DNA from: Pachysolen tannophilus NRRL Y-2460
Taxonomy: Eukaryota
Assembly (NCBI GenBank): GCA_001661245.1
Contig: KV454015.1
Coordinates: 670,924-734,923, forward strand
Direction: 5' to 3'
Length of the DNA: 64,000 bases
The notes under the pieces are model-generated. The model was not told the origin of the DNA, made no database searches, and worked only from the letters and a program-made list of their open reading frames with translations. Each line of letters starts with the position of its first letter. Position 1 is the first letter of the stretch. Position numbers and translations under genes: made by a program. Below, piece by piece: positions 1-64,000 of the stretch.

Positions 1-52
<52 letters not shown>
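1..52. repeat. poly(A) tract at window start
   Basis: Uninterrupted A run. Confidence 0.95.
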
Positions 53-53
<1 letters not shown>

Positions 54-379
54 GGAAATTGGTGTTATGGAACACGACTAAATGGGGATTTGAGTTTGGT
101 CGTTTGGTTTGTGCCAAAAAAATCAAAAAAAAAAGACGTTTTGCTGCTTCGGTGCACGACTGGTTTGAGATCTTTTAAAACTTAAACATATTAGGTAGTC
201 CTACACGACTGATAGATATAATTTTATAACTATGGTTATTTAAAAAAAGTTAACATTTAACATATAAATGACACGTTAAAAAAGTTTTTTTTTTTTTTTT
301 TTCTCATTTCGAGATGGCAGATAATGTCCCAATTATGTTTTTTCCAGCTAAATTTCTCAATTTTTCAACAACTTCTTAA

Positions 380-425
<46 letters not shown>

Positions 426-450
426 TTATTCATTAGTATAGTAATCCATT

Positions 451-913
451 ATGAAACGTTTTGGCGGTAAGCCCTTAAAGTTGCCCTCCACTTTTTTAAA
501 CACAAGGGTGATAAGAGATCATTTTAAAAGACAACAAGCTGCTGAACATGAAGTTACTAGAAATGCTTTAAAATTTATTGCAAGAAATACACTGTTACCA
601 GCAAGAGCAAGATTAGAAGCTCAGTTACAATTAACTACAATGCCTCATTATACAAGAATGAACCAGATAAGTAACAGGTGTGTGGATTCTGGTAGGGGGA
701 AAGGTATCTTGAGAGATTTCAGACTTTGTAGAGTAAGTATAAGTATATTTAGTATACCGTGTATGCTGTAGTGCACGCACAAATTTTTTAACAGTACTAC
801 TCAAGTTAACCACAATTTACTAACATATTTTTTTTTTTTGTTTATTGCAGTATCAATTCAGAGAACAAGCTTTAAGTGGTGTTTTACCAGGTGTCAAGAA
901 AGGTATATGGTAA
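451..913 (+). CDS. MRP2: Mitochondrial ribosomal protein uS14m; exons 451-732, 851-913
   Basis: NRCVDSG..RDFRLCR|YQFREQALSGVLPGVKKGIW* after splicing; donor GTAAGT 733, TACTAAC 818-824, acceptor CAG 848-850. Confidence 0.93.
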
Positions 914-1467
914 TCTTTAATAACATTTAAACCTGTATATATATATATATTTCAATTGTCAAATAGAAATCTCTTTTATAATTTATAATTTATAATTTAT
1001 AATTATAATAAAATAGTGGAAAAAGGAGGTCGTGTATGATAATTTTAAAGTGTCCGAAAAGAGTAAAATGTTTTTTTAATAATAGTAAATTGAAATCAAC
1101 GTATTTAACTAACACTAAGAGTAAATGATATTGTTATTTAATTAATTTAGTTCTTGAGCTCTTTTTCATCAATAAGTTAAAATCCAATTTTCCATTGGAA
1201 TTGTGATTCTGTGGGTTTGATTTTCATTCTTCCATTTTTTTTTTTTTTTTTTTTTGCTTTTTTTTTATTGGTATTTTTTTTTGGTAATCTATACCGTTCC
1301 ATATGCTAAGCGGCTCTTATTTCTTTCTTTTCCCTTTTTGTTTATTGCGTGAAAAGAACGGAAGATCTGATTTAAAATAATATAATATATCAAATTATTA
1401 AAATTCACATGAATATTACATATAAAGGGTTTGATTATAAATAGCTTCAAAGTTGAGTGTTTTTTTT

Positions 1468-1505
<38 letters not shown>

Positions 1506-1554
1506 TATTCAACTAAGATCAAAATTTTTTTTCCCTCTTCCTCCCCCTAAAAAA

Positions 1555-4256
1555 ATGGCTTCATCACGTCACTCCAATGATGATAATGATAATGATAATG
1601 ACAAAAAAAAAAGTTGCGGTACTTCTAAATCATCTTCATCAAAATTGAAATCGAAATCGAAGTCAAAATCTTCTTCTTCAACACAACGCTCACCACGTCT
1701 TTTGAAAAATTCTTGCCGTTCTTCTCAATCCAAAAATAATCAAATACGCAAGAATCTGTTACCCAAGAAAGTTAAAAAGCAAAATGAAATTAAGATTAAA
1801 TCTACATGTAAAGAAAATGATTCAAATATAAAATTTAATGAAACAGGATTTTTTGATAAAGATATGAAACCTGTAAAATTATGGTTATTAGCGGGATTAT
1901 ATTCAAAACCAGTTCGTTCGATTTATAAAAAAAAAATTCAAAATTTATTTTCCCATTACCAATGAATGATAGTTTGAAAATTGAAAAAGAATTTAAAATT
2001 CCTTATAATATTTTTTGTCCAAGTAATGGGAATTATAAAGTTGTTAAATGGAAACCTTTAAAAAAAAATATTTGGTTAAATCCTGATCAACGTTCAAAAT
2101 TATTAAAACAAATTAAACAATGTAAAGATGATAACGTTAAATGTGATTGTCAAGGTAGAAAATGTGAAGAAAATTGTTTTAATAAAATTTTACAAATTGA
2201 ATGTGATCAAAATGTTTGTGGTACTGGTAATGATGATAATTATGATTGTGGTAATAGAAATTTTACTAATGCTCTTAAAAAAAATTCTTTAAATAGTAGT
2301 TATGCTAAAGGAGTTGAAGTTGTAAATGCAGGTAATAAAGGTAATGGATTAAGAGCAATTAGAGAATATAAACCACATTCTTTTATAGTGGAATATACTG
2401 GTGAAGTAATGGATCAAAATGAAGTTGAACGCAGATTAAATGATTTATATCATGGAGGACTGAAAAATCATTTTTTCTTTTTAAATTTAGAAAAAGGTTT
2501 TTCAATAGATTCAGGTATAAAAGGATCAGTTGCACGTTTTGTAAATCATTCTTGTGAACCAAACGCAGAAATGCAAAAATGGATAGTTCATGGAGAACCT
2601 AGAGTAGGACTCTTTGCTGGACCAAAGGGAATTCAACTGGGTGATGAAATAACTTATCATTACAATTTCGAATGGTTCCCCGATGCTGTACCTCAACCTT
2701 GTTATTGCGGATCTTCTAAATGTAGCGGATTTATTGGCAAAAGATCAGACTTAGCTAATTCATATCAAAATTCCCCATCATCTTCAGTTGAATTGACTCC
2801 GGAACCACCAAAATCTAAGAGAAAATTAAACAATGATACATCTCTGTGCAAAATATCAAGCAAAAAATACAAAAGAAATATTAAAAATAATGAAAATTCT
2901 TTACCTATTATATCATCATCCATACGAACTAAAAAATTGTCATCTCAAGACCCGGCAGATTCCAAAGCAGATTTTAAAGCAGAGTCCAAAGAAAATTATG
3001 CATCTAGAAAATTACTTGGAAAATCTACTGTTAATGACAAAACAACAACAGATTTAAATCCTTATGATATTCCTTTATCACAAAAAACTACTAGAAATCG
3101 CCGACGTCATGAAAATAACAGGGATTTCTTAGAAATAACTGCTTCAATGCCACCACATATACTGAAATTACTTTCAATCAATATGGCACCTCCTGGATCT
3201 CAAATTGATGTGGTTTCTGAAGTACTTGCCAAATTGGCTGCAGATTCTGTCTCCAAACCGGAATCTTGTAGTACTTCTAGACCAAGGACCAGAGGAGCTC
3301 AAAGTACTGCTGCAATAACTGCAGGTATTCCATTGAGATATTTGAAAGCTAGTGGTAAGAATAAAGAGGAAAACATAGAAAGAAGTTTAGAAGATGAATC
3401 TACCGTTAAGAGAGATCAAAAGAGATCATTACCAAACGTAGAATCAGATCTAAAATTAACAAAGACAAAACGGAAAACAATAACAAAGCCAAAATCATCA
3501 AAGGAAAATAACGGGCGAGTAGTTAAAGAAAAATTGGACCAAGAATTTGAAAAAATGATAAAATCAACTTCTAATTCTAAAATATCTAAATTGTTAACTA
3601 GTTTATCCATAGATGATAAAATTCCAAAAGTTTTAGCTAAAGGCGAAAAACGATTATCTAGGGTTTCAAATACTGATGACGTGCTGTCAGTTAAGAAAAC
3701 TGTAAAATCAAAGTTAAATAATAGAAAAAATTTTTCTTTGAAAAAGCAAAAAAATGTAAAGGCTGCTTTACTCAAGGTGAAAGACAAACATGATAAAGAA
3801 GAAGAAAAAGAAGAAGAAGAGGTAGAAAATGAGAAGCTTTTACCGGTAACATTTGATAGCGAAATATCAAAGAATGCCGATGAGAAAAAGCATGAAACTG
3901 AAAGCGTTTCTGCCACTCGCCAAGTTTACGTTAAATTTTTTGACCATGACACATATCCTACAGAGAATGGCTCAAGAAGTCATAATACTGAAGATGAGAG
4001 CAGTTACAGAAAATGTATTAATTATCCCACTGAAGAATTTAAAACTATGGAGTCACACCGTTTTGTAACTACAGAGCAAAATCTGATTCCTCCAGTTCCA
4101 GAAGTGAAAATACCTTTTCAAGCTCTTGTTGCAAATTTTAAAGCCGAGACTCTACATCGAAACGAAATAACACTAGATTCGCTCCAACTGCTGGATAATG
4201 GCATAGATGAAAAATCAACAGTTGTCACAACCCAAGTATCACACGTCGAAAGGTAG
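1555..4256 (+). CDS. AWS-SET-postSET histone lysine methyltransferase, ASH1-like (H3K36 type); apparent frameshift at A10 run 1927-1936
   Basis: AWS Cys cluster, GxGLRA, EYTGEV, ARFVNHSCEPN, EITYHYNF, post-SET CYCGSSKCSG; ORFs 1555-1965 and 1962-4256 join with one extra A (WLLAGLY..NSKFIFPLPM); no WW/SRI domain visible. Confidence 0.8.
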
Positions 4257-4728
4257 TAACTTACGAATTGCAATCATAAACTGACATTTTATCAAATAAT
4301 TTTAATAACATTTATATATAAAAACTTTCGTTTATTTGTTGTATTTTTAGAATTTCAATTTAATTTTTTTCTTTTCCCATTTTAACATGAACTTAGGCTT
4401 ATTTATTATAGTTTTATCAAACGTTTCTCTTTCATCTTGTTCATCTAAAACTAATGAAATATCAAGCTTGGCTTGATGTCGTTCACCCCCTTTTTTGCTC
4501 GCTTTTATGGCTTCCAGAAAAGGGGTAACGGTTTGATTATGGTACACTTTTTTTCTTGAATAAAAATGGTGAAAATTTATAATTATAAAAACCTCATCAA
4601 GGGAAGAGATATAATCGAAATAATAAAAGCAATATTTATTGGCCTGAGAGAGCTAAGATTATTGAATCAAAGTGTTGATTTTGTTGAAAAGGAAAATATA
4701 GGAAAGTCAAAATAAGAAATAAACTGAA

Positions 4729-5253
4729 ATGTTTAAATCAGTAGGAGTGTCTGGGATTTGTAAGCAGAATCAAAATTTTTTAAGATTATCAACTGGTTTT
4801 ACAGGTCAAAGATCATTATCTTTAAAATCCTTATCCTTCCGTCCATTTTTGGACTCGTTTAAATTAATTCCACAACCAGCAGGTCATGTTGTTGGTTCTC
4901 TAAATGATCCTTTTGTGCCTCCGCTGGCAGATCACGTTCATGGTTCATATCACTGGACTTATGATAGGTTAATGACCGTTGCTATGATACCATTATCGAT
5001 GACTCCATTTATAAGCGGTATAGCTCATCCGATTATTGATGCGGGTCTTTGTTCACTTTTGTTACTTCATTGCAAAGCAGGATTTGAAAGCTGCATAGTT
5101 GATTATATTCCAAAAAGAGTTTATGGAATATGGCATAATATTGCTATGAGGTTATTGCAGTTGGGTAGCTGGATAAGTTTATACGGAATCTATGTTTTAG
5201 AAACAGAAAGCAATGGAATGTTTGAATTTATTTCTAGTATTTGGGGTGCTTGA
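4729..5253 (+). CDS. SDH4: Succinate dehydrogenase membrane anchor CybS (Sdh4/Shh4/Tim18 family)
   Basis: HGSYHWTYDR, HCKAGFESCIVDYIPKRVYG; basic presequence-like N-terminus; which paralogue is uncertain. Confidence 0.8.
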   Translation: MFKSVGVSGICKQNQNFLRLSTGFTGQRSLSLKSLSFRPFLDSFKLIPQPAGHVVGSLNDPFVPPLADHVHGSYHWTYDRLMTVAMIPLSMTPFISGIAHPIIDAGLCSLLLLHCKAGFESCIVDYIPKRVYGIWHNIAMRLLQLGSWISLYGIYVLETESNGMFEFISSIWGA

Positions 5254-5359
5254 GTTGATTGTAAATAACTGTATATATATATAGATAGTTTCTATAAAGA
5301 GTTTTATCGCTAATAAAAAAAAAATTCATATTGTATTACAATTAAAAATATCAGTAGGC

Positions 5360-6733
5360 TCAAGTTGTTTTATCTCTATTATCCTCAAGGTCCCATTCGA
5401 TTGTTGGCAATGATTCCGGTGATTTCGACCTCTCAGATTTGTAGGAGTTTTCACTATTAAAGGCAGATCTTTCTTTAGTGTTAATTCTTTTATCAGTAGA
5501 AAACCTGCGTGCTGCTTTGGGTTTGCTATACCTATCTCTTAAACTGAAATCCCCTCTATAGCCACCACGACCACGGTTGCCTCCTCTGAAGCTACCTCTA
5601 TTAGTTTTCGGAATATATACGCTTCTTTCTATGTATCTACTTTTATTTCCAGCAGACTCATTTACATAGGAATCTTTGATAAGCTTTTCTGTAGTAGACA
5701 CAAAATGACTTTCAGTATGACTGGAAAAATTCAGTTGAGGATTCTTTGGGGATTCAAATTCAGAATTTCGTGAATCATGGAATTGCGATTGCAGTTTCGA
5801 TTTCCCTCCACTCTTGTCCTTCCCAGGGACATAAGAAGACGATAAGCTTCGATCATTTCCAAATCTATCGTTTCTATTAAATCTATGAGTATAATTGTAA
5901 CTTCCTGGCCAATTTCCTCTCACAGTTTTACTATAAAATTTGCCATTACCTCTAAAAGAACCACGGGTTGGACCTCTTCTTCTATCTATGAAAAAGTTAT
6001 TTGTCTTGTGTTCAATATCACTATAATTAACCATCTTATGTTTGGCAATAATTTTACCCAGATGTTTTTCATAATCAAATTTCCATATTGCATTTGTAGG
6101 TCCATTTTCTTCTTGATCAATACAAAATTGTACAATTTTGTACGAAATATAATCAATAAATAACCTTTTTCTCTTGATTACATTACCATTTTCATCAACC
6201 TCTTCTTTTCTTTCCAATTCATCGTCAACTAAGGGAAAAATTCTACCATTTAAATCATTTCTTATAGCTTTAGCACCTTCTATCTCCGAGACAAGAACAA
6301 TTGAATGTGTTCTCTTTGGATTTAACCAAGCTCTTTCTATAAATGCATTACCTTTCTTCACACTTCTTTCCAACATATCTTGCAACATCTTATTATCAAA
6401 AGGTGATGTTAAATTGCCTATAAGTAAAGCTCTAGTTGGTATATAATGTGGTTCCTCAGTTATTTCATATGTAACGTCAGTAGAAATAGATTTATGAGAT
6501 ACCAAAGGTTCATGTTGCAGATGCATTGAACCCTCCAGAACCACAAGATTTATTTCCAGTTGCAGCTCTTCTTTCAGTCTTCTACTTGTTTCATCTGTTG
6601 GCAATTTATCATCCTGTCGTTCTTGTTCTTGTTCTTGTTGTTGTTCTGACATGCTCAAATTTGTGCTTTGAGCATGTGATGACTCAAATTCCTCATCATT
6701 AGGATGCAATGACTTTTCCTGTAAATCACTCAT
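5360..6733 (-). CDS. RRM protein resembling Acinus, with RG-rich tail
   Basis: PTRALLIGNLTSPF..AWLNPKRTHSIV..AKAIRNDLNGRIFP..LFIDY resembles the Acinus-type RRM; RGG repeats; first ATG 6733. Confidence 0.65.
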   Translation of the reverse strand: MSDLQEKSLHPNDEEFESSHAQSTNLSMSEQQQEQEQERQDDKLPTDETSRRLKEELQLEINLVVLEGSMHLQHEPLVSHKSISTDVTYEITEEPHYIPTRALLIGNLTSPFDNKMLQDMLERSVKKGNAFIERAWLNPKRTHSIVLVSEIEGAKAIRNDLNGRIFPLVDDELERKEEVDENGNVIKRKRLFIDYISYKIVQFCIDQEENGPTNAIWKFDYEKHLGKIIAKHKMVNYSDIEHKTNNFFIDRRRGPTRGSFRGNGKFYSKTVRGNWPGSYNYTHRFNRNDRFGNDRSLSSSYVPGKDKSGGKSKLQSQFHDSRNSEFESPKNPQLNFSSHTESHFVSTTEKLIKDSYVNESAGNKSRYIERSVYIPKTNRGSFRGGNRGRGGYRGDFSLRDRYSKPKAARRFSTDKRINTKERSAFNSENSYKSERSKSPESLPTIEWDLEDNRDKTT

Positions 6734-7023
6734 TTCCAACTGAAAAACCAAAATGCAAAAAAAAAAAAAAATTAATTAAAGCTATTTTGGAATTTCTTCA
6801 GCCTTTCAGCTCTTCATTGACACCATATAGTCTCAATTTTTACGTATTTCTTGATCTTTAAATCATCATCAACTCATAATTTCTAAGTCATTTTGAAAAT
6901 TTTTTAACTAGGTATTAAACAATTTGTTGCTACACACGACAAGTTCTAGACAGGAGGTTTGTATTGGAATATGAATATCAAAGAGATGGGTTATAGATAA
7001 TTCTAATTACCCTATATATGTAT

Positions 7024-8550
7024 TTAGGATTTGTTTGGTACCTTTGTAAAGCTCAAGTAGATGACCAGGACCAAGATAAATAAAAGGCATGCTTGTTTTG
7101 TGAAGATTGTTATGTTAAATCTTGTCTTTCTTCTATTTTGTTTGACAAAACTTTTCATATTTGAGATGTAACTTCCTCTATTTATAGTATCATCGTCAAT
7201 CTTTGATTCTTCATCTTTTTCTAGGTATTGTAACAATCTACTGGAAACAGATTTGTTATTGTTGATACCGCTTCCATCTCCATTGTTCTCCAATTGATCA
7301 TAGAAAAAAGGTCTTTTCCTTTGTGTGATAAATGAAACATTGTTTGATTTTAGGAATACAGCAAATATCAAGACTATTATTGTAAGTGCAGCATTCAAGC
7401 AGTATATTATCACTTCGTTATAAGGTTTTGGTAAATAACAAATTGTGTAATCGAAAGTGTGACCTTTTGCATTAGGTTCCTTATGCAAAGATAATAACTG
7501 CACTGCAGGTTTATAAATACCCATTGCCATTGACATTGATTTTATTGTAACTTCTTTGACTTTATGATCTTTATAATTATCAAAAAAATCATGTTCATAT
7601 TCACAATAATCATGATCATCTGCGCTAAAGATCAAATCCGGCTTGATCTTGGTTAAAATTTCCTTTGATAACAAGTTATCCAATACAGTTTGATATTGGA
7701 AACCTTTTGAAATTGGAAATGATTGAGATTCTCTTAAAGCACCACATTTATCACAATCTTCTTTTGGCCTATAAAGAGGAACATGTGTAAACAAGATTCT
7801 TTTCAAATATTTTTCCTCATTATTTATCAGTTCCATAAACAGCCTTGGAGGATTATAAATTTCAGGAATTTCAGTGTTTGATAATGAAAGAGTATCCAAT
7901 AGTATCAACTCATGGTTTTGTCTTATAATTTTAACATTTGTTTCATTGAAATTACGGTGAAATCTCAGGAGAGCTTGCTCAGTTATACCATTTGACCATC
8001 CTATATCGTGATTACCAGGTAAATTTAAAATTAATTCAGCATTGTTTTCCATGATTATTTCTTTGTTCTCCTTAGCTTTTTCCTTAATTTTCTCCTTAAC
8101 TTTCCCTTTCTCCTTTTTCAAAGGCTTACTCTCCTGTCTAAAAATCATATTAAACTTGGCCATTTCATTCTCATAATTCTCCAACGTACTGGATGGGTAA
8201 TCACCTTGAAAATCTAATCTACCATTATCCAAATAATCACCCATAAACAACACCGACTTTGGATTCAATATTTTTTTCAAAGACTTAAAATTCTTATACA
8301 AATACTTATTTGTAGTATGTTGAGTCAACCTCAATAGAAACCCATTACGATTCGCATAAGTATGATTATCTATTAACTGTGGATCTGCAACCAACATTAT
8401 ATTAAAATCAGAACCATCGTCACTAGCATTTGGCCATTTACATTTCTTCAGTGTATATTCAGGTATCAACCTTTCAGTGAAATATATAATCGTTATCCAG
8501 TTAGCTATTAATACTACTAGATGGATATTACTGATACGATAGAGCTTCAT
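7024..8550 (-). CDS. CDC1: Cdc1/PGAP5-family metallophosphoesterase (GPI remodelling)
   Basis: LVADPQLID, MGDYLDNGR, PGNHDIG, THVPLYR, CGALRES, GFQYQT, DDHDYC, SMSMAMGI; terminal TM segments. Confidence 0.82.
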   Translation of the reverse strand: MKLYRISNIHLVVLIANWITIIYFTERLIPEYTLKKCKWPNASDDGSDFNIMLVADPQLIDNHTYANRNGFLLRLTQHTTNKYLYKNFKSLKKILNPKSVLFMGDYLDNGRLDFQGDYPSSTLENYENEMAKFNMIFRQESKPLKKEKGKVKEKIKEKAKENKEIIMENNAELILNLPGNHDIGWSNGITEQALLRFHRNFNETNVKIIRQNHELILLDTLSLSNTEIPEIYNPPRLFMELINNEEKYLKRILFTHVPLYRPKEDCDKCGALRESQSFPISKGFQYQTVLDNLLSKEILTKIKPDLIFSADDHDYCEYEHDFFDNYKDHKVKEVTIKSMSMAMGIYKPAVQLLSLHKEPNAKGHTFDYTICYLPKPYNEVIIYCLNAALTIIVLIFAVFLKSNNVSFITQRKRPFFYDQLENNGDGSGINNNKSVSSRLLQYLEKDEESKIDDDTINRGSYISNMKSFVKQNRRKTRFNITIFTKQACLLFILVLVIYLSFTKVPNKS

Positions 8551-8798
8551 CTTTTATCCATTATAATCCTAATCTAATCTTTCAAAAGTAATTCTGGTAG
8601 TAAAGATATTTATCATTTAATTAATATTAATGTGTGAAAAAAAATAAATAAAAAAGAACTAAAAAAAAAAGGTATAAAAAATTCATGTTTTTCTATACGA
8701 ACAGAAGAAATTGATTCTTACCATAACTAGCTAGTACCAAGCTAAAAGAAGTAAAGTAGAAAAGAGCTAAAAAAGGGGGAAGATTGTTATTAGGCATC

Positions 8799-10448
8799 AT
8801 GGATAGTTATACTGTTTTATTGACTGTGGTGGGCGGAATTGTTATAATATGTTTGGTTTACGATACGGTTTATTTGGAATCATTGAAAGACGTACATGAA
8901 TTGGCATTGAAGGAACAATCTTCGATTTCATCAACCAGGAAAACTGGAGAGTCTGCGATTTATAGATCGATGGATGTTATGCATGGGTTGCCCTTAACGT
9001 TTGGTTTACAAATAAGACATGGGATTTATAAGGTGAGAAATGGGAATTTAAAAGATATTTGGAAACTTGCATTAGAGAATTATAATGAAGATAGAAAGTT
9101 GAGTTATTTTGATGGGAAGGATAAAACTTTGAAATCTTTTAATTTTAAAGAATTAAACGTTAATTTCCAAAAATTGGCTGCTAAGTTTAAAGAATTATCT
9201 TCAATGCCGATAATTGGTATTTATTTACCTGTAGGTAGGATTGAATCATTATCCATAATTTTAACATGTTTTTTCTTTGATGGATTTACTTTGAAAAATT
9301 TCAACAAAATACCATTACGCAAACCTTTAGATGTTGAATTGATTTGTTGTTTGAAATCGGATTTGCCAAAATTTGTCGAGTTGAGTTTTAAAAAAATTAT
9401 TATTGTTGATGATGGTAAGGATGGAAATGATGAAAATGATTATGAGCTCAATACCAATGATATCTTTTTGGTGCATTACTCGGACATAATAAACAATTCA
9501 GCTTTACAAGTATCTTCTTTATCATATGATTATACTTACTCGGAGGAAGAAGATTTCAGAATCCCATTGATAGAAGATATAAATTTTAAAGATATTCAAT
9601 ACTATCAATTGAACTTTGTCTCAACAATAGCATCTTTGATGGCTTCAGTGCCAAGAGAACACTCTTGGAATGAAGAAGACATTATGTTGATTGGTTGTAA
9701 TGAATTTGACACGATTTTACCTTCCCAAAGCTCTGTTTTAACTAATCAGAATTTGATTGTGAAAATTTTATGCGCATTTGTATCAACAATAAATAATATC
9801 ATAGTGATTCCAGAATCACAAATATCTTTTCAAACTATTACCGATTTGAACCCCACTTTGCTATGTTTAACTGAGTCCAAATACCATAGTTTATTAAATC
9901 AGGAAATTAAACCAATGCTATCATCTTCCACTGGTTTGATCAGAAAACAATTTTTTCATAGATCAGCTCTTTTATTCTCTAGAGGTATCTATAGTCAATT
10001 TGGCTCGTTAATAAATTCAGATGTTAGAATTTGTTATTCTTGTAATTTGTTGTCAGAAGAAGCTTTATCAACTGCAGATATTAATATCTTACAAACGGCT
10101 TTTGGTTCTAGGTTTATTGTTGAAACATTCAAAATCCCCGTCTTGGGTCCGATTTTGAAAACTAATTTTTATGATTATAGAATTTTATCCAATGAAATAG
10201 ATAATGTTAATAAGAAATTAAAATTTAGGAAGATGGGAGTTGCTGCAAATTGTTTAGAATTGAAAGTTAAAGACTTCAAAAATTTTCAGAGTGAGAATAA
10301 AGAGGGAGAATTAGTTATTAGAGGTTTCAATATTGGTACTGCTATTGAGAGTAACGACGTTCAAAAAAATAACACCGATGAAGGTTGGATGCCTATTGGA
10401 ATCTATGGTAAATGGGGCGAAGATGGATGCTTTTACGAATACCTTTAG
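8799..10448 (+). CDS. Membrane-anchored, degenerate AMP-binding/acyl-CoA synthetase-like protein
   Basis: N-terminal TM; QSSISSTRKTGESAIYRS..HGLPL..GL; C-terminal ELKVKD..EGELVIRG..GKWGEDGC; first ATG 8799. Confidence 0.6.
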   Translation: MDSYTVLLTVVGGIVIICLVYDTVYLESLKDVHELALKEQSSISSTRKTGESAIYRSMDVMHGLPLTFGLQIRHGIYKVRNGNLKDIWKLALENYNEDRKLSYFDGKDKTLKSFNFKELNVNFQKLAAKFKELSSMPIIGIYLPVGRIESLSIILTCFFFDGFTLKNFNKIPLRKPLDVELICCLKSDLPKFVELSFKKIIIVDDGKDGNDENDYELNTNDIFLVHYSDIINNSALQVSSLSYDYTYSEEEDFRIPLIEDINFKDIQYYQLNFVSTIASLMASVPREHSWNEEDIMLIGCNEFDTILPSQSSVLTNQNLIVKILCAFVSTINNIIVIPESQISFQTITDLNPTLLCLTESKYHSLLNQEIKPMLSSSTGLIRKQFFHRSALLFSRGIYSQFGSLINSDVRICYSCNLLSEEALSTADINILQTAFGSRFIVETFKIPVLGPILKTNFYDYRILSNEIDNVNKKLKFRKMGVAANCLELKVKDFKNFQSENKEGELVIRGFNIGTAIESNDVQKNNTDEGWMPIGIYGKWGEDGCFYEYL

Positions 10449-10624
10449 ATATGTTAACAATACTGTATCAACAACTACCTATATAATATATATAAAATAT
10501 GTATGCTGGTAATCTAAATTATAATGTATAAAAGTTTTCAAATAAGAAAACAAAAAATGTTAAAAAAAAAAAGTATGTATTAAAATTTAACAGAAGGAAT
10601 ATTTTTGGATGCTGGTATAAGCTA

Positions 10625-12877
10625 TTATTTCTTGTAATCTTCAGAGTAGCCTTTTATCCACTTTCTGGTTATATCATCTTTGAATTTACTACTTTGGTTC
10701 CATACCCCCATTGCCCAGAAATGAACTTGTTGAATCACTGGTGCGGTCTGAAAGGCCTTATAAGCTTTACTCTTTTTAATGCTTGAAAAGGGAAAAATGT
10801 TGTCATGATTCTTCAAATCAGAATAATCAGGAGGAAGTGTCCGCACAATCATATCGTTTGAAATCTCCTGTATTGAACGTCTCGGTGAATTTGAAATTTT
10901 TTCTCCTGATACTTCTTTGGATGAATTACTAGTATTCAAGTTTGCATCTTTTCCTCTTTCAATATTTTCAGAGAGTAAGGAAAGAGCATCGCGGTTATCA
11001 TTCTTAAAATCTTCCATGATTTCAAAACCAATTGAATAAGTAACATGTTCAGGATTTGAATTACCCTTTTCTAACTGTTCTTTCTCCTTCTCCCAAGGTC
11101 TCATTGACTTGTCAATTGGTGTCCATTTTCCTTCTAATCTCCAATTTGGAGAACCAGTCATTTCTTTAATTCTGCTGACAGCTCTCTTATATGCAAACAT
11201 CTCATCCTCCCCTGTGAATTGTTTTAAATTCTTGAAATTTGTTTGAAACTTACATGAACCAGGAATGTTTTCAAAATCGTTATTACCATCACTATATGAT
11301 GACACATTTGGTCTATATGGATTAGCTAAATCCATGGAAGTCTTTGAAAACATTTCCTCATTTTGAACTTCAATTCTATTATCAGAGTCTCCAATGTTAG
11401 AATCAGAATTGGTACTAACGCCACCATTATCCTTACGGGAAATCTCTGGGAAAAACAATTGATCTATATCAACATCTGATCTCATAATCAATTTGCATTT
11501 TGCCTCATACAAGGCATCCAACAAAGTGATAAATCTCCTTGCTTCATTTTTCATTTTTAAAGTCATAACTGGAACATTATCAAGAATAAAAGTATGATAG
11601 TTTGACAGTAATGATATATAATCACCAGGACCATAAAGACCTTGACAAATAGTTTGGAAGTCGTATTTAACGGTACCATTAGACAGCCAAGGGACATTTA
11701 AAATGTGGCCATAAACTTCCAAGTTTTCTGAGTTACCTTGGTTCATATCAGCAACAGAATTTAATAAATTCTCCCAATGAGTATCATGCTGAGAATCTAA
11801 TGATTTTACAATAATATAGGGTTCTATTTTCCCTTTTGCCTCCTCGGTTAATATACTTCTATAATCTTTATCTGCTGTCATATCATATGAATGACATTTA
11901 ATTTTCAAAACATCCAAGAAATTTTTAAATTTATTTTTACGGAAATCATTTGAATATAAATCTTCTGGTAATCTGTTTGATGTAGCTACTAGGACACCTC
12001 CTAATTTGAAAAAATAAGTGAATAAGATTTTAACAATATTTGCAGCAGCTAAATCAGGAAGCATAAATTCATCCAACAACAATATAGTATTTTTACTAAT
12101 CATCTTTTCTGCCACTTCAAACAATATAAATTCATTTTCCAAAGATAACAAGCTATGGTTTTCTTGATTTGACACCATTCTTCTTTTATAAATTTGATGA
12201 ATTTCATTATACACCCATAACATGAAATTATTATAATGCCATCTACATTTAGACTTATGTGGTAAAGAACTAGCAAATATATCCATCAAAAGTGATTTAC
12301 CAGATCCTACAGGTCCATTTATCAATAGTCCCTGAGGAGAGGGGAAATTCACCAATTCTTCTTCGTCAGTGAGAACTTTAACTAATTCAGTCCTTTTCAA
12401 ATCAGTATCGAACCATCTCGGTTTATATTTACCAAATTTTTTATCCATCAGATTCAATTTTTCATGCTTCTGTTCTATATCTCTTACAATCTTATTTATT
12501 CTTATCTTCAAGTCAGCAGGTGCAGAATAATCTCTTACTCTTAAATACAATTTTTGAAATTCAACAGCAGCTCTAAATTGCTCTTGATCCGGTTTCAATG
12601 TTCCATTAGCAACATAATTTTGATAAACTATCAACGGATCAGTTATAGTCAAACACATATGCTGAGAATCTATGGTCTCAGGTATTGGGAATCTATTATT
12701 GCAACCTTGAGGACCACTTCCTACAACGTTAGCCAATTGTCGTCTTTGATCACCAAGGCAAAGAAAAGTATTTTTACACAATACTGATCTATAACACCCA
12801 TACCGACGAGCAAGCCCATATTTCATAAAATGATTACCGGAAGCTTTTCTATAAACTCTATTCATCAACTGCTTCAT
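10625..12877 (-). CDS. AFG1/ZapE-family mitochondrial ATPase
   Basis: Walker A GPVGSGKS, Walker B LLLDEF, LVATSNRLPEDLY, EARRFITLLDALYE, FAYKRAVSRIKEM. Confidence 0.9.
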   Translation of the reverse strand: MKQLMNRVYRKASGNHFMKYGLARRYGCYRSVLCKNTFLCLGDQRRQLANVVGSGPQGCNNRFPIPETIDSQHMCLTITDPLIVYQNYVANGTLKPDQEQFRAAVEFQKLYLRVRDYSAPADLKIRINKIVRDIEQKHEKLNLMDKKFGKYKPRWFDTDLKRTELVKVLTDEEELVNFPSPQGLLINGPVGSGKSLLMDIFASSLPHKSKCRWHYNNFMLWVYNEIHQIYKRRMVSNQENHSLLSLENEFILFEVAEKMISKNTILLLDEFMLPDLAAANIVKILFTYFFKLGGVLVATSNRLPEDLYSNDFRKNKFKNFLDVLKIKCHSYDMTADKDYRSILTEEAKGKIEPYIIVKSLDSQHDTHWENLLNSVADMNQGNSENLEVYGHILNVPWLSNGTVKYDFQTICQGLYGPGDYISLLSNYHTFILDNVPVMTLKMKNEARRFITLLDALYEAKCKLIMRSDVDIDQLFFPEISRKDNGGVSTNSDSNIGDSDNRIEVQNEEMFSKTSMDLANPYRPNVSSYSDGNNDFENIPGSCKFQTNFKNLKQFTGEDEMFAYKRAVSRIKEMTGSPNWRLEGKWTPIDKSMRPWEKEKEQLEKGNSNPEHVTYSIGFEIMEDFKNDNRDALSLLSENIERGKDANLNTSNSSKEVSGEKISNSPRRSIQEISNDMIVRTLPPDYSDLKNHDNIFPFSSIKKSKAYKAFQTAPVIQQVHFWAMGVWNQSSKFKDDITRKWIKGYSEDYKK

Positions 12878-13418
12878 GACTACAGATTTGAAAATAATCC
12901 ATTCAACTCAAAAACCTTTTTGTGAATACAGATTTTAAATAATTACTATATAAACTTGTTGTCAATTCGAATAATTTTCGCGGCACGTCGATCTTTATCT
13001 AATCCATCTCATCAGCTGACATCCCACACCACTGCCGCTTAAACATCCCACACCATAGTTATTATTCTTAATTGTATTTTTTTTTTGGCTTGGCCTGAAA
13101 TAAAGAGATTGTGAAGGATTTACAACTGTGATAACAAAATGTAGCAGATCAGATTATGAAATGAAGTATACTTTTCTTAGCTCAATCTTTTAATGTCTTT
13201 CTATTTTACATTAATAAAGGCTGATATCAAAGTTAATAATAATAGAAAAAAAAAAAAAGAAAAACAATTAATTAAAACATATAGAGAGCTATTAATAATA
13301 TGAAAAGAATTTTAAAACGTAACGTATATGTAACAAACCTCTAAAGAGCTTCGTAATTTCTTTTGTCCTTTCCTCTAATCAAACGAGGTCTAAATCTGTG
13401 TACCTTCTACCTTAAACC

Positions 13419-13859
13419 TTATAATTGAATCCTTGAATTACGACGCATAGAAAAAATCTGACACCCACAGAACGCAAAAAAACACAGATATACAATAACA
13501 GCTTTCCATAAAGTTGAAGCAGCACTAACAACCAATAATTGGACACATTGTTAATATGAAATACTTTAATCAATTCTAAATAAAAAATAAACTTACGCTT
13601 TCCCATCAGATGGATCACTTGTCGATCCCATCATTGATTCATGTCCAATTGAAAATAAATGCGCAAGTACTGATAAAATAAGAACCCCAAAAGCCGAGAT
13701 TATTGTACAGAAATAAGCTTTTCCTGGCTATAATGTAGACAACAAATTAAACGCTGTTAGTAAGACTAATTCTTTAAATGATAAAATAGAACAGTAAAAA
13801 AAAAAAAAAAAAAAGGAAACATCAAAATCACATACTGTAGTAAAAACTGGGAGCTTCAT
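13419..13859 (-). CDS. V-ATPase V0 subunit f (RNASEK/YPR170W-B family); exons 13859-13836, 13727-13597, 13524-13419
   Basis: Manual splice gives MKLPVFTTPGKAYFCTIISAFGVLILSVLAHLFSIGHESMMGSTSDPSDGKAAASTLWKAVIVY(CTG)CFFAFCGCQIFSMRRNSRIQL*; donors GTATGT/GTAAGT, TAG acceptors; absent from the ORF track. Confidence 0.88.
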
Positions 13860-14230
13860 TGTGCAATATATTCTAGCAAGGGAAAATCTTGGTCAATTCC
13901 TACCTTACTCGTATTGATCGCCTTGCCTTTTGAAGTGCTGTTATAATTTATTATATTATATTATATTATATTACCTCTTAATAAATGCTCGAAAAGAGAC
14001 TCATGTTTTTGAGCCCTCAAATACTACCTTTATTTTAGGCATACGACGAAGAGTGTGTGTGTGTTAGGAAAAAAGAGGGTTGATCTGTTGTTGGAGCCAT
14101 ATCAGATTAGCTTAGATGATGAATGAGAGAAAGATTACTACAAGTAATTTGCTTGAAAAAATGAATTGTATGAAATTTCTGGTAGTTTTCCTTTTATTTT
14201 TAGTAAAAAGCATGCTATATATGTAAATAA

Positions 14231-15034
14231 TTATGTAGATGTACCACTTTCGGCAGTGTTATCATTATCATTGAGTTCTGAAGAAAAACCTGATGTGGTG
14301 AAATTTTTCCTGGTTACCAGTTGTTGGGATTTCTTTAATTCTTTTTTTCTAGATTCCAATAATTTCCAAAGTGATTTATATTTGAGTAAATGATCTACCA
14401 CCACATCACTATCTTCTTTCCAATTTTCATCTTTCATTGCAATTAAAGTGGATCTCTCATGTGACATTACTTCACGATTTGAAACAGGCTCGGGTATATT
14501 TTCCTTCAATAACGTGTCGCCATTTATTAAGTTTGAGAGTGGTCCCGTTATCTTGTAGTTTCTCATGTTCTGTAAACACATCACTGGATGATTTTCCAGT
14601 GAGGGTGTATCTTTATATTTAGATGAAAATGGATAAAGCGTCAGATCTATATTATCACTAAGTCTTAATTTCAGTCCCTTATTATTATTATGATTATTAT
14701 TATTTACCACTGGATTTTCACCTTTGATGTTTGTCCTATGATTATCTGTTTCAAATTTACCGAATTTAGCACTGGAATGATGATTTCTATCACCAAGACC
14801 GTTTGATGTTCCTCCACTAGTTTCAAATGAATGTGATCTTTTCCGAAGTCTTGAATTAATATTTAAATGATTACTATTATTTCTAAACCTTTCAGAGTTA
14901 TAATGCAAAATGACATTATAACTTTGGCCGTCAAAATCTCCTTTTTCCAGTATAGTCTTTGGAGATGCAGGAAAAGTAAGAGAATGTCCACCGGTAACAT
15001 TAGTTGAATGAGATGATCTTCTTGATTTCCTCAT
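14231..15034 (-). CDS. Hypothetical protein, largely disordered with a C-terminal helix
   Basis: 267-codon ATG ORF in AT-rich DNA; no family recognised. Confidence 0.65.
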   Translation of the reverse strand: MRKSRRSSHSTNVTGGHSLTFPASPKTILEKGDFDGQSYNVILHYNSERFRNNSNHLNINSRLRKRSHSFETSGGTSNGLGDRNHHSSAKFGKFETDNHRTNIKGENPVVNNNNHNNNKGLKLRLSDNIDLTLYPFSSKYKDTPSLENHPVMCLQNMRNYKITGPLSNLINGDTLLKENIPEPVSNREVMSHERSTLIAMKDENWKEDSDVVVDHLLKYKSLWKLLESRKKELKKSQQLVTRKNFTTSGFSSELNDNDNTAESGTST

Positions 15035-15481
15035 GGCTATGATAGCAAATTGTATTATAGATTGAGCAAGAAAATTTGAAAAAGAACAATAATAATAATA
15101 TTAGTTAAAAAAAAAAAATAATAAAAGAAAAAGAAAAAATTACAACTCCAAAGCTACTGTAGTTTTCTTAAAAGTTTATTATATTTAATACTATATAAGT
15201 ACTATTTTCAATAATAGTACCATACTTTCCATCGGTTAAAGCATAGTAGATGAGGTTTCCCTTTCTGTACAAGTGGGCGGAATTTTGCAGGCAGTTTTTC
15301 CCTTACGTTCGCCCAAGTTCTTCCGCTTAAACACTCTGCCCAAAACTACAAGTGAAAAGCGAGAAAACAAAAGGGAGAAAAAATAAAAGCGGAAATACTC
15401 GCGCAATATGCATAACTTAATTTTCAATTTGGTTTAAAATACCAATCTACATATGTGTATATATAATGGATAACTAACTGT

Positions 15482-16947
15482 CTAAAGATCATCAAATTTT
15501 CTAATACCATGTTCATGGAGTTGGGAATTTTTGAATTGTTTAGGGTTTATTTTTGGTTTCTTTTGCTTGGGTTTAGGGGTTGGTTCTTCTTCTTCAGAAT
15601 CCACGACTGTAGGGCCTCTTTTGGAATTTGACTCAGGTTCAGATTCCAGATCAGAAACCTCAGAATCCTCAGACTCACTTGCACTTTCACTTTCACTTCC
15701 ATTTTCACTGTCACTTCCACTGTCACTTTTGTCATCTTCTGAAACTTCATTTACCTCCTCTTCATCAGAAGACCAATCACTCTCATTTTCATTTTCATCT
15801 TCATCTTCATCTTGTTCACGATTACTCCAAATTTTCAAGTTTTCCATTCCAGCAGAAATTAGCCTATAATCATAATCTAAATCTAAAAATCCAATTTCAT
15901 CGTTTAAATTGTGCATTCTAGTCTCGATGACTGCACCACGCTTCGTATCCACTTTTCTCACTATTCCATCAGAACTTCCTGTCCATATACAATCACTAGC
16001 ATCGTCATCTAAAGTAGATATTACAGCGTCTACTGAATTATCACGGCTTATTTTGATTCTTGAAATCTGATCGACAAATTTGTTTTTTTCGGTTTCCAAA
16101 TTGTAACAACACCTTCACCCATTCCAACTACAGCTGTTTCACAATTTGTAGGATCTACAAAAGAAACAGATAATAATTCATCCTCTTGGTTTTCAGATGT
16201 TGTTATTATTCCTTTTCTAATATCAAAATGAGCCAATGTGGTAGAACCAACAGATACAAATTGATAATCACTTACACCATACATTGACGCTATAGAATTA
16301 ACAGAATCACCATGAACTTTATCAAGTTTATACAATTGCTTTAAAGTTCTTGTATCAAAGACATGAATATCACCGGTTTCAGTACCTGCAACTAAAAAAG
16401 GTTTGTTTGGTACTGTTATCATTTTGGTAATATTTGAATTTATGTCTAAATTACCTGTTTTCATCACTACTTTACCTGTCTCTGAATTGGCCTTTTTAAT
16501 GACTTTATCTGTGCCCAGGGTATACAAATTCTCACCAGTTGAGTCAAATATCACAGATCTAACACTTCCCTTGTGCCTTTTAGTTTTCCAACAAATCTTA
16601 AAAGTTGTATCCGTATCATTATCATTTTGACTTTGAGGATTGAACACTTTAAAACGAAGAGGAGTCTTATCACTATCCTTCAGCAGCACTTTCTTCAGCA
16701 GCAGTTCCTTCAACAACAATTTCTCCTTCTCTCTTTGAGCAGATGAATAATCTTCTAAAGCCTTATCATCATAACTTTGCATATAGACATATCCAGTAGC
16801 TAATCCAGAAGCCAATAAAGGTTTTGTAGGATGAGCTGCAAAGGCAAATAACGGGTCATCATATGTCAATTCCAAAATCGGCCGTGTTTGCGACTCTAAC
16901 ATAGCAGCTGCATTTTGCGAATTGCTTCTCTTACCCTTTTTACCCAT
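15482..16947 (-). CDS. JIP5: WD40 ribosome biogenesis protein Jip5; apparent frameshift at A7 run (16083-16089)
   Basis: MGKKGK start, WKTKRHKGSVR, SENQEDELLS, acidic tail ending HGIRKFDDL; one extra A restores WKPKKNKFVDQISRIK. Confidence 0.85.
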
Positions 16948-16980
16948 ACTAAATTCAATATCAATAAAAAAAAAGATTGT

Positions 16981-17062
16981 AAAAAAATTTGAAAAAAAAA
17001 AAAAAAAAATTTTTTTTTTATTAAGTGAAAAAAAATTAAAAAAATAATTTTAAGAGATGACA
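16981..17062. promoter_or_regulatory. RRPE-like and near-PAC elements upstream of JIP5
   Basis: AAAAATTTT/TGAAAAAAAATT tracts and GAGATGAC upstream of a ribosome-biogenesis gene; AT-rich context weakens the call. Confidence 0.35.
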
Positions 17063-17227
17063 TTTCCTTATAATTAAAAAATTTGGGTAAAATCTAAACG
17101 ACCCAAGTTGGGGGAACAAGTCATATTAAATTACAAGAACCATTTGAATCATTAATCATTAATCATAATAAACGTTGAATATTGAATATATAATAATATG
17201 CCTGTAGTTCCTTTTTCAACTTCTTTC

Positions 17228-17764
17228 TCAGTTTGTTCTTTTAATGATATCTTGAACTTCATCTTTTAACTCTGGAAATTCAGATATTATTTGATCTCCT
17301 AAAGTATCTCTTAATCTTGTGAAAGCTAAAGTTTTCCCTTTTAAATATTGATTTGATTTTCTAACGCTTTCAACAAATTCTCTTGTATATACATCTGGGT
17401 TTCTCCCATCTTCAATATATTGCAACACATCTAATGGGATTGGTACTTTATCTAATGATTCTTCCGGTTTATCAATTACTTGAAGTTGTGTTATAAGTTT
17501 ACTCCTAATTAAAATAAAATATATAAAAAAAAAAACCCCTCCACACGTTAGTAATTGGACAATAAATATTCATCAAGAACAAAAGATAATTAATAATTAA
17601 TTATTCACTTACATCAAACTTGTTAATCCAATTTTTGCATCTTCTGTTCCTTGGAAATCATGAACTAATACACCTAAATGCAATAAAGTTTCAATGATTA
17701 TTGCAAGTTGATTCTGAGTTTTAGCCAACGGATTAGAAGGATCAATAGGCGTATCTGTAGTCAT
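17228..17764 (-). CDS. NUT2: Mediator subunit Med10; exons 17764-17613, 17504-17228
   Basis: IIETLLHLGVLVHDFQG | IPLDVLQYIEDGRNPDVYTREFVE; GTAAGT donor, TACTAAC 17553-17547, TAG acceptor. Confidence 0.92.
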
Positions 17765-18342
17765 CTCAAATAGAATTTTCTATATAAAAAGAAACCGATT
17801 AGATTGATTAAATTTAAATTAAATTAAATCTCAAATCTTTTGGTTTTATCAAATATTATTACTATTATTATTTATATACAACGGTTTTAACCAATAGAGA
17901 ATTACAGTACACTACTCTTGATTTCTTACAAGATTTTAATAAAGAATTTGATTATAATTAAGTTAATAAATAATATTGATTCAAATGATTTATCAAACCA
18001 TAGATCCTATAACAACAAGTATTGACAAATAGATTACAAAAGAACAATAACAAAATCATTTCAGTAGTAATAATAAAAAAAAATTTTTTTATTTTCTTTA
18101 TTGTTACTTGATCAAAAATAGCTTGTTGCGATAACGGTGTTTTTCCCGTTTTTTTCAAGAAAAATTCACTAATTTTTCATCAAATTTACGAAGAAGAAGA
18201 AAAATAGAAAAATATAAAAAAAAAAATTTTTTTTTTTTTTTACTTTTTATAGGGTATTTGTAATACAAATTATTAATCGTTAATTGGATTCAAAAGTGTT
18301 ATTTTTTTTTATTTATTGCTTGTTTATAAAGTTGAATAGGAT

Positions 18343-19146
18343 ATGCCAGAAATTATCCAAGAAGAAGATTTGAGTTTGGATGTTATAATAACACCTAGTC
18401 AGTTAGATCATTTAAATAAGACTTTATCGAATTTAACACCTCAAGAAATTATAAGATGGTCGATTATTACGTTTCCTAATTTATATCAAACAACTGCATT
18501 TGGTCTTACTGGATTAGCTATTTTAGATATGATAAGTAAATTAGAACCTATTGAAGGTTTAAAAATACATCCAGTTGATTTAATATTTATAGATACATTA
18601 CATCATTTTCCTCAAACTTTAGAATTAGTTGATAAAGTTAAATTAAAATATTCAAATTGTAAATTACATATTTTTAAACCTATTGATTGTGAAACTGAAA
18701 AAGATTTTAGTTTAAAATATGGAGAATTTTTATGGGAAAAGGAAGATGATAAATATGATTATTTAGTTAAAGTTGAACCTGCACTGAGAGCTTATAAAAA
18801 TTTAAAAGTATCTGCTGTATTTACTGGAAGAAGAAGATCTCAAGGAGGTGCAAGAAATTCTTTACCAATTATTGAATTAGAATCTACTACAAATATAATC
18901 AAGATAAACCCTTTAGCATCATGGGACTTCAGGCAAGTTCATGATTATATTAAAATAAATAATGTTCCATATAATGAATTATTAGATTATGGTTATAGAT
19001 CTGTTGGTGATTATCATTCAACTCAACCAGTTCAAGATGGTGAAGATGAAAGATCTGGTCGTTGGAAAGGTAAAATTAAAACAGAATGTGGAATTCATGA
19101 AACAAGTAGATTTGCTAATTTCTTGAATCAACAAAACAAAATATAA
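18343..19146 (+). CDS. MET16: PAPS reductase
   Basis: QTTAFGLTG, FIDTLHHFPQT, TGRRRSQG, GYRSVGDYHST, ERSGRW, KTECGIH. Confidence 0.96.
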   Translation: MPEIIQEEDLSLDVIITPSQLDHLNKTLSNLTPQEIIRWSIITFPNLYQTTAFGLTGLAILDMISKLEPIEGLKIHPVDLIFIDTLHHFPQTLELVDKVKLKYSNCKLHIFKPIDCETEKDFSLKYGEFLWEKEDDKYDYLVKVEPALRAYKNLKVSAVFTGRRRSQGGARNSLPIIELESTTNIIKINPLASWDFRQVHDYIKINNVPYNELLDYGYRSVGDYHSTQPVQDGEDERSGRWKGKIKTECGIHETSRFANFLNQQNKI

Positions 19147-19597
19147 TGTCATCATTTAATTATTTATTATATATATATATATGTCTTTTCAAGTATTTAT
19201 TATGGGTATTAATGGTTAAGAACCACTTTCCACTTTCCACTTTCCACTTCCTTTTTTTGTACTTTTATCCCGTAAAAAAAAGTAAAAATTTCCTCTAAAC
19301 AATAATAATTAAAAAAAAGGAGGTGTTTAATACTATATATATTTTTTAAACTACTTTCTTTAAAAAGAGAAAAAAAGCTTTATATCTAAATAACGCTAAT
19401 TTATAATTTATAATAATAATAATAATAATAATCTATTTTTATTAATACATCATTACTTTTCTTTTTTATATATATTCATATATATATAATATATATATAT
19501 ATATATGTATATATATTGATTGATTGATTGATTGTGACTATTAAGTATCTATATTTTAGTGAAAGATTAGAAAGATATAAGATATATTCAAATTAAG

Positions 19598-20327
19598 GTA
19601 TGTTTGATAATTTTAATTTTTTTTTTTTTTGATGTTTGTTGTTATCTCTCGTTGAATCGGAATCAGCCTTTTTTTTTAAGAGATCTCTGGGAATAAATTA
19701 AAAATAAACAAAAAAAAAATTTTTTAGTTCCTAGTTATTATAATCCGGGTTTTAATTAAAAGAAAATCAATCAATCTAATATTATTTTGTAAGGGCGCTT
19801 AATTGTTATAATTATATGATATTATATATATATATATATATATTATTTATTCCAATTATCCCAGTATAAAAATTGTTTTTTTTGGTAGATTTTCGGATTT
19901 TCCCCGTTTTCATTACTCCGTAAAGGTGAGCAAAAAATTTAAAAAAATTTAAAAAAAATTAAAAAAAATTAAAAAAAATTAAAAAAAAAAGGTGTGTGTA
20001 CTAAAATATAAGTGGTGTCACACGTCAACAAAATCAATTTTTTTTTTTTTTAAATTTAATTTTAATTTTTTTTTAATACAAAAAATTTTTAATATTGATA
20101 AACAATCCAATATAATTTGAATTTAATCTTCAAGTTAAATAGGAGTAGGAATTTTTAATAGAAAAAAGGAATAATTATTTATTTATTTTAATTTTTTTTT
20201 TTTTTTTTTTATAATTTTCTAAAAAAAAATTTCCGATTCAAAAGAGCAACGAACAATTAGTTGATTGATTTTTATAAAATCTTACTAACTCTTTATTTTT
20301 TATTTTTATTTTTATTTATTTGAATAG
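19598..20327 (+). other. Probable 730-nt 5'UTR intron of RHO1
   Basis: GTATGT 19598, TACTAAC 20283-20289, T-rich tract, TAG 20325-20327, ATG 20341. Confidence 0.65.
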
Positions 20328-20340
20328 ATAATAATATAAC

Positions 20341-20937
20341 ATGGTTCCTCCTCCTGCTGAAATTAGAAGAAAGTTGGTTATTGTTGGTGATGGTGCTTGT
20401 GGTAAGACATGTTTGTTGATTGTATTTTCAAAAGGTACATTTCCAGAAGTTTATGTTCCAACAGTTTTTGAAAATTATGTTGCAGATGTTGAAGTTGATG
20501 GTAGAAGGGTTGAATTGGCATTATGGGATACTGCTGGCCAAGAAGATTATGATAGATTGAGACCATTATCATATCCAGATTCAAATGTCATTTTGATTTG
20601 TTATTCTATTGATTTACCAGATTCTTTGGATAATGTTCAAGAAAAATGGATTTCCGAAGTTTTACATTTTTGTCAAGGTGTTCCAATCATTTTAGTTGGT
20701 TGTAAAGTTGATTTAAGAAATGACCCAAAGACTATTGAAGAATTAAGAGCTATTTCCCAGCAACCTGTTTCTGCATCAGAAGGTCAAGCTGTTGCTGATA
20801 AAATCGGTGCTTTAAAATATTTGGAATGTTCAGCAAAGACAGGTGAAGGTGTTAGAGAAGTTTTCGAAAATGCTACTAGAGCAAGTTTAATGGCAAAGGA
20901 AAAGAAAGAAAAGAAAAAGAAGTGTGTTGTTTTATAA
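20341..20937 (+). CDS. RHO1: Rho GTPase Rho1
   Basis: [35 protein letters not shown], polybasic tail plus CAAX CVVL. Confidence 0.97.
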
Positions 20938-20980
20938 TGAAATCAATAAAGTGAAAAAAAAAAGCAAAAGCAAAAGCAAA

Positions 20981-21023
<43 letters not shown>

Positions 21024-21137
21024 AAAAGGAGGAAAGAAAGAAAGAAAGAGACTATACTACATACTACAATTTATTAGTTTGTAAAATTGGTTGGTTTTCA
21101 TCATTTTCTGTTATTGTGTGTTTTTTTTTTTTTTTTT

Positions 21138-21619
21138 NNNNNNNNNNNNNNNNNNNNNNNNNNNNNNNNNNNNNNNNNNNNNNNNNNNNNNNNNNNNNNN
21201 NNNNNNNNNNNNNNNNNNNNNNNNNNNNNNNNNNNNNNNNNNNNNNNNNNNNNNNNNNNNNNNNNNNNNNNNNNNNNNNNNNNNNNNNNNNNNNNNNNNN
21301 NNNNNNNNNNNNNNNNNNNNNNNNNNNNNNNNNNNNNNNNNNNNNNNNNNNNNNNNNNNNNNNNNNNNNNNNNNNNNNNNNNNNNNNNNNNNNNNNNNNN
21401 NNNNNNNNNNNNNNNNNNNNNNNNNNNNNNNNNNNNNNNNNNNNNNNNNNNNNNNNNNNNNNNNNNNNNNNNNNNNNNNNNNNNNNNNNNNNNNNNNNNN
21501 NNNNNNNNNNNNNNNNNNNNNNNNNNNNNNNNNNNNNNNNNNNNNNNNNNNNNNNNNNNNNNNNNNNNNNNNNNNNNNNNNNNNNNNNNNNNNNNNNNNN
21601 NNNNNNNNNNNNNNNNNNN
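21138..21619. other. Assembly gap (N run)
   Basis: Run of n, preceded by poly(T). Confidence 0.99.
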
Positions 21620-22195
21620 ATGCCGTTTTATTTAGTTTTTTTTTATTTTATTTTTATTTTCTTTCTTTTTGTTTTTTTTCTTACCTTGCCTTGCCTTTTT
21701 TGCCTTGTTTATTCAGCTTTTCAAATCTTCATTTTTATACGTAATTAATACTTTTGGATTTATATATATCTTTTTTTTTTTTTTTTTTTTTTTTTATTAC
21801 TATTATTATTATTATTATTCGAAAAGAAGCTAAGGAAAAAACAAAAAAAAAAAAAAATTAAATAAAGAATTTATTACAATTGAGTGGTTTTAATATATAA
21901 AGAGGTCTAGATCTTATAATGAGACGTTTCTCATACTTAGATTTTTAAATTAAGTGTAGAAAGTTGTTGATGTTTTTCAATAGTGTTTGCTCCGACCAAT
22001 TTTTTTTAATTTTTTTTAATTTTTTTTTTTTTTTGTAGCTTCGCCTGGAAATAAGCCAATCTACACATTTACGTAACATAACATAATATAACATAAGTAA
22101 GTCGGTTTTTATTCCCAAATAATCTAGAATTTAATTAATAATAATAAAATAAATTAACAATATTAACAATATTAACAATATTAAATAATAAAAGA

Positions 22196-22588
22196 ATGTC
22201 TTTAGTGATAGATTTAGTTGAAATATCAGATTTAACTACAAGACCACAAGTTTTCAAAAATCCTAATTGGAGATCTCCTACAAGAAGACATAAACCTTTA
22301 AAAAATTTATTATCAGATGAACAGAAAAGAATTAATTTACTAAATCAAGATCCAGATAAAAAACTGAATTTCCCCAATAATGTTAATTATTTTTCAATTC
22401 AACTGCCACCTTCATTAAAACCTGGTAAAAATTATTGTGATATTACAGGATTACCAAGCAATTATAAAGCACCTTCTAGTGGATTAAAATTTTATAATTT
22501 AGAAGTTTATGAAATTGTTAAAAATATGACTGCTGGTATAGATCAGCAATATTTAGCATTAAGAAATGCAAATGTGGTGCTACGTTAA
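22196..22588 (+). CDS. IES6: INO80 complex subunit Ies6 (YL1_C domain)
   Basis: FKNPNW, YFSIQ(CTG)PPSLKP, YCDITGL, DQQYLALRNANVVLR. Confidence 0.93.
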   Translation: MSLVIDLVEISDLTTRPQVFKNPNWRSPTRRHKPLKNLLSDEQKRINLLNQDPDKKLNFPNNVNYFSIQLPPSLKPGKNYCDITGLPSNYKAPSSGLKFYNLEVYEIVKNMTAGIDQQYLALRNANVVLR

Positions 22589-22652
22589 AAGTTTATTAAT
22601 TTACATATATATATATATATAAATATATTAATACCTAATTGAAATGTTTTAT

Positions 22653-23466
22653 TTATGAACTATTCCAATCCGTAACTATTCTCTTGATAGATTCACTAAA
22701 TTTAAGATTATCAATACCTCCTTCATCCAATCCTCCATTTTTATTTCCTGTTTTGTCCTCTAATTGATATTGTTGATAGAATGGATTGGATATAAGTTTA
22801 ATATATGTCCTGTGGATTTGTCTGAATAACTTTAAATATATATAAAAAAAAAAAAAAAAGAGATAAATTGTTAGTAATTAAATTCAATTTTTTGAAAAAA
22901 AAAATTTAAATAGCTGTTTTCACTTACTGGATATAGTACATCACTAATGTTTTCCTTTGCAGAACTACCCAATACCACTTTAAATCCTGTACTTGTTGCG
23001 TACCCATAAACAGCAATACCATCCTGTATGAATAACAAATTTTTATTTGTATTTTCTTCAGAGTCATAAAATGGTGACTCAAAAATATCTAATGCCATAT
23101 GTGATAAAAAATTATATTTTAATAATTCATTTGAAGATGATTTCCCATCCAATAAAGATAAATCATTTTCAATTCCTTCTTGTTTCAGTAAATAGTCTTG
23201 AACAGTTGATGTTTCATCATCTTCCGATACACTTTTTTTTTTATCAACTGGATTTTCTGACTCAACTCCAGTTTCTTCATCAATTTGACGATCTATCGAA
23301 TTATCTAAAGATTCATAAGGGAAAAAATGTTGTATATACAATGGGCGATTCTTGTTAAAAAAAAATCTTGTCAGTAATTCCAACACATTTAATAACTAAT
23401 AAACCTTGCACATTTTTTACTCACATCTTTAGATATCAATGATACAAAATATATTTTTGAAGACAT
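22653..23466 (-). CDS. TCA17: TRAPP sedlin-like subunit (TRAPPC2L/Tca17); exons 23466-23425, 23350-22928, 22829-22653
   Basis: MSSKIYFVSLISKD|NRPLYIQHF..AVYGYATSTGFKVVLG..P|LFRQIHRTYIKLISNPFY; donors GTGAGT/GTAAGT; both acceptors must be AAG. Confidence 0.78.
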
Positions 23467-23640
23467 ATCAATTCTTTTTCTTCTTTAATGTCTACTATTC
23501 ATATACACATACAATCAGTGTTTTATAAACAAGTTCAGTTTTCTTATATATAAACGAATTAAAAATATACTATTTTGGTCTATATACACACTACCTCTGG
23601 GCATTTAATTATTCTTTTCAAATCCATCATCATGTTTGAT

Positions 23641-24021
23641 TTAATTTTCATTTTGTTGGAAATATTGGTCTATGGAGCTCCCCAAATAAATCTTTAATTG
23701 CTTCTTTGTTGCGGGAAAAATCTTACATTTCACCATTGGATTTCCAGCTTTTTCATAGGCTTGGAATCTATGACAACCACCAAATGCAAAATAATAACTT
23801 TTACCATTTTCTCTAACCATCATAACATCAATTGGTGGTAATTCACCCGCAGTAATATCTTCTATATTACTACATGTTGCTGAAACCAGAGGGATACCTT
23901 TCAAAGTTGATACCATTGAGTCTATCTTGGAATAATCTAAAACCGGAGGAATAGGTCTCTTAATTTCAGAAAGCGGTAAGTAAGAAATTTTTGCTATGTT
24001 TCCTGACTGAATTGATGACAT
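23641..24021 (-). CDS. SRX1: Sulfiredoxin
   Basis: PLSEIKRPIPPVLD, GELPPIDV, YFAFGGCHRFQAY. Confidence 0.95.
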   Translation of the reverse strand: MSSIQSGNIAKISYLPLSEIKRPIPPVLDYSKIDSMVSTLKGIPLVSATCSNIEDITAGELPPIDVMMVRENGKSYYFAFGGCHRFQAYEKAGNPMVKCKIFPATKKQLKIYLGSSIDQYFQQNEN

Positions 24022-24897
24022 GTTTCTCTATGATTAATATGACTATTATTCTACTTTAACTTGTAAAATTGATTAATTATATAAAAAAAAAAAAGAAGTA
24101 AAGTTTGTTTTCATATATATATATATATATATATATGATTTGGTCATATGTATCATTAATCATAATGGCCGTATCGGAGCATCTCTTTTTCTTTCTTTTT
24201 GCCCTCTTTTCTTACTGATCTTTTAGATAAAGAAAAAGTGATTTCAAATAGCAAAGACTTCTAGAAACTATGGAATTACCCTTTTTGGAACATATTGAAT
24301 GTTATGTGCTATGTGTTGTGTGTTACACGACTTTGCATATGTTTAGTACTAAAATTGACGCGTAGAATATTTAATACCTTTTGAATCTTGCGTTTTGGTG
24401 GTGGGGGAAGGAAGGGGAGGAAGAATATAAGGGTGGTTAATTAAGTCAAAAGAAAAAGGTTTCCCTGCAAAAAAACTATGAGAGATAAAAAAAGAAAACT
24501 CACTTTGCATGATTAAGCATGATTTGAAATGAATAATTTTCTTTTGAAATACTAGAGCTGTTTAATATAGAGTTGTTTGAGGAATGAAAACTTTGAGAAT
24601 ATGGGAAAGAGTAAAAAACTTAAAATTGTATAAATATAATGACAATTGACTAGTTTAAAAGTTTGTTTGAAAATTTGAATTTATGAATTTTTATTATTAC
24701 TATTATAGTTATGAATATATTTCAAAAAATCGCGGTTTTCTTGTGTTTTAGTTTCTTTGATATTTTTCAAAAACTAAAAAAGCAGTATTACAACAAATAA
24801 ACAAAATGAAAATCTATAACTAAAAAAAAACACACACATACATATGAAAATATACATCAAAGAATACAACAAATATATGCAAAATCAAATCAGCCAA

Positions 24898-26040
24898 TTA
24901 ATTTTGTGAAAAGACTTCATTATTTGTAGAAATAATGGCTTCTGAATCTAAATTTTCTGGATTATCTTTATAAAGGAAAAATTGTAAAAAAATTACGGCA
25001 TCCTCAAATACAGTACCAAACGATCCTATTAACCAAGAACAATTCAATTCTAAATATTTTAAATCTGATCTGTATAATATTATTTGAAGTGAGTAAGTAA
25101 TATTACCAATCGTAGAAAAAATGAAAAATAATAAACTTAAACCTTTACATGATTTCTTTGTGTAATTGTACCAAATCTGAGGTATTCTTGCCGATAAATA
25201 TAAAAAAGCCGAAAGGTACCCCAATACTTGAGGCCCAATTAATATATCCTCATCTGGTGGGTTAGTTAAAGATGGATCATCATTTCCAGAAGGTGGGGAT
25301 GATACGAAAAATCCAAAACAACCTGCACCAATAACAAATAAGATAGGAACAAGATATTTAACATAAATCGAGTATGATTCCGGTTCTAAAGCTATTGAGT
25401 TGATGGACGTTCTTCTTGATTTTTGGCTTGATCTTCTCCTATTACGTTCATTGTCAATTAAAGAACTAAATTCATTCAGTTGCAGCAGATCATGAATATG
25501 GTGTTGTGATTGCTGCTGATGGTGCTGATCATGGTGGGTAGCATTGGAACCATGAATATGATGGTGATGATGATGTTTATTATAAATCCGAGTATAGTAA
25601 ATATATGAAGATATTATTAATCCATCTGCAAAACAAAACCAGGCAGCTAAAAATATAACTTGAGGAAGTAAAGTAGCCCAAATAGATCCTATTAAATTTG
25701 TTAAATCTCCTAAAAACCACAATAGTATAAATTCAATTGATATACCTTCTGCACTTTTTAACCGCCATTGCTCTACTAGTTGTGGAACCAATAACACTAT
25801 CCAACAAGCAATACTGAATAATTAACAAAAAAAAAAAAAAAAAAAAAGAAAAAGTTAGCGACATTCCAAGAATAAAAACCACAAAACTTTACCACTGCAT
25901 TCCTTTTTTTTAAAAAAAAATACTTACGACGTTGATCCAGCAAGTCCAGATAGCTCTGACCTCAATGGCCCCGGCGTAGTTGTATCAAGAGTATTGGTTA
26001 AAAAAGCATTATACGCTAATGAGATGAGTAATGACGCCAT
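24898..26040 (-). CDS. PQ-loop vacuolar cationic amino acid transporter (Ypq/Rtc2 family); exons 26040-25928, 25813-24898
   Basis: SGLAGSTS|IACWIVLLVPQLVEQW and YLSARIPQIWYNY PQ repeats; GTAAGT donor, CGCTAAC branch, CAG acceptor. Confidence 0.88.
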
Positions 26041-26638
26041 GACGTAAATATTTGTATTGAAGAATCGCTGCGAATAAATAGTACAACTTCTTTTTCTTTT
26101 ATTCTTTTTTTTTTTCTTTCTCACAACTTTTTAACTTTAAGCGGTCTTTTTAATTTTTAATTTTTCTTCAATAGCAGCAATTTTTAATATCAAAGTTGTA
26201 TCCCGCTGTTCACTTTATGTGAAGAATTAATTTCTATACTTATTGTACCATTTATCTGGTGAGTAGTAACCCTTTTATTCGGAATTTTATTCAACTTCCC
26301 AATTTAGCCATTTTAAGTAACTAAATTCATTTGGGAAGTCAAAATAAAATTTACCCAAAACGGAAATTAATATTAATATTAATTTTTTTTTCTTTCTTTC
26401 TTTCTTTCTGTTTGTTAGCCAGAAGGTAGTGTACTCTCAATCTATTTTTTACTTGCTTCAAATAATTCTGCCAAAATCCAGAATGACCGTAAAAACCATT
26501 TCATACATATTTCGTCATAGCAGCTTCCTATCTTTCAGTCCCTTTTTCTGTTTCTTATTGATATTAACTGATAAACGAATATTTCAAACTTGTATATCGA
26601 AGTATCCAGTAAATATTAGAAATTTTAAAATTGAAAGA

Positions 26639-27735
26639 ATGCCAGTGAGTATTTGAAAATGAATTTTTTTTATTTGTTCAAATGAAAGATTTACCGAAAG
26701 ATCCAAAGATATTAGATAGTTTCCCCCCTTTACAGTTGCATAATTACAAATATTATGTCGTTGGTTCTTTATCTGTATATGGTTTTTAATTTGCAAATGT
26801 GTACTGCTTTTTGTTAAACAGACTATGTTTTGATATGGATATGGATACTATCGGGGCTGTATCTTTTAAACTGTTTTAAAAGTCATTCTTTTCCTATATT
26901 TAACAACTATGAAAACTAACATTTTTTTCCAAAAAAAAAAATTAAATCAATTAAACAGCCTTCAAAGAAAGTTGCACCAGCTCCTTTTTCATCAAAATCT
27001 GCCACTAAAAAGGGCCCAAAAAATCCTTTATTGGAATCAACTCCAAAAAGTTTTGGTATTGGACAATCAATTCAACCTGCAAGAAATTTGCATAGGTTTG
27101 TTAAATGGCCGGAATATGTCCGATTACAAAGGCAAAAAAAGATTTTGGCGTCTAGATTGAAAGTTCCACCTGCAATTGCTCAATTTGCAAATACTTTGGA
27201 TAAGAACACTGCCACTCAAACGATCAAGTTATTTAGTAAGTATAGACCTGAGACCCGTATTGAAAAGAAGGAAAGATTGGTCAAAGAAGCAGCTGCAATT
27301 GCGGAAGGTAAGAAAAAAGAAGAAGTTTCACCTAAACCAATTGTTATCAAATACGGTTTAAATCACGTTGTTGGTTTAATTGAAAACAAAAAAGCGAAAT
27401 TAGTTTTAATTGCTAATGATGTTGATCCAATTGAGTTGGTAGTCTTTTTACCGGCCCTATGTAGAAAGATGGGTGTTCCATATGCTATTATCAAAGGTAA
27501 GGCAAGATTAGGTGTTTTGGTTCACAAAAAGTCTTCGTCAGTTGCTGCTTTAACTGATGTCAGGCCAGAAGATGAAACCGCATTATCTAGTTTGGTCTCT
27601 ACAATCAATTCAGGTTTTATTGAAAAATACGAAGATAATAGAAGACATTGGGGTGGAGGTACGTTGGGTCCAAAAGCCCATGTTAAGAAAAGTAAAAAAG
27701 CAGATGCCTCTATTAAAGCAGCTGCTGCACCATAA
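26639..27735 (+). CDS. RPL8: 60S ribosomal protein eL8 (L7a); exons 26639-26644, 26959-27735
   Basis: ATG CCA|GTGAGT, AACTAAC branch, CAG 26956-26958; [39 protein letters not shown]. Confidence 0.92.
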
Positions 27736-28148
27736 ATTAGCTTTATTTTCCGTATGAACTTAAATAAAAATTGTCTAGCGATGTAATAAAGTTGTAAAAT
27801 AAAAAAAACAAAAAATAGGTATTTAAGTAGTTTGACACACTTGCGGCTCACTATATGCAAATGCAATACTATGCTTCAAATGCATGTTGTTACGTTGCTA
27901 CATAAACTACAAATTACTGTCTATAGGGCAAATAACCCTAATTATTTTTTCTTAAAAAAAAACTGCCATTTTTAATGGCACGTAATACATATGTGACCGC
28001 TTTTTAGATTTTTTTTTTTTTTTCACCTTTCTCTCACCTCCTCCCCCATTTACTCTAAAACTTTTCAATTTAAAGTAATCATAACTATATCTAGAATAGG
28101 TTTTTGAAATTTCTTTTATTAAGCAAATCGAAATCAATATAGTTATTA

Positions 28149-28569
28149 GTAAGTATTTCGACACCATATAATAGATGTGATTTGGTAATTATCAAAGAGA
28201 CAAACTCCCTGAAACAGAAACGATTTATAATTTGAAAATAGAAGGTTTAGTTATTATTAAAGTTATTTTTTAAGAAAAGAAAAAAAAAAAAAAATGAGAA
28301 GAAGAGAATACCAATTTAAACCAAGATATTTATTCATTAAACAGCTTTGTTAATAATATAGTTTTTGAAAACTTGGAAAGAAAATTTGTCAATTTAACTA
28401 TAATTACTCCACTGTTTGTCTTTTTATTGGAAAGCTTTTGTTTTATAAGAAATATTAGGCAAAGAGAGTTCTTTTTTTTTCAAAGTTTTGTCATTTCATA
28501 ATTGCGCAATGGTATATATAAGATAATAATTCAGATTTGGAAATACTAACAATTTCTTTTTATTTTTAG
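28149..28569 (+). other. Probable 5'UTR intron of RPL29
   Basis: TACTAAC 28544-28550, TAG 28567-28569 just before the ATG; candidate donor GTAAGT 28149. Confidence 0.65.
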
Positions 28570-28572
28570 AAA

Positions 28573-28758
28573 ATGGCTAAATCAAAGAACCATACCGCTC
28601 ATAACCAAACCAGAAAGGCTCACAGAAATGGTATTAAAAAGCCAAAGACCCACAGATACCCATCTTTAAAAGGTGTTGATCCAAAATTCAAACGTAACCA
28701 CAAACATGCTTTACATGGTACAGCCAAGGCTTTAGCTGCTGCTCGTGCTGCCAAATAA
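28573..28758 (+). CDS. RPL29: 60S ribosomal protein eL29
   Basis: [34 protein letters not shown]. Confidence 0.97.
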
Positions 28759-29003
28759 GTTGATAAAGTTGTATGACTTCTTTTTTTTTTTCTATTTAAC
28801 TATGTACTGCCATATTAATGTTTTGTTTCCAAAAAAAAAGAAAAAGAAAATATATACTTTAGTTGTTAATGTGTTTTAAAATATAAAGAAAGAGGTATTT
28901 ATAAAGGCATTTGAACTTTGTAGAAGCTTTCATCTTTAAAATAAAGAAAACTCTCCATACATGCCTTTTCATACTAGTTGTTTCTGCTATTAGTCGTTTT
29001 CGA

Positions 29004-29033
29004 ACGACCACGTACGACTACGTACGACCACGT
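29004..29033. repeat. 3 x 10-bp tandem repeat ACGACYACGT
   Basis: acgaccacgt-acgactacgt-acgaccacgt. Confidence 0.85.
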
Positions 29034-29395
29034 CCTTTCAAATGTTGTATTCCTAATCCAGTAATTATTTAGTACACATTTTTTCTATTGCAATTTTTGT
29101 GCAAACCACAAAGACGATAGCAGAAGATGATATCTTTTGCAAATGCGATCTTTCCGCTGGAAATAAGTTTAATATCTTTATTGGCGCTTAATCACTTCAT
29201 TTAATTACTTGTAATTTTTTTTGTTTTAACTAATCGATTCTAAGTAACTTATAGGAGGAAATATCTTGTCTGGTTTTGAAATCAAATCTTCTTGAGTTTC
29301 ATTTCTATTGATCAAGTTTTTTTTTGGTTTTTCGAAATTATATACTTCTTGATTAATTTCTTTAGACTTATTATTTTGTAACAATTTGTTTAAAA

Positions 29396-30253
29396 ATGAG
29401 TGAAGCTATTGTCACCAATTCTGTTAAGGATATTACTGGCAACATCAATAAAATGGTAATTAATACAAAAAGGGTTACCCCCTTTCGAGCATTTTAGGGA
29501 TCAAGAATCTAACTATTTTTAATTATTTTAAAAATTCTTTTTTCTTTTTTTTTTTAGCAACTTAACAAAGATCCAGTTGAAAGTGGCAAAGAAGGAGAAA
29601 CCGGTTCTAATGAAAAAAAATCTAAAGATGGCAAAGTTAAGCGTCGTAACTCAAAGTTTAAAAAATATTATTATGCAAACAGAAATAAACAGTCGGGTTC
29701 AAAACCATCATCTCCAAAAGTTTCTAAGGAGAACCAATTGAAAGAAGAGAATGTTAACCAAGCTGACCAAGCTAACCAAGCTGACCAGCCAGAACCAGCA
29801 ACTGAAGTAGCTATTGAAAATCCAACAAATGGTACAAATGTTCAAGATTCAACTTCTAAAATGACTAATCTTGAGACTTCAGAAAAAGATGCTGATGCTA
29901 AAGCTGAACAGACTTCCAGGGAAAATAAGAAAAAATATGGTCCAAGACGTCGTTATAGTTATTTCAGAAGAAAGCGTTACTCTAAGAAATCAGCTAAAGA
30001 TGAAGAACAAGATGTCCAAACTGCTGAAAAAGTACCAGATGAAGCTGATGAGGAAAATCAAGGAGAAAATCCAGTTGCTGAACCTAAAGAACAAAAAGAT
30101 GCAGATATCAAGGCTAACACTAATGGCAACGAAGCAGCAGCACCTGTTGAGCCAGCTGCTGCTGCCACTGCCGCTGTAGCAGAAACTAACGATGCATCAA
30201 AGCCAGCTGCTCAAAAAGAAGAAGAAGATGTTAAAGAAAAAAATGATGCTTAA
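29396..30253 (+). CDS. Hypothetical highly charged disordered protein; exons 29396-29455, 29558-30253
   Basis: ATG 29396, donor GTAATT 29456, CTAAC branch near 29510, TAG 29555-29557; in frame with ORF 29738-30253. Confidence 0.7.
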
Positions 30254-30580
30254 CGTTGATATCTAAGATGTGATGTTAATTTTATTTTCATTTTATTTAC
30301 TTTTTTGTTTTAAAATTTTCCTTTCCTAGATTATAATTGGAAATTCACTAAAAGTTGGTATCTTAAAAAAAAAAAAAAAAAAAAAAACCGATTTTATTAT
30401 ATTTCCTGAATTTTTTAAATTATTATGTTACTTTTAGAATAGAATTTTAATTTGCTTGAAATCAAGACATTGAAGTAAAACGAAGAATTGATTAAGATTT
30501 ATTCGATATTCTAGCCTAAAAATCTATGTACAATAGTAGCAAAAAAAGTAAGAAAAAAAAACGTATTTCTATAAAAGTGA

Positions 30581-33500
30581 TTAATAAACTTCAAGAACAT
30601 ATCTACCACTTTCTTTCATCTCTTCAACTTCATTGGCAACATCGCCCTTGACACCACGCTTATCCCAATCATTTTGTACAATGTCTTCAAGACATGCAGT
30701 GATATCAGGGACTGGCCAAGTTGGACCACACAAATAAAATGAACCATTTTTAGTAATAATGGCATCGGTCAATTCTTCAATATTTTCTCTAATACGATCT
30801 TGGATATAAATCTTCTCAGGTTGATCTCTAGAGAATGCTGCACCGATGTGAGTAATGATGCCCGCATCTTTGTAAGCTTCCCATAATTCACCATAAAGAT
30901 ACTCCTCACGTTTGTATCTAGAACCAAGGTAAAGATAAATTTCTCCAATTTCCAAACCTTGAGATTTTTGCCAAACTTTCTCCTCAACGAATGCTTTAAA
31001 AGGAGCAAGACCAGTACCTAAACCGGACATAACAATTGGCAGTAAAGGTGATGCCGGTAATTTCATAACTGAAGGTTTAACCGAAACGACTAATTCAGTA
31101 CCAACACTTAATTGAGAAAGATAGTGAGAACAATGTCCATAACGAGTTTGACCACGTTTATCAACCCAATCAACAACAACAATTAATAAATGGACAGCAT
31201 TTGGATGCATCTTCTGAGATGAAGCAATAGAATATTCTCTTCTTTTCAATGGTGAAATAATTTGAGCTAATTCAACCACTGATGGTCTAGCAGATGGGAA
31301 TAAAGCCAAGATATCAGCATAAAAATAAGTTTCGTCATCCTGATAGGCTTTTAATTCTTTAGCACCAGCTGCTGAAGCAAGAAATTCCAATTTCTTGCGT
31401 TCAGCTTCATCTTGAGCGAATGGAGCCAACGACTCATAAAATTTCTTTGGTGGCTTACCAAATATATCTAAGTTTTCAATAAAAGCCTGAGAAATAGTTC
31501 TTGTTTCAAGAATATGCAGATCCTCCTTTGATGGAACTTGAACCAAATCATCTCCTTTTAAACCATACGAATCCAAAAACTCTTGAACCATTTTGGTATT
31601 ATTACGACCGTGGATACCTAATGCTTCACCAATTTGGTAGGTCAAACCTGTTCCGGTAATATCAAATTCAATTTCAAAAATATTACGTGAATAATTTTCA
31701 GGTGTGACACGTTTGTTATGCTGGACTTTAACAACAAAGTTTCTAACACTCAAATCTGGACGTAAAGAAGTTTCAGTCTGATAAGCTTCCTTAAATACCA
31801 ACTTCTTAGCTGCATCCAATTTGGTGTTAGAGATAGGTTTTGTAACCACTTCTCCTTCTCTTGGATTAGGAAAGAAAGAACTTTCTAATGGATGGGACGG
31901 TAACTCAGGATCTTCTTCTTCTGATTCTTTTTCTTCTTCTTCTTGTTGTTGTTGTTGCTTTTCTTCTTCATTTTCATTTTCCTTTTTTTCAGAAGTTTTT
32001 GATAATAATTCCTTGCTTACTGGCACTTCTTTTAAACCTGTCTTTAAAACCGTATCACGCAAGTTAGAAATAACAGCAGCTAACAACTCAGCATCAGCAC
32101 CAGCGGCTTGCCAAACTTTCAAAACAACATCATGTTCCGATAATTCGGGATAAGCATAATGCCAAAATGCAACTTGAGAAGCAATAGACGAAGTAAAACC
32201 TTTGGTTTCTGGTTGATCACCAATGGCCTCCAAATCAAGAACCAGCAATCTAATGTTTTTCGAGATTAAAGAGCGAATAAATGATGATGGTAAAGACTCA
32301 GTATATTTTTGTAATTCTTCAATTTTTTTGGCGGATGTAATTATAATAGTTGAACCTGTCTTTGCAGTCTTGGTAACGTCAAAATATTTTAAAATATCTT
32401 TACCTTCAATTAAAATTACATCAGCAGAGTCAACGGAACCTGCTTTTGAAAGTTTCGAATTGAATGGAGCAGAAAAAATCGAAGCTTGGAAAGTTCCAGC
32501 ACCATTAATATTATCATACTTTGATCTAAAACTAATTTTTGAGCTAGCATCTAAGGAGAACGAGTGAGCTAATTTTGATGGAACTTCAATCAATTCACCA
32601 TTATCAGGACCCCAAAAGAGGAATTTCTTAGCTTCTAATTGTTCTGAGAATTCTGGAATGGAAACAAAATAAGATAAAACTTCGTGTAAAGTTGATCTTG
32701 ACCAATTGAAACTTGGTAAATAATTATATTCCAAAATTTTTGGAGAAGCTTCTGCACCTTTACCAAAGAATAAAGCAGCTGAAACATCTGATTTCAACCA
32801 AGATGTTGTTGCCAATTCACCTTTTGTCTGACCAATAACGACAATTGATTGAGTTGATTCCGGAATTGTATTACAAAACTCAGCAACATCAAATGGTAAA
32901 GGAACTCTAACTGCAATAGCACCAATTTTACTGTTCTTTTGAACTGAAAGAAGCTTAATGTATTGAAGTAATAATTCACTTTCAGTGGAGCCATAAATAA
33001 CAAAAACTGTTTCTGGTTGAGCATGACCTTCATATTCAAAAGCTTTATAATTAGTACCCAAGACTTGGTTTAATAATTTTAAACCTACAGATACTTTATT
33101 ATCAGCAGATTCCAATTTTTTAGATTCCGATTTTAATTCGTTGAAAGTTTTCAATAACTGTACTGAAGATAATAAACCACTAACAGTACCATTTTCTTTT
33201 AAAAATGAAGGACCATCATATATATTTAAGATTGGGCCTTGCAATGCAAGAAATAAAACAAATAATGAGAAATGTTGGGCTTCAACAGCATTAAATGGTG
33301 TGATAACAGGAAAATTCAAACTCTTGGCAAATGATAAAGGAGTGGCATAATCAGAAACAAACGATGAAGAAGATGAATCATAATCTAATGCTGCAACATT
33401 AAAAGCTAAAGGTAACGGAACCTTCTTGTGATGAACACTTAACGATGTAGATAAAATAGGTTGCATAAACGGTAAGGCCGAACTTGGAATAACAACTGAA

Positions 33501-33880
33501 ACCGGAGCGTCTACTGCTGAAACATTCGACAAGTAACCCAAGATCGAACTAGCAGCACCTGATCTTACTTCGAACCTTGAAACTTGTGGAATAATACCAT
33601 TAGCATTTTTCCTTTGAAAAGATTTCCATAACTGAAGACCTGCATCCAAAGCTGAGTCTGCTCCTGGTGAAATATAGGAGAAAATCCTATCGGCAAGCGA
33701 ATAGACTGCAGAACTAGCAACAACATGTGCTGAAGTCAAAGAAGAACCTTGTGAAAAATTTGGATCTAATGGAAGACCAAATGGTGCACTAGGAGATGCA
33801 TTCTGGAAATGTGACTCTAAATCCGCAGATTTCTCACTCCCAACGGAGTTTGAACGTGAAACAACAGCAACAGGTGGCAT
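30581..33880 (-). CDS. MET10: Sulfite reductase alpha (flavoprotein) subunit
   Basis: PFOR-like N-terminal region; RREYSIASSQ, MSGLGTGLAPF, AFSRDQ, FYLCGPTWPVPD, GRYVLEVY. Confidence 0.95.
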   Translation of the reverse strand: MPPVAVVSRSNSVGSEKSADLESHFQNASPSAPFGLPLDPNFSQGSSLTSAHVVASSAVYSLADRIFSYISPGADSALDAGLQLWKSFQRKNANGIIPQVSRFEVRSGAASSILGYLSNVSAVDAPVSVVIPSSALPFMQPILSTSLSVHHKKVPLPLAFNVAALDYDSSSSSFVSDYATPLSFAKSLNFPVITPFNAVEAQHFSLFVLFLALQGPILNIYDGPSFLKENGTVSGLLSSVQLLKTFNELKSESKKLESADNKVSVGLKLLNQVLGTNYKAFEYEGHAQPETVFVIYGSTESELLLQYIKLLSVQKNSKIGAIAVRVPLPFDVAEFCNTIPESTQSIVVIGQTKGELATTSWLKSDVSAALFFGKGAEASPKILEYNYLPSFNWSRSTLHEVLSYFVSIPEFSEQLEAKKFLFWGPDNGELIEVPSKLAHSFSLDASSKISFRSKYDNINGAGTFQASIFSAPFNSKLSKAGSVDSADVILIEGKDILKYFDVTKTAKTGSTIIITSAKKIEELQKYTESLPSSFIRSLISKNIRLLVLDLEAIGDQPETKGFTSSIASQVAFWHYAYPELSEHDVVLKVWQAAGADAELLAAVISNLRDTVLKTGLKEVPVSKELLSKTSEKKENENEEEKQQQQQEEEEKESEEEDPELPSHPLESSFFPNPREGEVVTKPISNTKLDAAKKLVFKEAYQTETSLRPDLSVRNFVVKVQHNKRVTPENYSRNIFEIEFDITGTGLTYQIGEALGIHGRNNTKMVQEFLDSYGLKGDDLVQVPSKEDLHILETRTISQAFIENLDIFGKPPKKFYESLAPFAQDEAERKKLEFLASAAGAKELKAYQDDETYFYADILALFPSARPSVVELAQIISPLKRREYSIASSQKMHPNAVHLLIVVVDWVDKRGQTRYGHCSHYLSQLSVGTELVVSVKPSVMKLPASPLLPIVMSGLGTGLAPFKAFVEEKVWQKSQGLEIGEIYLYLGSRYKREEYLYGELWEAYKDAGIITHIGAAFSRDQPEKIYIQDRIRENIEELTDAIITKNGSFYLCGPTWPVPDITACLEDIVQNDWDKRGVKGDVANEVEEMKESGRYVLEVY

Positions 33881-34118
33881 TATTGCTCTATTGCACTATG
33901 CTCTTATAAAGATATCAAGAAAGAAAAAAAAAGAGATAATACCTATAAAATACAAATCCAACTAATTCTGATATATAGATAGATAGATAGATACAATTAT
34001 ATCTTTCATCAAGCTCATTCGCCACAAAGAAATTTTGAAAATTTCCTTTTTAGGAAAAAGTTGAAGAAAAAAAAAAAAAAAAAAAAAATTTTTTTTTTTT
34101 TTTGGCGGGTGCCACCAT

Positions 34119-34129
34119 GGCACGTGACA
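34119..34129 (-). promoter_or_regulatory. Cbf1 site (TCACGTG) upstream of MET10
   Basis: GTCACGTG on the minus strand about 240 nt upstream of the MET10 ATG; Cbf1-Met4 control of MET genes is established in yeasts. Confidence 0.65.
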
Positions 34130-34775
34130 TTTAGTAAATAGGAGAAGTTTTCCTGGGCTAAACATTGACAAGACGGAGAAAACAAAAAAAAAAAAAAAAA
34201 AAAAAAACGGAGAAAAAAAAAAGACTTTTTGCTGTCAAGGTAAACCAACTAAATGATAAGGGTAAATAAGTCTTTTGCATTATTTCAAATACTTTTCTTT
34301 AAGTCGTGGATAATGAGAAATTTGTGATTTGAGATTTGCCAATGGATGGATAACCCGGTGCTAAGTGATATTGACAATGATCTGTGAATAGGAAGACACT
34401 CTGCGCTTTTTCAATAAGCAAACAAGTTTAATCCTGTAAAAAAAAAAAAAAAAAATTGATGAATAACCCAATTTTTGGTTCTATCTTTTCTTCTTTTAGT
34501 ATTATACAATTAATACTTGTACCTTTTTCTGCGCCAGCCCCAGTTTGGTTTTAAGGTCATCACGTTTTTTTTTTTTTTTTTTTAGATAGGAAATAAAGTA
34601 AGAGAAGAGAGTTCTTATGATTTCTGTATCTGTTTTAGCAATGGCGAATATTAGTTTAGTTTTTTTTATGATTTTGAAATTCGTTATTCTTTTATAGAAA
34701 AGAAGAGCGGTTAGATTTTTATTTGTTGAATAAGAATTCATTTAATTTTTTCTTTTTAATGGATTGAGTTTGAAG

Positions 34776-37274
34776 ATGGTTGTATCGGTGGTTGAGGACG
34801 TATTGGTGGTGGATGATATTGATAAATTTAAAGCTTTATCATTAGAGAGTCAACTTGAAAATCTTAAAAATGTCAAATTAAAGATTTTGGGGAATGATAA
34901 GGATAAGGAAAGATTAATTAAAAATGGATCATTGCTGAATTTGGTTGATATACTTCGGGATGATAGTGATTTACAATTTCAAGTTTTAAAAGATGTTGCT
35001 GTTGTAATTTCTTCATTTTCTTACTCGAAAAAAAATTCAAATTATTTGGTTCAACAAAATATTATTGAAATATTGATTTTAAGTTGTATATCTCATTATT
35101 CATTATGTGAATATCATTTTAAGACTTTGATAAATATATTATCCTTTCATCCAGAATTGAAAATAGATTTGTCAACGGAATCAGGAAGTGATTTAATACG
35201 TTTATTTATAAAAATTATATCCAATAAATCTACAAATACTTTACTTTTATTTAGTACTTGTATTTTGTTACCATACCTTTCAGCTTCATATTTAACACCA
35301 TTGGTTAAACCAATTTTGAATAAGTTATCACTATTATTAAAACCAATTTTTTATTATGTTTTTAAAGAAAATAATACAGAATCAAATATTTCCAATTATG
35401 ATAATTGTTTCTCGAATGATATACCACCAAATTCACCTCCACATTCAATTATTCCTAATGAAGTTTCACCATTGTTATATTCTTTAGCACATATCATTCC
35501 AGAATTAGATTCTTTTAAGTTATCAAAACCAATTTATTATTGTTTGACTAGTTTTTTGAAAAATGAAAGCTTAAATATAAGATTGGCTGCATTAAATGTT
35601 TTAACATTATACTCAAAATATAATTTAACTGAAAATATTAAAGAAATTAATTATAAAAAATTGGTTCCTCCATTAATAAATTTAATAGATACAACAAAAT
35701 CTTTTAGTTATGAGGAATTTACAATCAATTCAAACTATAGAGTTAAACAAAATATGACACCTTTATATCTATTATCAATTCTTTGTAAAGAAGATGATAT
35801 TATTATAGATTATTTGGCAAATTGTAAAGTTATTGATGAAATTTGTGATATCATTATTAAAAATTATAGTCTTACTACAAAGACTAAATCAGAAGATGCT
35901 TTACATAAAGTTAGTTTTTGCTTTTTAATATTAAGTGGTATTTGTTCCTCAAGAGAACATTATAGAGAACAAGTAATCAAATTCAAATTATCACCAATTA
36001 CAGTTGATATATTATCTAATCATATTAAAATACTTGCTCAATACAATAAAGTTGTTGAAATTGGACAGAAACCGAAAAATGCTGACTTGGTTTTGCAATT
36101 GTCCAATTCCATTACATTGTCAACATGTTATTTTATTAGATCATTGTCTAGATCAGTATCACTTTTAAGAACCTATTTATTAGATTTAAAAATAACAGAT
36201 TTATTATTAAAAATTTTAAAACAACCTCAGGTAATTACAGATGATTGTGATTTAAAAGATGGAGAAGTGATTTTAAAATCAGTTGTCTTGGGAATCATTT
36301 CTAATTTTGTCTTGGATTTCTCTGCATTTAAAGAAGATATTGTCAAGAGTGAGATTAGTTCATTGTTAGCTGAATTCATAACTACATCTGATTATGATAT
36401 GATCAAGATTTATTCTTTAGCAATGATTAGAAATTTTCTATATGGGATTAATGATAATTCTACAAAGGATAAATTTATCAACAAAATTTCATTAGAGAAA
36501 ATATTTGAACTATGTTATAGTCCAAATGTTAAGATTCAAGAACAATGTTTTAATATAATTAGAAATTTATGTTCAGGTTCATTAAATTATTCAGATAAAA
36601 TTATAAGTGAGTTTAATATTTCTAAAATTGCAAAATTACAAAAAGAAAAAGGATTTTTGGATTTTTTAAATAAAAAATTATCAACTTTAGACCCACTGAA
36701 AGATGTTGAATTAATGTCTTCAATATGTTATATCTTAGTTCATTTAGCAGCATCAAATGAAAACAATAGGTCACGGTTAATGGCTAACATCAGCTTACTT
36801 AAAACCTTGTTGAGAGTGTTGGACGATTATAAAGTTGACTCTAAGATCAAATTACCATGTATATGGATAATCATAAACCTAACTTGGAAGGATGATACAA
36901 GTCCAATTGACAATGATTCTTCTTCCACACCAGAGGAAGATGCAGATGAAGAGGATGACCAAGAAGAAGTAGAGGCAGATGCAGAGGCAGAGGTAGATGA
37001 TGATGTGGACGCTGATGTGGATGATGATGACGACGTTATGGATGTTGATGAAGAACTACCTAGCAAAGTACCAAAGAATAGTAATAATAATAGTGACATT
37101 AGCAACAGAAATAATAATAACGTTGTTCGAAAATCAAGTGCTAGACAGAGAGTTAGAAAATTAACCGATATGGGTTTTTACTCCACAATTAAAAACTTCA
37201 TAAATTCTTCGTATTCATTGGATATTAAAGAAAGAGCTAAAACTGCTCTTTTCCAATTGAATGCTTATGAATAA
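34776..37274 (+). CDS. VID28: Armadillo-repeat GID complex subunit (Vid28/Gid5/ARMC8)
   Basis: K.KILGND.DKE, CYFIRSLSRSVSLLRT, LGIISNFVLDFS, QEQCFNIIRNL, WIIINLTW, DIKERAKTAL. Confidence 0.8.
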   Translation: MVVSVVEDVLVVDDIDKFKALSLESQLENLKNVKLKILGNDKDKERLIKNGSLLNLVDILRDDSDLQFQVLKDVAVVISSFSYSKKNSNYLVQQNIIEILILSCISHYSLCEYHFKTLINILSFHPELKIDLSTESGSDLIRLFIKIISNKSTNTLLLFSTCILLPYLSASYLTPLVKPILNKLSLLLKPIFYYVFKENNTESNISNYDNCFSNDIPPNSPPHSIIPNEVSPLLYSLAHIIPELDSFKLSKPIYYCLTSFLKNESLNIRLAALNVLTLYSKYNLTENIKEINYKKLVPPLINLIDTTKSFSYEEFTINSNYRVKQNMTPLYLLSILCKEDDIIIDYLANCKVIDEICDIIIKNYSLTTKTKSEDALHKVSFCFLILSGICSSREHYREQVIKFKLSPITVDILSNHIKILAQYNKVVEIGQKPKNADLVLQLSNSITLSTCYFIRSLSRSVSLLRTYLLDLKITDLLLKILKQPQVITDDCDLKDGEVILKSVVLGIISNFVLDFSAFKEDIVKSEISSLLAEFITTSDYDMIKIYSLAMIRNFLYGINDNSTKDKFINKISLEKIFELCYSPNVKIQEQCFNIIRNLCSGSLNYSDKIISEFNISKIAKLQKEKGFLDFLNKKLSTLDPLKDVELMSSICYILVHLAASNENNRSRLMANISLLKTLLRVLDDYKVDSKIKLPCIWIIINLTWKDDTSPIDNDSSSTPEEDADEEDDQEEVEADAEAEVDDDVDADVDDDDDVMDVDEELPSKVPKNSNNNSDISNRNNNNVVRKSSARQRVRKLTDMGFYSTIKNFINSSYSLDIKERAKTALFQLNAYE

Positions 37275-38371
37275 CGAATATTGCTAATGACTTTTAAAGG
37301 TTAATTCAGTTAGTTGGGTTAGGTTTATTTAAGGCTGTAGGGCACAGTTTTTTTATTCTTTTTTTTTTCTTCTTTTTCTTTTTCTTTTTCTTATCGTTTA
37401 ACAATAAAAAAACTTAGTGCATCGAATAAAACATTGTGGAACAAGTAAAAAATTGGAAAACACCAAGAGATTAAAAACTTACATTTACACAGCGAACGAT
37501 ACGCATTGACTAGCATTGTAGTTTGCATTTTACTAGTAGCTAAGGCATGCAAAAAAAACAAAATACAAAATTCAAGTACAACCGCATGTACATGTATAAA
37601 ATCCTGTTAACAGAGATGTTTTTAAATCTTCTAAAATGGAAGTTATTTCAAATCTTTACGTTTACTTTGACTAAAGTTCAGCACATACATGTTGTTGATA
37701 TCCGGGTTACGTTTCGAGAGAGAACATTCCATATTATTTCAATGAATTTGGAGAAGAATCCTTGCCATTAAGTAAATCCAATTTCGGCAATCTTGGAATT
37801 GTATGTAGCAAGTGAATAAAAAAATATAAATCGTTGGTTAAAATTTTTCATTTCTTCTTATCTTGAAAATTTCGGCTAGGTATAAATTGGTAGTCATCAT
37901 TAAAAAACAAATTGTTTTCATTGATTTTGTTTTAAGTCTAAAGTCTAGGCGCCAGCGGTGGCTTCGGGAAAAATCACATGGCGGTACATTAAAAATTTTT
38001 ATTTTTTTAGTTCTTTTTTTTTTTTGTAAACACGGCTGGCTACATCAGTCAAGACTAAAATTAAAAGTAAAACTAAAACATTAAGATCAAATCTTTATAT
38101 ATTAAATATTAATTAACAAAAAAGCTTGAAAAATTAAAAGAAAAACAACAAAAGTTGTTTCTTTCAATTCGACAAGAAAAATGGTATGCAAAAGCTGAAA
38201 TTAAAAATATTAAAGTAAGTAAGTAAGTAAGAAAGTAAATAAAGCTGAAACACATCATAAAATTATTATTATTATTATTATTGTTGTTGAATTTTTTTTT
38301 TCATTTTTTCTTTATTTTTTTTGAGTTTTTAAAAATCTCTGAAAAAAATGCTGTTAAACAGTTTAAAGTAT

Positions 38372-40275
38372 TTATAATTCACTGTAATTTTCTTTACACA
38401 ACTTGGCTCTTAATCCCAGACCATATTTGTAAAAACTGAAAGGAATTAAAACCATTGCTAAAGAGATAAAAGCCAATAACCAACTTGCCCATTGTAAACC
38501 TAACCTATCATACATTTGGATAGTGAATAATGGGAAAGCAGCACCTCCAGCAGATCTAAGAAAGACTTTTGTTGCTAAAGCAGAGGCTGCGTATTTGGCA
38601 TAAGTATCAATGATATAATTGTTTATACTGTAATAAATTAAAACCATACCATAACCAAAGGCAAGACCTGAAGAAGCAGGACCAACCCAAATAATATGTT
38701 TGAATGAGGTAGCACCCAAGATGAATAATGCAATAACAGGGAATGGGGAACCAATCATAGCACCGACTAATCTATCTTCTGGAGTTGGTTGTCTTTTATG
38801 GCATAATTTAACGTAAAATTTTTCAATTACTGGAGTTGTTAATAATGCAAATCCAGCACCCATAATAATTGGAATTAACATTAAACCGACATAGTTATCA
38901 CCATAACCATATAAATCACCAAAGACTACTGGATAAGCAAAGAAAAAAGCGTATAATAATGAATAAATTAAACAGACGTAAAAGCACATAAGATCCAAGA
39001 CTGGTTCTGTAATAGCAAACATTAATGGACGATACAATACAGTATTAATCAATTCTTTTAAAGATAATTTGTTTGCTTCTTGTTCTGTCATAATTTTATC
39101 ATTACCAGTTTCTTTTCTTAATTTTTTAGCTCTTTTTTTCAATATAACTGGAGCATAAGTTTCAGGGATAATACTAGCTACAATCCACATCAGACCTGCA
39201 AAAGCCATATTAACCCAAAATACTAAATCCAATCTACCTGATCCAACACTAATAAATCCAGTAACTAAAGGACCAAAAACAGGACCTGCATAAGGAGCTG
39301 CTGCAAAATAAGCAATAGCTTTTCCTCTTGTTTCTGTTGGAAACATATCTGCAATTGATCCACCAACTAAACATAAACCTGAAGAACTGAAAACACCACA
39401 TAAGAATCTACAAACTAAAATTGTACCAATATTTGGAGCCACAGCACAAGGGATATTAAATATAACATATAGTCCCAAACTAACAAAATAAGTTGGTTTT
39501 CTACCAACAGTTTCAGACATTGGTGACCATAATAACGGTCCTATTGAAAATCCAAGAACCATTAAAGAACATGATAAAATTGCAACTTCTTGAGAAACTT
39601 TATATTTTTTTTCAATTAAATCCAATGATCCAGTAACACATGAAGAACCATAAGCAACTGATATCACAACACAAGATAAAGCAACAGTATAACTCCATCT
39701 TGCAAGTGCACTCCAATTATGAGGATTTTCAGGATCATTTAATAAAAAAGTTACAAATTCAACATCAGCTTCATAATCTTTTGATTTTGTTGAACCAATT
39801 CCTGCACCATCTTCTAAATCTGAATTTTCGTTTTTTTTTCATCAGAACTTAAAGATTCAGATTCTTTTGTTTCTTTTTTACTTAATCTTGCTGATCTAAT
39901 TCTTGATAAATTTGTATTAGTTCTACCAACTTCTCTTAAAGTTTGAACTGGTACTAAACCAGTTTCTGTTTCTAATGTATATTCTTCTGGAAAAATTGGA
40001 TTTTCCACTGTTTGTGGTCTATTTGGGTCACTAACTGGTACATTTTCAGAAAGACCCATTTCTCTTAAAGATTTTGCAGTTTCTGTTGGAACCATTCTTA
40101 AAGATTGTTGTCTTGATACAGTATTTGAAAGTTGATTTGATATTTCTGACATGGCATCTTCATTTGCTTCTGGTGCATACACCTGTGGCACATCTACATT
40201 CGTATTGGTATAATCATCATGTAATGAAGAACCAATTGATTCTTCTTCACTGTGTATTGATTCAGATTCCGTCAT
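38372..40275 (-). CDS. TPO3: MFS DHA1 polyamine transporter (Tpo2/Tpo3-like); apparent frameshift at A9 run 39831-39839
   Basis: PIFPEEYTLETETGLVPV, DPENPHNW, PETYAPVILKKRAKKLRK, PEDRL; one extra A joins the two ORFs. Confidence 0.82.
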
Positions 40276-41228
40276 TTACTCTATAAAAAATAAAAAGAAT
40301 TTATCCTTATATATATAAATATATTTCCAATCAAAATTGAAATCTTATTATTTTTTCTTTTTCTATTTCTTTTTCTTTTTCTTTTTTTTTTTTCTTTATT
40401 TAATTTAATTAATCAATAATACCACTAATTGTACTTTATATATATATAAAATACTCAATAAATTGAAAAAAGTGGAGTAACTTGAATTATTTTATAGTAT
40501 TAAGAATTGACTAAAATATGCAAACAAACCAATATAAATTATATATTAATATTAAAATAAAAGAAAAAAAAATTTTTTTAAAAGAGAAAATTAAAATAAA
40601 TATATATATATATATACATAAAATAACAATAATAATAGAAGTTGTAGTAATAAAAAAAAAAAAAAAAAAAAAAAAAGAAAAATGACAACACTTAGTTAAT
40701 CAGGCTTGTACATGAAAGGGTCCTCACTGCTCCTTATTTACTGTATCACACTTTTTACTAAAAAAACACTGATGAAAAAAAAAAAATTTTTTGAAAAAGA
40801 AAAAAAAAGAAAATTTTGTTAAGAACGCGGGAAATTTGTCCTAAATTAAATTTTTATTACTATATAAAATGTATATTATATATATTATGTATATTATGTG
40901 TTTATGTACGTTTGTATATTATGTATGTTTATTTGTTTGTTGAGCAAGGAAGTTTCTTTTTGTTTCTTAACGATGAGTTCCCGAAATGAAGGATCTCATC
41001 TGTGAGTTTAAAGTTTTTGTAGCCGGGGTTGGCCGGATAGATTTTTTGTTTTTTTGCGTTTTTCTTTTTCTTATTTTTTCTTTCTTTTTCGGTTTTGAGA
41101 GATTTTTCTTTTGAACTGCATATTGCGGGACTTGGAAAAGTCAAATGCGTGCGCATTTGACTTTTTTTTTTTTTTTTCTTCTGCTATTTCCCTTTTCTTT
41201 TCCCTCAAATTCTTTAAAATTCATCTAG

Positions 41229-41237
41229 GTCACGTGA
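41229..41237. promoter_or_regulatory. Cbf1-type E-box GTCACGTGA in the divergent TPO/BSP1 promoter
   Basis: Exact palindromic TCACGTGA. Confidence 0.5.
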
Positions 41238-41424
41238 ATATCTTCTTTCTTCTCTGAAACTAAAGTCGTGCTCAGAATAAAAAAATATAAAATAGTCGTG
41301 CGAGTAAATGGAAAAAGATTAAAAAGTAAAAAAAGGTTGTAGATAGAATAGAATAATACTGTCTACTGATAATGATATATATATATTTATCTATACTATT
41401 TGTTTAATTGGTTATTGTTTAAAG

Positions 41425-43032
41425 ATGACTTTGGTTGATCAGAATGTTGATGATTTTTTGGATAGGGTCAAAGAGCTAGATGAGAGGAGGAAGCTTGAAG
41501 ATAAGATTAGGCGGGAGAAGTTGAGGCTGGAAGTTGAATCCAAGAAGTTACCCTATAGTAATGATGATGAAAATGGGTATTTTTCTTATTCTTCTACCAA
41601 AATTAAACCAATTGTTCCAAAAAAATCGAGTAGTTTGGCTAAAATTGTTAATGGTAGTAGTGGTATGGAGGAGTCCGTGGAGGGTGAAACTACGCTTGAT
41701 GATGATATAATTCAACTAGTAAGACCAATTGGATCAAAACATAATGGATTGGAATCAGTTACATTGGAAAAAGATTTGGTGGTAACGAAACTGGTTGTTG
41801 ATTCTGAATCTCCAATAAAGGAAAATTCTATGTCATTGCACAATATGCCCCAGCCATTGAAGTTCAAAGATACTCAGGATGTTGCTCGTACAGTGGAAAG
41901 ACTTGTGGGCCATGATCCCAAGAGAAATGTAAAATATATAAAACCAAAAGAAACTGAAGTAATTACAATTGATTCTGATGAAGAAGGAAAACTAAAACCA
42001 AAAGAAAAGCTAAAGCTAAAACCAGAGGTGAAACCAAAGCCAGAGGTGAAATCAAAGCCAGAGGTTAAACCAAAACCCATAAAGAGTGGATCATCTTCTC
42101 CATCAAGAGTTGCACGGAAACCAATAGCAGCTGCAACAAATCATTATGGACTTTTCATTCCAAAACCAGACTCGGTCACTGCAGTTTCCGCTGTTGCAGC
42201 AGCCAAGGCACCAAAGTTGAAAAGTACTATTACCGATGTAGGTGAAAGAGAACCGGATTTAGCAACTACAGCAAGATATTTGATAGCTTCTAAACCTGAA
42301 CGTATTGATTCACCTATTATTACAAGAACAATACCTCCAAAAAAGAAAGAAATAAAACCAATGGAAAAGCAAATACCTTTAAAAGAAAAACCAGAAGCTT
42401 TACAAAAATTAACAAAATTAAAACCACCAGTACCTACAAGGAAACCTTCATATAATGTTCCTGAAGCTTTATCAAAATTTAATTCTTTGAAAAAAACAGA
42501 AACTTTACCAATAAGAGGAATGAAAGTATTTGAAAAAGAAAAAGAAGATTTATTACTGAATTCAAGAAATACTTTAAGAAAAATTGATTTTAAATCACCT
42601 CAAAGAGCACATACAGCACCAGAATCAACTGTTGGTTATCATCATGAAAATTCAATACTGTCAATGCTGTCAATGCTGTCAATGCTGCCTGTTAGATTAC
42701 CTTTTGCAGATCGAAACGCAAAATACCCTTTTACAAAAGCTTCAAGCTTTGATTCAGAACAGTTACAAAACAACAAAGTCAACGAGAAATTAATCCATAC
42801 TACAAAGACAAGATCCAAGGGCCCAAAGAGAAAACTACCTTCTGCATTACGTAACAACAGTACCACAAGTATTACCAGTAATACAAGTACTACAAGCAAT
42901 ACAAGTAATACGAGCACTAAAACCACACAAAAATCACTCAAGAAACCACCTCCCATCAAATCCTCATCAAGAGTGGTTTCTGCAAAATTGGAAAACAAAA
43001 GAGTATTCTCCAATAGTGAAATATTTATATAG
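41425..43032 (+). CDS. BSP1: Bsp1-like actin-patch adaptor with capping-protein-interaction (CPI) motif
   Basis: N-terminal VDDFLDRVKELD, KP-rich repeats, PEAL repeats, C-terminal LIHTTKTRSKGPKRKLP. Confidence 0.65.
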   Translation: MTLVDQNVDDFLDRVKELDERRKLEDKIRREKLRLEVESKKLPYSNDDENGYFSYSSTKIKPIVPKKSSSLAKIVNGSSGMEESVEGETTLDDDIIQLVRPIGSKHNGLESVTLEKDLVVTKLVVDSESPIKENSMSLHNMPQPLKFKDTQDVARTVERLVGHDPKRNVKYIKPKETEVITIDSDEEGKLKPKEKLKLKPEVKPKPEVKSKPEVKPKPIKSGSSSPSRVARKPIAAATNHYGLFIPKPDSVTAVSAVAAAKAPKLKSTITDVGEREPDLATTARYLIASKPERIDSPIITRTIPPKKKEIKPMEKQIPLKEKPEALQKLTKLKPPVPTRKPSYNVPEALSKFNSLKKTETLPIRGMKVFEKEKEDLLLNSRNTLRKIDFKSPQRAHTAPESTVGYHHENSILSMLSMLSMLPVRLPFADRNAKYPFTKASSFDSEQLQNNKVNEKLIHTTKTRSKGPKRKLPSALRNNSTTSITSNTSTTSNTSNTSTKTTQKSLKKPPPIKSSSRVVSAKLENKRVFSNSEIFI

Positions 43033-43899
43033 CCCTCTTCAACCCAAATTCTTGGATTCTACCGCGTAATCTGTTTTACCCTACTTTTAGGCAGATCACG
43101 ACTTTTCCGCTGCTTTTGACAGATTCTCATTTCTGTTATTAACTAAAGGCAAAATGAAAACAAAGATCAATCAATCAATCAGTAAATAAATATATTTATA
43201 TATATTTATTAGAAACTGTAATCTCTACATGTATCCACAATCACGATATATATCTATGTAAATTAGTTTTCAAAAGTAAGAGCTATTAAAAAATTTTTTT
43301 TATCATTTCAAGACATTTTATTAGTTAAAAAAGAAATTTTTTTTTTTTTTTATTTATTTTTATTTTTATTTTTATTTTTATTTTTTTTTTATTTTTTTTT
43401 TTCGCTTGATTTAAATATAGTAATTAAAACAAGTATTCATCACGAATTAATCATCATTTAATATATTTCAACTCGCTGGACGTATTTATTTTAAAAAAGA
43501 AAAGAAGAAGAAAAAAAAACGAATATAGTAAAATTTGTCGTTTTAAAAATACACAAAATAGATAACCGGGCGTGGTATTAATTTGCTTTGTAAAAGAGAT
43601 CATCATCAAATCATTTTTTATCAACAAGTAAAATTTGGTGTTTAGAACAGATATTTATTTGGTATATCAAGCAAAAACTTTCATTATTAATTTTGTTGAA
43701 TCAAAGGTTGTTTACTCATTTTTTTCAGGAACAAAAAAAAAAAAAGAAGAGAAACATTTCTTTTTGGTGTCGATAAGAGAAAAGTTTACTGTATTTATGA
43801 CCCAGAACATATTTGAATAGCATATCATATCATTCGTTGTCTGTTTTTTTTTAATTTTTATTTTTATTTTTTTATTTTTTTTTTTCTCTTCTCTTTTAA

Positions 43900-45276
43900 A
43901 TGAGTATACAAAAATCATCGGTACAGATAATTCCAATGGATTCATCGTATATATATAAACCGAAAACAGGTCCATTTTTACCGGTGAAAAGAATAGTACA
44001 TAAATATCGGCCTGTTTTTTCAATAATAACTGTGATAACGTTATTATTGTTAATTTTTAATATTTTCAAGTCATATTATGATAGATTATATTTTCCAGAT
44101 TTTACCAATACAAGTAATGCTTTTTTCTATGATTTAGGAGAATTTGATGGATTAGAAGATGGATGGCAACATGAAGAAAGAGTTATATTTTGTGTTCCAT
44201 TAAGAGATGCCGCGTCACATTTACCAATGTTTTTCGGACATATGAAAAATTTATCATATCCACATCATTTGGTTGATTTAGCATTTTTAGTTTCTGATTC
44301 TTCAGATGATACAATGATTGTTTTACAAAATCATTTGGAAGAAATTCAAAAAGATCCAAATCCTGATATGAAATTTGGTGAAATTGAAATTTTTCAAAAA
44401 GATTTTGGACAAGCAATTGGTCAAAGTTTTAGTGATAGACATGGATTTGCTGCGCAAGGTCCAAGAAGAAAATTAATGGCAAGAGCAAGAAATTGGCTTT
44501 CTTCAGTTCTGATTAAACCTTATCATTCATGGGTATATTGGAGAGATGTGGATGTTGAGACTATACCACCAACAATTATTGAAGATTTAATGCATCATAA
44601 TAAAGATGTAATAGTACCTAACGTTTGGAGACCTTTACCTGATTGGTTAGGTAATCAACAACCTTATGATTTAAATTCATGGCAAGAAAGTGATGGTGGA
44701 TTACAATTAGCAAATAGTTTAGATGAAGATGATGTCATTGTAGAAGGTTATGTTGAATATGCTACTTGGAGACCACATTTAGCTTATTTAAGAGATTCAT
44801 ATGGTGATCCAGAAATTGAAATGGATTTAGATGGTATTGGAGGAGTTTCAATTTTATCAAAGGCTAAAGTTTTCAGAACAGGACTGCATTTCCCTGCTTT
44901 TTCATTTGAAAAACACGCAGAAACTGAAGCTTTTGGTAAAATGTGTAAAAGAATGGGTTATTCTGTTGTTGGTTTACCACATTATGTAATATGGCACATT
45001 TATGAACCTTCTTCAGATGATTTGAAACATATGCAATGGATGGCACAAGAAGAAGAAAAAAATAAACAACAAGAAAAAATTAAGCAAACTTATGAGAAAT
45101 TTTGGAAGCAAGGCTTTGAAGATGTAAGTGATGAATGGAAGTTGGAGAAACCTGGAATTTATAAAAATGCAGATTTAAACAGAGAAAGGAAAATCATAGT
45201 AGATTGGGGAGAAGAAGCACCGGGAGAGGAAACCGGTAAAAATATATTAGCTAATTTTGATCCTGAGTTATCTTGA
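43900..45276 (+). CDS. ANP1: Golgi mannan polymerase II subunit Anp1
   Basis: Type II TM; QSFSDRHGFAAQGPRRKLMARARNW, WRDVDVE, PYDLNSW, HAETEAFG, HIYEPSSDDLKHM. Confidence 0.92.
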   Translation: MSIQKSSVQIIPMDSSYIYKPKTGPFLPVKRIVHKYRPVFSIITVITLLLLIFNIFKSYYDRLYFPDFTNTSNAFFYDLGEFDGLEDGWQHEERVIFCVPLRDAASHLPMFFGHMKNLSYPHHLVDLAFLVSDSSDDTMIVLQNHLEEIQKDPNPDMKFGEIEIFQKDFGQAIGQSFSDRHGFAAQGPRRKLMARARNWLSSVLIKPYHSWVYWRDVDVETIPPTIIEDLMHHNKDVIVPNVWRPLPDWLGNQQPYDLNSWQESDGGLQLANSLDEDDVIVEGYVEYATWRPHLAYLRDSYGDPEIEMDLDGIGGVSILSKAKVFRTGLHFPAFSFEKHAETEAFGKMCKRMGYSVVGLPHYVIWHIYEPSSDDLKHMQWMAQEEEKNKQQEKIKQTYEKFWKQGFEDVSDEWKLEKPGIYKNADLNRERKIIVDWGEEAPGEETGKNILANFDPELS

Positions 45277-45695
45277 AATTGTTTTATAATCATGATGCAT
45301 ATGTTTGATATTCGGAGTCTTTTTTTTTTTTATTTTTCTTTTATTTTTTTTTTGTTCTTTTTCTTCTTTTCCTTTTTCTTTTTGGCTTAAATTGTTTTTT
45401 GTTTTAGTTTTGTTGCTCTTGTCATTTTTTTTCTTTTTTTGTAAAATAGTTCTTGTTCATTTTTTTCGTTCATTATTTTCACTATTCCATTTCTTTCTCT
45501 GTTAAAAATTATTGTGGGAGGTTTAGGTAAAAAGTAATCATTTCACAAAAGATTACTAAATACCCTTATTTCTACTCTATCATTAATTTATAAAAAATTT
45601 TTATATACCATAAAATAATGCATACAAAGTGTGATAAACTGAACTATTTATTTATACACAATTAAAGTAAAATTATAGCGAGAAAAATATGCAAG

Positions 45696-47116
45696 TCACT
45701 CGTCACCGATTTCTTCAACTGGTTCTTCACTATCAGTTTTATTCTCTTCAATGTTATTCTTCTTTTTCTCTTTTTTCAAAAAAGATAATTTTCTCAACCT
45801 TGAACCTGAGCTTTCCTTTGAAGAAAAAGAAGAACCAGCGGCTGTATTAGTAACAGGTGATAATAAGTTTGAGATATCATTATTATTATTATTATTATTA
45901 TTAGTGTCTGTACTACTTTCTGGAATCCCTGCAGCGCTGTTTGTCTCCATCGCAACTTGACCAGCACCTGAAGTAGGAAGCGATAACGTTAACAGAGGTA
46001 CTCCTGACATTCCGCTATTACTATTGCCGTTACTAGAATTTGTTGAACTGGATGTGCTTTGAGAATTTCTTTTTGTTCTTCTAAAAAATTTCTTAGAATG
46101 AGTTGTGCTAGAATTTGTATTATTCAAATTATGCAATTCATCATTAGTATCTTCTAATTCCTCCGAAATACTTTGTGAGTTTAATGATGGATGTTTTTCA
46201 TGCTTCATAGGAGAAGAACTACCTCCAAATAAAAACCTTTTTTTCAAGAAAGAAGGAGATGTTGGTTCCCTAATTCCATCATACGATGATTGCAGATGAG
46301 ACAAAAAGGAATCTTGATTTGAAGATTCTTTCGACAAAGTTGTTGAAGACCCCTTTGTTTGGATTTTTTGAATCGAAGATGACTCATTAGAAGGAGAACT
46401 CTTAAATATGGACAATCCGTTATTTGTTTCAACAGATAAAGGATCAGAGCCCAAATGTTGGATATTAATCATTGGACTAGCATTATTACTAGGAGAACTG
46501 ATGAAATCATCAAAGCTTGGCTGGTTGGCATGATGTGACCTATTATCCATACTCAATAAAGGACTTCCATAACCACTAAGGAAACCGGAAGTATTGCCAA
46601 CTGTTCCTGCATTGCTGCTCCAAATACTGTTAAAACTGTTGAAACTAGAACTTCTTGCTCTGTTTCCAGAGCCAATTTCTCCTGGAGTGGCAGCAGCACC
46701 TAATATTTGATGTCCTAGTCCAGACACACCAAGTTGGATTGGTGATGTCTTAAGTTCCTTTATATTGGTCTCTTGTTGAGCATGATGTTTTGGGGAAGTT
46801 TTCTCCTGCAGGGTCCTATTTTGAGCATTATGTGGTGTTTTTTTGGTCATAAAATTAAAAAATTTGGAAGAAGACACAGGATTACTGGATGTGCCATGAA
46901 CCGAGCCATTGTTATCGGTAGCAAGTGTAGCCGTGGCAGGATTATCTGATGGTTCAGGTATTGCTGAATCAATAGAATTACTAATATCAGTTTTCCTACC
47001 AAAGCCAAAAGCTTTCGATAATCTCCTAGGCGAAAAAGCAGAAGGCAGCGATTGTTCAAGATTTGGAAAATGACGCCCATGTACAACAGTATCATTATTA
47101 TTATTGTTGTTATTGC

Positions 47117-47161
<45 letters not shown>

Positions 47162-49499
47162 TATTATTATGGCCATCACCACCAAAATCATGAGAAGTAA
47201 TCCCGGTCGATAAACTGCTTCTTTCCGGCGAACCCAATGAATCAAAACCAGAGGAAAATTTATTGGATAGCTCATGTGAAATGTCAGGACTTAAAAATCG
47301 AGATTCACCAGAAAAAACGTTGGTTTTATTATTGCCATTATTGCCATTACCTGGTATTTTTGGAGAACCAAGATGCACCGAACCTGCAGATATTACCGAG
47401 TCACGGTATTTTGCAGAATTAAGAGAGCTTAATTCGTTTTGTTTGGATAAAGAATTATATTGAGCCGAGTACTCTGATAGTAAGTCATTAGTAGTAGCAT
47501 TGTTAACTACATTACTATTATTGATTGAGGGATAATTTTGAGCTGTGGAGTATGAATTCACAGAAAATATGCTATCAGCCGGCAAAATTAAACTTGCAGT
47601 ACCGTTCTTATCCTGTAATTGTGAACCAAAATCAAACATTTCATTATCAGTGTAATTCAACAAAGAATTAGGTAGCATCATATCAACACTTGGCTGAGGC
47701 TCAACCTCTTTATTATTGGAAGAAGAAGGTGTCTGAGTATTCAATATATTGTTCAGACTTAAATTCAAAGCACTTTTATGCTGTGAATCTGCAGATGAAA
47801 CTGCTGGAAATAGCCAGTCACTTGGAAATGTTGTATTTGAACTGTTCTGAAATAGGGACGGTAATGTTTGTTGTTGTTGTTGTTGTTGTTGCAATTGCAA
47901 TGGCTGCTGCAGGGTTGAATTAGCAGTTACAGCCGATCCAGTACTAGTTGCAGGATTAGCATTAGCATTAGCATTAGCATTACTGTTGTTATTACTTATG
48001 ACAGATAAGTAATGATCATACTTTGTTTCTACTGGGAAACTTTGGTCATAGCTTCTCTGAAGAGCTTTATTTGCATTATCATTCAGCGAATTAATTAACG
48101 AGTTATTTTGTTCTTTTAAAGTTTCATTCAAATTTCTGGCATCAAGGTAACGTTTCTGGTATTTAAGCTGAGCAGCCCTCCACTCTGCTAATAACCGAGA
48201 ATCTTCAACAATCTCTTTGCTTATTATATCAGCCCATTCTGGAATGATTTCTTTCAAACGTTGCAAAGATATTCCACCATCTTTTTGAACATTCCCATCT
48301 CCATCTGTAGATTTTTTCAAAGTTTCAAAAATAGGCATTAACTGAGTTTTCAAAGTTTCCAATTGTTTCCTCCTCAAATTTTTCTTTTTAAAAAATTCTT
48401 CCAAATTCTGATTTTCTTGTTGAACTCTAATGATTTCCTGATTTAAATTCAGAATCTCATCTTCTAATTTTTTAAATTCGCCTTCTTCATTTTCAACTAA
48501 TCCTACATTTGTTTCATGTTTTTGATTTAGAGTAGCTTCAAATTCCTCTAATTCTTTTTTCCGTTGTTCTATTGTTCTTCTTCTGGCCTCCAATGTGGCC
48601 TTTGCTTTCTCAATCTTTAATTCAAAATTCATCTTACTATCTTCTAAATAAGTAGTCTCTTGTTTCACTGAGAGACGATTTTTATCTTCCAATTTTTTTC
48701 TTTCTCTTAAATCGTTTCTGCTTGAAATCAATATTTGTTGCTGTTCTGCGAAATCAATATCTGATTGCCGCTGCTGTTCAATAACGATACTTAACTCTTC
48801 TTGACCTGACTCCAAATAAAACCTTAAATCTTCAATATTAGTTATCTTGTTTGGAGGAGGTGGAGGAACATTGTTTGAATCAGTCTCAATAGTGTTTCCT
48901 CTGGATCTCAGATCGTTTGATAATTGCTGTCTAAAAGTATCATGTAGTTTCAAACTATCGTTAAAATCTGTTGATGAATCTAATATAGAATTTAGATCAC
49001 CTACTATCCCAATATTATTATTCTCATTCGAAGCACATTCTTTATTACCATCATTAACTGCCTTCTTACAAGTCCTCACAAACACAGGACATGACTTTGA
49101 TCGAAAATGTAAATTATTAAAAGCAACAACATCAATCTGATAATGTGTATTAGGTAAAAGATTAGTTAGCAACACAGAATTTTGATTTCCTTCAAGTCGA
49201 TATACTTGTAACCCATTCACATAAACCACATAATATCCAAGATGTTTTTTCGAATCCTTTCCATAATTCACCGCTGATAAGGTATTATCTTCTTCTTCAC
49301 TATCCACTGACGTCGTACTATCCCAGTGTATCGCTACTGAATTTTCTGTTACACTATCGGTCGAAATCTTTGGTATTACAGGAACTGATATTGACAATAC
49401 CTTGATGATATAATTCGTCGGTAATTTGAATAACAACCAAAGCCTATATATCAACCATACCAATGCCAACGACGGCAACGCTAGTTGCCATATGAACAT
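45696..49499 (-). CDS. N-terminal TM + fibronectin type III + coiled-coil + N/S/Q-rich disordered protein
   Basis: Hydrophobic N-terminus; SVAIHWD..YVVYVNG..LTNLLPNTHYQIDVVAFN; long heptad region; polyN/polyQ tail. Confidence 0.75.
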
Positions 49500-49719
49500 G
49501 ATAGATACCTATATATATACAACAATCTTATTTCGATTTAATTGAAAAATTATAACAATAATTAACTGTCCAGATAACTCAGAAAAATTGATATTTTTTC
49601 AAAAACAAAAAAAATTTTCGATTTTTTTGTAGTTGCTTGGCAATGAGAAGTTGAAATAATTGAAATTTCCATTGAAACGGGTAGATATATAGAAGGTGTG
49701 AAGTGCTGAGTATGATAAG

Positions 49720-50568
49720 ATGACCTTGGTAACAGCTGAGAGACTAGTGAAGCTTTCACAGTATAAGCATTTGCAGAATTCATGGTATTATATTGCTGCT
49801 ACTGCATTAGCTACTTGTAATCAACCAGAAGAGATTTCTAAAATTTATCATATGGCTTTACAGATGACGAAGAAAGATTTTATTGCTAATGTAGATACTG
49901 CAAATGAAGCTATAGAGTTTGGTATGAAGGTTAGGGAAATTAATGCTAGGAATTATGTTCGAACAAGGAAATATCAACTTGATGTACCTATTTTTGATTT
50001 ATCAAATACTATTTCAAAACCTAATTTTAACCTGAAATTGATAACGTTGAAGACAAAAGAGGCCTTGTTGAAATCAGTGCCCATAGGTGGATTGCCTAAA
50101 TTTATCAATGCTATGATTGATTTCCATAACTCAGTACCGGAAAATTTACTTTATGACAAAGGTTATGAATCTTGTAGATCATTTATCATTAAGCTGGATT
50201 CCATAAAGAAGGAAAGAGAAAAAGGACAAGACTTATGGAATCTTGTTTATGGAAAAATTGCTCAAAAAGTTGCTTCGAATATTTCATATTCCTCAAAAGA
50301 TTTATGGGAATTTATATTGTATCATGTTTATTCTTCTTTGCTTTCGTATGATAAATATTTAGCCAAAAATGAAACCAGCCTTGTACTTATTGCTTGCTTA
50401 ATTCCACAGGATGTAAATCCACAATTAAAGGGCCATTTAAGAGGAGCTCTTAATACAGGTTGCACAAGAGAACAAATAGAAAGTGCTAGAGATATGACCA
50501 TTGAAATCTGTCAGTGGTGTGGTGTAAAATGGAAAGATGAAGTTGCAAATTTAAAGCCAAAGCTATGA
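49720..50568 (+). CDS. PXP2: AhpD/carboxymuconolactone decarboxylase-like protein (Pxp2/YJR111C-like), PTS1-like C-terminus
   Basis: EALLKS..GLPKFIN, ETSLVLIACLIPQDVNPQLKGHLRGALNTG; ends in PKL. Confidence 0.75.
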   Translation: MTLVTAERLVKLSQYKHLQNSWYYIAATALATCNQPEEISKIYHMALQMTKKDFIANVDTANEAIEFGMKVREINARNYVRTRKYQLDVPIFDLSNTISKPNFNLKLITLKTKEALLKSVPIGGLPKFINAMIDFHNSVPENLLYDKGYESCRSFIIKLDSIKKEREKGQDLWNLVYGKIAQKVASNISYSSKDLWEFILYHVYSSLLSYDKYLAKNETSLVLIACLIPQDVNPQLKGHLRGALNTGCTREQIESARDMTIEICQWCGVKWKDEVANLKPKL

Positions 50569-50704
50569 GAAAGAAAAAAAAAAAAATAATCACCAATTTC
50601 ATTAATTCATTCATAATCATTCATCTATTATACACATTTTCAAATTTAAAAAAAAAAAAAAGAATTAGAAATTAAATAAATATATACGCATTGCCATTAC
50701 TGGG

Positions 50705-52657
50705 TTAATGGCCATTACTATCACCTATGAATTGTATTGAAAATAAGTAACAATTAACTAAGATTTTTTTCAACTTCTCTATGCTTTCTAAAGAAATTTG
50801 ACTGTGGAAATATATTTTACCATTACCGTTTAATTTCAACTTTTGATTTTCTGCTAATTTAATTAAGATTCTTCTATCCATTTTCATCTTATCCATATCG
50901 ATTTCCAAAACATTCGTTGCAACTGGATACTTCAATGCTATTGATTTAGAATTCAAAAAACTTGCAACGTTTTTGGCCAATAAATGTGACTTGCGAATTC
51001 TGTTTACTAAACCGTTATAATCATTCAAACATACTAGAGACATTTTAGAATAGATACTAAAATCAATAAAACCTGGTCCGTGTTGTTGTATTTGGAAAAA
51101 TCTTGCCTTCTTTATATAATCATTATTTCCGACAAGTACTGAACCCATAGTACAAATAGTTGATGAAGCATTCAAGCAAATTGTAACCGATGTAGCAAAT
51201 TTACAATAATTTTTTATAGGAATGTTACTAACCACAGAAGCGTCCCAAATGTTTGAACCATCGAGATGCACTTTAATACCATTCTTATTGCACCATCTAT
51301 ATATCTTCTTTAATTCATTCAAAGGTAGTACTATACCGTGTCTTGTGCTTTGCAAAAATAAAGCCTTTGTTGGTGGAATACCATTTTCGACTTCATCTGG
51401 CGATATATAATGCGAAACCAAATCTTTTAGAGTAAGATATAGACCATTTGATGGCTCAACAGGTTTTAAAACAACTCCTGTCAAATTTCCCAACAATCCG
51501 GAATCATTGATGAAAAAATCACATTCTGCGTCACATAATATCGAATGAGGAGGATAATCTAAAAGCGTCCGCAGAGCTATTTGATTAGAAATAGTTGATG
51601 ATGTGGCAAAAATACCAGATTCCTTCCCTGTGACTTCACAAATTTTTTTAATTAATAATTTTGTATATGAGTCGTAATTACCAGAAATAGTATACGAATG
51701 GTTATCAGCCATATAATTTGAGGTAATGGTATTATTAGTAGGCCTACTTATACGATCTGATAAGTTGTTCTCATCAGGATCTTCCCTTTCATCCTCCTCA
51801 TCATCATCGTCATCATCATCTTCTTCATTATTTTGTTCTCCTAGATTTTGATGTTTCCTTTTATTACGCTGATGCTGCTCTCTTCTTTGATCATTCATCC
51901 GTATCTGCTGTTGTTGCTGCTGTTGCTGTTGTTGCTGTTGTTGTTGTTGTTGTTGTTGTAAGCTTTGTCGTCCTATTTGGTCTCTAGTATTGACTATTGA
52001 TGCATTCAACCCTGCTAGTAACATTTCCTTTGTAGGTTGTAATACCAGATCTGAGCTGAAATCATTAAAAGCTGTATTTATTTCAATCTTGATATTAAGT
52101 ATATCAGAATAAGGTCTTGATTCTTCATCATTGATAAGAAGTTCATTGATATCGTCTAAACTCAGCAGCGAATTTTGACGATGATGATGTTGCTGATGGA
52201 AATTATGGAAAATTGGAGCAATACTCTTATCGTGCAGTATCGACGGAAGCAAATCTACTTCTTGAGTAGAACTATTTGGAGCTCCTCCTACTGTTGTACC
52301 CGAAGTTGTTGCCGTACCAGCAGTACTGGTACCAGTACCGGTACCAAAATTCGATACTAAACTATTATGTCCAAATACAGCTTGCTCAATATCTAAAGCA
52401 TTATTATTATTAATACCATTCAAGGTAATATTGTCATTCGTATTACTATTCGTATTCGAATCAAGAGAATCTTGCTTCCTTATACCATGAGCTGTGGACC
52501 TCAAATGTCCACTTAAAGTCCCAGTTCCTTTAGAACGATCAAACATAAATACCCTTCCGCATAATCGACATTTTTCTTCCCTTGTCCGCTTATCTATATC
52601 TTGAATAAAATCAAAATAATGATATACCCAACTTCTCCTTTTATTTTCCTTGGGCAT
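50705..52657 (-). CDS. BED zinc finger fused to a degenerate Gly1-like threonine aldolase domain
   Basis: RRSWVYHYF..CRLC..GTGTLSGHLRSTAH; aligns by eye to the adjacent GLY1 (NDFSSD..PTKEML; GKESGIF..SNQI; PPHSILCD; LHLDG vs VHLDG); first ATG 52657. Confidence 0.85.
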   Translation of the reverse strand: MPKENKRRSWVYHYFDFIQDIDKRTREEKCRLCGRVFMFDRSKGTGTLSGHLRSTAHGIRKQDSLDSNTNSNTNDNITLNGINNNNALDIEQAVFGHNSLVSNFGTGTGTSTAGTATTSGTTVGGAPNSSTQEVDLLPSILHDKSIAPIFHNFHQQHHHRQNSLLSLDDINELLINDEESRPYSDILNIKIEINTAFNDFSSDLVLQPTKEMLLAGLNASIVNTRDQIGRQSLQQQQQQQQQQQQQQQQQQIRMNDQRREQHQRNKRKHQNLGEQNNEEDDDDDDDEEDEREDPDENNLSDRISRPTNNTITSNYMADNHSYTISGNYDSYTKLLIKKICEVTGKESGIFATSSTISNQIALRTLLDYPPHSILCDAECDFFINDSGLLGNLTGVVLKPVEPSNGLYLTLKDLVSHYISPDEVENGIPPTKALFLQSTRHGIVLPLNELKKIYRWCNKNGIKVHLDGSNIWDASVVSNIPIKNYCKFATSVTICLNASSTICTMGSVLVGNNDYIKKARFFQIQQHGPGFIDFSIYSKMSLVCLNDYNGLVNRIRKSHLLAKNVASFLNSKSIALKYPVATNVLEIDMDKMKMDRRILIKLAENQKLKLNGNGKIYFHSQISLESIEKLKKILVNCYLFSIQFIGDSNGH

Positions 52658-53010
52658 GATGGAGAGAGTCCACAGACTAAACCCCAATTGAATCCTTCAC
52701 AAAGAAACAAAATCTTAAATGTTTAACAAAAGTATTTTAATTATCTTATTATTATTAAATACCGTTCTTTTTTTTTTTTTTTTATTAGCATTTTTATTAC
52801 TTATATTCGAGAAAACTACAGGATTTAAAATTGATTTTAAAAAGAAGAAGAACAAAAACCAATACAAAACTTTTAATAGTAATAATTATAATAATTTCTA
52901 TTAAAATATATAATGATATATGATAATTAAATAATAGTTAATAATAACAAATTCCTAGATTCCTACTACCGCCAATTTTCGAGTTATTTTTGTGTCATTT
53001 GAAGTTTGAT

Positions 53011-54111
53011 TTAACGATTATTTATGTCGTAAATTCTAGCTGGTGCTGTCAGGTAAAATGGATGTTCTAAAGAATGTAAATAAGTATCGTAAATTGCTTT
53101 TTTAACATTTTCAAAACTTTCTTGTGAAATTTGGAAATGGAAAGAGACTCTACAACCCATTTGTTTGACGTTATATTTCTTTGCATTAGCAAGTAATACT
53201 TCATTACTCATTTTCATTTTGTTCATATCTAAAAAGACAAAATTTGTATGAACTGGACATTCCAATGCAATATTATTTTCTTCACAAAATTTTCCCAATT
53301 CTTTTGCCATTTCATGAGATCTTTTAATCTTTGATAAATTTTGATCAATTGCAATACTTGCCATTCTTGCTAACATACCACCTTGTCTAATACCACCACC
53401 ATTTTGTTTTTTGAAATGATTAGCTTTGGCAATGAAATCAGGATTTCCAACCAAGACAGAACCAATTGGAGCACCCAATGATTTCGATAAACATAAGGAA
53501 ACAGAGTCAAAATAAGAACAATATTCTTTTATTGAAATTCCTGTTTCTACAGAAGCATTCCATAATCTTGCACCATCCAAATGTAATTTGACATTATTTT
53601 CTTTACACCAAGCAGAGATTCTCTTAATTTCATCCAAAGGAAACAACAATCCATGCAACGTGTTTTCCAAAGAAATAACTTTTGTTGGTGCAGCATGAAT
53701 ATTACCATCATCTGGAATGAAATTATCAATTATATCTTCCAAAGTTAAATGAATCCCATTTGCCGGATGAACAGCAGAAACCATCGCTTGAGACAAAGTA
53801 GCCAACCCACCTGCCTCATGCAAATAGACATGACCTCTATAATCACATAATACAGAATGAGGTGGTTGATGTAAATTAGCTCTTAACCCGATTTGATTTG
53901 ATAAAGTACCAGAAACACAAAACAATCCAGCCTCTTTCCCAGCCAAATCAGCAACCTTCTTTTCAAGATCCAAAGTATCTTTATCCTCCTGGTAAACAGA
54001 ATCACCTAAACTGGAAACCAAAGCAGCTTCTAACATCTCCTTAGTAGGAACAGTAAAAGTATCACTTCTAAACTCATTATGAGCACGGGTAAACTCCGAA
54101 CTAGAAGCCAT
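53011..54111 (-). CDS. GLY1: Low-specificity L-threonine aldolase
   Basis: NEFRSDTFT, SGTLSNQI, HVYLHEAGG, LENTLHG, HLDGARLWNA, CLSKSLGAPIGS (PLP Lys). Confidence 0.96.
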   Translation of the reverse strand: MASSSEFTRAHNEFRSDTFTVPTKEMLEAALVSSLGDSVYQEDKDTLDLEKKVADLAGKEAGLFCVSGTLSNQIGLRANLHQPPHSVLCDYRGHVYLHEAGGLATLSQAMVSAVHPANGIHLTLEDIIDNFIPDDGNIHAAPTKVISLENTLHGLLFPLDEIKRISAWCKENNVKLHLDGARLWNASVETGISIKEYCSYFDSVSLCLSKSLGAPIGSVLVGNPDFIAKANHFKKQNGGGIRQGGMLARMASIAIDQNLSKIKRSHEMAKELGKFCEENNIALECPVHTNFVFLDMNKMKMSNEVLLANAKKYNVKQMGCRVSFHFQISQESFENVKKAIYDTYLHSLEHPFYLTAPARIYDINNR

Positions 54112-54256
54112 TTTCCTCAATATATTTTAATAAAATACAATACTATATTATCAACAATATTTTGCACAAAATCAAAAAAAAAAATATCTTAAATACAACA
54201 AAATTAAAAGATGAAAGAAAAATTTGATTACTTGGTTATTCTTGATATTTAATACT

Positions 54257-55125
54257 TGATTAGTCACTTGGCTACCCAAAGAAGCTGCTGCAGTTTTTTT
54301 TTTTTTTTTTTGAAAAATTTTAGGCCAAAAACAAATAAAAAAAAAAAAAAGAAATTTCTCCAGAAGGAGAAGTATTATATATTTAAGTCAGAAACTTCTC
54401 CGGCTACATTGTATTTGTCAGGTTGGCTGTTAGCATTACATATTTATGTAATGCTACTTCTCCACTTTATTGTTCCGAAATGCTTCCCCAATAGCGGAAA
54501 AACTTAAAAAAGGAGAAAAAAAATTGAAAAAAATTTTTTTTCCATCTTCTCCGTTTTCCATTTTTCCTCCTCATGAAAAGCTGTTTTGCGGGTAAATCTA
54601 GCTGGACTAAACGGCTTCTTCCTGATAGGCTGATGGAGACTTCTTGGTCAAGAGAACAAACAGAAAACAGTGTTGAAACAAGGTCAATAGGAGGAGGCAT
54701 ATGGAGGAGATGCTGATCTTTTCCAGCTAGTCGCAGTTACCAGATAAGATAAGGTAGATCAGATGTAGGTTTGAAAGCAGCTTTATCCGTTTATTTGCGG
54801 CTCGATCTTTCTTGAAAGTGACTCTTCTCCATATCTGACTCCGGACATAAAGGAAGAGGTCAATAACAAGTCAACAATGGTGCGGCTTACAGAGTCAGAA
54901 GTGAATTTTTTTTTCTTTTTGGAAAATTGTAGTTAGTTTAGTTGTGTTATCTATTATCCATGATATGTTATGATGATGTTCTGAGGAGAATTCGAATATT
55001 GTTGATGTGTAAGGCTGGCAGGGCTATTTTTTAGCTTTTTTTTTTTTTTTTTTTTTTATGTATTTTTTTGTTGTTGTTGTCGGAATGGTTTTCCACCTGC
55101 GCTGCATTGCCTGCCCAGATAAGGT
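54257..55125. promoter_or_regulatory. Divergent GLY1/permease promoter with Gcn4-like and GATA sites
   Basis: TGACTC 54819 and 54836, GAGTCA 54892, TTAGTCA 54260; GATAAG twice near 54742-54752 and once near 55118. Confidence 0.5.
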
Positions 55126-55228
55126 TATAGTTAAGATTTGAAGTTTTTCATTCAAAAACACACTCTTTATACTATTTAATATATTGTTTGATTGAGAGAG
55201 GATACAGAATACAGGCTATTATATCGCT

Positions 55229-56896
55229 ATGGCAGACTCACAGAGTGGTGGAGCTGATGGACATGTGGACGAGAATACTTGTTTGATTTCTCCACAAGCG
55301 CAACTGCTATTGTTGGATCATCTTGTAGAGGACGATGTTAATATAGATTCGGATATTTCACCAGAGACAATAAAGGAAAATGGATCGCTAGTAGTACCAG
55401 AGAGTTCCCCTCATGGCCGGTACTTGGGATTGTATTCAACCATTATATTGTTTGTTGCTAGAATGGTTGGTTCTGGTATATTTGCAACACCTGGTGGAAT
55501 CTTTGTAGATTGTTCTGGTTCTCCTTTTCTATTTTTTCTGACATGGTTTATTGGGTTTTTAATTGCATTGTCTGGGTTATGGGTTTATTTGGAATTGGGA
55601 TCATTTATACCAAGATCAGGAGCTACAAAAGTTTTCCTTGAATTTATGTTTCCTAACCCAAAATTTTTTAGTAGTATGGTATTTGGTTTCTTTACTGTTT
55701 TTTTCTCCTTATCTACAACAAATGCAATTGTATTTGGTGAATATATTAGATATGCATTTGGCTGTGAAAATGATGAATTGAAATCCAAGATAACGGGGAT
55801 CTGCTTAATCTTGTCAGCGGTTTTGTTACATGGTTTTTCAAGAAAAATTGGTATTCTTGTTCAGAATACTATTGGAGGTTTAAAACTAGTGTTACTTGCA
55901 ATAATGATATTATCTAGTTTTTACGTTTTAATCTTGCCTTCATCTATCACACATTTGGATAACCAATTGAAAAAAGAGAAATTCTTTCAAATACCGCCTT
56001 CATTTTCAACTTCTCTATATGCTAGCTCAGTCTTGAAGGCTATATTTAGTTTTGGTGGTTGGACAACAGCTCATACTGTTCAATCTGAAATTATAAATCC
56101 AACTAGAACTTTGAAAATTGCAGCACCATTATCACTTTCCATAGTATTTGTCGCATATTTAGCTATGAATCTTTGCTACATGATCGTGTTGCCTCATAAA
56201 GATATATTAGAAGGTGGTCAACTTGTTGGCCCCATGTTATTCACCAAATTATTTGGTGAGAAAATAGGACAAAAACTCTTATCTATAATTATATCCATCT
56301 GTGCCGCTGGAAATGTATTTGTCGTTGTTTATTCAGATTCAAAGATGACTCAAGAAGTTGCCAGAGAAGGTTTTTTACCTTTCAGTAGATCAATAGCATC
56401 TAATTACCCATTCAAGACTCCATTTTTGGCTTTGGTCTTTCATGGATTTATATCATGTGCTGTTATGTTCATTCCAAACTCTGAAAAACAAATCTTTAAC
56501 TACATTGTCAAAATGCAAATATACCCAAATCAATTATTTCATGCAATTTTGTGCATTGGTTTATTGTTTAAAGTACGTCGGAAATATGACTCAATTTATA
56601 AATCACAATTACGAGCTCCAACAATTTTTGTATGGTTTTGTCTTGTAAGTTCCCTGTCAATTGTCATGGGACCTTTCCTAAGTGGAGTAGATTCTGCAAA
56701 TTCTGGTTATGCTATAGTTGGTCTCAGCGTATTATTTCTTGGTGTTTTGTACTGGCTAGTATATGTACGGATAATTCCTAAATTTTACGATTTTTCATAC
56801 ATCAGAATATTTGATAGTTTGCCTTTTGATGGTTTAAGAGTGAAAAAATGGGTTAAAGTTTACAATCAAAAGGATATTGGTGAAATTGTTGCATGA
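55229..56896 (+). CDS. APC/LAT-family amino acid permease, methionine permease-like (Mup3/Mup1)
   Basis: GRYLGLYSTIILFVARMVGSGIFATPG, YLELGSFIPRSGA, FSFGGW, QEVAREGFLPFS. Confidence 0.85.
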   Translation: MADSQSGGADGHVDENTCLISPQAQLLLLDHLVEDDVNIDSDISPETIKENGSLVVPESSPHGRYLGLYSTIILFVARMVGSGIFATPGGIFVDCSGSPFLFFLTWFIGFLIALSGLWVYLELGSFIPRSGATKVFLEFMFPNPKFFSSMVFGFFTVFFSLSTTNAIVFGEYIRYAFGCENDELKSKITGICLILSAVLLHGFSRKIGILVQNTIGGLKLVLLAIMILSSFYVLILPSSITHLDNQLKKEKFFQIPPSFSTSLYASSVLKAIFSFGGWTTAHTVQSEIINPTRTLKIAAPLSLSIVFVAYLAMNLCYMIVLPHKDILEGGQLVGPMLFTKLFGEKIGQKLLSIIISICAAGNVFVVVYSDSKMTQEVAREGFLPFSRSIASNYPFKTPFLALVFHGFISCAVMFIPNSEKQIFNYIVKMQIYPNQLFHAILCIGLLFKVRRKYDSIYKSQLRAPTIFVWFCLVSSLSIVMGPFLSGVDSANSGYAIVGLSVLFLGVLYWLVYVRIIPKFYDFSYIRIFDSLPFDGLRVKKWVKVYNQKDIGEIVA

Positions 56897-56983
56897 TTAA
56901 AATATATAAATTTTATCCGCTTTGTATTAAAAATTCTTATACACAATAGTCTTACATTATCTAGTAAAATTAAAATTGAAAAC

Positions 56984-59900
56984 TCACATTATCGACACAA
57001 TAGAAGTTCCATCTTGAAATCTTGTTCTGAAAACCCTATTCGCATTGGTGTACATACCTTCTTTCAAACTAACAACAATAAACTGAGAACCCTTAAATCT
57101 AGTCTTGATTATGTGACCTATATTTTGAGTATGACTTAAATCCAACGCAGCATCAACTTCATCTAAGATATACATTGGAGCAGGTTTAAACTGTAACAAG
57201 GCCAAAATCAATGATAAAGCAATTAACGATCTCTGACCACCTGATAACTCGACCAAACTCTCTTTCCAAACTTTACCTAATTTTACTTTAACTTCTAAAC
57301 CATCTGAAACTTCTTTATTTTCAGGAGGAACCAATTTAGCAAAGGAATTAGGTAACAAGTCAGCAAATATACTTCCAAAATCCGCAGAAACTTTCTCCCA
57401 TGTTTTCAACAATGTCGACTTTTTATAATCATTCAAGGTATGAATAGTTTCTTCTATTTTGGATTTATCTTTCTCAATGGTTTTTATCATGTGTTTTAGC
57501 GATGCTTCTTGCTTTTCAACACGATCTATTGTGCTCATAATATTTGCGTTTACTTTTCTTTTCATCCCCTGATATCTATTTTCTAATTGATGAACTCTTT
57601 CGTAACATTCTTCAAGGTTGATATTTGGATATTGCTCCAAAACGTTATTTAAAGAATCCTGGTCTTTAATCCACTCGTTTTCTTCAATTATTTTTTCTAA
57701 ATGCTGCTTTATGCTATTATTCAGAGATGACATTTTCGACAATTCATGTTCCAATTTCTGGATTTCCAATCCTTTATCATTATGAGAGTTTGTTTTTAAC
57801 TTTAAAACCTCTGTTAATTCATTCAATTCATCATCTATCCCTAGCAAAGTTGCCTTTTCTGATTCCAATTGTAATTTTATTGAATTCAAAACCTCATTTT
57901 TCTCTTCAATTTCCTTTTGAGTTTCCTTCTGATGTTTGCTCAAATTTTTCAAATTCAAATTTATTTCTCCAACAGAATTTTCAAAGCTAACCAAATCGTT
58001 ATCAATCTGTTCTTTTTCGACATTTAATGACTCATAGTCTTCAAATTTTTGGTCCGCATCGGCCTCTAGTTTAGATATATCATTTCTCAACAACTCAACT
58101 TCTTTTTTCAATTGCTTCAACTTAGATCCTTTATTAGAATCAAATTCTTTCATATCTTTCTGAGTTTGAGCTATCTCAAGTTCAAACTTCTCTACAAATT
58201 GTTCTTGTTCTTCGATGCTTTTATTCAACTCTATGATTTCATTTTCGTTTCTTTCATTTTTTTTCAATATAACTGTAGCAGGATTTGACTCTAAATTTTT
58301 TTCAAGGATTTTCAACTGATGCTCTGAAAGATTCTTTTTTTGCTGAATCTCTTTTGTCTTTTCGTATAGCTCTTGCTCCTTTTTTAACAGGCTATAAACA
58401 TTATCTAATTCCTGTTTGACTTGATTTAATTTCTTTTCAATCTTGTTGTACTGCTGAATCGTTGATAATAGTGTACCTCCATTCTTACGGGAGCCACCAG
58501 ATAAAGTACCATTTGGGTCATAAATATCACCTTGCAAAGTAACTGAAGTAGTTTTAATATTCGGGTGAAAAGTGACCTGCTTGGCTGAATCAGCATCATG
58601 ACAAATCAACTTGCTCCCAAATATAAACTCCATTGCCTTTGAAACTTCTTGCTCATAACCAATTAAGTTCAATGCCAATTCAACTTTCCCTGGACATAAT
58701 GATTTTGCTAACGCCAAACTTTTAGAGTCAAGAGTTTTTGCAGAAATTTTATTTAAAGGAATAATTGTGACTCTTTTACGTAACTGACCTTTTTCTAATA
58801 ACTGAGCACCTATGGCTTCTGTGTCAACAACAACATTGTATAAGCGACCACCTGCACATACTTCTAAAGCTGTTGAAGAATTAAGGTTGTCCTCTGAAAC
58901 AGAAAATAATTGGGCAGCTATTCCCTTGACCGATTTTCTATCGAAATTAGGCGTAGGATTTGAATAAGAAAATTCCAAGTTAGAAGTTCTTCTCTTTAGT
59001 TGTTCTAGTTCATTATTAAGTTGTTGAAACTCTTTTTGTAAGATAGATTCTTGATATTTCAAGTTTTTCATATTTTCAGAATCATAACCTAATCCGGATA
59101 ATTTAGATAAAATAGCTTCATGATTTTCTCTTTCATTTTGTAACTCTTCTAAAGTCTGCTTATTTTCCTGTTTAGCTTTCTCCAATTTTGGTTTATCTTT
59201 TTGAATTTCTGCCCTCAAATGTTGTTGTTTTATTTTACTTTGTTCAATTTTAACCTTACAATTTGCTAAATTTTTTCTAGCTTCTTGTAATTGGGAAATA
59301 TATCCACCATCAGATGAACCTTTAGAATTAAGACCAGTTGATAAAGTTGATAACAATTCTTCTTTTTTGATTAATTCATGCTTCAAATCATCTAATTTTT
59401 TTTTGGAAGAAATATGTTCTTGATGCAATTTTTCTAGATGTCCAACTTTGCTTTCGGAAAGTTTTTTATTTTCTTCAATTTGTTTTTCCAAATTCAGTAA
59501 TTTAGTTCTTTCTTCATTAATATTTTCTCTTTTCAAATCTAAGGAAGTTGATAATCTAGTAATTTCTTTTTGAATTTCTGTTTCAGATTTTTCTAGGTCT
59601 CTCACAGTGCCTTCTTTCTTTAGTTCAGCTTCTTTTCTTTCCTTTATCTTGGATAGATCTTCGTGTAACGAACTTATTTCAGCACCCAATTTCTCAATAT
59701 CATTTTTAAGATCTGAGTAATAATCTTGTTTTTCTTTTAATATTCCAGAATGTTTAGCATTTCTAGTATTATAAATATTAAAATCATGTGCGGCAACAGC
59801 TCTTTTCAAATTTTCTAATTCAGATTGAGTTGTTTGAAAATCAATAAACACTTTTTTATCATTTCTTAATCTTTCAAGCTTTGGTTCAATCTCTTCTTGT

Positions 59901-60496
59901 AACAACGTTGTAATCTCATGTAATTTAATATCTTTTTTTGCCATTGTCTTTTGAGCTTTTTCTCTTCTATCCTCATACATCTTTGTTCCAGCAGCTTCTT
60001 CAATCAATGCTAAGATTTCCTGTGGCTTCATATTTAAAACTTTTGTAATTTTACCTTGCATGATCAAGAAATTTGGATTATTAATATTTAATTGAACACT
60101 TTGAAATAATTGTAATACATTAGCCTGTTGAGCTCTATGACCATTTACAAGATATTTCGATATCCCACCAAGCGCTATTTGTCTAGTGACACTGATCTTA
60201 TTATGAGACTCAAACCCTATTGGAGACTTTGATTTATCTGTATTATCAAACACAATAGTTACACTTGCTTTGGTAACTCCTGCTTGACCTCTTTTATATA
60301 TTAAATCTTGTAAATTCGAAGCTCTAACCGTTGCCATCGAAGAAATACCCAAGACAAAACAGATCGCGTCTAAAATATTGGATTTTCCTGAACCGTTCAA
60401 TCCAGTAATAGCATTAAACAGTGGGTCCCATTGGGATACCACTGTTCTAGTTGCATACGATTTGAATCCATCAATAATTAATTCCTCAACCTTCAT
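56984..60496 (-). CDS. SMC2: Condensin SMC subunit
   Basis: IIDGFKSY, GLNGSGKSNILD, hinge GGRLYNVVVD..GTLSGG, LSGGQRSL, ILDEVDAALD. Confidence 0.97.
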   Translation of the reverse strand: MKVEELIIDGFKSYATRTVVSQWDPLFNAITGLNGSGKSNILDAICFVLGISSMATVRASNLQDLIYKRGQAGVTKASVTIVFDNTDKSKSPIGFESHNKISVTRQIALGGISKYLVNGHRAQQANVLQLFQSVQLNINNPNFLIMQGKITKVLNMKPQEILALIEEAAGTKMYEDRREKAQKTMAKKDIKLHEITTLLQEEIEPKLERLRNDKKVFIDFQTTQSELENLKRAVAAHDFNIYNTRNAKHSGILKEKQDYYSDLKNDIEKLGAEISSLHEDLSKIKERKEAELKKEGTVRDLEKSETEIQKEITRLSTSLDLKRENINEERTKLLNLEKQIEENKKLSESKVGHLEKLHQEHISSKKKLDDLKHELIKKEELLSTLSTGLNSKGSSDGGYISQLQEARKNLANCKVKIEQSKIKQQHLRAEIQKDKPKLEKAKQENKQTLEELQNERENHEAILSKLSGLGYDSENMKNLKYQESILQKEFQQLNNELEQLKRRTSNLEFSYSNPTPNFDRKSVKGIAAQLFSVSEDNLNSSTALEVCAGGRLYNVVVDTEAIGAQLLEKGQLRKRVTIIPLNKISAKTLDSKSLALAKSLCPGKVELALNLIGYEQEVSKAMEFIFGSKLICHDADSAKQVTFHPNIKTTSVTLQGDIYDPNGTLSGGSRKNGGTLLSTIQQYNKIEKKLNQVKQELDNVYSLLKKEQELYEKTKEIQQKKNLSEHQLKILEKNLESNPATVILKKNERNENEIIELNKSIEEQEQFVEKFELEIAQTQKDMKEFDSNKGSKLKQLKKEVELLRNDISKLEADADQKFEDYESLNVEKEQIDNDLVSFENSVGEINLNLKNLSKHQKETQKEIEEKNEVLNSIKLQLESEKATLLGIDDELNELTEVLKLKTNSHNDKGLEIQKLEHELSKMSSLNNSIKQHLEKIIEENEWIKDQDSLNNVLEQYPNINLEECYERVHQLENRYQGMKRKVNANIMSTIDRVEKQEASLKHMIKTIEKDKSKIEETIHTLNDYKKSTLLKTWEKVSADFGSIFADLLPNSFAKLVPPENKEVSDGLEVKVKLGKVWKESLVELSGGQRSLIALSLILALLQFKPAPMYILDEVDAALDLSHTQNIGHIIKTRFKGSQFIVVSLKEGMYTNANRVFRTRFQDGTSIVSIM

Positions 60497-61230
60497 TCGC
60501 CCAGAAATTTAACTCTTTTCTTATTTTTTTTTTAATTTTTATTTTTCAAAACAAAATAAATAAATATAACCGAGCTTAATCCATTAATTTCAAATCCAAC
60601 AATCCAAATCACTAGGATCCGCAGTCAATATCGATCAATCTCTTTTATTTCCCTTGTTTAATTAGTTGTTTTGTTTATTGTTTATCTTTTAAACGCGGTT
60701 ACAAATCATCTTTTCCATCTCAAAATTTAGGTCGTGTGAAAATTGACAAATTTTGTTTTTCATTTTCTCAAATCATCACCAAATTGAGAAATGTGAAGGC
60801 TAACTGATGGAAGTCACCTTGGGTTTGGGCGGATCTTTAAATTTAATCAATGTTTTTTTTTTTTTTTTTATGTTTATTTCTGATAAGTTATACCAATTGC
60901 TTTTAGGTCAATCAGAGGTTGAAGATATTACAGTTTTATTTGAAGTTATAATTGTTGATCGGTGAGGTTGTTGGTAATTTGTGTTTTTTTTTCTGCTTTT
61001 TTTTTTTTTTTTTTGATTTTTAATTCCTTTCGTCATTTCGTTGTACCTTTACCATTTTTGTCTTTTAGAAACATTTTACTGGATCAAGATCAATTTCAAT
61101 CAAAAAAAAAAAGTGATTCGGATATTTTCATTTTTTCTTTAGTATTTATTCTTATCGACGTATTATTTATTGGGAATTTGCATTAGGGGTACCTATAATT
61201 GGATTTTTTTCCAACGTTTAATAATTGAAG

Positions 61231-63339
61231 ATGGATTATATAAAAGTTGCCAAAGTTGAGGATGTGATACTCTATAAAAAAGGTTTTTCTATAAATGGGT
61301 CCTTGCATCTTACAACGCATCATTTGATATTTACATTGCCTCCACCTTCTGAAGATGAACCTTCAAAAGGTTCCAGGGAATTATGGCTATGCTATCCGAT
61401 GATTGAAAAAGTTGAATTCAAATTGGGGTCATCATTATTATGCCTACAAGAAAATGGTTTATCCAATTCGACGTCATTTACAGATGAAAACAAAAGTGAA
61501 GTGAAATTATACGATGGTGCTAATATAAGGATAAAATGTAGGGATTTCACATATTTAGCATTTGATTTCCCCAATGTCAAACAGTGTAATGATGTATTTG
61601 AAAGTATGATGAAATTAACATGTTTGAATGTTATTGAAAAAGTTTATGCATTTATATATACCCCATTGAAAATTGAATTGCCTTATGATGGATGGAAAAT
61701 GTATAATCCAATCGATGAATTTAAAAGACAAGGTATTATTAATTGGAGAATTACCAATATTAATGAAAATTATCGTTTTTGTGAATCTTATCCTGGTTTA
61801 TTATTAATACCATCGACTATTTCAGATAATGTTTTAAAACATGCTGCAAAGTTTAGATCAAAAAATAGAGTTCCAGTATTAACTTATTATTATAAGAAAA
61901 ATGGTTGCTCGATTACCAGGTGTGCACAACCATTGGTGGGTTTAAAACAATCAAGATCTTTCCAAGATGAAAAATTAATTCAAGAAATTTTTAGAACAAA
62001 TAATAATCAGTCAAATAAAAACTTGATAGTAGATGCAAGACCTTTGACAAATGCAATGGTTCAAACTGCTTTAGGTGCTGGCACCGAAAATATGGATAAC
62101 TATAAAAATTATTGCAAAAAAGTTTTTTTAGGAATTGATAATATTCATGTTATGAGAGAAAGTTTAGCAAAAGTGACAGATGCTTTAAAAGATGGCGATA
62201 TTTCAAAAACACTGCAGCAAAATCCTAACAAAGAACAACTAATTAAATCTGAATGGTTGAAACATATTTCAACATTGCTTTCAGGAGTGGATATATTGAT
62301 CAAGACAATACATTTGAATAATAACCATTTGCTAATACACTGTTCTGATGGATGGGATAGAACCTCTCAACTTAGTTCATTGGTACAATTATGTATTGAC
62401 CCATATTTTAGAACAATTGATGGATTTATTGTTCTTGTTGAAAAAGATTGGCTTTCATTTGGTCATAGATTTAATGAGAGATGTGGATTCTTACAAACAG
62501 AAACAAAATTTGTAAATAATTCAGAATATCAACCTAACTCGTCCAATCAAGCTCAACAATATATAAATCAAGTTTCAAATCATTTCAAGCTGCGGAAGCA
62601 TTTGAAGTATACGTCTCCCATTTTCCATCAATTTCTTGATTGTGTTTATCAATTGATTAGACAATACCCAGATAGATTTGAATTTAATGAAAGATTTTTA
62701 AGAAGGATATTATATCATTTGTATTCTTGCCAATATGGAACTTTCCTATATGATTCCGAATATGAAAGAAAATCAGTCAATTTAGACCAAAGAACAAGAT
62801 CAGTATGGGATTATTTCAAAGCAAGACAAATGGATTTTACAAATCAAAACTTTAAAAGAGATAATGACAACATTGATGATGTATTATATCCAAAGATAAG
62901 TAATGTAGAATGGTGGCATCAATTGTTTCAAATCAGTGCAAGCATCAATTTTCCAACAGCTACAACGTTTTCTTTGGATTCTGTGAGGACAAAGCTGACA
63001 CCTTCTAAACTGGAAAGTAATGATAGTACTTCAAACGGTGACCATGGCAATACTAGAAATAACAATATCAATGACTTGACATTACAAAATTTGACACATA
63101 AAGCTGGCGAATTAGAAGAAAGTTCGAGTCAAACAGGGGCGAATTCAAAGGAGGAAGAGGAGAAAGGGGAGGAAGAGAATGAAAAGTTGGATGATGAACA
63201 AAATAAAGATGACAATCAGGAAATATTGAAGGAAGCCAGCGTTATTGAAGGTATAACTGATGAAAACGGAAATGTAATAATGAATAAGCTTCAAATTGAA
63301 GAGTTGGTTAAAGAAGCTGCTAGTAAATTAAGTTTATGA
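61231..63339 (+). CDS. YMR1: Myotubularin PI3P phosphatase
   Basis: GSLHLTTHHLIF, HCSDGWDRT catalytic motif, LVEKDWLSFGHRF, SPIFHQFLDCVYQ. Confidence 0.94.
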   Translation: MDYIKVAKVEDVILYKKGFSINGSLHLTTHHLIFTLPPPSEDEPSKGSRELWLCYPMIEKVEFKLGSSLLCLQENGLSNSTSFTDENKSEVKLYDGANIRIKCRDFTYLAFDFPNVKQCNDVFESMMKLTCLNVIEKVYAFIYTPLKIELPYDGWKMYNPIDEFKRQGIINWRITNINENYRFCESYPGLLLIPSTISDNVLKHAAKFRSKNRVPVLTYYYKKNGCSITRCAQPLVGLKQSRSFQDEKLIQEIFRTNNNQSNKNLIVDARPLTNAMVQTALGAGTENMDNYKNYCKKVFLGIDNIHVMRESLAKVTDALKDGDISKTLQQNPNKEQLIKSEWLKHISTLLSGVDILIKTIHLNNNHLLIHCSDGWDRTSQLSSLVQLCIDPYFRTIDGFIVLVEKDWLSFGHRFNERCGFLQTETKFVNNSEYQPNSSNQAQQYINQVSNHFKLRKHLKYTSPIFHQFLDCVYQLIRQYPDRFEFNERFLRRILYHLYSCQYGTFLYDSEYERKSVNLDQRTRSVWDYFKARQMDFTNQNFKRDNDNIDDVLYPKISNVEWWHQLFQISASINFPTATTFSLDSVRTKLTPSKLESNDSTSNGDHGNTRNNNINDLTLQNLTHKAGELEESSSQTGANSKEEEEKGEEENEKLDDEQNKDDNQEILKEASVIEGITDENGNVIMNKLQIEELVKEAASKLSL

Positions 63340-63809
63340 ACGGAATGTAGCCTACTTACATATAGATGTAATTCTTAATATACGGGAATTGAAGCTTTGG
63401 AACATACTAAACAAAAAGCGTTAAGTCGTATTATTTGGTAGTATTGATTTTTTTAAAAATTCTCAAAATTTTGTATGGAGATACCTGCATATGCAGAAAT
63501 TTTTCATTTTAGGGGAACACATATAAAGGGGAACGTAAAAGATAATCTGTAAAGTAAAAGATTTATATAGTTAGAAGTTCCCAACTATTTATACATACAA
63601 CTATATAACCTTTCGGTTGTACTCTCTTATTTTTAATTTTTTTTTTTTTTTGGTCTGTAAAGCTATTTGTATTTCTACCTAAAAATTGTGTTTTCTTTTT
63701 TTTTTTGAAGATAATTCTGTTTTAAATTCTCACTTATTTTAACGAATACCTATTTGATATCTTTAATGTTTGAGTTATCTGTATATTTTTTAACCCGCTA
63801 AGACGCAAG

Positions 63810-64000
63810 ATGATGTCCAGCTTAGCCATACATTATTTTAGACAAAGAGATCCAGATAAAAGGTTTAAGCCCCGAATTACGCGCGAACGTTATGCTTCTC
63901 ATGATTGTGGATTCTCACGACAAGAAATTATTCTTCATCAACATGTACTTGGGTCTTCCTATAAAACCAAAGTCAAGCTAAACTGGAGCAAATTCGACAA
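63810..64000 (+). CDS. Possible 5' part of a gene running off the window
   Basis: ATG at 63810 open to the window end (MMSSLAIHYFRQRDPDKRFKPRITRERY...), higher complexity than flanking DNA. Confidence 0.45.
   Translation, partial: MMSSLAIHYFRQRDPDKRFKPRITRERYASHDCGFSRQEIILHQHVLGSSYKTKVKLNWSKFD

Follow-up and report, generated by a model that had tools for sequence, protein, structure and literature searches.

A 64,000-nt stretch of the genome of Pachysolen tannophilus NRRL Y-2460 (assembly GCA_001661245.1, contig KV454015.1, positions 670,924-734,923 of the forward strand; hereafter the window) encodes, immediately downstream of the L-threonine aldolase gene GLY1, a protein in which a second aldolase copy is joined, in one open reading frame, to an N-terminal BED-type zinc finger. 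Its sequence suggests that this fusion is a selected, single-polypeptide chimera of a dead GLY1 duplicate and a BED finger, which would act most likely as a sequence-specific DNA-binding regulator with an oligomerising aldolase scaffold, a reading for which our confidence and our doubt are about evenly balanced. The features of the locus, in window coordinates, are as follows.

50705..52657, minus strand: the whole fusion ORF, 650 codons plus stop, comprising BED finger, linker and a split, apparently dead aldolase domain
52487..52633, minus strand: BED-type zinc finger, residues 9-57 (W10, Y12, F15; C30, C33, H51, H57)
52085..52477, minus strand: low-complexity linker, residues 61-191 (47% N/Q/S/T/G, a His-rich patch, no family match)
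51962..52084, minus strand: N-terminal piece of the aldolase fold, residues 192-232 (FSSD....PTKEML; BLASTP HSP, E 6e-5)
51710..51961, minus strand: low-complexity insert within the aldolase domain, residues 233-316 (Q18 at 234-251, KRK at 266-268, a D/E run of 13 at 278-290)
50708..51709, minus strand: aldolase core, residues 317-650 (Pfam Beta_elim_lyase, E 3e-41; catalytic set replaced)
52658..53010, no strand: AT-rich spacer of 353 nt from the GLY1 stop to the fusion start
53011..54111, minus strand: GLY1, the intact parent, a low-specificity L-threonine aldolase of 366 aa (Pfam Beta_elim_lyase, E 1e-92)

The original prediction placed an intact ORF of about 650 aa some 350 nt downstream of GLY1 on the same strand, and the coordinates agree with this, the protein having 650 residues and the gap 353 nt. 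It had also proposed that CUG be translated as Ala, which is supported because table 26, and neither table 1 nor table 12, yields a GLY1 protein identical, letter for letter, to its NCBI/UniRef entry. Every catalytic residue of GLY1 that was checked in the homologue alignment is intact. The fusion protein is missing from the NCBI-derived protein collection, whether translated by table 1, 12 or 26, and its gene is thus apparently unannotated there. The spacer presumably contains the GLY1 terminator and the fusion promoter; it has a single TATAWAW match, at 52907, and there are no Gcn4 sites (TGASTCA) across the three intergenic regions. A divergent amino-acid permease gene adjoins the GLY1/fusion pair, and no tRNA genes lie within the window.

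BLASTP aligns residues 335-642 of the fusion with residues 49-349 of GLY1 (126/308 identities, 41%; E 1e-79) and, in a second HSP, residues 192-238 with GLY1 6-52 (17/47 identities; E 6e-5). The proposal that the C-terminal part of the fusion aligns with GLY1 over nearly its full length is therefore borne out as regards homology, but not as regards continuity, the domain being split by an insert of ~84 aa (residues ~233-316). A yeast-GLY1 HMM matches the N-terminal piece at residues 194-224, and the piece alone scores 13.5 bits, a value reached by none of 300 shuffled sequences. A second candidate for an N-terminal aldolase piece, at residues 295-329, was rejected as weak, the 6 bits that it adds being reached by 10 of 300 shuffles, and the placing of the aldolase N terminus in that region by MAFFT, Pfam and AF2 was taken to be alignment-driven. 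The AF2 model of residues 186-650 has a mean pLDDT of 87.6, with 10-residue block means in the core mostly of 85-99 (range 77-99), and a PDB search returned 1JG8 as the closest solved chain to the aldolase core (E 1.2e-27). The fusion is 59% identical to the yeast consensus in invariant columns, declining to 23% in variable ones (44/75, 42/91, 31/92 and 22/94), such that 31 of the 75 invariant aligned columns are altered; one more invariant column of GLY1, the 32nd, falls past the C-terminal end of the fusion. Taken together, the alignments and the predicted structure show that the aldolase fold is retained in the fusion.

The catalytic set, by contrast with that of GLY1, is lost. In catalytic-column counts taken over 109 homologues, the Schiff-base Lys is present in 108, the PLP-stacking His in 104, the second His in 87 and the Arg of the DGAR motif in all 109. 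The original prediction named all four as replaced in the fusion, and this proved correct: CLSKSLG of GLY1 (K210, at the predicted codon, 53484-53482) becomes CLNASST (residues 494-500), DYRGHVY becomes DAECDFF (H94 to D380), GNIHAAPT becomes VENGIPPT (H139 to G) and DGAR becomes DGSN (R182 to N469). Further replacements affect the Glu of LENT, which is Q436 in the fusion (E in 109/109 homologues), and the Arg of GGGIRQ, which is I531 (R in 102/109); the Lys222 equivalent is absent and the Arg308 equivalent is Lys. The PLP-N1 Asp (D179 equivalent) is preserved, as, in part, are the SxT..NQ phosphate-loop residues (S67, T69 and N72 equivalents). Passages of a review identify the threonine aldolase Lys (Lys197 in ecTA, Lys199 in tmTA) as that forming the Schiff base, describe Arg169 and Arg308 as holding the substrate carboxylate, and state that His83 mutants of E. 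coli TA release PLP and that His83 is required for activity. With the Lys, the stacking His and the DGAR Arg, all nearly invariant among the 109 homologues, replaced, the predicted pseudo-enzyme is upheld: by the criteria of the family, the aldolase copy in the fusion has the sequence of a catalytically dead enzyme, and because the GLY1 duplicate has apparently lost both PLP binding and catalysis, the fusion is classed as a pseudoenzyme.

The same replacements bear on the proposed function of the dead domain. The original prediction was of a one-component regulator in which the aldolase fold senses Thr, Gly or PLP; sensing in the usual way is disfavored, because the Schiff-base Lys, the PLP-retaining stacking His and the Arg169 and Lys222 equivalents are gone, and sensing of PLP, Thr or Gly via the canonical pocket thus appears unlikely. 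A looser form of this proposal, to which we attach little credence, is that DNA binding is switched by non-covalent occupancy of the pocket, the ligand being PLP, an amino acid or a related metabolite. The preserved PLP-N1 Asp and the partly preserved phosphate loop are consistent with such a sensor, as are the proximity of GLY1 and of the amino-acid permease gene and, by analogy, the bacterial MocR/GabR proteins, in which, as outlined in excerpts on them, a fold-type-I PLP domain is coupled to a DNA-binding one. It is, however, difficult to reconcile with the replacement of the LENT Glu and the presence of Lys for Arg308, in addition to the losses given above, and with the release of PLP already on mutation of His83 in E. 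coli TA (same review passages). An oligomerising scaffold is, in our view, a more likely role for the dead fold than a PLP or amino-acid sensor.

The BED signature comprises Cx2C...Hx3-5[H/C] with an aromatic lead-in. The finger predicted at the N terminus of the fusion conforms to it, having a complete set of ligands, C30-x2-C33-x17-H51-x5-H57, preceded by S9-W10-V11-Y12-H13-Y14-F15, with W10, Y12, Y14 and F15 as the aromatic residues. Both zf-BED and Beta_elim_lyase had been expected from Pfam; the latter was recovered outright (E 3e-41), but zf-BED (PF02892), at E 0.002 against the whole library (residues 11-54, profile 3-41 of 44), scores 18.6 bits and so lies below its gathering score of 20.6. 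In the ESM Atlas, residues 1-64 gave a feature score of 0.91, with 14 of 30 hits in the family set carrying zf-BED, and the Atlas model matched ZBED1-type clusters with TM scores of 0.76 (62 residues) and 0.75 (60 residues), all rows being 'under the bar' for family naming. AF2 prediction of residues 1-75 with no alignment gave a pLDDT of 48.6, too low to be informative, and residues 1-67 had no matches to PDB sequences at E up to 10. The complete CCHH set, the sub-cut-off Pfam match and the Atlas hits to ZBED-type fingers together support the assignment of an N-terminal BED-type finger, though BED fingers may also have non-DNA roles. As judged from composition, the polyQ, KRK and acidic stretches of the insert are regulator-like. 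The Pfam matches of the fusion at E up to 1 include no hAT dimerisation domain or RNase-H-like transposase remnant, a scan of 22 further window ORFs showed nothing hAT-like, and a search around the gene for transposon ends, repeats or a second BED copy returned only poly-A/T tracts and one paralogous stretch (51531-51563 versus 53843-53875, 82%).

The integrity of the fusion was assessed with short-read contigs. No RNA run figures among the 7 sequencing runs listed, which carries no information on expression. The sequence of the fusion is identical in contigs from three runs in two studies, and in all three the Logan contigs are interrupted at 51786-51966, such that none spans the polyQ/acidic repeat between the BED-bearing part and the core. 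This break, the contigs stopping at 51786 and resuming at 51967 with no bridge, would be compatible with an assembly or gene-model artefact, in which two separate genes, one a short ORF for the BED finger and the other a pseudogene of the aldolase, have been joined over a mis-sized trinucleotide repeat. We consider such an artefact exceedingly improbable, since the repeat is flanked upstream by the GLY1-like piece comprising residues 192-232 and downstream by the remaining fold, in GLY1 order and in one frame. Moreover, the BED finger and this N-terminal aldolase piece are carried, together with GLY1, on a single contig (51967-54278, 0 other letters), CAA and GAT-type repeats vary by whole codons, and no stop interrupts the 131 codons of the linker, although the DNA has only ~32% G+C.

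In phylogenetic analyses the fusion is nested among the GLY1 proteins of budding yeasts (clade support 99/96), where a position as sister to the neighboring GLY1 is not rejected (p-AU 0.45), in accord with the prediction of a tandem GLY1 duplicate and identifying it as a local paralogue. The branch leading to the fusion is ~8 times as long as that leading to GLY1 (2.63 versus 0.32). The original prediction knew of no described BED-aldolase fusion; likewise, we found no match to this architecture in 1.84 billion protein representatives, where the best hit was an ordinary aldolase (38% identical), and no paper on it in the literature. No orthologue was found in any sequence search made: a metagenome scan gave 617 pattern matches, with no relative of the fusion among them; a word search with the whole protein, in which polyQ and acidic words dominated, gave 2 hits among 8000 candidates, neither useful; and one with finger residues 1-64 gave 2 candidates, none of which scored. 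The fusion is so far known only from this one yeast, taken to be of the CUG-Ala type because table 26 fits GLY1, and its sequence is best read as that of a pseudoenzyme restricted to one lineage, into which a DNA-binding finger has been captured.

The frame of the fusion is kept open by selection. In simulations of neutral decay to 41% identity, from which indels were left out, none of 2000 runs remained stop-free (mean 16.3 stops, minimum 5), and the other five frames of the fusion DNA contain 26-80 stops per ~649 codons. The coding potential of the fusion, 0.41 bits/codon, falls within the range of 20 other window genes (0.31-0.68), the off-frames of which score -1.16 to -0.50; all five segments of the fusion are coding in one frame, with the linker at 0.59 bits/codon. 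For the fusion/GLY1 pair, dN is 0.51 and dS 1.43 (NG86), the ratio being a rough bound only because pS, at 0.64, is near saturation; for the same reason, omega on the fusion lineage could, by a rough split, be ~0.6, i.e. strongly relaxed constraint. The very long branch, the loss of the catalytic residues, the occurrence in one species with no orthologue found, the absence from the annotated protein set and the lack of an RNA run among those listed might all be taken as marks of a young, functionless chimera drifting to loss, the open frame of which is a leftover. We regard this as improbable, given the simulations (indels ignored), the manner in which the retained residues track the conservation gradient of the family, the excess of dS over dN, and the coding scores of the linker and insert in a frame to which the other five offer no parallel.

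In our preferred explanation, a tandem duplicate of GLY1 would have lost PLP binding and catalysis and would have gained a BED-type finger at its N terminus, together with a linker rich in N/T/G and a polyQ/basic/acidic insert. The dead aldolase fold may then serve as an oligomerising scaffold presenting two to four BED fingers, a role proposed because threonine aldolases are homotetramers, with active sites at the dimer interface (same review passages), and the polyQ and acidic stretches could supply an effector or activation surface. DNA binding, oligomerisation, a nuclear role and the existence of targets are what we infer for such a protein. A more specific version, possible but doubtful, is that a dead tandem copy of a PLP enzyme captured a transposon-type BED finger and so became a novel transcription factor next to the gene from which it was copied, a eukaryotic equivalent of MocR assembled from other components. 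Through tetramers of the aldolase fold that bind DNA multivalently, the factor would control glycine/threonine metabolism, in the form of GLY1 and the divergent permease gene, and might in addition pair with Gly1.

Pairing with Gly1 might alternatively be the principal function. Duplicates of homomers often still cross-assemble, and the fusion could regulate the enzyme rather than DNA, as a dead subunit that co-assembles with Gly1 and so titrates, poisons or relocates its activity, with the BED finger being secondary or used for protein contacts. The predicted retention of the aldolase fold, the adjacency of the two genes on the same strand and the homotetrameric state with shared active sites (same review passages) are all compatible with this proposal. 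It nevertheless seems unlikely, as it leaves unexplained the in-frame CCHH finger, the 131-aa linker and the polyQ/acidic insert, and as the interface may have been lost, considering the 41% identity to GLY1 and the number of invariant columns altered. The DNA-binding regulator with a scaffolding aldolase domain hence remains our preferred reading.

New transcription factors are thought to come mostly from duplicated old ones or from domesticated transposases. The fusion gene combines both routes, in the form of a metabolic-enzyme duplicate and a transposon-type finger, and because it still adjoins its parent gene, the order of events, i.e. duplication, loss of catalysis, domain capture and gain of low-complexity inserts, can be reconstructed. 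Should the transcription-factor reading hold, the fusion would exemplify the recent and datable origin of such a factor from a duplicated enzyme gene; should it bind DNA, it would provide both a eukaryotic parallel to the bacterial PLP-fold regulators, arrived at independently, and a clean model of how pseudoenzymes acquire regulatory roles. Even if inert, it would still be a well-defined, long-lived orphan chimera held open by selection.

Comparison with known systems reveals partial resemblances. Homology between the fusion and L-threonine aldolase (GLY1; T. maritima 1JG8/1LW4/1LW5/1M6S, E. coli 4LNJ) extends along the entire fold-type-I domain, but the fusion lacks the Schiff-base Lys and the stacking His, has neither an Arg169 nor a Lys222 equivalent nor the LENT Glu, and carries the ~84-aa insert and ~190 extra N-terminal residues with a zinc finger. 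Gal3, which derives from Gal1, is a dead-enzyme regulator with no DNA-binding domain and with ligand binding kept. It is likewise a catalysis-less duplicate of a metabolic enzyme, whereas the fusion, the regulatory role of which is putative, carries a DNA-binding-type finger and has lost the canonical ligand contacts. With the ZBED1/DREF, ZBED6, BEAF-32 and CGGBP-type regulators the fusion shares an N-terminal BED-type CCHH finger and aromatic lead-in. In hAT-derived BED regulators, the C-terminal domain forms multimers. Their finger, according to extracts from work on these proteins, binds DNA; the fusion, unlike the ZBED-type regulators, is without a hAT dimerisation/RNase-H-like domain, has a dead metabolic enzyme at its C terminus, and has a finger below the Pfam cut-off. 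A protein of the fungus Bifiguratus adelaidae (P0045, OZJ06480.1; 668 aa) also has a C-terminal Beta_elim_lyase domain connected through a long linker to an N-terminal DNA-binding domain, but the latter is a Copper-fist (E 1.5e-17) and the catalytic motifs are intact (CLSKGIGAP, DYRSHVY, CDGAR); the protein is represented by one record, from a distant phylum, and its gene model may be a merger. In overall design the fusion matches the bacterial MocR/GabR/PdxR regulators, in which, as described in excerpts on this family, a DNA-binding domain of ~60 aa is connected by a linker to a fold-type-I domain of ~350 aa that resembles PLP enzymes but no longer has a metabolic function. The fusion gave no Pfam hit for a GntR or wHTH domain at E up to 1, and is an analogue of these proteins rather than a member of their family: whereas MocR joins a GntR winged helix to an aminotransferase-like domain and keeps PLP as effector, the fusion, in a eukaryote, joins a BED finger to a domain of threonine-aldolase parentage that has no PLP Lys.

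One open frame beside the GLY1 gene of Pachysolen tannophilus encodes a BED-type finger that is complete, followed by a lengthy linker of low complexity and by an aldolase domain that is folded but catalytically dead and is split by a polyQ/basic/acidic insert; this frame has been kept open by selection. The features concerned are as follows.

53011-54111, minus strand: GLY1, an intact ORF of 366 residues
50705-52657, minus strand: the fusion ORF, 650 residues, 353 nt downstream of GLY1
Within the fusion protein: a low-complexity insert of ~84 residues, with Q18 at 234-251, KRK at 266 and a D/E run at 278-290

The organism reads CUG as Ala, as had been assumed, because NCBI and UniRef contain the GLY1 translation under NCBI table 26 letter for letter and lack those under tables 1 and 12. 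Five CTG codons are present in the fusion ORF (141, 164, 165, 204 and 362); codon 362 (window 51574-51572), where the SNQIALR motif has its conserved Leu, becomes Ala in the protein, so a standard-code translation slightly overstates likeness to GLY1. The surroundings are AT-rich yeast chromosomal DNA (G+C 18.5-36% per 2-kb window) with ordinary nuclear genes (SET-domain, CybS/SDH4, AFG1, PAPS reductase, Ras-family, sulfite-reductase-like flavoprotein, MFS, Anp1, amino-acid permease, SMC and myotubularin). The most AT-rich part, 18001-22000 (22% then 18.5% G+C in successive 2-kb windows), holds the PAPS-reductase (18343-19146) and Ras-family (20341-20937) genes. At 45696-49499 (minus strand) lies a 1267-residue ORF in which fibronectin type III is matched once (E 1.3e-5), the remainder being long poly-N, poly-Q and Ser-rich low complexity with no family match. 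Three TGACTC/GAGTCA cores, presumably Gcn4/Bas1-type, fall within 75 nt (54819, 54836 and 54892) of the 1117-nt divergent GLY1-permease promoter region; none lies upstream of the fusion gene.

The ORF and its C-terminal alignment with GLY1 were confirmed, with 126/308 identities (41%, E 1e-79) in BLASTP; Pfam matches Beta_elim_lyase over residues 299-589 (E 3e-41). A second BLASTP segment pairs fusion residues 192-238 with GLY1 6-52 (E 6e-5), and a profile built from the GLY1 proteins of 21 budding-yeast rows matches twice, at 194-224 (profile 6-36) and 299-637 (profile 13-342). On its own the first piece reaches 13.5 bits, equalled by 0/300 shuffles, and residues 295-329 contribute only 6 bits, equalled by 10/300. 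For this reason we provisionally read the aldolase homology as beginning near residue 192 and broken by the insert; MAFFT, Pfam and AF2 instead place the N terminus at ~299. An AF2 model of residues 186-650 (68 aligned rows) has a mean pLDDT of 87.6, the 10-residue block means of the core being mostly 85-99 (range 77-99).

Over 49500-51785 and 51967-54278, the contigs of three sequencing runs, which come from two studies, show no other letter relative to the window. The sole differences are three intergenic homopolymer lengths, where all three runs carry extra letters (AAA at 50573, A at 54173 and T at 54905), probably reflecting small errors in the window's assembly. The CAA/GAT-type repeat at 51786-51966, which encodes the polyQ and acidic runs, is bridged by no contig of the three runs. 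A chimera, or another assembly or gene-model artefact, is nonetheless highly improbable, since GLY1 shares one contig with the finger, linker and first piece of the aldolase, and the rest of the core follows in frame and in GLY1 order.

A maximum-likelihood tree with 41 rows puts the fusion within the GLY1 clade of budding yeasts (support 99/96 for its 22 rows) at no settled position, its end branch being 2.63 versus 0.32 for the neighbouring GLY1, which is the row nearest to it by path. A tree constrained to join the two loses 0.00 log-likelihood units (p-AU 0.45). The sequences are thus consistent with, though not proof of, a local tandem duplication, and long-branch effects apply.

That selection has kept the frame open is supported in several ways. 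When the GLY1 coding sequence was decayed neutrally to 41% amino-acid identity (window base composition, transitions at twice transversions, no indels), stops arose in 2000/2000 runs (mean 16.3, minimum 5), and the remaining five frames of the fusion DNA contain 26-80 stops. When codon tables drawn up on 20 further genes of the window are applied, the five fusion segments all read as coding in frame (0.19, 0.59, 0.35, 0.28 and 0.42 bits per codon), compared with 0.31-0.68 for those genes and -1.16 to -0.50 for their off-frames. Identity to the yeast consensus declines with column conservation, from 44/75 (59%) at invariant columns through 42/91 and 31/92 to 22/94. The dN/dS comparison envisaged in the original prediction points the same way over the aligned codons (NG86, 301 codons: pS 0.64, dN 0.51, dS 1.43), with dS near saturation; a rough branch-length split puts omega on the fusion lineage at ~0.6 or lower, i.e. 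relaxed, not neutral. That the gene is a functionless orphan appears unlikely.

Replacement of the key PLP and substrate residues was borne out in the alignment with 109 homologues of at least 300 residues, and again when HMMER aligned the fusion to 1JG8, the solved aldolase of T. maritima (E 1.2e-27). Two residues are retained, DGAR's Asp and SNQ's Asn.

Active-site positions in the fusion protein and in 109 homologues
Schiff-base Lys: no counterpart; Lys in 108/109
Arg of DGAR: Asn; Arg in 109/109
Stacking His: Asp; His in 104/109
Second His: Gly; His in 87/109
Glu of LENT: Gln; Glu in 109/109
Arg of GGGIRQ: Ile; Arg in 102/109

A review (PMC4761611) describes threonine aldolase as a homotetramer with its active site at the dimer interface, in which PLP is carried by Lys199 (T. 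maritima, tmTA) or Lys197 (E. coli, ecTA) and released by His83 mutants, the substrate carboxylate is held by Arg169 and Arg308, and Lys222 helps position the catalytic water; in another aldolase the equivalent His alone was absolutely required among four residues tested. Because the Lys, His and Arg concerned are replaced, the fusion protein, judged by its sequence, cannot be an aldolase by the review's residue criteria, and probably does not bind PLP or an amino acid in the canonical manner. With the PLP contacts gone, a ligand-sensing regulator is improbable and canonical ligand sensing by the aldolase fold is disfavoured; of the original interpretation, the dead enzyme with a BED-type finger under selection is supported, and the Thr/Gly/PLP sensor is improbable.

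The finger (S9-W-V-Y-H-Y-F15 ... C30-x2-C33-x17-H51-x5-H57) has a CCHH set and aromatic lead-in that we take to fit the BED signature; Cys and His are 17 residues apart, a wider spacing than in classical C2H2 fingers (12). Of the expected Pfam pair, Beta_elim_lyase was found as given above; zf-BED matched residues 11-54 with E 0.002 but, at 18.6 bits, below the gathering score of 20.6. For residues 1-64, ESM Atlas matched zf-BED clusters at feature scores of 0.90-0.91, with 14/30 matches inside the family set carrying zf-BED; its own structural model gave TM scores of 0.76 and 0.75 to ZBED1-type clusters over 62 and 60 residues. All of these were under its family-naming bar. A single-sequence AF2 fold was uninformative (pLDDT 48.6), and the PDB held no sequence match. 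Sequence support for a BED-type assignment is thus good yet below the curated threshold. No hAT transposase part accompanies the finger in the Pfam scan, and the window contains no other BED copy or hAT-like ORF.

The architecture is known from one genome only. An exhaustive phmmer search over 1.84 billion representatives gave 1996 matches at E <=1e-3, led by a 376-residue aldolase (38% identity); none of the best 150 stretches listed starts before query residue 235, and none of 13 matches scanned (11 of at least 445 residues, and P0031, 376 residues) carries zf-BED. Word searches returned ordinary aldolases of 357-445 residues and nothing for the finger, the Atlas whole-protein search aldolase clusters only, and a metagenome scan no relative. 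The protein is absent from a 15-billion collection under tables 1, 12 and 26; its standard-code version is in Atlas letter for letter. Absence of orthologues is weak evidence, because the libraries lack some yeast proteomes; the gene's own Logan-derived pieces were missed as well. Literature searches found nothing joining a BED zinc finger with threonine aldolase, only unrelated papers on threonine aldolase pseudoenzymes or Pachysolen GLY1, and nothing on the architecture for zf-BED in Saccharomycotina, one survey only naming zf-BED among fungal transcription factor families; no BED-aldolase fusion came up in the collections and literature searched.

Two records from outside the window deserve mention. 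P0045 (OZJ06480.1, Bifiguratus adelaidae; a one-member cluster) is a 668-residue fungal protein in which a Copper-fist DNA-binding domain (E 1.5e-17) stands at the N terminus and a threonine aldolase domain at the C terminus; unlike the fusion, it keeps the catalytic motifs intact. Either it represents another, independently arisen joining of a DNA-binding domain to an aldolase, or two gene models were merged. The P0031 cluster (90% identity) joins a Diutina rugosa threonine aldolase with MCH0628560.1, labelled Kocuria palustris, which suggests a wrong label or yeast DNA that entered a bacterial assembly.

A regulatory role for the fusion protein is plausible. In its likeliest mode of action the finger would bind DNA, as it does in ZBED/DREF/BEAF-type regulators. 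Related aldolases form tetramers, and the aldolase fold would replace the hAT dimerisation domain and so present more than one finger; effector regions would be supplied by the polyQ and acidic runs, and the KRK/KRR clusters may serve import. A modulator that binds Gly1 is possible, if on balance unlikely. Regulators that derive from enzymes or are pseudoenzymes are a kind already known, and so are captured BED fingers; the regulator predicted here is unusual in architecture and makes a clean, testable case. In design its closest analogue is the bacterial MocR/GabR family, which keeps PLP as its effector, whereas in the fusion the PLP contacts are gone.
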